Of a stretch of DNA of 64,000 bases, positions 1-64,000 are shown piece by piece (the stretch's first letter is position 1; each line of letters opens with the position of its first letter). Below the pieces are notes generated by a model. It was not told the DNA's origin. It ran no database searches and worked only from the letters and a program-made list of their open reading frames with translations. Location: positions 255,502,001-255,566,000 of the forward strand of contig NC_091471.1 in the NCBI RefSeq assembly GCF_036971445.1, in the 5' to 3' direction. This stretch comes from Narcine bancroftii. Lineage: Eukaryota. Made by a program: the position numbers and the translations under genes.

Positions 1-46
1 TCACTTACCATTTTCTCAGATTGCACAGAGTGTCATTGGAGACTAC

Positions 47-131
47 AAAGCACAGAAGTGCTGGAGAAACTCAGCAGGTCAAGCAACATACATGGGAAGT
101 AAAGGGTAACCGAATTTTCGGGCCTGAACCC
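47..131 (-). mobile_element. Penelope-like element terminal repeat remnant
   Basis: ctggagaaactcagcaggtcaa...ttttcgggcctgaaccc motif; the same module recurs many times next to GIY-YIG remnants in this window. Confidence 0.6.
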
Positions 132-362
132 AGTGGCTGAAGTGTAGGAGAGGTCCATGGCCGGTTCTGGAGAGTGAGGGCGAGAGCTTTGGGCTGCGCA
201 CGGAGGCAAGGGTGGTTCGTGGAATTCAGTGAGAGAAACGAAGAAAAAAGCGGAGATCCTTGTGGGGACCAAACCCGGAGTCCTGGAAACCATATGGCAG
301 CAGATGGTGATGGAGGTCAATAGCGGGGAAGGGCACATGGCTGTGGAACCACGTTTGGGTGA

Positions 363-582
363 TGATACACTTTATCAATGACTCCAAATTCCTTGAGTAA
401 GGAATGATAGGCTTTATTACACTTTAGGCTTGAGGCTTGCCCGATTCCATGTGCTCTACTGAAGACAGGGGGAGGATGGTCGACCTTTATTCCAGGGTCA
501 CAAGGGGAGGAGTTACCGGGGAGTGAGTCAGCAGTGGCAAGCCACCCATTGACAGTCATACATACACATACGTATCACTTCA
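363..582 (-). mobile_element. Solo LTR (~220 bp)
   Basis: TG...CA ends; GGTGA duplicated at 358-362 and 583-587; reverse complement shares ctcctcccct.gtgaccc..ataaaggt and tgtaataaagcctatc with the LTR at 32209-32450. Confidence 0.75.
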
Positions 583-1814
583 GGTGATCACCCTGTTGTA
601 GAGCTTGAGAGGCACTTAATGGGATTGCAGAAGCTCGAACAGAACTCCCTTCGAAGAGGGGAAGATAACCTCTTCAGGCTAGGTATCCCTCAAAGAGAGT
701 TCACAGTGGATGGGCCGAATGGAGGTGAACAGAAAAGTCTGCAGACGCAGAGGTCAAGTGCAGGACCCAAAGGCGCTGGAGGATCTCAGTGGGTCATGCA
801 GCGTCCAGAGGAGGTAACCAGGAAACTCCTCACAGACATCGCCTGAAGTCATTGATGTTACCTGGGTCCTTGGAGGTGTGACACCATCCTTCACAAAGAA
901 ACACATTGGCTGGAGTCGACTACAGACCAGAGTGAGGATATCCTTTCCCGCAGGACAGCGAACCAAATCAGATCTTCCGATAACTCAACAGTTTTATCGT
1001 GCCCATACTCGCTTTTTAATTCTAACTTTACTTTAATGCTCCCAATGGGCATTTTTGGATTAAAATTATTTCCTGATATTTCATCCAACACAACTGTACA
1101 AGAGTTAAGCGCCTTGATGATAATGAATTTGTGCCCTTAACTCTCGTGTATGCGCCAATCGAACTCCAAAAAGCGAACCGACCGTGCATGCGCCAAGCAA
1201 ACTCCAATACGCAAACCCATCACATATGTGCCAATCAAACTCCAATATGCATGCGCCAACCGAAGACCCATGCATGTGCACAGGAATCAAGATGTCCACA
1301 CCCAGCCTTCAGACCCCAGAACGCCGACTAACAAGATAAGTATGCACCTTTTGGCTCTTACCTGCCCTGCATCCCTGTTACAGTTTAACAAATACAACAA
1401 ACATCTACAATTAAAAAAAAAGGTTTGATTAAAAAGTTTGCTTTAAGACTTCGGTACTCCACAGGCAAAATTCTGATTTAGGTCCATTCCGAGATTCGAC
1501 TGGTCCCTCTATCTCAATTACAGACATAAGTTGGGGTCTACCTGTGTCTATAATGTAATGAGAGGCACAGTATAAATCTGTCCGCTAAACATTGAAGACA
1601 CAAATCTTCATGGGTGCATATATTCAGGTCTTGTGTAGATGTCATCGCGATACTCTGGAGCCTTTAGGTAGATGGTCCAAATGGAGGGAAGAATAAGAAG
1701 GTCCCTCATGGTAATGGTTGTGTGGATATTAAGTTATTGGAGTAGTAGAGATCTGCTTAAGACATGGAAAAAGGATTTTGAGTTCATGCCAGCTGGAATA
1801 TTTAATTAAAAATT

Positions 1815-2000
1815 GCTCTGTGTAGTGATTCGAATCCAACGCTGTCTGTAAGATCCCTGTATGTTCTCCCTGGAGACCTGCACAGGTTTCCTCTGGGTGC
1901 TCCAAAAGACGTACGGGGTCAGTAGGTCACATAGGTGCACTTCAGCGGTGCTGTCTTGTGGGCTGGAAGGGGCGGCTGCTGTACGCCCAAATTAAATTAA
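1815..2000 (+). mobile_element. tRNA-derived V-SINE (HE1-like), decayed
   Basis: ttcgaatcc B-box, gctgtctgtaag, gttctccc...gggtgctcc V-domain, AT-rich tail. Confidence 0.65.
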
Positions 2001-2128
2001 AAAAAAATATATAAATGAAAAATGCAGCAGGCTCCATATTGCCATCTGGCTCACTATTTCTGAGAGGGAAGGAACCTTGATGGGCCAAATGACCTTTTTT
2101 TTATGTGTTAAAAGAATATGGGACTCAC

Positions 2129-2227
2129 AGTGGGCAGCCTGGCTAATTTGTACTTCAACGAGATTAATTCCAATGTGCTCGCTGCATCCATAGGGAGGAA
2201 AGGTCAGTTCTGGCACCAGCTTACTGT
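2129..2227 (-). CDS. Candidate 99-nt internal coding exon of an unidentified gene (xSKLVPELTFPPYGCSEHIGINLVEVQISQAAHx)
   Basis: Minus-strand acceptor ctttcttttgcag and donor gtgagt; length divisible by 3, phase 1-1; only one of three frames is open; non-repetitive sequence. Confidence 0.4.
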
Positions 2228-2312
2228 CTGCAAAAGAAAGCGATTGAGAAGCCTGTTTCCTCACGCGGGAGAATCTCTGATCGGAGAGTGTGGGGAGTGG
2301 ATCCAGAAGGAA

Positions 2313-2315
<3 letters not shown>

Positions 2316-2377
<62 letters not shown>
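2316..2377. repeat. (GA)n microsatellite
   Basis: Perfect GA run; source of the ERERER ORFs. Confidence 0.98.
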
Positions 2378-2380
<3 letters not shown>

Positions 2381-2584
2381 CCCTTCACTTGGAGGATGGT
2401 GGACTCATGGATCGAGCTGTCAGACAGTGGTGGAGGCAGGAACCGTCAGCTTCATTTCAAAACCAGTTGGATATCTCCACAGACAGGAGGGTTCTGGGCG
2501 GGCAGGTGGGACTAAAGCAAGAGGGCAGATTGGATAGCTGTCGGCCTCTTTCCAGGATGTCACTTTGATGCCCGCATTCACATG

Positions 2585-3445
2585 GAACATAGAAAGTGAA
2601 AGACCCTTTGGCCCATAGGGCTATGCTAACTCTAACAAATGCTTAGAATTTCCCAACTTTTCTCAGTTCCATGTACCTCTCTAAGAGTCTTTAAAAAGAT
2701 CCTGTTGTCCCTGCATCCACCATCATTGCTGGAAGCACATTCCATGCCCCCACCACTCTCTGTGTGGAAAACAAATTTTTACATCCCCCATGTACTGGTT
2801 CCCAAGCACCTTAAAATTATATTCTTTCATGTTAGCCATTTCAGTCTTGGCCATCCACACAATCAATGCCTCTCAACATTTCATGCACTTCTATAAGGTC
2901 AACTCTCCATCGCTCCCAGAAAAAAGGGCCAAGTTCCCTCAACCTATCCTCTTAAGTCGTGATCTCCAATCCAGACAGTGTCCTTGTGAGTCTCCTCTAC
3001 CCCCTCTCTATAGCATCCACATCCTTCCTATAGTGAGGTGACCAGGACTGAACACAATATTCCAAGGGGTGGTGGGGGGGTGGTCTCACAGAAGCCTAAT
3101 AGCCTGATCTCAGAAGCTAAGCAGGCTCAGGCCTGGTCAGTACTTGGATGGGAGATGGCCCAGGAACACCAGTGGCTGTAGGTTCCTGCAAGGGGTGCTG
3201 GACAAGAGTCAATGCTCTGTCTGCCTTTCGGTAGACAAAAGACAAAGACATTACATTCTAAATATACTATTATGTGAAAATAATGGAACCTTTAGCAAGG
3301 ACTTAGAGAGCTGCAGGATGAATTCACAGCCCCTGAACTCAACCCCATGTTTAATGAAGGCCAAAGCACCAAACACCTTCTTCACAACACTTCTCGGCAG
3401 CAGCGTTGAGTATATGATGGACAAGGACCCCAGGATCTCTCAGTT
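2585..3445 (-). mobile_element. CR1-like LINE 3' fragment, interrupted by the 5S-headed SINE
   Basis: caccactctctgtgtg, gaccaggactgaacacaatattccaa and aatgaaggccaa motifs match the reverse complement of other CR1 copies in the window. Confidence 0.7.
3102..3293 (+). mobile_element. 5S rRNA-derived SINE (SINE3-type): partial 5S head 3102-3184 plus ~110-bp body and tail
   Basis: ctgatctcagaagctaagcaggctcaggcctggtcagtacttggatgggaga...gctgtagg matches the 3' two-thirds of vertebrate 5S rRNA (boxes A and C); no T-run terminator; body is homologous to 28802-28923. Confidence 0.8.
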
Positions 3446-3504
3446 TACATGTGTTTCTTTTCTTCTTCATTGAGCCACGTGATTGATGGGCGGGATAGGG
3501 AAGA

Positions 3505-3925
3505 GTTTAAAGTTTATTGTCAGAGTACGTACGTGACATCACATACAAACTGCGGGCGCAGCAGAATTACTACTAAAAATAAACTGTGCACAGCGTAAAC
3601 ATGTAAACAAATAATGCAAGCAAACTGACCACGGAATACAGAGAGAAAGAAAAAAAAATCAATTAAGTACAAAATTAAGTCTTTAAATTAGCCTCTGATT
3701 GAGTTTGTCGTTGAGGAGTCTGATCCTGATCCTGGTGGTGTGGGACTTGAGGGACCAAGACCTCTCTCCTGATGGCAGCAATGAGGACAGAGTGTGTGCT
3801 GGAGTGATGGGGGGGGGGGGTGGTGTGGATCCTTGATCGTTGCTGCTGCCCTCTCTGATGGCAGCGCTCTCGACGACTTTTGCCTGTGATGTCCTGGGCT
3901 GTGTCCATTACCTCTTTATGCTCGG
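3505..3925 (-). mobile_element. L2/Rex1-Babar-type LINE 3' fragment
   Basis: tttattgtcagagtac..catgacatcacatacaa tail and ctcctgatggcagca; homologous to 5192-5635 and 39050-39480. Confidence 0.7.
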
Positions 3926-5191
3926 TGGGGGGGTTGGGGGGAGGGTGTTGGTGACCCACAGAAAACCTTTTTTCTTCCCCAATTTGAATTTTGACTGCGC
4001 TGCAATGCAACGCAGTGTATAAAACCACTGCAGCGACGAAACTTGAAAACTCTGTTATTCCTTCATATGTTCCATCCCTTGGGTTTTTCTCAGTCTGCAT
4101 TCCTCTCCATCTGCTGCTGAAGCAATAAAAAGCACTTTCCTGGTAACTTGAACCTTGATAATTGTGAATTATCCCGCAGATTACAATCAATTGGACGCTT
4201 GCCATCTTCAGAATGCACTAAACTGTATAGATTATTCAATAATAGATATTAAAAAAAAACACTACATTGGCTGATAACTGCACATTCACTCCTCACCTAA
4301 TTATTCTGCAATGCAATTTTTGCTGCTAACATTTGTCGCGTTGATCCCCAGGAACATAGAACCTCTGACACCAGTTTGTTTCTTTGGCGGTTAGTGGAAA
4401 GGCAAACTTAATTATAATAGCCTATCCGATTGAGGAGATAGAGACTCCCTGTCTGGCTGCTCTGTTGGTTAAGGAAGGTAGTGGAAACACTATTCTTCCG
4501 ATCCGTTGGGATACGTGATGATTTTTGCTCAATGCAGGAAATTTGACTGCAATGAACTGCAGAGTGTCAGAGATCAGATTGCCTGCTCTTGATGAAGGAA
4601 TCTTCTTGGGAGCGAGAATGCCCAACTCCGTTTCTGATGAGGCTGACCCAGCGACTGCCGACTCCTTCTCAGCAGGTGGGTGACGCGAGGTGAGGTGAGG
4701 GGCTTTCCTTCTGTTACATCAGCTGGGCCTGGGGGATCCGCCTCCAACTTGAGGCCCCGCTCTTCTCAACTCCTCGCCTTCCTTCTCGTCACTTTCCGGG
4801 CCTGGGCCGAGCTGTCACGGGGAAACCTGGGTTGTGTCGCTTTGAGTGCAGCCCTGAAACTTTTCGTCCTTTTCCACTGGGAATCTCATCTCCAATGGCG
4901 GAGAGGAATCCAAGGTGGGCTGTTGTGGCTAGGAGTAGCAGATTATCAAGGTTCTGGGAAGGGGATCTGGAAACTTTAGAGACTGGAATGCCAAGGGGCT
5001 GGGGCAGAGTTGGTGAACCGACAGAGATGGGCATCAGGAGCTGGGGTCACATTTATGTGTGGTGACAGGGGCATGGTTATAGAGTCACATTGCACCGATC
5101 ATCTATCCAATTCTGCGCCAGTTGCATTTGCCTACAATTGACCCATGTACTTCTAAGCCCTTTCAATTCATAAATGTCTACAGATACCTCT

Positions 5192-5635
5192 GATTTCAGA
5201 TTTCAGATTTATTGTCAGAGTACTTACATGACATCACATACAACCTTGAGATTCTATTTCCTGCAAGCGAAGCAGAATCACATTAGTAATGCAAGAAAGT
5301 AATTTCATGCAATGTGCTCATGTAAACAAAGAAATACAAACAATCTGACTGTGCAATAAAGAGAGAAAAACAATCAATAAAGTGCTAATGTAAGAGTCCT
5401 TGAATGACTCCCTGACTGATTTTGTCATTGAGGAGTCTGATGGTGGATGGAGGGGTAGCCGCTGTACCTGAACCTGGTGGTGTGAGTCTTGATACCTCTT
5501 TCCTGATGGCAGCAGTGAGAACAGAACGTGTGCTGGGTAGTGTGGGATCATTGATGATTGCTGCTGCTCACCGACGGCAGCGTTCCCTTTTCTTGATAGT
5601 GGGAAGGGTTTTGCCTGTGATGACCTGGGCTGTGT
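5192..5635 (-). mobile_element. L2/Rex1-Babar-type LINE 3' fragment
   Basis: Encodes HPAHVLFSLLPSGKRY-like C-terminus; (tctgaaa)n-type tail. Confidence 0.75.
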
Positions 5636-5899
5636 AAACCACTGTATATATGTTTAGATGAGTTAGGACATGCCCATTGCTGAAGCGCCTCCCACTGACC
5701 CCTGAATAAAGGTGACCGTCTCAGTGAGTCGACCAATTGGATGTTGTTCATTCAGAGGTGGACTCATATATGGACTCATATATGCACCCATATATGGGCT
5801 CTGGGGCAGCAAGCTGTACCCCTCCTGACTTCTGGCCAACTTCTTGCCTGCTTTCCCAGCCATGGCCTGCTCACCATGGCTGGGAATGTGGGCAAGAAG

Positions 5900-6125
5900 A
5901 GGGGCATGATTAGTGTAGCGGTTAGCATGACGCTGTTACAGTGCCAGTGACAGAGGTTCAAATCTGGCCTGGACTGTAAGGAGTTTGTACATTCTCTCTG
6001 TATCTGAGTGGGTTTTGTCCAAGGGCTCCAATTTCCACCAAGCATTCAAAACGTACCAGGTATTGAAGGTTAATTTGGCTCGAAGGTTACTGTGCTGTAT
6101 GTCTGAATTTACATTTAAATTTAAC
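5900..6125 (+). mobile_element. V-SINE (HE1-like)
   Basis: gtgtagcggttagc A-box, ggttcaaatc B-box, ctgtaaggagtttgtacattctc, tttaaattta tail. Confidence 0.8.
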
Positions 6126-6244
6126 CGATGGCTGAGCTTACTCATGCACTGAACCTTCATCCGTTTCCTGATTCCAGCCACACGCGTGTCTTTGCCTTCA
6201 GCTCCTCCAATGCACCTGTGTTCAAGACAGCCAATCGCCCAGCT

Positions 6245-6560
6245 ATAGGAAGCACATCAACGAGTGCGAGGGGATGCATAGAAGGTTCACCACGATGTTG
6301 CGAGGACTGGAGGGCTTGAGCTCAAGGGACAGGTTGGACGGGTTGGTTGTTTATTCCCCAGAGTGAAGGAGGTTGAGGGATAACCTTACAGAGGTTCATA
6401 AGATTGTGAGGGGCATGCATAAAGTCAATGCTCACTGCCTTTTTCTGCCCAAGGTCAAATATTCTAGAACTAGAGGGCATAGGTTTAAGGTGAGAGGGGG
6501 AGTCTTTTCCTTCAGAGTGTGGTCCATATCTGAAATAACCCTCAAGAGCTGTGTGGCTTG
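6245..6560 (+). mobile_element. CR1-like LINE fragment
   Basis: Encodes RDNLTEVHKIVRG...SRTRGHRFKV, typical CR1 ORF2 C-terminus. Confidence 0.75.
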
Positions 6561-6624
6561 GGATGACAACATATCTACAAATTCGCTGAGATTCCCATGG
6601 TAATGGGTTATGCAAAAAGGGCTG

Positions 6625-6980
6625 TTGAATCAGCATACTGGAGGGAGATTGAATGGTGCTGAGTGTTGACTTCAGGAAGGGAAAACTAGAGGTGCACGAT
6701 CCACTGATCACTGGGGGAATCAGGGGTGGAGAGGGTGAGCAAATTGAAGTTCTTGGGAGTCACTATCTCAGAGGACCTTTCCTGGGCCCAATATACTAAT
6801 AGCATCGTGAAGAAAGCAGGTCAGCACATCTACTGCCTCAGGAGTTTGCAGAGGCTTGGTATGGCATCAGAAATGCTAGCAAATTTCTACAAATGGTATA
6901 AAGTGTGCTGACCGGCTGCATCACAGTCTGATATGGGGACACCAGTACCCCTGACCGTAAAGCCCTGCAAAAGGTATTGG
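6625..6980 (+). mobile_element. L2/Rex1-Babar-type LINE RT fragment
   Basis: ERVSKLKFLGVTISEDLSW...KKAGQHIYCLRSL. Confidence 0.8.
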
Positions 6981-6982
6981 AT

Positions 6983-7168
6983 TGATGCACCATCAATAAC
7001 TTCAATGATTAGAAGTCCTAGACTTAGATTCACAACAATATGGAGGCACATCCATGTTGGTCGACTCTCCTAGACTAAGTTGCCTTTATTCAGGGGTCAA
7101 TGGGAGGAGCTTCAGGAACAGTGAGCCATGGGCATGTCCAGTGGTTTACACAGCCCAGGTCATCTACA
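6983..7168 (-). mobile_element. Solo LTR-like element; a partial copy lies inverted at ~5620-5745
   Basis: TG...CA ends; shares gatgacctgggctgtgtaaaccactg, ggacatgcccat and gacccctgaataaagg with 5620-5745; no clear TSD. Confidence 0.5.
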
Positions 7169-7959
7169 GGCAACACTGTCGTCGGAGAGGTGATGGGGAT
7201 TCAGGAGGCAGTGGAAGTGAAGGAGGTGACAGAATCCACGGGCCCTCAAGGTCTCTGAAGGGACTCTCTTGTCTTGATAGGGCTGCTGGACTTGTGATTC
7301 CTATTTGCCTCGACAAACAATGGAAATCAACTTTGTGCAGACATCAAAAAGGAAACTTGAGTTGAATATTCTTCATAAAATCTGCATTCATTTTCAATCC
7401 AAGAACTGCTATTCCATTAAATTTACATTCTATCATCATGGTCAACTTTTCTTAGGCATATTTAATATTAAAATATTCTTTAATTTAAAGATACTATAAA
7501 AGGCCCTTCTGGCCCATGCTGTGCAAATACACATATCCGATTAGCCTTCTAACCCTGTATATTTTTGGTGCATTCAGAGGAGGGACACGAGGAGAGCGTA
7601 CAAATTCCTTTGAGACAGTAATGTATTTGAACTCAGATCGCTAATCATGAGCGTGGAATCCAGGGGCTTTTCCATATGGCTTCCAACCCCTCAGTGTGCA
7701 GTTGGGGGGGGGGGGGGGGGGGGGCGGGGGCTTAATCCTTGGTGAAGGCTGCTGCCAGATCAGCGTGGGGATGTACTGGTCTAGTGGCAGACTGGAAGAT
7801 CAAAGGGTTTTGGGCGAACCAGAGAATGGCTTTCACGGATGCAGTGACATTCCAGGGACCATCGCCAAACAGGACACGACTAAAACAGCTGGTGTTTGCC
7901 TCAGTGTGCGGCCCTGAGAACAGACTGTGATCGTGCGGCCCTGGGAATAGACTGTGATT

Positions 7960-9277
7960 GATCCACAATGCTGGTCAGGTCTATGTGTAGATAGTATGAC
8001 TACCTTAATTAATACTAGATATAGACCAACTCATTATAATTTTCTACACCAATTATATCTCACACCTCAAAAGATACATAAAAATAAATCGAAATTTTCT
8101 GACAGGTGTTTTAGGTGTCGTGTCATTGTTGGTATCTTTTTACATCACACCTGGTTATGCACGAAATTAAGACTTTGAATAGAATTTTGAGGAAGGACAT
8201 ATTAGCTATAGAGGGTGTGCAGCGCAAATTTACAAGGTTAGTTCCAGGGATGGCGGGGTTGACATATGCTGAAAGGCTAGAAAAACTGGACTTGTATCCG
8301 ATGGAGTTTAGAAGGATGAGGGGGGACATGATTGAGGTATACAAAATCATCAGGGGGATAGACAGGGTGAAGTCTGATTACTTGTTCCCAATGATGGGGG
8401 AGACGAGGACTAGAGGGCATAGTTTAAGAATACAGGGTAGGCCCTTTAGGATGGAGATGAGAAAACATTTTTTTACCCAGAGAAATGTGAATCTGTGGAA
8501 TGCTCTGCCACAGAGGGTGGTAGAGGCAGATTCACTGATTATGTTCAAAAGAGAGTTAGATAAGACTCTAGTGGGCAAAGGAGTTAAGGGTTATGGGGAT
8601 AAGGCTGGAAAGGGGTACTGATGGTAGTGATCAGCCATGATCTGTAAAATGGCGGTGCTGGCTCGACGGGCCGAAGGGCCTACTCCAGCTCCTATTGTCT
8701 ATTGTCTATTGTCTATTGGGGGGAGTTTTGTCAAAAATTGTGGGGGTTAACTTCCCTCTAGACCCAGAATTATTTCTTCTGGGGAATGTGGCAGTTATAA
8801 AAGTGAACTTCTCCAAAGTAAATCTAAATTTATCAAAATTACGTTGTCAATAGCCAGGAAATGTATCGCGGTAACAGGGAAATTCGATCACATTGATCGT
8901 TGGAGAGTGGACGTGCAAAGTTGTATCCCCTTGAGAAGATGACTGAGAGTCTTAGAAATAGATATAGTATGTTCATCGAAATTTGGCAACCATGTTTAGA
9001 TTATTTAAAAGCCCAGATTGTATCATTTATTTTGATATTTGTCAATTGGCCTACTCCCTATTAAAGAAATTTAATACTTTTAAAATGATGTGACTCTGAG
9101 ATGTTGGACCTTGCTCCTGTTGCTTTTTCCTTTTCCATTTCCTTTCTTTTCCTCTCCGTCTATCCCCTGCCCTTTTCTTTAGAATCTGGGCAGGTGGTGC
9201 TGGCAGAAGGGGACTCTCCTTTCTTTTTAATTTTTTTTCAGATCTGATGAATGTTTTTCTGAGATCTTTATTGTTAT
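7960..9277 (+). mobile_element. L1/Tx1-clade LINE 3' part (ORF2 Cys-rich C-terminus and 3' UTR), host to CR1 and Gypsy insertions
   Basis: YNFLHQLYLTP..CFRC..FLHHTWLC, resuming after the CR1 insert with DPELFLLG..ARKCIAVT..IPLEK. Confidence 0.8.
8177..8717 (+). mobile_element. Young 5'-truncated CR1 LINE
   Basis: Uninterrupted ORF RKDILAIEGVQRKFTRLVPGM...RTRGHSL...FFTQR to its stop, 3' UTR, and (ctattgt)n tail; splits the L1 ORF2. Confidence 0.9.
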
Positions 9278-12200
9278 TGTGGAAACCAACGCAGTTGGTG
9301 TTCAGGCGAACCGGCTCCGATTGTAATGTGTGCGCTGTCGGAGCAGTCTCCACCAATGATGGCGCTGGGCATCTTCCCCTTTCCCCAAAGGAAAGAGCCC
9401 CCACACACGAAATCTGAACAGCTGCCAGTCAGCGACGCAACTTCCGGTTCCAAAGAGCAGGAACATGTGGCATCTTTAAAAAAACCTTGGCAAACCTAGT
9501 AATAAATCAGTGAGCTTTGGAACGAACCTGTCGACTGCCGGTCTCGTTATTCGCTCTGTGAGTGCGAATACTACGTTGGTGACCTGATGGTCCAAAACGT
9601 ATTTTGTACCCAGCATTATGGATGCAGCAGCATTGAACGCTGTTCCGTTAAAATTACTTTCCTTCTGGGTGCTGCGACCCTGCACTTGGTTCAGCCAAGC
9701 AGAGGCACAGTTCCAGATCAGGCAAATAACATCGGACTCCACAAAGTATTTCCACATGATGAGCTCTATGGATCAGGAAACCGCTCCCTGGGTAGATGAG
9801 TTCATCCATTCTCCACCAGAGAAAGGCAAATATGCAGCGCTGAAATCGCTACTCCACAGCACCTTTGGATTCACTAGGCGCGAAAGAGCAGCCAGGCTGA
9901 TGCACCTTGACAGCCTGGGAGAGTGAACCCTGTCAGCTCTAATGGACAAAATGCTGGCAGTGGCAGAGGGACACAAGCCCTGCCTCATGATCAAACAGGT
10001 ATTCCTCGAACAACTTCCTGACAATATCCAGATGATGCTTGCAGATGCAGACTTCAGTGACTCTTGGAGGGTAGCAGCCAGAGCAGACATCCTCTGGAGA
10101 ACCAAGAGGGAGAACGTGCTGCTGTCAGCCAGTTATCCAGAATACCCCGCAGCAAGCCAATCCTAGCGGGCCACAGGAGCGCCACCAACCCTGATGGGAT
10201 GAAGGACACAGAGGACCGATGGTATTTCTATCATCAGAGATGGAGAACCCAAGCCCACCGCCAGGCTTCAGTGGCTTCAGTGGCGGGTCACGCAGACAGC
10301 CTGCTGCATGTGTGGGACAAAAGGTCCAGATGCCATTTCCTCATGGACATGGGGGCAGAAATCATCCCACCCACTGTACTAGAATCAAGGACCAGACAGT
10401 GTGGACCCACCTTGAAGCCACAAACAACAGCTCCATATGGACCTACGGCAAACACAAGGTCCAACCAACTACAACTCAGCGCCAATACGTTTAAATGGGA
10501 CGAAATGGACAAACAGCTCCTGGGGCAGATTTCCTAAAGGCCCATGGTTTGCTGGTCGATCTGAAGGGTCAGAGGCTGGCCTATGCCGAAATCTTCCAAA
10601 CGTTCCCTCTCAGGGAAGCCAGACAACCTGAACTGCACCTGGACTGTCTCATTGTCCAACAATGAGTACAGCAGGGTCCTGGCTGAATTCCCATCAGTAC
10701 TCAAACTGCAATTCAGCTCAACCATACCGAAGCATGGAGTGCAGCACCACGTCACCACTCAAGGGCCACCCCTGCACACAAAGGCCAGAAGGCTACCCCG
10801 GACAACCTCCGCCCGGCCAAAGAGTAATTCAGGCACATGGAGGAGTTTGGGATCATCCGCAGGTCCTCACCGCTATACATGGTGCCAAAGACGGCTGGGG
10901 GTTGGCAGCCGTGAGGGGACTATAGATGGCTGAACTAAGCCACCACGCCGGACTGCTACCCCTTACCGCACATCCAAGACTTCGCAGCAAACCTACATAG
11001 ACCCCGCATCTTTTCAAATGTCAACCTGGTATGTGGCTACCATCAATTCCCAATGCATCCAAAAATCTGCTTTGATCACCCCCTTTGGCCTGTTCAAGTT
11101 TTCACGGATGCCTTTTGGGCTAAAATACGCTGCAGACTTTTCAGCGCCTTACGGATGCAGTGGGTTGGGATTTCATTCATATACCTGGATGTCATTCTGA
11201 TCCCACTGATCCCACCTCCACCAACTGAGCAAGTTTGGACTAACCATTAACCCAGCCAATGCCAGTTTGGGCGGAAGACCATCGATTTCCTGGGCCACAG
11301 GATTTCAAAGGACAGCGCGTTGCCCCTGCCGAACAAAGTAGAAGCCATCCAGAAGTTCATCAGGTCTACCATAGTCAAAAGGGCTACAGGAATTTATGGG
11401 CATGGTAAACTTCTCCCAGCAGCAGCCAGCATCATGTTCACCCTGATGTGGGGAAAAAAGAAAGACATCACTTGGAACCCGGAGGCCGAAGTAGCTTTCG
11501 ACCAAAGGAAGGAGGCCCTGGCAAACACTGCCATGCTAGTACACCCCAGGACCGATGTTCCGACAGCCCTCGCAGTGGACGCATCAAACACAGCAAACGG
11601 CGGGGTACTGAACTAATGTGGATGGACACTGGAAGCTCCTGGCTTTCTTCAGTAGACATTTAAGACCACTGGAGTTGAAATACAGTGCTTTCGACTGAAA
11701 ACTGTTAGCACTCTACCTGGCGATCCAGGACTTCAGATACACTCTGGAAGGCAGACCATTTACAGCCTTCATCGACCACAAGCCCTTAACCTTTGTGTTC
11801 ACCAAGGCATCAGATCCTGGCAGCAGCCGCACCTTTCGTACATATCGGAGTTTACGACAGTGATCCAGCAGGTCTCTGGTAAAGACAACATCGTGGTGGA
11901 AGCTCTATCCAGGCCAACCATCCAAACATTGGCACAGGGAATCAACTACTCAGAACTAGCAGAGATGCAATGAGAAGACACACAGCTACAGGACCACAAT
12001 CTCAGGACTGCAGCTGCAGGTCGTACTCTTGGGTCCAGGTGAGCAGACTCTGTGACACAGGCTCTGGCCATCCCTACCCCATCATCCCAGCAGCCTGGAG
12101 ACAGTGTGTTCCATTCAGTGCATGGACTAGTACACCCCTCGATCCAAACCACAGTCCGCAAGGAATCCAGTCAGTTCATGTGGCATTGCGTCAAAAAACA

Positions 12201-13396
12201 GGTCAGAAAATGCACATAGTGTCAGACAGCCGAAGTCCAGAGGAACACCACAGCAGTTCCAACCCATCTCCTCGTCGATATTGTAGGGCCACTGCCAGTA
12301 TCACGGGAAGCATGGGTATCTCCTCACCACGGTGGACCATCTCACCAGAGGCAATTCCCCTCACAGACACAACCACCAAATCCAGGGCCCTAGTTGCAAC
12401 TCAGGTAGCATGTTTCGGCATCCCAGCCCACATCACATCGGCAGAGGGGCCCAGTTCATGTTGAGCCCCCAGCTGCATCACACTGCAGCCAATCACGCAC
12501 AGTTAAACAGCCAAGTGGAGCGTTTCCATGGGCACCTGAAATCAGCTCTGATGGGCAGGCTGAAAGGCCCAAATTGGGTGGATGAGTTTCCCTGGGTCCA
12601 GCTCTGGATCCACACTGCGCATAAAGAGATCTGCAAGCTTCTTCAGCCGAATTGGTCTACTGAACCTCCCTGGCACTCCCCAGTGAGTTCCTACCCTTCC
12701 CAAGGGGGAAATAGGCAGAAGCATGGCAGCCCTGAGCAAGTTCCGTGGTAGATTGGGTACCCTGGTACCCATCCGAACTCCCAACACAGGCAAGCACCGA
12801 CCTCTGTTCCCAGAAACCTAAGGGACTGTGAATATGTCTTTGTCAGGAGCGGTGCGCACCAGTCACCGCTGGAGCGGACATACAAAGGGCTGTTTAGAGT
12901 AGCCAAAAACAATAGGTCTACATTTGTGTTGGACATTGGGGGTAAAGAGGTGGTGTTTACTACTGATTGATTGAGGCCAGCACTTGTTGGCTTGGAAAGG
13001 CTGGTCGAAGTGCAAGCACCCAGGTATAGAGACAGGCTGCCCAAACAAAAGTGCAGACCTTGGGTTTTGGGGGCGAGATCGCCAGTCCCGCGGGAGTTGC
13101 GTGGTGACCAATGCGGTTGGTGTACAGGCGAACCGGCTCCGATTGTAATGCCTGTGCAGTCAGAGCAGCCTACACCAAAGATGGCACCGGGCTTCTTCCC
13201 CTTCCCCTCAAGGAAAGGCCCCACGCGTGCGAAATCTGAATAGCTGCAAGCCAGCGATGCAACTTTCGGTTCCCAACTGCAGGAACAGGTAGCGTCTCTC
13301 AAAAGCCTTGGCAAACCAAATAATAGATCAGCGAGCTTTGGAACAAATCTGTCGACTGCCGGTCTCATTGTTCGCACTGTTAGCACGAACACTACA
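9278..13396 (+). mobile_element. Full-length but decayed Ty3/Gypsy LTR retrotransposon (CsRN1-like gag)
   Basis: LTRs 9278-9575 and 13100-13396; TTAT TSD at 9274-9277 and 13397-13400; PBS-like ttggtgacc at 9576; gag FW..P..WFSQAEAQF..ITSDSTKY; RT ITPFGLF..MPFGL; RNase H LAVDAS; integrase remnants; many stops and frameshifts. Confidence 0.92.
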
Positions 13397-13449
13397 TTAT
13401 TGGAGTCCTGTATTCAGTAATTTTTAAAACTTAAATAGCATATTAAAAC

Positions 13450-14330
13450 AAAATTATTGGGAGTAATTTTTCCATACTTTATCAATGATCATTTCTTGCT
13501 TTTGTATTTTCTTTTGTAACATTGTATACATCTCAGAAATAAACTTCTTAATAGATTTATTACAGATCAAACTTTCTATTTCATTCCTTTCAGGAAATAA
13601 CATTGTCGGACCCAATTTATCCCAATTTATTTGATAATAACAAAATCTTGTATTATTTTGTATCCCATATTCATTTTTCAGTTGATTGAATGACATTAAA
13701 CTTCTCCCTTCAAAGCAATCAACCATTTTCTAATTGCTTTGCTTGACCAAGTATTTCATTGTAAAGGGAATATGTCTATTTTGAGTCAATGACATTTTTG
13801 ATATCTCAAATTCCTCATTCCCATTTCAACATTTACCACATTCCATATATTAATCAAACATTTCAGCAATGGAATATCCCTGTCTCCAGTTATTAATCTC
13901 TCATCCCATTTATATATAAAATCTTCAGACATTGTCTCCCCTATTTTATCCCTCTCTACCTTAATCCATGCTGATTTCTCACCCTCTTCAAAGAAGGAAG
14001 AGGGTAATCTCATTTGCGCTGATTTAAAATAATTTTTTTTAAATTTGGAAGTCGTAGACTTCCCAATTCAGATGTCCAAATTAAGGTTTCTAACGAGACT
14101 CTTGACATTTTTTTCTTTCTAACATATTTTTTCAATTCCTGAGAAAATTTCTGTGGAATAAATATAAGCAATGTTTGAAAAAGATATCGTAACCTAGGGA
14201 AAATATTCATTTTTATACAATTAACTCTTCCCAATAACATTGTTGGTAGTTCCATCCATTTTGTAAAATCATCAATTTTCCTCAATAAAGGGTTATAATT
14301 GAATTTAAGTATTATTTTTAATTAATTAGA
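13450..14330 (-). mobile_element. L1/Tx1-clade ORF2 fragment
   Basis: W.ELP..LLGRVNCIKMNIFPRLRYLFQTL..GSLRLPNL. Confidence 0.85.
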
Positions 14331-14419
14331 TGATCTAGACAAAGATGGGAAATTGATTCAAAAGTATAGTATTGGGGAGAAACATTGGTTGGCACTGTGT
14401 CATGAGAGTATGACAAACA

Positions 14420-14580
14420 CCCTTTAGGGGAAAGGGAAGATGCCCGGCGCCATCTTTGGTGCAGGCTACTCTGACTGCACGCGCATTACAATCGGATCCG
14501 GTTCACCCGTACACCAATCGCGTTGGTCACCACACAACTCCCCCGGGACTGGCGATCTTGCCCCCAAAACCCAAGGTCTG
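14420..14580 (-). mobile_element. Inverted fragment of the same Gypsy family (polypurine tract plus start of 3' LTR)
   Basis: Reverse complement aligns to 13054-13213: cagaccttgggttttggggg...gggggagttg|tgtggtgacc. Confidence 0.85.
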
Positions 14581-15520
14581 GAACAGAAACAGGCCACTAG
14601 GCCAATCAAGTTTGTTCCGTTACTCTACACTAAGCTAAACTAAACTCACCCTTAGTTCCATTTACCAGCCTTTTCCCCATATCCCTTGATATCCTTACTA
14701 ATGAGATACCCGTCCATTTCCTGTTTAAATACTCCCAGTGATCTGGCCTCCACTGCGTCAATGTGCTCCATAGATCCACAGCCCTCTGACTAAAGAAGTT
14801 CTTCCTTCTATCTGTTTTGATTGCATAATTTTAGGACTATGACCCCTTGTCCTCGACTCACCACATTAAGGGAAACATCTCATCCACATTCACTCTGTCA
14901 AAACATTTCAATATTTGAAATGTCTCTATGACATCCCCCCTCAGTCTCCTACAACCCAAGAGCTGCCAAATGTTCCCCAGCCCCTTGCATTCCAGGAATC
15001 ATCCTGGTAAATCTTCTCTGCACCCTTTCCAAAAGCATAACATCCTTTCTAAGATAGGGAGCCCAAAACTGTACACAGTTTTCCAAATGGGGTCTCACCA
15101 ATGCCCCATAGAGCCTCATCAACACCTCTCTACTCTTAAACACTATACCTTTTCAATTGAATGCGAGCATAGCATTCACCTTCTTCATTACTAATCCCAC
15201 CTGGGCATTAACTATTAGATTACTCTGTACAAGGACGCCCAGGTCTTTTTGCACCTCCAAGGATTGAATTTTCTCCACATCCAGATGGTATCTGCCTGTT
15301 TATTTCCACTGCCAAAACGTAGAACCGAACGCTTCTCAACATTGTACTTCATCTGCCATATATTTGCCCCGTTTCCCAATCTGTCTATATCCCTCCATAA
15401 TTTTACAGTTTCTTCAGCAGTTCCTGTTCCACCACCTATCTTGGTGACATCCACAAATTTGGTTACAAAACTACTTACCCCACAATCCAAATCATTAATA
15501 TAAATTGTAAACAGCAGAAG
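14581..15520 (-). mobile_element. CR1-like LINE fragment
   Basis: KFVDVTKIGG; LYGALVRPHLENCVQFWAPYLRKD. Confidence 0.85.
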
Positions 15521-15900
15521 TAAATAGAGATTGATTCGATATAACTTTTTACATCAATTATATCTCACCCTACAGAAATTAAACAGACTGAAATCATATT
15601 TATCAGATCAATGTTTTAGATGTAATCAAGAGAGAAGTACTTTTTTACACCACTTGGTCATTTCCAGAATTGAGACCTTTTTGGATAGAACTAGGAGCAT
15701 TTTAGAATGGGTCACTAAAGTTAAATTTATCTGGGACAAGGCCAAAACTGAAACTTAATATGAAACTTAATTGCATTAGGAGTCACAAGAAAATGTATAG
15801 CAGTGACATGGAAATCAGATGGCATGAGGAAATACATAGCTGTGTGCCTCTCAAGAAAATTAATTGAAGAAATATAATATAATTGAAGAAATATACATGA
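15520..15900 (+). mobile_element. L1/Tx1 ORF2 C-terminal fragment
   Basis: RYNFLHQLYLT..CFRC..TFLH; same family as 7960-9277. Confidence 0.8.
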
Positions 15901-15925
15901 TATTGCAGTGTTTACACTATGTGAA

Positions 15926-17545
15926 TGTGGAGAAGAATGACACGCACACCAAAGCCTTGGAAAATGAGACTGGTTTATTGCTCTGGTCATCGCACATATA
16001 GGGGCCCCAGATGCTGATGTCAAGGCTCCATGTCATTGGAACACCAGCGTGGGATTGGCTGGCATTCCCACCAGAGACCCCCATCTTCCCACTATGCAGT
16101 TGCCGTGTTCATCAGCCATTTTGTGGTCCTCTCCATGTCTCCGCATGCGGGCTGCTACATGACCCCTGCCCCCCCAGAACTGATGCCCTTGTCTGTAGGC
16201 TTAGGTGGCCTGCCTCTGCGTCATGGGGAGACCGGCTTGTTACAGTCCAGATATGCCGCTTTCAACTGGTTGGCGGTAAAAGTCTCCTCCTTACCGCTGA
16301 TATCGAGGATGAAGATGAAACCATTGTGTCCCTAATGACCTTGTAGGGCCCCTTGTAGTCGTTGTAATGGTGGTCTGTGTGCACCCCTCCTCACGAGCAT
16401 GTACTGAAAAGCTTGGGCTGGCTGTGCGGTGGGTGTTGCTATGCGACCAAGGACCCCAGTGTTTGCCGCAGGTTCTCGAGGGTCCCCACAGGATCTTCTG
16501 GGAATTTATCGGAGGCCAGGAATTCCCCGGGATTATTAAGGGCTTGTCATAGACCATCTCCACCACTGAAGCATGGAAGTCCTCCTTCACCATGATACGA
16601 ATCACCATCAGGAAACAAGGCAATTCATTCACCCAGTTGGGAACCTTGAGCCTGGTCATCAAGGCTGCCTTGAGGTGCCTTTGGAAGCACTTCACCAACC
16701 CACCAACCCATTGGCCTGAGGGTGATATGCCGTGGTGTGCTGGAGCTGTGACCCCAGAAAATTAGCCAGCATTGCCCAGAGCCCGGAGATGAATTGTACT
16801 CCCATGTCTAAGGTGAGGTGCTCCTGGACCCTAAATTGGGACACCACATGTCTCTGATTGTCCTGGAGCAGTTTCATTGGTGATATCAGTGAGTGGGACC
16901 ACCACCAGCCACCTCATGGAGCGGTCCACCATGGTCAAGTTGTATCGCCCCACAGGAAACTAGTAACAGCCCCACTAAGTCAATTTGCATGTGGCTGAAC
17001 CTGCGTCATGCTCTTGGGTGAACCTGCACTTTTGAGGATTGTCAGTTCATGCAGATCTTGGCCCACTGGCTGACCAGTTTATGGAGGCCTTGACAGACAA
17101 ACATGTTGGCCAGAATTTTGGCCAGGGCATGGATGGTTGGATGCGCCAGGTAGTGGATGGCTTCAAAAACTTGGCGCTCCATGCAGCCAGAAAGATGAGG
17201 GTGGGAGCTTCTGGTAGAAACACCATATAGCCGTGTCAGGTTACCTGGGCCAACCGGGATATCTTCCACCCTGAGACCAGAGACGGGTGGGGGGGGGGGG
17301 TGATCTCAGAGTCCTGCTGCTCTGCTTTTTCCCACTATATCTTGAATGTCTGTGGTTAACTCGGACATGTAGGACAAGTGTCTGTTGTCGGTGCCGACCA
17401 CAGGTCTGAAACCTTATGGAAGGTGAAAGTCAGTGAACACTCTGTGAGCAAGAGTTGTACAGCCTTGGGCACCTGCTCCTGGAAGATCTGCTTAAAGAGC
17501 AGGCAAGGCTTGTGGCCCTCAGTTAGAGCAAGCATCATGAATGCA
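15926..17545 (-). mobile_element. Internally deleted Gypsy element (gag fragment, integrase, 3' LTR ~15926-16159)
   Basis: EGHKPCLLFKQIFQEQ gag; HTTAYHPQANGLV and HLKAALM..NWVNELP integrase; G-rich tract before TGTAGC LTR start; LTR differs from the 9278 element. Confidence 0.8.
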
Positions 17546-17574
17546 AACATAACATCAGACCTGGAACATAACGT

Positions 17575-18085
17575 GGTGACATTGTCTTTATCTCAACGTC
17601 ATGTACTAGCCTTCGCTTCTCTCATTGCGAGACGAAGTGGATTGATCAGATGGAGAGACACCGTCCAACCCGTTCATCATGATAGGATGTCATATTTAAT
17701 TCTGGAGAAAAATAAGTTGTTCAACAAGTGTTTTAAATTTAATTTTTTTCCTAATCTTTGGGGCTCCTTTTTGAATGACTTTTCATAACTTTAAATGGGA
17801 ATGATAAATATGCAAATTGTGATTCTTGTGGATTTGTGCAAGCACTGTGCATTTTCTTTATATTGCCATGCAACTTTGGAATGGTTTAGTTTCAGATTTT
17901 ATAATCATATTTTTCTCTTTTTTTTAATATGTCCTTTAATCAATAATGTCACATAAGGAAAAGAAAAATTCTGGTAACAAGTTTGCTTACTGTGTTCCAG
18001 CTGTATCAGTGTTATGTATCAATCTTTTTTTCTCTATCTATGTATTATTATATAAAAATGTAATAAGAATATTGAAAAAGGAAAG
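17575..18085 (+). mobile_element. L1/Tx1 3' end
   Basis: LAFASLIARR..IRW..LEK, T-rich UTR, A-rich tail. Confidence 0.7.
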
Positions 18086-18479
18086 AACTTCCAAATATGG
18101 GCTGCACATAGCAGCAAACAGCGAGAAGCTGGTGGGGCTCAATGGGTCACGTAGTGTCTGTGGGTAGAAATGATCGGTAAGAGTCTGTGGGTAGAAATGA
18201 TCGGTAAGAGCCCTTAATCAGGCCGAAATCTCTGCTTGTGGAGGCCACCTGAACTGTGAAGGTCCTCCATCTTCTCGTTGCTTGCTGGAGCTTCCAGCAT
18301 CTGTGGTTTTTCATTTTCTCTACGCAGAGTACCACTGGCGGGGCTCCCCGTGTGACGCTGCGCTGACTCTCCCCTTGATCCTGGGGCATCTCCCAGAGAC
18401 CACAGTGAACAGCAGACTGAGACCGGGAACCTGAGAGTGACCGTGACCCCAATCTCACATGGCAAAGTCCCATATGAGG

Positions 18480-19760
18480 TAAAAACACAAGGCTGGATAA
18501 ATTCAGCAGGTCAAACAGTGGACTTTATTCTTCTTTGGCTTGGCTTCGCGGACGAAGATTTATGGAGGGGTAATGTCCACGTCAGCTGCAGGCTCGTTTG
18601 TGGCTGACAAGTCCGATACGGGACAGGCAGACACGGTTGCAGCGGTTGCAAGGGAAAATTGGTTGGTTGGGGTTGGGAGTTGGGTTTTTCCTCCTTTGTC
18701 TTTTGTCAGTGAGGTGGGCTCTGCGGTCTTCTTCAAAGGAGGTTGCTGCCCGCCGAACTGTGAGGCGCCAAGATGCACGGTTTGAGGCGATATCAGCCCA
18801 CTGGCGGTGGTCAATGTGGCAGGCACCAAGAGATTTCTTTAGGCAGTCCTTGTACCTCTTCTTTGGTGCACCTCTGTCACGGTGGCCAGTGGAGAGCTCG
18901 CCATATAACACGATCTTGGGAAGGCGATGGTCCTCCATTCTGGAGACGTGACCTACCCAGCGCAGTTGGATCTTCAGCAGCGTGGATTCGATGCTGTCGG
19001 TCTCTGCCATCTTGAGTACTTTGATGTTAGGGATGAAGTCGCTCCAATGAATGTTGAGGATGGAGCGGAGACAACGCTGGTGGAAGCATTCTAGGAGCCT
19101 TAGGCGGAGGCCCCGGTCCGGGCAGAAGCGAGGGGGAGGCGGAGGCCCCAGCCTCAGTCGAGTGAGGCAGGCAGAGGCCCCGGTCCGGGCAGAAGCAAGG
19201 GGGAGGCGGTGGCCCCGGCCTCAGCAGAGCGAAGCAGGCGGAGGCCCCGGTCTGGGCAGAAAGAAGGAGGCGGCGGCCCCTGCCCCTGTCCGGGCAGTAT
19301 GGACTTTATACAGCAAAGTTAAAGATACAGAGCCAACGATTTGTATTTGAGCCTCTTCATCGAGGTATGGTAAAATATGGGCCAGTCTCCAAATATAAAG
19401 GTAGGGGGGAGATGCTGGGGGAGGGGCACGATCCCAAAGGCAGGAGGTAGATAAGGGAGGGAGGTTGTAGCACCAGCAGGGGGTGAGGGGGTAGGCTCTG
19501 TAAATGGAGAGGTGAGGGGGTGGAGACCTGGAGGAAAGGAGATGGAGGAAATGGAGGGAGAATGGGGAATGGGCTGGCAGAATCCGGAAAGGTCGATGTT
19601 GTTACCATCTGATTGGAAAGTCAGGTGTTGCTCCTGCACTTTATAGGTGGTCATGGTGGGAGGACATGTCAGTATGGGAGTGGGACGTAGAACTGAAATG
19701 GTTGGCCACTAGGAGATTCCCATCACTGGTGTAGTCGGAGTGAAGGTGCTCAGGGAAGTG
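18480..19760 (-). mobile_element. Penelope-like remnant (terminal repeat plus end of GIY-YIG region), host to the RTE chimera
   Basis: tcagcaggtcaaacag...gagcctcttcatcgagg terminal motif, and EQHL.F..DG.NID.S C-terminal motif at 19580-19640. Confidence 0.65.
18529..19299 (-). mobile_element. Young 5'-truncated RTE LINE (18529-19104) fused to a GC-rich 67-bp repeat (19105-19299)
   Basis: Intact ORF end LRWVGHVSRMEDHRLPK...CNRCNRVCLSRIGLVSHKRAC; gaagaa tail; TGGACTTTAT TSD at 18519-18528 and 19300-19309. Confidence 0.9.
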
Positions 19761-19964
19761 AGGTTAGGTTAGGATAAGTGCTCTTTCACTGGGTTGTATT
19801 GCATATGTATTTGTAATATCTGATGCCAATAAACTTGAAGAAAATCCTGAAAATATTGAAAATTACATTACGGCTGCATTCGTTTAAATTTAAATTTAGT
19901 CATACAGCACCGAAACAGGCCCTTTCAGCCCATAAACCTGTGCTGCCCAACTAAACCCATGCAA

Positions 19965-20905
19965 CCATAGAAACAGGTCCTTCTAGTCTGTGACAAACCA
20001 TTTTTATTTTGCCTAGTCCCACTGACCTGCATTCATTCCATAGCCCTCTATCCCTCTCCCATCCATGTCCAAATTCCTCTTAAATGTTAAAATTGAGCCC
20101 GCATTCACAACTTCAACAGAAAACTCGTTCCACAACCCCACCACTCTCTGTGTCAAGAAGTTCCCCCTCGTGTTCCCCTTAAACTTTTCACCTTTCATTC
20201 TTAACTCATGTCCTCTAGTTTGTATCTCACCTCCCCTCAGTGGAAAAAGGCCATCTTCATTTACTCTGTCTATCCCCCTCATAATCCCCCTCTATCAAAT
20301 CTCCCCTCATTCTTCTATGCTCCAGGGAATAAAGTCCAAACCTGTTCAACCTTTCCCTGTAATTCAGTTCCTGAAGTCTGGAACCTTCACCTTTACATCT
20401 TAGTAAATCTTCTCAGCACTCTTTCTATCTTATTGATAGCTTTCCTGTAGTTTGATGCCCAAAACTGCACACAATACTCCAAATTTGGCCTCCCCAACTA
20501 CTATACTCAATACTTTGAGTTATGAAAACCAATATGTCAAAAAATCTCTTTGTAACCCTATCTACCTGTGATGCCACTTTTAGGGAATTATGCATCTCTG
20601 TTCCCAGATCCCTCTATTCTACCGTGCTCCTTAGCACCCTATCATTTACCATGTATGTCCTACCTTGGATGGTCCTTCCAAAATGCAACTCCTCACACAT
20701 TAAATTCCATCTGCCATTTCTCAGTCCATATTCCCAGTTGGTCCAGATCCCTCTGCAAGCTTTGAAAACCTTCCTCTCTGTCCACAACCCCTCCAATCTT
20801 AGTGTCATCTGCAAATTTGCTGATCCAATTTACCACATTGTCATCCAGATCATCGATGTAGATGAAAGACAACAATGGTCCCAGCACTGATCCCTGAGGC
20901 AGACC
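19965..20905 (-). mobile_element. CR1-like LINE fragment
   Basis: LGPLL..IYIDDLD..ISKFADDTKIGG and QTRGH..FLTQRVVGLWN. Confidence 0.88.
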
Positions 20906-20909
20906 ACTA

Positions 20910-21090
20910 TTGACCTACAACCCCGGCCGGGTTTTGAACACTGGGAGGAAACAGGAACCCCAGGGGAAAATACACGGAGACACGGGAGAACGTACAAACT
21001 CCTTAGAGACAGCGCCAGGTTGAAACCCCAATCCCGATCGCTCACACTCCAAATATGTGCCACGACCCGCTAAGCTAACTGTGCCACTTA
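20910..21090 (-). mobile_element. V-SINE (HE1-like)
   Basis: Reverse complement of ctaaggagtttgtacgttctcccgtgtct V-domain and tRNA-like head. Confidence 0.8.
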
Positions 21091-21414
21091 ATTTGTGGAA
21101 ATTTTTATGATGGGAAAAAAAGTGCAAGGTTAAATGAAAATCTCAATTAAAGATGAATTTTGCATTGGGAGCTGGATATATGAACAAAATTGCTCAAATC
21201 TGTGTTCACCTGATTTTCAAGAGCATGGAACCATATGCTTTTGAGTGTTGTGTGAACAATATTTTTGGCCTTAGCTTCAGCCACAAATCGAGCCAATACT
21301 GTTCTTTATTAATAGTTCCTGTCATCTGAAGACAAGCAGTGGCACCTAGACTTGCAGCAAGTCAAGTGTTTTGAGTTTCAGCTTTCAGTTAAACCAAGAC
21401 TAAGATTGAGTTGA

Positions 21415-21645
21415 ATTAAATTTTAAATTTAGACATAAATTTATGAATAATTGGCCCTATCCAACTCTGCTGGCCAAATACCCCAATTAACCTACCACCC
21501 ACCCTCATATGTTTTAAAGGGTGGGAGGAAACCAGAGCACCTGGAAGAAACCCACCAGACATGGGGAGAACGTACAAACACCTTACAGAAAATGCCAGAT
21601 ACGAACCTGGGTCACTGGCGCTGTAATAGCGTTTCACTAACCGTG
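21415..21645 (-). mobile_element. V-SINE (HE1-like)
   Basis: Same V-domain, head and tttaaa tail. Confidence 0.8.
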
Positions 21646-22063
21646 AAGACCCTGAATTTATATTCTTGCCCAGAAAAATGCATATTTCGGGCATTTCATT
21701 TGGTTAGTCTCCATTCCCTGAGGTAAATCGCTGAGAAGAGATCTGAGAAGGCAGACAAAGCCATACGAGGCAGCCCAGGGCAAAAACACACCAGAGGACG
21801 CATTCAAGGTGAGGGGTTGGGAGTTTAAGGGAGATGTGCAGGGTGGGTGCCTGGAATAGGCCGCTAGGAGTAGTGATGGAAGCAGATCGAATCGTGTCAT
21901 TTTACGAGGCTTCTTGACAGACACACAACTATGAAGGGGATACATTGGAGGAGTGTCATTTAAATATTACATCCAAAAATAAAGCACTTGAAAGTTTCAA
22001 CATTCATACCTGCCTTCCTTTATTTCACTCCTTAAACTGTTTTAACCGTGCCCTTTCCTCCAG

Positions 22064-22183
22064 ACAGCACGCCATTCGCTCAGCCCTGCTTGCCTACCCA
22101 TGTGCCTGTCCACACTCACACCATCGCTACTCCTCCGGCTTGCACATGCGCACCACCTCCCGCTCACCGCCAGGTCCGGTAAG
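22064..22183 (+). CDS. Candidate coding exon of an unidentified gene (xQHAIRSALLAYPCACPHSHHRYSSGLHMRTTSRSPPGPVx)
   Basis: Branch-like tttaac, acceptor ccctttcctccag, donors CCG|gtaagg (end 22178) or AAG|gtatgt (end 22183, 120 nt); strong third-position C bias and retained CpGs in CGC codons. Confidence 0.55.
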
Positions 22184-23359
22184 GTATGTGACCACAGGAA
22201 CATATCAGGTGCAGGCAGCAGAGCTTTAACTTGATTTGTCCATCATCCTCCGTAGAGACGTGCAGGCCTGTCCCTGTGCTGTTGAGACGTGCAGGCCTGT
22301 CCCTATGCTGTACAATCAATGCTCCATTTGATTCCACTGAGGAAGGAGCATGCAAAATTTTATGTCAAAAAAAGTGCTTTCTGTTTCCAATTTGGGAATG
22401 AGTTATTTGTCTTTATATTTTTAAAGCTTCTTCCCTGTCAGGGGATATAATGTATTACTGGAAGCAAGACATGTTTTAATGACTTTAAAAATACATTACC
22501 TGGAAAAGAAATAAATGTTGAGACTGGTCTCCCTGCCTGTGTGATCATTGCACCATGTCCAGAACAAATAATTTCAGCTTCAAACACCAACTCATGACAG
22601 GATCTAAGTTTTTGGAGGGAACCTTTCCTTCACTATTCCTACATCTTCAAATCTCACATTCTCTCGAGCACCTGGCGGAGTCCGGATGACGGGGCCCTGA
22701 CTCGAAATATCAGGCTATTCTTTATCTGATGCTGATTGACCCGTTGAGTTCCCCAGTAGATTGTTCCGTGGCCTCCAGTCTCCTGTGTGTCCCCACTCAC
22801 AGCCCTCTCCTCTTGTTGCACCCCCGCACACCCTCTCTCACACCGCCCCTCTGATTTCTGGACACCAATCCACACCAAAGGGAGGTGAAAGGGAAAGCAG
22901 AGCACCCAGGGTCACAGTGCAAACTCTGCACATTCTGAAGAGCCATGAGGACCTAGGAGCAGAAGTAGGACATTCAGCCCATCGATTCTGCCTCGATCAG
23001 GAGCTGATCCATTCTCCCATTCAGCCCTACTGCCCGGCAATCTCACCATAACATTTGATGCCCTGGCTAATCAAGAACCTTAAATATACCCAATGACCTG
23101 GCCTCCACAACATGTGGCAACAAATTCCACAGATTTACCACCCTCTGAGATATCCCCTCTTGTCCTAGACCATGGAAACCAGCTTCTCCACATTCACTCT
23201 GTCCACACGTTGAAGATGAGTGGAGGAATGTTTATGGGAAACATCAGGGGTATAATTTTTTTTACATAGAGAGTGGTGGGTGTCTCGAATAGAGGTGGTG
23301 GTGGAGGCTGGAACAATAGGACATTCAAAAAAATAACACTTAGATAGGCAAAAGCACAC

Positions 23360-23455
23360 AAAAAGCTGGAGAAACTCAGCAGGTCAAGCAGTGTCCTGTA
23401 TATAGCAAAGGTAAAAATACATAACACCATTTCAGGCTTGAGCCCTTCATCAAGG
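23360..23455 (-). mobile_element. Penelope terminal repeat with hammerhead-like core
   Basis: Minus strand reads ccTTGATGAagggctcaagcctGAAAt. Confidence 0.65.
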
Positions 23456-24060
23456 CCATGGACAGACATGTGAGCATGGGAGTGTGTCACAGAACTGAAA
23501 TGGTTGGCTACTATCCCACCAAGACCACCTGGAAACTGGAGAAAAAACACCTGATTTCCCACGTTCCATTGAACCTGGGTTTCTGATATCACAGGCAACA
23601 TTATCTTTTTTTAGTTACAGTAGAGTAGCTGTCCCTTCCAGCCCACAATGCTCAAATATACCCATTTGACCAATCAACCAATGAACCTGCATTCTCACTG
23701 AGAGGAATTGTTTTCAAGAACAATTCCCTCAGAAACCTCAGTCCCACATTTATATTTATTTTATTCAATTCCCTCTTGAAACTTACTAGCCATCATATAA
23801 ACAGCCTCAACCAATATCGACCCTGTGGTAAATAACGATATCAACAGCTCTCTGTTCAGCCCAGTAACGATGTAGCTCACGATAATATGTGGCACTTTAA
23901 AGTAATTTTTAAATTTAGAAGTACAATGGGTCCTTCCGGCCCACGAGCCTGCACTGCCCTAATACACTGACGTGACCGATTAACATTCTAAGCCTCGTAC
24001 ATTTTGGACAGTTGAAGGAAACCAGAGGTCCTGGAGGAGGAAACCCATGCAGGTCACAGA

Positions 24061-36769: not shown

Positions 36770-37501
36770 CAGTGACAGATTAACCATTCGACTGAGTAGG
36801 CCTTAAGCCTAGAAGTCTGGAAGGGAGGGGAGCTCTAGAGCAATAAAGAATGTTTAATTGAGTGTACACGTGAATATTTTGGATGATATCTCAGTACTTT
36901 TGCATAACATTTCAGGTCAAAAGAATTCTAGAGCAAGATATCCCTGATCCTGCCCAGGAACTCGACGACCCTGCTCCTGCCAGGAGACCAAGGTTCCCAC
37001 TCCTGCCTAGGTGCCTGAGATCCCCATTCCTGCCCAGTAGCCGATCAGAATTATTCAATACGGATGGCACCACACCCGATGTTGAGGATGGAGTCGACGA
37101 TGCTGAAGACTTGGACCCAGCTCCGTTTGGCATCTTCTCAGCCAGAAGCCAAGGTTTTTTCTTTAATGTTATTGTGGTCACCTGTTTGGTTAATTTACAG
37201 ATTTGTTACTTGGCTATTGGGGTGATGTAACAAAGTTTGGGTTTTGCTGGGAGGCCCAGACACCGTGCATATGATATATAGTTTCCCTCACTAACGCATA
37301 TGGAAACTCAGATCCACTTCATTATTTGTACATGCCTGGGAGTCTACGAGGGATCAAGGATTCCATGAAGGGGGTCAATGGTCTAAAAGGTTTGAGGACT
37401 CCTGCTTTATTCTATTCAACAAAGGGTGGGGCAGGGGCAAGGTAAGGGGATCCTTACTAAAGCTCAGCCTAGGGTCCCGGATGGTAGTTAATCCACCATT
37501 G
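36770..37501. mobile_element. Longer, older copy of the hAT MITE at 24061
   Basis: TIR cagtgacagattaacca / tagttaatccaccattg; shared subterminal tttattctattcaac...aaagctcagcctagg; decayed TSD gtcagaag/gttggagg. Confidence 0.78.
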
Positions 37502-38544
37502 GTTGGAGGGAAGTAGTGGTGGACAGTGACATGTTGGAGGGGAGGAGGAATTAGAGTAAAAACAAAATTTGTTAAAGGGCAAAAAGAGAAAATGTAAAGA
37601 GAATAAGAAATGTAAAGAAACAGAGTGACTTATTGGAGGTCCACAAGATTCTGAGAGGCAAAGATAGAGTGGGCAGGCAGCACCTGTCAGGATCAGCAAA
37701 CACCAAAGAACATGTGTACAAAGTGAGGGGAGGGAAGTTTAGGGGAGACATCAGTGGTGAGTTTTTTTATGTAGAGAGTCGTGGGTGACTGGAATGCCTT
37801 GCCGGTTTTGGTGGTGGAGGCTGGAACATTTGGGGCATTTAAGAGATGAAAGGAAAATAGAGTTTTGGTAGGGATGGTTTAGTACATTTTTTTGGCAGGG
37901 ACTATATGGGTCAGTACAATATCGAGGGCTGAAGGGCCTGCACTTGTGTTGCATTGTTCTATGTTCTATGACACAACATATTCAAGCAGTAATGTTTCAT
38001 ATTTTCTTGTTTTAGACAGCATTAACTTCTATTTAAAATTAACACATGTAGTCTTTCCCTTACTGACCATAGATGGCAGATTACTTTCCTTCTGGCGAAT
38101 GCAGACCAAATGCAGATTGCAGGGAGGACGTAAAAGCTCCACACAGACAGCGCTGGAGGTCAGCATTGCACCCTGGTCAGCTGTCAGATCTGCAGCATCT
38201 GCTGAGTGTTCTCTTTGTAGTGGAGAGGGGGGGGAGGGGTGTGGGGGGAGAGGTGGGTGGGCAAAGGTACTCAGGGAGATGGAGAGACCACGGAGACTGT
38301 GTGGAGTCATATCGCTCATCACCCTTCCTCCCCTGTACAACTGATCTTCCTCTTCCTCATCCTTTTGCTTCCCTTGTTCAACCCAGTTCTGGCATTTGAT
38401 ATATATTTTTTAATTTAAATTCTAAATAGAAAAAAATCTGGCAGTTCATCAGGTATTCAGGACGGGTGAGGGGCTAAAGAATATCTCCTCCACAATCTGC
38501 ATCAGTACCCGAACACCACAGGGCTGCTTTCTTAGCCCCCTGCT

Positions 38545-39480
38545 CTTGACTGTGTGGCTTGGTACGATAGCACGACCATCTACTAATTTGCTGATGACAC
38601 CGTGGTAGTGGGCTGTATAAAAAGACACAATAGGTCAGTGTACAGGAGGGAGATTGAAAACTTGGCTGAATAGCGCAGCAACGAAAACCTCGCATTCAAA
38701 GTCACCAAATCAAGGAGCTGATTGTTGACTTCAAGAAGGGAAAACCAGGGGTGTACGGTTCAGTGATCATCGGGGGGTTCAGAGATGGAGATGGTGAGCT
38801 AATTTAAGTTTTTGGGAGTCACTATCTTGGAGGATCTTTCCTGGACCCAACACACTAATGGCATCATGAAGAAAGCACGACGCCTCTACTTCCTTGAGTT
38901 TTTTGGCGTAACATCAGAGACCCTGGCAAGTTTCTACAGAGTTGTGGTGGAAAGTGTGCTGACCGGCTGCATCACGCTCTCGTATGGGGACACCAATACC
39001 TCTGAGCATAAAACTCTGCAAAAGGAAGGGATCACACTACATATCAGTCAAAACCCTCCCCACCCTTGAGAACATCCACGGGGAACGCAGCTGTTAGAGA
39101 GCAGAGGCAATTATCAAGGACCCACACCCCCCCCAACACACGCTCAGTTCTCACTGCTGCCCTCAGGAAAGAGGTGTAGGGGCCACAAGACTCGACCCCA
39201 CCAGGTTCAGGAACAGCTGCTACCCCTCCACCATCAGACTCCTCACCGACAAACTCAGAGACTCTTTTAAGGACTCTTACTTGTGCACTTAATCGATTTG
39301 GTACTCTCTGTATTGCACAGTCAGTTTGTTTACATTTCTTTATTTGTTTACATGTGTACATGGTGTACACTTATTTTTGCACTACCAATAAGTGGCAATT
39401 CTGCCTTGCCTGCAGGAAATAGAATCTCAGGGTTGTATGTGATGTTGTGTATGTAAATCTGACAATTAACGTGAAATCTG
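38545..39480 (+). mobile_element. L2/Rex1-Babar-type LINE 3' portion
   Basis: tttgctgatgacac (FADDT), LGVTILEDLSW..KKARRLYFL..ESVLTGCI, 3' UTR. Confidence 0.85.
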
Positions 39481-40561
39481 AAAATCAACAATCGAAAGGC
39501 CTTTTTCTCACAATACGAACTCAAAAACAAGTCACAGCTTCTGAAACACAGAAGAAATAGAGACGGGTAGGGACTACAGAGACAGGAGAGGGAGAAAGTG
39601 GTTGAGAGAATATATGTTCCTGGAGCCATCCACTTTAAATGCAGCTTGCCCTGACATTACCACCTGACTGAATGAATGAGCTAGGTGATATGAATTGTAA
39701 TTATCACTCCTCCATCATCAGGCAGAATACGTAAAAAAAACCCAAGAAATACTAATCAGAGCACCTCGTCTCTTGGTAGCAAGGTAATTGGAAATTCTCA
39801 TAGATTCAAATGTATCACTGCCTAAAACCCTGTTTGTTCTGGGGCCTTTACATTACATCTGACCTTTTCTGTGTTTTCTCTGTACTGACTACATACAGCA
39901 TTAGAAAATAATTATTGGAACTGTTCAGAGCAATTTTCTGAGCCACCTTCTCTTCTTTTAAGTGCCATTGCCCGTATCTCTGGAGGACTGCCTGTTACCT
40001 CCTGAATGAATCACATCCTAAGCATTAGTTTGCTGATATTGCAAATTAGATGGGCGTAGATCCAGTGTTGTTTCACAGCACAGGTTGAACACAGGGTTCC
40101 AGATGGGGATTTTTGCCTTGCTCTTCAAGTTACTTTTTGTTTCTTCTTCGGCGGGCCCGCGGAGTTGAGGATGGCTTCCTTCCACTCCGGTTCTGGGTGG
40201 GCGGTTATGGGCTGAGTGGGAGAATTGATCAACCATTGATGGAATGGTAGAGGGCTGAATTGCCTACTTCTATTCCACTAGCTATTGGTAACAACCTGGT
40301 CATAAATTCTTTCAAATGTGGGAGCGACCACATATCAGGGTGTGGACAGAGAGAGGTCTTAATCTAATGGTTAAGAGATCCAGCACAATTGNNNNNNNNN
40401 NNNNNNNNNNNNNNNNNNNNNNNNNNNNNNNNNNNNNNNNNNNNNNNNNNNNNNNNNNNNNNNNNNNNNNNNNNNNNNNNNNNNNNNNNNNNNNNNNNNN
40501 NNNNNNNNNNNNNNNNNNNNNNNNNNNNNNNNNNNNNNNNNNNNNNNNNNNNNNNNNNNNN

Positions 40562-41174
40562 CACACAACACATACCCACATCCACCCACCACACATATAC
40601 ACACGTACCCACACACATACCCACATCCACACACACACACCACACACTCACAACCCCCTCACACACAACACATACGCACATCCACCCACCACACATATAC
40701 ACACGTACCCACACACATACCCACATCCACACATACACACACACACCACACACTCACAACCCCTTCACACACAACACATACCCACATCCACCCACCACAC
40801 ATATACACACGTACCCACACACATACCCACATCCACACATACACACACACACCACACACTCACAACCCCCTCACACACAACACATACCCACATCCACCCA
40901 CCACACATATACACACGTACCCACACACATACCCACACCCACCACACATATACACACGTATCCACACACATACCCACATCCACACACACACACTACACAA
41001 AAACACACACATAAACACACACACACTCACATACACACACATGCATACACACACATACACAAACACACCACACAGCCACCCACACACACACACACTCACA
41101 ACCCCCTCACACACAACACATACCCACATCCACCCACCACACATATACACACGTACCCACATACATACCCACAT

Positions 41175-41255
<81 letters not shown>
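40562..41255. repeat. Complex (CA)n satellite with ~105-110-bp higher-order unit
   Basis: cacacaacacatacccacatccacccaccacacatatacacacgtaccc repeated; ends in pure (CA)n. Confidence 0.95.
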
Positions 41256-41260
<5 letters not shown>

Positions 41261-43909
41261 GTAGATCAAATGAGGTACTGTTTATTGTCAGGTAATAAAT
41301 CAGAAATGAAAAATTACACAAAATTGCTTTTGGTCTTTCATAAGATTAATCTGCATTCACTTCCACAAATGTACAAATGAACACACGTGCAAAAGCACAC
41401 TCAAGGATGCAACATAGATTATATGCAGACCTGCCAATAGATGCAAATTCACATGCAAACACAGGCATTCATATGCTCCAAAACATACACACACTTAAAC
41501 ATGAACATCCAGCTATGTGAATATACACAAATACACACATACAGACACAGGCACACACACATTCAATCTCCAACACTGATGCTAGGAGACCACAATCAAC
41601 TGAGCAAAGAGCATTTATTCCGTTGGAACTGTTCACTTTCATTTTAACACTTCCTCCAGATTTCTCTCTTTAGCTGCTCTCCAAATCATATTCAGTCACT
41701 TGTTTCGTTATTCTTTCACAAATAATGATCCAAATCTTCAATTAAGTGTAACTTCCTTTCGAGTAAGTCAGTCTCATGCATTTGTAATTATAAATATGAA
41801 TAAAGATTCTGATACTGTCTATTCTCTGTCAAACGGAAAAACTTTCAGTAAAAAAAAAAACTCTGTTCTTTGCTTTAACCCTTTGGACTCTGGTCATTTT
41901 AACCTTTCATAATATACGCTCCCCACTTGGTCCATTTTAACCTTTCATACACTCCCCACTTGGTCCAGGGGTAACACCAGTACAAACCAGCTGATTGTTG
42001 GGTATAAATCCAGTCCCAGGAAACAGGGAGACAGAGTAGTTTAGTTGAGAAAGTGTCAGCTTTGGTGGGTTCAAGGAGAAATGAATCTGGACACAAGGGT
42101 TTGCAATCAAATGTACCTTTATTAATACAACAATTAATAAGAGAGACAATTTATAAGGGAGAGTGAGAACTGATCATAAACGTGGGAGAACGTTAAACTG
42201 TATACAATTATTAATTCTCACAGACAATGCAGACATTCACACACCATCAATAATTCATAAAGTCTGAGTAGTGAAACAATCAGGCTTTTAATAGCTAAAG
42301 ACTGGAACACTATTAAACAACCATCCACCTCCTGACAGCCTGACGAATGGCCCCATCCAGTTTAGAGATCAGGAGAAAGACAAGGTGTGGAATAATTCAG
42401 TTTAGGCTTTGTGCAGAAACAATATTTCCATTTATTTCTCTCAATAACAATCAATCCAGGATCCAGATAAACATTAAGCAATTGTGTTCATAAAATTCTT
42501 TGCATTTAATGATAGGTTTTTAATTTCTTTTAGATTTTTTTACATTTTAAGAACAGAATCTTCTGTCTGCCAATGGTGAGAACTCAGGGAAGATATACAT
42601 ATGGAAGCAAATCCCAGGAAGGTTGAAGAGCATTAGATTTTATATTTACAGAAACAGGCCATTTCAGTCCATGAGTCAGTGCCATCCTATTTACACCCCA
42701 TTAACCTACACTCCTACTATGATTTGCACGGTGGGAGGAAACCCATGCAGACACGGGAAGAACATACAAACTTCTTACAGACAGTGTAGGATTCTAACCC
42801 AAGTCAGCCCTGATCGTTAGTGCTGTAATGGCATTGTGCTGCCCTGCCCCAAATGTGTCACCCCAATACCACAGAGTTATGGTAATGGGTGATTTTAACC
42901 TCCTTGGGTCCTAGATTGGGCAGAATTGATGAAGGTCATTGGGGAGAATGTTAGAGACAATATTTAAATACTCCTACTGGAAATAAGGCAAGGGAGGACC
43001 CTATATTAGGTTGTAGGGGGAACACATTGGGAACAACGATCATAGATTTGTTACTTCAGTTGCCAATTTCCACTCTGCTATCTCCATCAGATGGCTTATC
43101 TCTGACTTCACCTCAAGGAATGGTCTGGCCATCATCTTGCTTTAACCCATATTTACTCGCTCAACAACCTCACAATCCTTCCTCCTGTAACAAGCCCACT
43201 CAATTGCTCTGCCCCCTGCACATTTCCAAAGGTGATGAGACTTTTTGCCAGTGGAGCTCACCCATAATGGTCATTCTGGAGGGCCTCCCTTCCTCCTGAA
43301 CTTTGGCTTTGTCTCTACACAGTGGACAAACCCTTGACCACATCTCAACTCATTTCCTCTCCTCTTTCTCTCCTCCTTCTCCTCCTGGACAGATTTCCTG
43401 TGGTCCTTCCACCCCAACAGGCCTTTGCATTCAACAGGTCACCCTTCACAATTTGTACCAGCTCGAAGAAGATTCCACCATTGCCTGTGCATCCTCCACT
43501 TGCAACTTTTTGATGAAAATGGGTTTATTTACTGTCAAACACATAGCGCATATATACATGTGTAATAGTCAATACCATGTAAAAGTTGCCCCCACCCTAT
43601 TTTCGCCCTGGCCTCCCACCCACTGGAGCACTCAATTCTCGCCAAAGCCCCGGCCACCTGCCCTCTGGACTCCTGATGCCCCGATGGCTGAACCCTTGTT
43701 TCAGCTGGTCGCCTGCTCATTTGAGCTTCCAACACCCCAACCACTGACTCTTGTGTTGGCAGGCCGCCCATCTTAGCGCCTGACATCTGAATGACACAGG
43801 TACTTACCACGGTCAAGGGTAGCATTCACGTAATAGTGGACCCCCTTAATAATTGTTCCAGGAAATTCAGCATGTGAATAGAGAATGCACAAACGCACTG
43901 AAATTCTTG

Positions 43910-44140
43910 GGCGGCACGGTTGGCGAGGTGGTTAGTGCAGTATCTTTACAGCACCAGCGATCGGGACTGGACCAGGGTTTGAGTCCTGTGCTGTCTGTAA
44001 GGAGTTTGTCCGTTCTCCCCGTGTCTGTGTGGGTTTCCTCCGGGGAACCTAGTTTCCTCCCACCATCCAAAACGTACCGTGGGTGCACGTGAATGGGGTG
44101 TAAATTGGGCGGCACAAGCTCATGGGTTGTATGTTTAAAT
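43910..44140 (+). mobile_element. V-SINE (HE1-like); further copies near 7490-7640, 23905-24520, 34765-34920, 42640-42845, 45512-45778, 47615-47875 and 50765-51003
   Basis: ggcacggttggcg..ggttagtgc head; ctgtaaggagtttg..gttctccccgtgtctgtgtgggtttcctcc V-domain. Confidence 0.85.
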
Positions 44141-47139
44141 TAAAAGAATTTGTTTTTAAATTAAAAACATGCTGCCACCAGAAGAAACAGTTCCAATAAT
44201 ATCCATTAAATTACTCTTTTCACAATCACAGTCAGTGCAAGAAAACTCTCACATCAGCTCGAACAACGCCGCCATTTTCCAGACCAGTGAGGCTCAGAAC
44301 TGAGATCCATTTTAATCAATACATCTGCTACAGAACTTGACCCCCCCACATTTACTGACAAAGAACAGAAATATTGTGCTGACGAGACGGCCACCCAGCC
44401 CTTCAAGCCTCCTGCACCCATCATTGAGCCCACGGCTAACCTTCCATCTCAGTTTCATATTTTTCTTCTCCATGTCCTTTACAACCGGAAAGCCCGTAGA
44501 CGTTGGGGGTCAAGAGCAACCCACCAGCGGGCTGGAGGAACTCAGCAGCATCTGCGGGATGCGAAGGGTAACTAACCATTCAAGGCCTGGGCGGAATATT
44601 ACTCACCCTTTTACCTCCGACGGATGATTCGCGTCTGGCTAAATTTCCCCAAATCCTTTAGTTCTCTGATCTCCACGTTGAAGGAAATCACCGGCTGAGT
44701 AGCCTTCTGGAGGAGAGAGAATTCTAAAGGTTCACACTCTCTGAGTGGGGAGGTGCCTTCCCACCTCACCCCTAAACAGTGTGCCCCTTACTTTGGGACC
44801 TGCCCCATGGCACCAGACTCCTGGGCAAGGGAAAGCATCCAGCTCGTTAAACCCTGCAAGGATTCTGTGAGTTGCTGAGAGAACACCTCTCGTTCTTCAA
44901 GAGCTTGGATCCGTACCACTTGGACAGTGAGTTTATTTGTTGGGCCTCGCGCCACTTTCCTCTGCATTTGATGAGCCAATCCAACCATCTGGTGTCAACA
45001 CCAGAAGACTTCACAATGCAGCAATTTATCTTGCCTCAGTCATGTTGGGCACAGACTTTTGAATAAATTTGTGTTATTTAACAAGCCCTCATCTGCATAA
45101 TTTATTCAGTGGTGGGGACTGGGTCTAATTTCCTGTTCAGCTGAGTTCTCATAATGCTTATTAAAATGTATAATAATTTGCCAAGGGACTGGTCAGAAGT
45201 TTTAACAACTGTGAGTCACCAGCCTGAACAAGGTATAAATATATTTTGATCCTTTTTTTTAATGTTTCTTGCGAAGCTCATCAACAAACATGGAAGAATT
45301 GATCAGTTTAATTTGTTGGCTCCCTCTACTCTCTGTTGAACCTGCCCGTGTTGAGAGGAGGCATGCAGAGGTTGGCCCCTGAGCCAACCTGATCCGCACA
45401 TGCACCTGGGCCAGGTGTCACGACGTTGCCTGACCCTCAAACGTCACTGTACCCACAGGAAGAAAGGAAGACCTCCACTACTCTGGATGTTACTACGGGA
45501 CAAATCTTTGGATGGCGCGGTTGGTCTAGCAGTTAGAGCAACGCTTTTACAGAGACAACAATTGAGACCGGGGTTCGAATCTCCTCACTGTCTGTGAGGA
45601 GTTTGTGCATCCTCCCTGTGTATGTGTGGGTTTTCCCTGGGGGCTCTGGTTTCCTCCCATCGTTCGCAACACACTGGGGCTTGTAGGTCATTTGGGCAGT
45701 AATTGGGCAGCATGGACTGGTGGGCCAAAAGGGCCTGTTACTGTGGTGTATGTCTGAATTTAAAAATGTTAATTTAAACCTACCCACAGCGTGAGGGGGC
45801 ACGAAACACCCTACAGGATACCCACGTGCACATTGGCAAGGCGTCACTGACCTCTCGCTGCTGTCAAATTTCACTGCACCTTTAAGAACAGAGGCCTCAG
45901 GACATCATAGCAGAACAAATCTTAACCTCCCTCCGGAGAGGCTATTCGGCTCTTTGTGTCTGCGATAATCACTGCCTCCTCCCCTCTGTGGTGAGGAGCA
46001 AGTCCAAAGAGTTCAAATTACGACAGCCCTGGACACGTGGTCGTATAAAACTTTATTCACAATGAGGAACAAATATGCCACCAGTATGCACACGAGAGTA
46101 CTATCAGACAACCTTTAATTACAAACAACTACAGAGGGTTAAAACAAACAATACCTTCCCCCCACCCCACCCCCCATCCTCCAACAATCAGGCACAACAC
46201 TCAACCTGTTATCGGAAAAATATGCCTTCTGAAACAAGTTTAGCAGAGCTAAGACTTTTCTCCAAGGAGCGATGTAGGATGAGATGACTAGATCCTGAAA
46301 GGCACAGAGAAGGTAGATGGCCAGCAACCTTACTTCAGGGTGAGAGTAGCCTTGCCAGTGGTGGTGGTAGAGACTGGAACATTAGGGGTGTTTAAGAAAC
46401 TCTGAGACTGGCACATGGATGAAAGAAAAAATAGAGGGTGATGAGGTGGGAAGGGTTTTGTAATTTTTTTTGGGTTGGCACGACAACAACATCAAGGGCC
46501 GAGAGGCCTGTACTGTGCTGTGGTGTTCTGTGTTTTACGATCTAATTACAAATTAGATCAAATGATGCATGATGGTTCCCTTTGTGAGAGCCCCAACCCA
46601 TCGACCCTCTTTCCAAAGGGGACAAAGCAGAAAGCTGGAGCACACGGTCAGGTTTTAGCCATGTGGCTTACCCATGTGACTCTAGCTGACCAATTGTAAG
46701 GTGGTGTCGACTGTGGGTGGCCCTGACACGGGGACAGTGATCTTCGACCTCTTTACCCATCTGACGAGTAAGTGGACCCTCTGTCTTTCAACATCCTATC
46801 ACATGTGCTCTCACCATCTCATTCCCTTCGTTTCTCTGTCTCTGTCACGTCTGTTCTTACATAGAACACCCCATCACATTACAGGCCCTTCAGCCCATGG
46901 TGTTGTGCCAACCTATGTAAACCTACTCCACAACAATCCTTATCAACCTTCCCTACCTCATAGCCATCATCCTCTATTTTTCTTATATCTAAGTGCCTGT
47001 CAAAGAGTCTTTTAAATGTCCCCAATGTACCAGCCTCCACCCTCACCCCTGACAATGCATTCCCAGCACCCATTACTCTCTCTGTTTAAAACTATTATTT
47101 CTGACATCTGCCCTAAACTTTTGTCAACTTATGTTAAAC

Positions 47140-47497
47140 CAATGGTCCTCAACCTTTTCCACTCACATCCCACTTTAAGTAATCCCTGTGCTATTGGTGC
47201 TCTGTGATTAGTAAGGGATTGTTTAAGGTGGGATGTAAGTGGAAAGAAAAAAGTTGAAAACCACTGTTTTAATTGTACCTAATTGACTCGTTATGTACAC
47301 GCCAAAGGAAATGGGCCATTGACCATTTTTCTCAAGCAAAATATTTCTGTAACAATCGGGTCTAGAGCAGTGATTCTCAACCTTCCCTTCCCACTCACAT
47401 CCCACCTAAAGAATCCCTTACTAATCACAGAGCACCGATGGCATAGGGATTCCTTAAAGTGGGATCTGAGTGGACAGAAAAAGGTTGAGAACCACTG
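47140..47497. mobile_element. Composite hAT/Charlie-type MITE (two ~130-bp units plus ~100-bp spacer) inserted in a CR1 remnant
   Basis: CAGTGGTTCTCAACC-type TIRs on both units; 8-bp TSD tgttaaac/cgttaaac at 47132-47139 and 47498-47505. Confidence 0.88.
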
Positions 47498-48789
47498 CGT
47501 TAAACAGATGTCCTCTGGTATTTGCTAAGAAAAGGTACTGGTTGTCTGCCCTATCGAAGCCTCTTATATACCTTGAACTTCTTAAGCTGGGATTTTTCAC
47601 TCTTGGACATTTAATTTTTTTTTAAATTTAAACTTAGACATACAGTACAGTAACAGGACCTTTCGGCTCATGAGTCCGTGCCCTCCAATTTACACCCAAT
47701 TAACCTACACTCATGGAACGTTTTCAATGGCGGGAGGAAACTGGAGCCCCCGTGGAAATCCCACGCAGACACAGGGAGAACGTACAAACTCCTTATTGAC
47801 AACGCGGGATTTAAATCCTGGTCTCGATCGCTGGTGCTGTAAAGGTGTTGCCCTCACCACTTCGCCAGTTGTGCTGCCTGAAATGTCTGAAATCTGAAAT
47901 GTCTTTCTTTCTCAAAAAACGTGGCTTCCCCATCAACTCTCACATTTGTGGCTGGAGAACTCAGCCCTGTTTTTCGTTTCCAGCACACATTTGTCCACTT
48001 CCCTTCTCTATTCCCTTGGTCCTCACTTTTCTCCACTAGCACATCATTCTGCAGCATTCCCACCAGCTACAACATGACCCTGCCAGCAGCCAAGTCTCCC
48101 CGTTCCCTCTCCTCTCCATTCTGCAAGGACCGACTCCCTCCATGACTCCAGTTTGTGCATACCTCTCCATCCCTTCCAATTGTAGCAGACTCACCCCTTC
48201 CCCAACACATCCTCCGCCTCACCCCTATCTGGTGCACCTCCACCTACTACATGCAGTGCTCTTGATGTATCCTCCTCAAGGTCGGTGACACCAGCCACGG
48301 ACGAGGAGGTTTTAAACTGCAGCCCCCAGGTGGCCCTCCAGGGACCCAAGTTCAATTAGTGGGGCAAAGTTTCCTCCAACACCTTTTAAGCTGAGGGGGG
48401 ATGGACCCAGTAAATCGCCAACCCGGTGATTTAATAGGGATCCCGCCCCCACGATGATGCTTCACACAAGCTAGTCTCCCCCATTCCCTTGCCCACCAGG
48501 TGTCAGTCTCCCTCCCATCATCAAACGGGCTCCATTTTACAAGGCAATTTGAAAGTACCTACTGGGAGAATGCTGCATTGAGCACCTCCAGCCCATTGGC
48601 AATGGCCACCAGAAGCTCCCAAATGCAAGGTCTTTCGATTCCCCTTCCCATTCCCACGCTGATTTGTCTGCAATACTGAGAATAAGTTCTCAAATGTTGA
48701 TTGGAGGAGAGGAACTAACTTCATTCCTTTCCTTTGTTTTTCAATTCAATAAGGCTGGGGCTGATAAGGAACTCATTTGGCAAAAGCAA

Positions 48790-49090
48790 AACACAACAGT
48801 CTGCAGACACCGTGGTTGAAGTTACAATACAACGCTGGAGAAACTCAGCTGGTCAAACAGTGTCCTTTAAATAGCAAAGGTTCAGATACAGAACTGACGT
48901 TTCTGGCTTGAGCCCTTCACCAAGGTTTGGAAAAATACCCTGATGGGCTCAACCCTGAAACATTGGTTCTGTATTTTTAACCATTGCTATTATAAAGGAC
49001 ACTGCTATGTTTCTTCTGCGTTGTATTTTCATTTATTTGGCAAAGCAGTTAAAGTCTGTTCTGCATCTGCAGACGTTTCTGTTTCACTCG
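48790..49090. mobile_element. Head-to-head inverted pair of Penelope terminal repeats
   Basis: 48858-48926 is the imperfect reverse complement of 48937-49004 with a 10-nt spacer. Confidence 0.8.
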
Positions 49091-49173
49091 TAGGCTGAGA
49101 CCACCCTCAAATTGGAGGAAGAACACCTCATCTTCTGTCTGGGCATCCTTCAACCAGATGACTTTAACATTAA

Positions 49174-50190
49174 TAGCCCCTTTCACACTAGTGTCCCACT
49201 AAAATCGGCCATTCAGTGACCCAGGGTTGGAATGAGGGTTTGGCTTTTCACACTTGACCACTCCAGACTGGGGCACTGAATGCTTTCATGCTTGCAAGGA
49301 GCCATCCTCGGGGTGAGCACTGTTCTACCTTCTACTGGTGATGTCATGATGCATCAAGCAATGGTGGACCTCCCCTAAATCCGCATCAATGTATTATGTG
49401 TATTTGAACAAAATTAATCATGCCTAATTATAACATAATTAAGCTTTATGTACAGCACAGTATGAGCCCTTCAGTCCCTGTGCCGACCTATATAAACCTT
49501 TATAAGGGACCATGAGCAATAAATAGCAATAACAGACAATTATTTATCAGGGTGGGAAAATTGTAGCGGTATCATATCCTATTTAAACAGCATTATAAAA
49601 TTTGAGACTCTATAGCTTACAATTTATAAATACCATGGGTAAAAGTGATGGCGGACCTGCTTTCCCAGAGTTCCGTGTGGCAGAGAAAGGGCTATATGTG
49701 TGGCTGCATGCACCGAGCATTCATGGAGGGGTTTCTCTGCCACACAACATTCTGGGAAGTCAGATCCACCATTGCTTTTACCCCACAGTCTTGATAAATT
49801 GTGCACCATAGTGTTACCAATTTTCCCAAGCTGTTTAAAAATTGTCCACCGTTACTATTTATTGCCATTTATTTCCCCCCTCTCTCTCTCTCTCTCTCTC
49901 CCCCACTGTGACTTTCCCACGCCAAAGTTTATACCTTCACTTTAATCTTTTCCTCCTTCACATTCCTGCACTGATGCAACGGCTTGGGGCATTTCAATCC
50001 CACAATGCAATTGCCCATTTTGCACTTGCCTGATTGCAACGCTGGAATCTACAGACACCAGGGATTGTACTAGGGGTCGAGGCCGTCAATCCTCAGTGTG
50101 AGATGACATCATCTGACACCGGCATTGAGCTGAATTTGCTTTCACACTAGGCACTTTAAAGGCCATTAATTCCTGAGATTACCTTGCAAG
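49174..50190. mobile_element. Probable PIF/Harbinger-type non-autonomous element (one end lost) inside a Penelope remnant
   Basis: Begins taa|tagcccctttcacact, with repeated ctttcacact motifs; Penelope sequence resumes at ~50191; no second TIR seen. Confidence 0.45.
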
Positions 50191-51427
50191 TCAGTTTCCA
50201 TTTAACTCCACCCCTCCCCTTCTTCCCCAGTGCTCTCTCTCTCTCTCTTTCACTCTTTCTTTTTTCCCTCTATCTCCTTTCACAGAGCTAAAATTAATTC
50301 TCACCTCTCTTATCATATCCAATTAACACCTTATGTTGGCAGGACTCCTCCCCCAGCCAGCCTTATTTTTAATTCAGACGCCTTCCTGTTCTTTGCTTAT
50401 TCCTTGAAGAAGGTTCAAGTCTGAAGCATTGGGAATATATCTTTACCCTCCTAAGGGCACTGGTGAATTTCTGCAGTATTTGTTTGCGTTTTACCACAAT
50501 CACAGTGTCTGCAGACTTTTGTGTTTCACAAAGCCTGTTAACCATTGGGTAAGGTTACTGAATCCCAAGAGAATTCTCACTTCTTCTGTGCTCAGATTCC
50601 TGGATGAACAATGAACCACAGACACTGCCTGACTTTGACTTTTCTTGCACTCTCTTCATTTAGTTTGGAAAATACTTTAATATAAATGCTCACACTGAAT
50701 TTTGTGACATGTTCTTTACCATAAATTCTCATTCTGAGAAGCAGGCACTTCTTTGCAGTACTTATGGCAGCAAGGTCAGCGCAATGCTGTTACAGCGCCA
50801 GCCATCGGGATCCTGCGCTGCCTGTGAGGAGTTTGCACATTCACCCTGTGTCTGCGCAGGCTTCCTCCAGGGGCTCCGGTTTCCTCCCACCATTTAAAAT
50901 GTACTGGAGAGGGGTGGAAATTGGGTGGCATGGTCCGAATGGCCTGTTACTGTACTGTATGTCCAAATACCATACTGTATGCCAAAATTATTTAAATTTA
51001 AATTGATATGGAACAGTACGTCTTGGAAAACTGGAAGTTTTACTGTACAATTATGGGACTTTGTGAGCCCCGAAGCACTTTCCTTCAGTAGGATTAGTCA
51101 CTACATGGCAGTGCTTCTTGCTGTAACTGGGTTCTCATGTTTTGCAAAGCAATAATAAAGTTTTGAACTTTATTGAACTATGTTTTGAACTATGGCTGAG
51201 ATTGTTAATTCCAATCCACTTTCACAATGCAATCTGGATGTGGCCAATCACAAATTACTGGGTCAGCCTTTTATCTTCTGCATCCAACCCAAAGGCATGA
51301 ACACTGAATTTGCAAATTCAGGCAGCCCAGTCCCCCTTGATCCCTTCCTGCCCCTGTTTCTCCAGCCATGCGCTGCCCACTCTCCCTTCCATTCCAAACT
51401 ACCCCATCCTCTGTCGAGGGCCGGAAG

Positions 51428-52002
51428 CAGTGGCATAGCTAGGGGGAAAGAAGGAGGAATGCCTGCCCCCCCCCCCCCCCCCCCACCAAGCACATTTGTC
51501 AGAAGTGGTGCCTTTTCCTTCTCTGGCCTGATGCTGCCACTACCCCCCAACCCTACTCAGATTTGACACCTCCACCACTGCACCTCACCCCCCACCTTGC
51601 TCTGCTCCGGTCTGATGCTGTCACCCCACCTGCCACCTCTACCCCACTCTCCAAACCCCCGTTCCAACACTGCCACCATCCACAAACCAGGTCAATCAGG
51701 TTTGATGCTGCCACCATCTGCCACCACTATGTTCTGGTCTGCTACTGTTGCCACTCCACACCCCACCCCATTCCTCTCCTAGTCCATTGCCACCCCACCC
51801 AACCCTGCTCCAGTCTGCTGCTGCCATTCTGTCCAGCTCTCGACTGATGCCACCGCCACCCAACCCCTCTGCTCTGGTCTGACGCCACTGAAAAATTAGC
51901 GTGGCCTGCTATTCAACCAATGATTCACCATCTGGTCGGGGTCGTGGGGCCTTTTTCATGTGCACTCAGTCCCCCTAACTTTAGGACCTGGCTACACCCC
52001 TG
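51428..52002. mobile_element. hAT-type MITE with internal degenerate C-rich repeats
   Basis: TIR cagtggcatagctagg / cctggctacacccctg; 8-bp TSD gccggaag/gcctgaag. Confidence 0.8.
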
Positions 52003-52084
52003 GCCTGAAGGGCCTGTAACTCTGAATTAAAGCAAAGCTCATGCTCTTGTGCTAAAAGCAGAATGCAATCCTGTCCCACTTTGA

Positions 52085-52210
52085 TGTGTGTGGGATCTTT
52101 CTGTGCGTGGACTGGGTCATCACCACGGTGAATACATTTTGTGAAGCACTAAAGCTGCCAAGTGCTTTGGGATGTGATGTTGTGAACAGCCCCATATATG
52201 TCTGTAATTT
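52085..52210 (+). mobile_element. Ancient Deu-domain SINE remnant (AmnSINE1/SacSINE1-like)
   Basis: tgtgggatctttctgtgcg...aagtgctttgggatgt..tgtgaa..c..tatat resembles the Deu-SINE core and 3' end as recalled. Confidence 0.5.
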
Positions 52211-53774
52211 CTTTTACTTGGCAGATAAACTTGAGCAAGATTTATAGGACAAACGAGATGCCAAATATTGAGCAACTTCCATTTCCAACCGGTGAATAAT
52301 ATCACAAGGGATACAGGAGTTACCAATAATATCTCTTGAATAAGCTATAATTATATCCACATTTACTGTTATAGTAATAATGATAAAATAATTACCGTGT
52401 AATTACATGAAAGTGATTGGCTTTGAGTTGAGCAGCAGTGGGTGCAGTCTCGGGCCTCGATTCTGCTGCCACTGCAAACTTTGGCACAGGCTCTGACACT
52501 CACCACAGCCCCACAGTGGATCTGGTTCAGTGCCAGCGACGCTGTGGGAGAAGGGAACAAAGCAAACTGTACGTACCCTCGNNNNNNNNNNNNNNNNNNN
52601 NNNNNNNNNNNNNNNNNNNNNNNNNNNNNNNNNNNNNNNNNNNNNNNNNNNNNNNNNNNNNNNNNNNNNNNNNNNNNNNNNNNNNNNNNNNNNNNNNNNN
52701 NNNNNNNNNNNNNNNNNNNNNNNNNNNNNNNNNNNNNNNNNNNNNNNNNNNNNNNNNNNNNNNNNNNNNNNNNNNNNNNNNNNNAGCTAACACAGCATGT
52801 TGCAAATGAACAGTTCCATCAGGAATGGAAGTTGGCTTTGTTATGTCAAGGGGATGCAAAGTGGTCAAGAAGAGGTTTGAAGATTGAACTGGACTATTTT
52901 TTGTCACACACATTGAGATAGAGTGAAAAATGTTGTTTTGTGTGTTATCCAGACAAATCGATCCATACTCAAGTTTGCCAGGGAATGCAATAATAAAACC
53001 AAAGTGCAGTGTATTGTTACATAGAAAATGATCAATTGTAAAATTCACCGTCATCGATTCACCAGTGAAAGGTCCGTTCATTCGACTGATCTAAGCAGGA
53101 AAGAAGACATCTTTGAATGTCCAACAGAAGGTTGGGGGGGGGGAGAAGAGAGCATGAGCTGGGTGGGATGGGCCTTTCAGTATATTGACTTAATTCCTCG
53201 GACAGCAGGAGATGTGGACAGAGGTGAGGTTGGTTGTGTGACGACCTGAGATGCATTCACATCATCTCCCTGTAACCTCTCATGGACTTGAGCAGAGCAG
53301 TTCTCCCAGTATATCCTACCGGGAGAACATCTACAAGAATTGGCGAGACTCACCAAATTTCCTTCTGTTCAGGCATTGGCCATAGCTTAGCATTGGACCA
53401 GAACAGAGGGTTGGTGATATTAATGCCCAAAACCCAAAGCTCTCTACCATCCCCACTCCAACACCATTGATGCCGACCTGGGTGTGTGCTCCATCATGTT
53501 TTGATGCTCAGAAATACTCCTTGCAAATGTTCTCATGGGTACGTAGGGATCACTGGATCATGCCAATTAAAAGTATTTGAGATGGCATTGAAAATCTTGG
53601 GAGCCTTCATCAGGCGGACACCGAAGCCCTACACAGTTTGTGGTAGGGCATGCCACCTGTCGGTGCTGAAGTCCCACATTGCAACATGAGACCCAGAAGG
53701 CAAACAACTCATCCTCAATGAAATGGAAGTGGAAATAGACTCTTCAACCATCGAGTCTGGTCCGCTGTTTAATG

Positions 53775-54155
53775 ATACATTTCCCCACTCAGCCTTAGTG
53801 CCCAGTCTTCTCCTCACAATCACAAACCTCCCAATCTTTGCCTTAAATACACTGAATGGCTTGGCCGCCATTGTCTGTGGCAACAAATTCTACAGATCTA
53901 CCACCCTCTAGCTGAAAAAATTCTGCTGCACCTCTGTTCTAAGTGGACATCCTTCAATCCTGAAGTTGTACCCTCTTGTCCCAGACTCTCCCATGAGGGG
54001 AAACAACTTTTCTACATCTACTCTGTCCATGACTTTCAATATTTAAAATGTTTCAATGAGATGCCCATCATTCTCCTAAATTCCAACGAGTTCCGGACAA
54101 GAGCTGTCAAACGCTCCTCGTGTGATAATCCTTTAATTCCCGGAGTCATCCTTGT
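53775..54155 (-). mobile_element. CR1-like LINE 3' fragment
   Basis: ggcaacaaattctacagat..accaccctct..ccctcttgtcc motifs. Confidence 0.75.
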
Positions 54156-54451
54156 TAACAGGTTGGATTAAAGCAAGAAGAAGTAAGGCACCCCTAGTGG
54201 CTCATGCTTAAATTGTCCCTCACCAGAAACCGGTGCCATGGACAATGCTGAAGGTTGGTGTAGGTTACAACAAGATGCAGAGTTGAACGGAAAAGTAGCA
54301 GATGGAATTCAATCTAGGAAACTGTGAGTTAATGCCCGTTGGAAGGTCAAACTTGAATGCTGAGTATAAGGTTAATGACAGGACACTTAAAAGAGTGGAA
54401 GAACAATTGGTACAAATCTATGGATCTCGAAAGGTTGCCGCCCAGGTTGAT

Positions 54452-57393
54452 AAGGACAAGTTCTACACTGATCTGCTCAACCTCATCCAATGCACCGCTA
54501 CAGCCGACAAGGTTGTCATCCTTGGCGACTTCAACACTCGCGTCGGCAAAGACTCAGAAACCTGGCCAGGAATCCTTGGCAAGCATGGTGTCGGCAAGTG
54601 CAAAGACAACGGGCGCCTCCTGTTGGAACTCTACGCAGAACAGCGGCTTGTCATTACTAACACCCTTTTCCAGCAGAGAGACAGCCTGAAGACTACCTGG
54701 ATGCATCCCCGATCCAAACACTGGCACCACCTGGACTACGTTCTGGTGTGAGGAAGAGACAAACGAGATGTGCTCCACACCAGGGTCATGCCCAGCATGG
54801 AATGCCACACTGACCACCGGCTTGTTCGAGGAAGAGACAAATGAGATGTGCTCCACACCAGGATAATGCCCAGCGTGGAATGCCACACTGACCACCGGCT
54901 TGTTCGCTGCAAGCTCAACCTTCACTTCAAGCGAAAGTTCAAGAACAGTGGTGCCCCCAGAAAGAGGTTCAATGTTGGAAACTTGCAGTCAGACGTAGTG
55001 AGAGGAAACTTCCAGGCAAACCTCCAAGCAAGGCTCGAGGATGCAAACTGCCTCACGGACATGTCTCCTGAAACCCTCTGGGATCAGCTGAAAATGGTCA
55101 TACTGCAATCCACTGAAGAGGTACTGGGCTTCTCTTCCAGGAAAAACAAGGACTGGTTTGACGTAAACAACCAGGAAATCCAGGAGCTGCTGGCAAAGAA
55201 GCGATCTGCCCACCAGGGTCACCTTGCAAAGCCTTCCTGGCTAGAGAAAAAACGAGCCTTCCGTCTTGCATGCAGCCACCTTCAGCGCTAACTCTGGGAG
55301 ATCCAAAATGAGTGGTGGACTAGCCTCACCAAATGAACCCAGCTTAGCGTCGACATTGGCGACTTCAGGGGTTTTTATGAAACACTAAAGGTGGTGTACG
55401 GCCCCTCACCCCAAGTCCAAAGCCTTCTGCGCAGCTCAGATGGCGAAGTCCTCCTCAGTGACAAGGTCTCCATTCTCAATCGATGGTCAGAATACTTCCA
55501 ATCCCTTTTCAGTGTCAGCCGCTCAGTCCAAGAATCCACCCTGCTCCAGCTCCCTCAACAACCCTTGAGGCTAGAGCTGGATGAGGTCCTTACCTGGGAA
55601 GAGACATATAAGGCAATTGAACAACTGAAAAGTGGCAAAGCAGCAAGTATGGATGGAATCCCCCCCAGAGGTCTGGATGGCTGGTGGCAAAGCTTTGCAT
55701 ACCAAACTGCATGAGTTTTTCCTGCTCTGCTGGGACCAAGGAAAGCTGCCTCAGGACCTTCGTGATGCCATCATCATCACCCTGTACAAAAACAAAGGCG
55801 AGAAATCAGACTGCTCAAACTATAGGGGAATCACGCTGCTCTCCATTGCAGGCAAAAATCTTCGCTAGGATTCTCCTTAATAGACTAATACCTAGTGTCG
55901 CCAAAAATGTCCTTGCAGAATCACAGTGTGGCTTTCGCGCAAACAGAGGAACTACTGACATGGTCTTTGCCCTCAGACAGCTCCAAGAAAAGTGCAGAGA
56001 ACAAAACAAAGGACTCTACCTCACCTTTGTTAACCTCACCAAAGCCTTTGACACTGTGAGCAGGAAAGGGTTTTGGCAAATACTAGAGCGCCTCGGATAC
56101 CCCCCCCCCCCCAAGTTCCTCAACATGGTTATCCAACTGCATGAAAACCAACAAGGTCGGGTCAGATACAGCAATGAGCTCTCCGAACCCTTCTCCATTG
56201 ACAACGGCGTGAAGCAAGGCTGCATCCTCGCACCAGCCCTCTTTACTATCTTCTTCAGCATGATGCTGAAACAAGCCAATAAAGACCTCAACAATGAAGA
56301 TGGTGTTTACATCCGGTACCTCACGGATGGCAGTCTCTTCAATGTGAGGCGCCTGCAAGCTCACACCAAGACACAAGAGCAACTTGTCCATGAACTACTC
56401 TTTGCAGACAATGCCGCTTTAGTTGCCCATTCAGAGGCAGCTCTCCAGCACTTGATGTCCTGTTTTGCAGAAACTGCCAAAATGTTTGGCCTGGTAATCA
56501 GCCTGAAGAAAACTGAGGTCCTCCATCAGCCAGCTCCCCACCATGACCACCAGCACCCCCACATCTCCATCGGGCATGCTGAACTCAAAATGGTCAGCCA
56601 GTTTATCTACCTCGGCTGCATCATTTCATCTGATGCAAGGATCGACAAAGAGATAGACAACAGACTCGCCAAGGCAAATAGCACCTTTGGAAGACTACAC
56701 AAAAGACTCTGGAAAAACAACCACCTGAAGAAACACACAAAAATCAGTATGTACAGAGCCGTTGTCATACCCACACTCCTGTTCAGCTCCGAATCATGGG
56801 TCCTCTACCGGCATCACCTACGGCTCCTAGTACGCTTCCATCAGCGCTGTCTCCGCTCCATCCTCAACATTCATTGGAATGACTTCATCACCAACATCGA
56901 AGTACTCAAGCTGGCAGAGTCCGCAAGCATCAAATCCATGCTGCTGAAGACCCAACTGCGCTGGGTGGGTCACATCTCCAGAATGGAGGACCATTACCTT
57001 CCCAAGATCACGTTATATGACGAGCTCTCCACTGGCCACTGAGACAGAGGTGCACCAAAGAAGAAGTACAAGGACTGCTTAAAGAAATCTCTTGGTGCCT
57101 GCCACATTGACCACCGCCAGTGGGCTGATCTCGCCTCCAACCGTGCATCTTGGCGCCTCACAGTTCAGCGGGCAGCAACCTCCTTTGAAGAAGACTGCAG
57201 AGCCCACCTCACTGACAAAAGTCAAAGGAGGAAAATCCCAACACCCAACCCCAAGCAACCAATTTTCCCTTGCAACCGTTGCAACCGTGCCTGCCTGTCC
57301 TGCATTGGACTTGTCAGTCACCAATGAGCCTGCAACAGATGTGGACATACCCGTCCATAAATCTTCGTCCGCGAAGCGAAGCCAAAGAAAAAA
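54452..57393 (+). mobile_element. RTE-clade LINE, 5'-truncated and inactive (APE endonuclease part, RT, C-terminal Zn finger)
   Basis: VILGDFN.RVG, TWMHPRSKHWH.LDY, TDHRLV, ESQCGFR, GVKQGC, LLFADN (catalytic D lost); stops and frameshifts; 3' end taaatcttcgtccgcgaagc.aagccaaagaa; flanked by CR1 sequence (54240-54451, 57394-57640). Confidence 0.95.
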
Positions 57394-57814
57394 GATAAGA
57401 TCATTAGATGCAGAGAGAAGGCAGACAGCCAGCAACTTTGTCCCAGGGCAGGAATAGCAACACCAGATGACATCTGGACAAAGTGAAGGGAGAAAAGTTT
57501 AGGGGAGATGTCAGAGGTAGGTTTTTTTATATAGAGTTGTGGTAACTGGAATCCAGGTGTTGAGATGATGGCTGGAATAATAGGGGCATTTAAGAATCTC
57601 TTAGGCATGCACATAGATGACAGAAAAATCTAGCGTTACGAGGTAACAAACTCTGTGTCTACAAGGGAAGGTCTGCCTCCACATTGCCCTGATGAGGATG
57701 TTGACTCCTCTTCCCAGATTTAGGAATTGGAAACTGGGTAGGATACGATTACTTCACTGCAAGATGCAGAGATTGGATTTGACTCCTGAATTCGCTGGGT
57801 TGATTCAGCTTCCC

Positions 57815-58066
57815 TGGGGTGTGGGATTGCAGATGGAAACAGTTTCCCTGGGATGTGGGGTTTCAGAGGGAGTCAGTTTCCCCGGGATGTGGGGTGCAGA
57901 TGGAGTCAGTTTCCCCGGGATGTGGGGTGCAGATGGGGGAAGGTTTTCTTGGGGTATGGGGAGCAGATGGAGTCAGTTTCCCTGGGGTGTGGGATGCAGA
58001 TGGAGTAGGTTTTCTTGGGTTGTGGGGCGTAGATGGGATCAGTTTCCCTGGGGAGTGGGGTGCAGA
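57815..58066. repeat. ~33-bp G-rich minisatellite
   Basis: ggagtcagtttccccgggatgtggggtgcagat, about 7 copies. Confidence 0.9.
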
Positions 58067-58899
58067 TAAATTCACACCACTCTATTGTGCCAAGCTGAGA
58101 GTTAGGCAATGCCTGAATGTCTTAACGTTCTTGGCTGATGATGAGTCCACTGCATCAAGAACAGGTTTAAGTTCAGCATGCCACCTCAACAGCTAATGAA
58201 ACATTAACCCGCTGGCAACACCCCCTCCGCCATCCCCACTCTTGACTCTAACAAAAAAATGAATAAACTGTTGTCCACCTCTTTACGGACAAAGACTCTT
58301 GGTTAAATTCTTCACCACATGGGCCTTGCTGCTCTGGAATGGTAGCTGAATCACAGATCACCTTCCTTTCTTTTTAAGATATTTATGAATTTAAAAACCC
58401 TTTCCACAAGGTACCCTCGTCTGAATGCTACTGGTACTATGTACTACCTGTTGCATGGTCTGGTGGTCGGCAACTAAACTGGCTACCCCACCAGACTTAC
58501 CTGGTGTAGAAGATGGGTAGACACCCTGCAGAATGAAACACAAGACCTTCTAAAGGGCAGACAAACCCTCTCATCAGGTCAACGTCTATTCAGCAAACAC
58601 ATGCCATGAAGCGCATCCCTTGCATTGAAATTGGGTTTGGCCATGCACTGCCACAGAAATTTCCCCCCGTGTTTTGGGCCTCACCATGCTGCTGGATCTG
58701 GGAAGGGATGTCAGGAGGGTGGATCTGGACCTGTGCAAACCCTGACTCACCTAAATATATTCACGCACATGCTGTTCCCCACAAACTGACTGAAAGGAGC
58801 CATCAACATCCTATGGGATGGAGAGCGAGGGGAAGACTAATGGTAACATAAATCAAATCATATCATACATATGCCACATAGCAATTGATAATGAGAAGC

Positions 58900-59760
58900 A
58901 TAATTATTACATTAACTTATTTCATTCAGAACATCAAATTCTATAATTATAATAATTAAATAATTAAATCATATTATCCTAAAATAATATTGAACACAAA
59001 AATAATACACATAAAACTCCCTTATATATTTTATACTTCTCTGATGTGATCATGTTGTTCTGTGATATGATCCTTGGTCTGTAGTTAAACCCCCCCCCCT
59101 TAATAAAATAAAAAGGAAAAAAAATCTCCCAACTAATCTCCTCCTCCCTCTAAACAAAGTTATCTGTATATGTAGTAAATCTGAATTGAATAACGGCCCC
59201 CAGACACCAGGCAGGGAATCCCTGGAGCGTCCACACTACTTCAATCCTCAGATAATGATAATAATCCATGAATTCAGACTTTGCATCTTTAATGTTTAAT
59301 CTAATTTTTTTTCCAAACTTAAATTAGACAGGATTGCAGTGCAATCAATAACCACAAGCAGACTTGAAGTGAGCGCTTAAAGGCTTTAATATCCAGAAAC
59401 ATCAGGCATGTATCTACATGCTGCTGGCCCCGGTTTCAAGGCTGGTATGGAGGGAGGAGACTAGGGCTTTATTGGGAATCTTACAGGGTAGAGTTACATG
59501 GTTGGAGGCGGGCCAGCCTGAGGTCATACCTGCACTTCCGTGTTCCACCACAATGATATCATATAACCATTGAATGTGAGAGGTTGAAATTTTATCTTTC
59601 CACTTAATCAAAATTGCTTGTCTCGCTATCAATGAAGCAAGAGCTAAGATCCCCTTCTGGGTTGCGGACGGAGGTATATCCTCTTCTGGAGAAAAGCCAA
59701 ATAAAGCAAACAAATGACGGTTCTAATTTAGCCTAGATCCACCTTCCTTTCTCTTCAACC
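58900..59760 (-). mobile_element. L1/Tx1 3' fragment interrupted by a solo LTR
   Basis: ALFG..LALASLIARQAILIKWK..QWLYDI. Confidence 0.75.
59335..59552 (-). mobile_element. Solo LTR (218 bp)
   Basis: TG...CA; near-TSD aggat/atgat; splits the L1 ORF2; minus-strand aataaa/attaaa signals. Confidence 0.65.
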
Positions 59761-60123
59761 TGTAGAGCATTAAAGCATCAAGTAAATTAGGAACATATGT
59801 TCATGAGAGAAAGCACAGACAAAATGTGGGAGAAGTTTAAGGACCACTTGCACCAGCTTCAGGATAGGTTTGTCTGACTGAGTTAGAAAACGATGGTAGG
59901 AAAAGGGAACTGTGGTTGACCAAATAGGTGATGCAGCTGTTTGTGAGGAAGGAGGATGCGTACATTAGATTTAGGAAGCAAGAAACAGGAAGGGCTCCTG
60001 AGAATTATATAGTAGCCAGGAAGGAACAAGAAAGGACTGTTTTTTTTGGTACAAATTTGTCAGTCGGCACAACATCGAGGGTTGAAGGGCCTGTACTGTG
60101 CTGTAATGTTCTATTTTCTAATT

Positions 60124-60125
<2 letters not shown>

Positions 60126-60180
<55 letters not shown>

Positions 60181-60862
60181 CTTGTTTAGTGATTGGAAGA
60201 GTGGTGACTGGGGAGGAGATGATAGAGTGGAGATGAAGAGGTGGTGAATGGCAGGATGGTGATAAAATAAATGACAGGGTGAATGAAGGAGAGGAGGGTC
60301 ATGATAGTAAAGATGGAAAAGTGGTTAATGAAGAAGAGAAGATGGAAGGATGTTGATAGTGATGGAGAGATGGTGAATGGAGAGGAGACAGAGGGATGAT
60401 GAATGTAGGAGATGGAAGGATGGTGATGGTGAGATAGTGGAATGGAGAGAAGATGGGGTGATGGTGAATAGAGGGGATATGGAGGGATGGTGAATGTAGG
60501 GGATGGAGAGACAGTGATGGTGATGGTGAGATACTGAATGGAGAGAAGGTGGGGTAATAGTGAATAGAGAGATGTAGAGATGGTGAATGGAAAGAAGAAG
60601 GCGAGATGGTGAATGGAGAGGAGATGGATGGATGATGATGGTGAAATAGTGAATGGAGAGAAGATGGGGTGATGGTCCATGGAGAGATGTAGAGATTGTG
60701 AAAGGTGTGGATGGAGATATAGTGAATGGAGAGATGGAGAGATGGTGAAGAGAGATGGAGAGATGATGAATGGATGAGATGTAGAGATGGTGAATGGAGA
60801 GAAGATGGAGAGATGGTAAATGGGGAGGTGATGGAAGGATGGAGATAGTGAAGATGGAAGGA
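60126..60862. repeat. (GATA)n microsatellite (60126-60180) followed by degenerate purine-rich gatggtgaatggagag repeats
   Basis: Direct inspection. Confidence 0.92.
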
Positions 60863-61554
60863 GAGTTGTGTTGAGGAACAGTCTCACCATTAGTTGCCCT
60901 AATGCTTCTTCCCAGACATGTGGAAGCTGAGCGGTCTCAGATCCCAGGGATTATGCCTCCTCTGATAACATCTGCCAGGTCAGCAGGAGCTGACCTGTCA
61001 AGGGTGTGTCAGAGGTCTTGTTATGAAGGGGCGGGGATGTAGTCACCATCGCTACAATTCCCCAGTATAAGTGCCCTCTGCTACCACTGCCACTGCAACC
61101 TGTAAATAGAAATGTTTACAGATTACTTGAGGAACACCCCGTGAACGTGATCTAATGCCTGATTCCCTCTGCTTCTCACCTCCATGCATTGATAGCAGAT
61201 GATCTCCAGCCACCACCTCCATTGCTAGGCTCACATTCCAGTGGCAATTAACGAGAAAGTGTCGAAAGAAGCGTTGGTTCACGGGTGATTGCGTTGGAAG
61301 AGGTCAGCGATGGTGTTGGGGAAGGCGCTTGCAAACATTGGCTCATTAGCGCTGAGGAAACTGACCTCAAGCAGCTCCCTGACCCTGATTATGTAACCAC
61401 ATTTTGTGTCTCACTTTCGTCTCCATTATCTTGTCTTCTTCCCACATTTTGACAGCTCCTGTGGCAGAAAAATGCTGCGATATACATCTTTTAATTTATT
61501 CCAACCACAATCGACGGATGGAGCCTCTGTGATGGATTCAAGTTGATACAGGCC

Positions 61555-61895
61555 TACACACATACATGTGTACATGCATGCATATATCCACATACATGAG
61601 CACCCAGACAAATATACTCACACACTTACACAAGCATATTANNNNNNNNNNNNNNNNNNNNNNNNNNNNNNNNNNNNNNNNNNNNNNNNNNNNNNNNNNN
61701 NNNNNNNNNNNNNNNNNNNNNNNNNNNNNNNNNNNNNNNNNNNNNNNNNNNNNNNNNNNNNNNNNNNNNNNNNNNNNNNNNNNNNNNNNNNNNNNNNNNN
61801 NNNNNNNNNNNNNNNNNNNNNNNTGGCACACACACAGAGACATACAATGGGACGGGCACACACACGTGTGCACACATATGCACATGCACACTCAT
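61555..61895. repeat. CA-rich low-complexity tract spanning an N gap
   Basis: Direct inspection. Confidence 0.85.
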
Positions 61896-62534
61896 ACTTC
61901 AAACAACACTGAATGTCTGGTCATAAACAAACTGCATTGTTAAAGGAGGAAGACATGAAGACATGAACTATGTACGTTATCAGAACCTTTCACCAACAGA
62001 TGACGTCCCATAATGTTTTACAGCCTTTTGAATCTCCTTTTCTGTTATTATTCCATAATGCAGGAGCCAATGTGGGTCAATAGTTTAATTAATGGCATGC
62101 CTACCTTGTGTGCGGAAAACCCAAGTTGCAACCCTATTGTGACAAACTTAATTTGTGGCATCTCTCAGACCCCCCAGCTCCAGTCACGCAGATTTGATGA
62201 TTGGTGACCCTCGTGAAGTATCAGATTTGAGTGCACAGTAAATGATTAATGGTTATGTGGGTGCACTGTGGAAATTTTACTATTTCAACGCAGCTTAAGT
62301 GCCTCGGAACACAGAAGGTTGCAGAACCGAGCCAAGTTCATCTCCTGCCCATTGAAGACATCCTGTGCTGTTAGTTGCGGCTCAAGGCCACAACTAACAG
62401 CACAGAGCACCCTTATCACCATGGTCATGACCTCTTCTTACTGCTACCTTGGGCAGAAGGTACAGAAGCCTGAAGACCAGCTCCTCTAGGTTCAAGAACA
62501 CAAGAACTATCAGGGCCTTGAACCTCCCCATGCT

Positions 62535-63150
62535 ACCTTTCCCCCTCCGCTACCTTTCCCCCTCTGCTCTCCGCTCTATCCTCAGTAGAAGCGTCAGCTT
62601 TGGCCTCCTTCGCCCACACCTTAATGAGCTCCTTGCATACCATGGTGCAAAACCCTTCTTTATTCATTCCCGTCGCCTCGACAACCAGGATTGTCCACAT
62701 CCCCAACCCCACGTGATAGACACCCTCCGCTTTAAACCTTCTTCCTCCTCCTGGACACCTCGTTCATCCTTCTGCTTAAACTGGCCATTTATATTTCTGA
62801 CTATCAGCCACTCCCCTCACTCTCACCCTGCCTGACCCTCCACTCTCTCTGCACTTAATTCCAACCTCACCATCAAATCTGCAAATGGGGGTGGGAGGGA
62901 GCACTGTTGTGGTCTGGTACACTGACCCCTATCTGGCAGAAGCGAGACGACAACTCTCAGATGCCTGCTCCTACTCACTCCTCCAGCAGGACGCCACTAA
63001 ACCACTCTATCCCACAGTAGAAGCAGTCAGGCTCAAAACATCGGCATTACATCTTTACCTCCTGCGGACGCTGCGAGACCTGCCGAGCTCCTCCAGCATT
63101 TCTGTGTTTTTACTACAATAACAGTGTCTGCAGACGTTCATGTTTCACTC
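62535..63150 (+). mobile_element. Heavily deleted Penelope-like element with terminal repeat
   Basis: G.TVVVWYTDPYLAEARRQLSD (DKG-region motif), then gagctcctccagca..gtctgcagac terminus. Confidence 0.7.
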
Positions 63151-63429
63151 TAACTCGAGGACTATCAAAAGATCTGTCTGCCTGACTGAAATGTCACTTT
63201 TCATCTTCTGCTAACCCTAACTGTGAAATTTTATATTTATCTATCTTTTTTTTTAATCGTTTTTTTCTCTCGAGTCATATTGCTATTTGTAGTTGGTGTA
63301 TCCTTATGTGTCTGAGTTGCTGCAGCAAGTCAAATTTTGATTTGGTTTTAACTCTACTTTGATGATAATATAATCTCATCTCAATGAAGCATTCTCCGTT
63401 GCTTCCTTGGACAGAGAACTCCACAGATA

Positions 63430-64000
63430 CGCATTATCCACCCACGGCCGTGTGGCCAGGCACAATTCCAAGGCGCTCTATACGTTTGCCGACGACACGT
63501 CAGTTGTCGGCAGAATCACAAACGGCAATGAGGAAGCGTACAGGAGGGAGATAGATCAGCTCGTTGAGTGGTATCATTCCAACAATCTTGTGCTCAACAT
63601 CAGCAAAACCAAGGGGATGATTGTGGACTTTAGGAGGAAGTAAGGGGGTCACGGCCCAGTCCTCATCGAGGGCGCAGTAATGGAGAGGGTCAAAAACGTC
63701 AAATTTCTGGGTGTCAACATCTCTGAGAATCTGTCTTGGAGCCTCAACATCGATGCAATCACAAAGAAGGCTCCCCGGCGGCTATACTTTGTGAAGTGTC
63801 TGAGGAGGTTCGGTATGTCACCGAGGTAAACTTCTACAGGTGAACCATGGAGAGCATTCTGGCTGGTTGCATCACTGGCTGGTACAGAGGCATCATCTCT
63901 CAGAACAAGAATAAACTCCCCAGAGGGTTGTTAACTCGGCCTGCGACATCACAGGCACCAGACTTCACCCCATCGAGGACATCGACATGAGGCGGTCTGT
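63430..64000 (+). mobile_element. L2/Rex1-Babar-type LINE RT fragment, running off the window
   Basis: FADDTSVVGRITNGNEEAYRREI..W..NNLVLNISKTKGMIVDFRR. Confidence 0.9.

Follow-up and report, generated by a model that had tools for sequence, protein, structure and literature searches.

Organisation of the window

The window analysed here, a 64-kb stretch of the Narcine bancroftii genome (contig NC_091471.1, positions 255,502,001 to 255,566,000), contains two SINE copies that lie on opposite strands and carry different small-RNA heads on the same type of body and tail. A tail-only insertion, a fragment of an ORF-less element (here called X) and older repeats split by the two SINEs are also present (Table 1).

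Table 1. Features of the SINE pair and associated repeats in the 64-kb window
Feature	Position	Strand	Evidence or remark
Older repeat split by the 5S-headed SINE	2963..3390		8 colinear uninterrupted host pairs
5S-derived head, 5S-headed copy	3088..3182	+	Sequence, family alignment, family head against host 5S genes
Body and tail, 5S-headed copy	3183..3294	+	80% to family consensus
Older LINE 3' end, Rex1-type tail family	28745..29060	-	Split by the tRNA-headed SINE, without target-site duplication
Body and tail, tRNA-headed copy	28800..28922	-	86% to family consensus
tRNA-Thr(TGT)-derived head, tRNA-headed copy	28923..28997	-	ARAGORN, Rfam; 90% to family head, 77 bases
5'-truncated insertion, last ~25 tail bases only	32141..32165	-	Sits inside another repeat
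X-type tail fragment	41281..41344	-	nhmmer E 2.8e-5; 82% to X over 51 bases

The sequence-only reading that preceded this analysis had placed a 5S rRNA head at the plus-strand copy from position 3102; the 5S origin stands, and the start has to be moved, as the copy begins near 3088 and carries a 20-base deletion. This head represents the minor 5' variant of its family and retains box A, the intermediate element (IE) as well as the box C region; the 20 missing bases lay in the 5' half of the 5S sequence, with a short direct repeat on either side. Rfam 5S was not called on the window copy (3088-3182) at E<=1; in all three sister copies scanned, RF00001 matched with 38.9, 36.8 and 30.8 bits, one of them above the 38-bit cut-off. 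The tRNA-Thr head proposed for the minus-strand copy was recovered by ARAGORN as tRNA-Thr(TGT) at 28923-28995 and by Rfam RF00005 with 43.2 bits. The two bodies (3183-3292 on the plus strand and 28921-28802 on the minus strand) are colinear, as had been claimed, with 69% identity over 120 columns (blastn E 1.2e-8) and a local score of 267 against 78 +/- 12 (maximum 147) in 2,000 shuffles. The identity is no higher because both copies have decayed, to 80% and 86% of their own consensus sequences. The tail-only piece was also correctly recognised: it equals the family tail in 23 of 23 bases (32143-32165) and breaks another repeat, for which 26 colinear host pairs were found. The LINE 3' end that is split by the tRNA-headed copy has one colinear uninterrupted host copy, and its tail family follows PF09004-type ORF ends elsewhere. 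The repeat split by the 5S-headed copy is presumably CR1-like, judging from its motif.

Two abundant SINE families of equal age

The genome assembly comprises 3.3 Gb in 595 contigs, and searches with the body, the 5S-headed copy and the tRNA-headed copy each returned at least 40 scored matches spread over many contigs. Exact 18-base matches to the head-body junction numbered 1,473 for the 5S head and 1,011 for the tRNA head, with none for the reversed controls, so neither junction is the single-copy chimera that the sequence-only reading had allowed for. Both families fit the SINE definition in the portion of the SINEBase description covered (<1 kb, interspersed, at least 100 copies; PMC3531059), with consensus lengths of ~244 and ~206 nt and more than 1,000 exact junctions each. 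The exact junction was kept in 4 of 34 copies found by tail pattern or outside a locus's central match, a set that includes a few head-search picks, and on this basis each family is roughly estimated at near 10^4 copies. Sixty 10-kb stretches at round coordinates held four tRNA-headed copies and one 5S-headed copy, which corresponds to a total of 9,000-65,000 (Poisson limits), and 30 tail-selected loci read by eye comprised 17 that were 5S-headed, 5 tRNA-headed and 8 headless. Both families are abundant, and the samples conflict on which is larger. When the tRNA head alone was used as query, 19 of 20 loci ran on through the body and the remaining one kept only the body start. In run X9, which bears another organism label, 401 contigs match the body and three of these pass into the 5S head; runs X5, X13 and X16 have 12-18% of words in common with the 5S-headed copy and no contigs on the body, and carry no weight either way.

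Sorting body copies by head, as the sequence-only reading had suggested, yielded two families whose bodies, in consensus sequences built from 30+30 copies picked by junction only, differ by one substitution and one base (99.2% identity over 127 columns). The diagnostic substitution follows the head: G was found in 82 and T in none of 92 5S-headed copies, and T in 71 and G in 6 of 85 tRNA-headed copies, the rest having another base or a gap. In the junction-selected 30+30 set this association has a Fisher p of 4e-12. Non-CpG divergence is 7.6% in the 5S-headed and 8.6% in the tRNA-headed family (n=30 each, p=0.50); the two families are therefore equally old, were active together and are long dead. 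As a separate observation, two loci 82 Mb apart on one contig (L176 and L179, G000:C1) are 89.6% identical across the whole 3.1 kb fetched, and are an old segmental duplication or a larger repeat.

The 5S and tRNA heads

The family 5S head is identical to a host 5S gene at 99 of 116 positions, a SINE3 being defined by 60% or higher identity to 5S rRNA along a minimum of 60 nt. With the coordinates that we take for the promoter elements, identity to the host gene is 15/15 in box A, 5/6 in IE and 16/18 in box C, as compared to 35/47 in positions 1-49; the type 1 internal promoter of a SINE3 (box A, IE, box C) is thus present, the one differing IE base being a subfamily variant. The head stops at the end of the RNA, where the T4 terminator of the host gene is replaced by T3. 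The family is distinguished from a plain RNA pseudogene by its fixed body and by common substitutions that are absent from the fetched host 5S genes. Compensatory changes in helix II relative to the generic 5S model were considered as a sign of selection on the 5S-headed SINE and this was rejected, as the same changes are native to host 5S genes. An array of 5S rRNA genes at L361-L372 (G000:C15:227.40-227.66 Mb) gave 47 scored matches, with several gene variants side by side.

The tRNA-Thr(TGT)-derived head has the A and B boxes of a SINE2, with one non-canonical base in the B box, where T stands instead of the A conserved in the consensus that we assumed. Its source tRNA gene was not among the 25 matches examined. 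At one locus (L403, G000:C9:186768424-186769129), the 78-nt tRNA-Thr head is repeated by itself about nine times, head to tail, with a deleted body behind it; this small tandem array has grown from a SINE head.

The 5S head occurs in two 5' variants, as seen in L108 and L301 compared with window positions 3088-3100. In the major variant, the opening ten bases form an exact reverse complement to the 3' arm of 5S, through changes relative to the host gene that lengthen the closing stem; the tRNA head also has a longer closing stem than a tRNA. These longer stems may possibly reflect templated repair or selection against processing.

The body and its ORF-less relative

The SINE tail carries no poly(A) and ends in GACAATAA plus a short repeat, the (CCTTTA)n of the sequence-only reading. 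The LINE with the same ending that had been expected there did not turn up; the nearest relative of the body is X, an abundant ORF-less repeat of ~820 nt with a fixed 5' end, which was reached via a flank match. The last ~125 nt of X are homologous to the entire SINE body (score of 107 for the tail of subfamily X1 against 18.7 +/- 3.3, maximum 38, in 2,000 shuffles), and the body is 82% identical to its closest subfamily, X2, which ends in (GAACCTT)n, and 79.5% identical to X1. As judged from the alignment of body and X tail, which sets in with the opening bases of the body, there is no room for a Deu-, V- or CORE-type central domain. X tails are ~10% diverged by the same measure that gives 7-8% for the SINEs, so X is older than the SINE families; this comparison is approximate, the X sets having been picked by similarity.

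Four or more T residues in succession stop Pol III. X2 has a T5 run, with T4 or longer in 26 of 30 copies, and a C breaks this run in 81 of 92 5S-headed and 79 of 85 tRNA-headed SINE copies; neither full SINE consensus contains a T4 run. The loss of the X2 run is therefore a change that a Pol III element needs. In each of the four consensus bodies compared, three hairpins are predicted, with 30 of 32 pairs kept in all four, both broken pairs located in the tRNA family, one pair changed on both sides, and fold z-scores of -3.5, -1.8, -2.6 and -2.5. With four related sequences only, this apparent conservation is suggestive.

X subfamilies end in (GAATCTT)n or (GAACCTT)n, and ~10 X pieces were found in 600 kb of random sequence. 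The X 5' end opens with a motif that we take to be YY1-like, and copies were seen at L201-L230, L407-L436 and window positions 41281-41344 and 7205-7270. No target-site duplication was evident by eye in 10 full-length X copies.

The probable partner LINE

We take LINEs that bear PF09004 to be Rex1, and the CR1 and RTE clade labels are likewise our assignments from motifs. In a random sample, the GACAATAA-type end was found after 10 of 27 PF09004-type, 0 of 38 CR1-type and 3 of 32 RTE-type ORF ends, against a background of 5.5%. The longest flanking direct repeat reached 10 or more in 1 of 109 SINE copies and averaged 4.9, compared to 4.5 in mismatched pairs; the long target-site duplications typical of RTE-mobilised pairs (Ped, CoeSINE, HaSE) are missing here. 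The terminal motif and the missing duplications point, somewhat better than evenly, to a Rex1-type LINE as the probable partner. The X1 tail aligns to one Rex1-type tail in three ordered blocks, with a score reached by 6 of 1,000 shuffles; alignments of the SINE bodies to the same tail were not significant (402 and 747 of 1,000 shuffles), nor was that of X2 (402).

The search for a coding partner covered several sets of loci. ORF-bearing LINEs with the SINE tail numbered 0 in 30 body-selected loci, 30 tail-selected loci and 20 unclassified tail matches in 926 kb; the ~2 Mb fetched contained no coding element bearing this tail, and two context patterns gave no matches. None of the X loci showed an ORF leading into the tail. 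The X 5' end and Rex1-type 5' ends look alike by eye; a profile search returned no matches, and one of six pairwise tests fell below 5% (13/300, at another place). Among 30 of 150 loci fetched from the PF09004 search, only unrelated tail families were seen where the tail was readable, and 50 loci from a search with the Rex1-type N terminus had no X-like 5' UTR or tail in register. Locus L030 was rejected as a LINE head on the body, being a truncated SINE inserted in a Rex1-type fragment, and L161, L171 and L220 were rejected as X joined to an ORF, the neighbours being unrelated.

A partner from another LINE clade that leaves no long duplications (another CR1-group lineage, for instance L2, Crack or Daphne, or an RTEX/Nimb-like element) appears less likely than not. 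It would be in keeping with the failure to find a coding partner, with a likeness to Rex1-type elements that consists of the terminal motif and one modest alignment, and with an ORF-end sample that did not extend to L2-type ends; it is opposed by the enrichment of the motif behind PF09004-type ORFs and its absence behind CR1-type ORFs, and by the finding that rays have the highest Rex1 coverage among the vertebrates sampled, in the part of PMC13343379 covered.

At least four Rex1-type LINE tail families coexist in this genome (L122-L150, L231-L260, L437-L486), with 82,324 first-look PF09004 candidates. Where SINE copies sit in older LINE fragments (L009, L030, L123, L348 and window 28745-29060), the joints are blunt, show microhomology of a few bases and lack a duplication.

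Origin of the pair

Both heads join the body at the same base. Because both SINEs share the broken T run and the body start base, one tail capture followed by head replacement is the likely origin of the pair. The sequence-only reading, in which one module acquired two promoter types, is upheld with respect to the shared tail and can be refined: the two heads were probably not separate captures, given the same junction base and the shared derived changes. If 5S RNA and a tRNA had independently captured the same donor tail, repeated template switches would leave each head stopping at the RNA 3' end, as observed. This is nevertheless improbable: the two families use the same junction base and, relative to the nearest donor, have ~18% of body positions in common, the broken T run among them, and an unseen head-less donor already suited to Pol III would be needed. 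The decayed look of the window copies is all that favours chimeras formed by chance, or processed 5S and tRNA pseudogenes beside a LINE end, and these can be set aside with near certainty: there are more than 1,000 exact junctions for each family, and copies have substitutions in common that are missing from the host 5S genes. This explanation is already refuted. With good confidence, we regard these as two real, equally old SINE families with 99% identical, X-homologous tails, whose likely origin is one capture with a subsequent head swap, a Rex1-type LINE being the likely agent of their copying.

The 5S family has the X2 (ancestral) state at both diagnostic sites, which leans weakly toward a swap in which the 5S head came first and the tRNA head second. 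In the opposite order, a tRNA-headed SINE would have come first, 5S would have replaced its head as proposed for HaSE1 and HaSE3, and the tRNA family would have gained its two private changes later. This order is a real possibility that we hold at somewhat below even. The published precedents run from tRNA to 5S or 7SL (PMC3272025 and PMC7245038, in the parts covered), and the 6 of 85 tRNA-headed copies with the ancestral G are somewhat more diverged (8.6% compared to 6.3%), although these six copies fit either direction. Against the tRNA-first order, both SINE bodies start with TTT, whereas in most X copies the third base is A (at least 29 of 32 scorable, compared to one with TTT). The TTT could be the U-tail of 5S RNA, as the host gene ends in T4, subsequently inherited by the tRNA family; this argument is weak, X2 being only an 82% relative.

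Proposed mechanism and implications

In the scheme of one capture and one swap, Pol III is predicted to transcribe either SINE from the internal promoter in its head, type 1 for 5S and type 2 for tRNA, and would read through a body that lacks any run of four T. The absence of T4 runs bears on such transcription indirectly. A LINE reverse transcriptase would then recognise the three-hairpin tail and prime on (CCTTTA)n in target-primed reverse transcription, and a template switch at the mature 3' end of each small RNA may have attached the heads. In the parts of the sources covered, a template switch has been suggested for HaSE3 (PMC3272025) and as the way in which non-autonomous LINEs acquire heads (PMC5786205).

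Read more broadly, and tentatively, one Rex1-recognised three-hairpin tail would have served under three promoter types in rays, namely that of a Pol II-type ORF-less 820-nt element, 5S type 1 and tRNA type 2, with a swap from 5S to tRNA and a 5S version that was equally successful. If this is true, then a 5S-headed SINE and an ORF-less non-autonomous element both ran on Rex1 machinery, neither of which we found in print. As covered in part, PMC5786205 lists ORF-less non-autonomous LINE derivatives from four clades (RTE, Ingi, Vingi and R2), and a Rex1 partner would extend them beyond these. The pair also provides a near-controlled natural comparison, with the same tail (99%), genome and age and a different Pol III promoter. 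Kapitonov and Jurka (cited via PMC3272025, covered in part) proposed that 5S promoters work poorly once retroposed, explaining the rarity of 5S-headed SINEs; in this genome, intact junctions are no fewer in the 5S-headed than in the tRNA-headed family, although small random samples lean the opposite way. The donor relative X displays one step in the birth of a SINE, in which the captured tail lost a Pol III terminator. Both families appear to be long extinct, and nothing points to a function in the host. What deserves further attention is the donor X with its lack of an ORF, the probable tie to Rex1 and a 5S promoter that did as well as its tRNA counterpart.

Comparison with known SINE pairs

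No published description of the ray pair was found in a search confined to published papers, PMC6274825, PMC3123226 and PMC10886601 among them; 'tRNA-Rex', '5S-Rex' and similar names gave 0 results in the literature. Several similar pairs are known, and the statements that follow apply to the parts of the cited accounts covered. HaSE1 and HaSE3 of Helicoverpa armigera (PMC3272025) are tRNA- and 5S-headed SINEs with a common body and tail (94% there), with an RTE partner, a 15-bp target-site duplication and a HaSE3 much rarer than HaSE1; in contrast, the ray pair is without long duplications, and junction counts put its 5S family level with or above the tRNA family. CoeSINE4 and CoeSINE5 of the coelacanth (PMC5786205) have tRNA and 5S heads and similar LINE-derived 3' parts in another fish, but these parts are bipartite, from RTE 5' and 3' UTRs, whereas the ray body is a single 3'-terminal piece of an ORF-less element that ends in a Rex1-like motif. 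Ped-1 and Ped-2 of the springhare (PMC3747384) likewise combine 5S- and tRNA-derived heads with one partner LINE, which differs in being BovB (RTE), and the host is a mammal. In the hagfish, SINE1-1_EBu and SINE2-1_EBu (PMC7245038) show a head replaced on one tail, both SINEs active together and a tail from a non-autonomous LINE derivative, as in the ray pair, but differ by their 7SL head, RTE partner, ~17-bp duplications and extra central domain. All four of these pairs have RTE partners (PMC3272025, PMC5786205, PMC3747384, PMC7245038).

The sole Rex1-partnered SINE in the part of the PMC3747384 table covered is SINE2-5_NV of the sea anemone, with Rex1-24_NV; it has a tRNA head only, comes from an invertebrate and its partner is identified, whereas that of the ray pair is inferred. 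HE1, SacSINE1 and the CmiSINEs belong to the same host group, the cartilaginous fishes, and zebrafish SINE3-1 has the same 5S head type (PMC3747384 and PMC5499810, in part), but these are described as having V, Deu or CORE central domains and CR1/L2 tails; the ray pair, in which the head joins the 125-nt tail directly, is set apart from them by those descriptions. Given the published precedents, a 5S and tRNA head pair on one tail is less surprising than the sequence-only reading held: such pairs are already known, and the ray pair is a new example and not a new principle.
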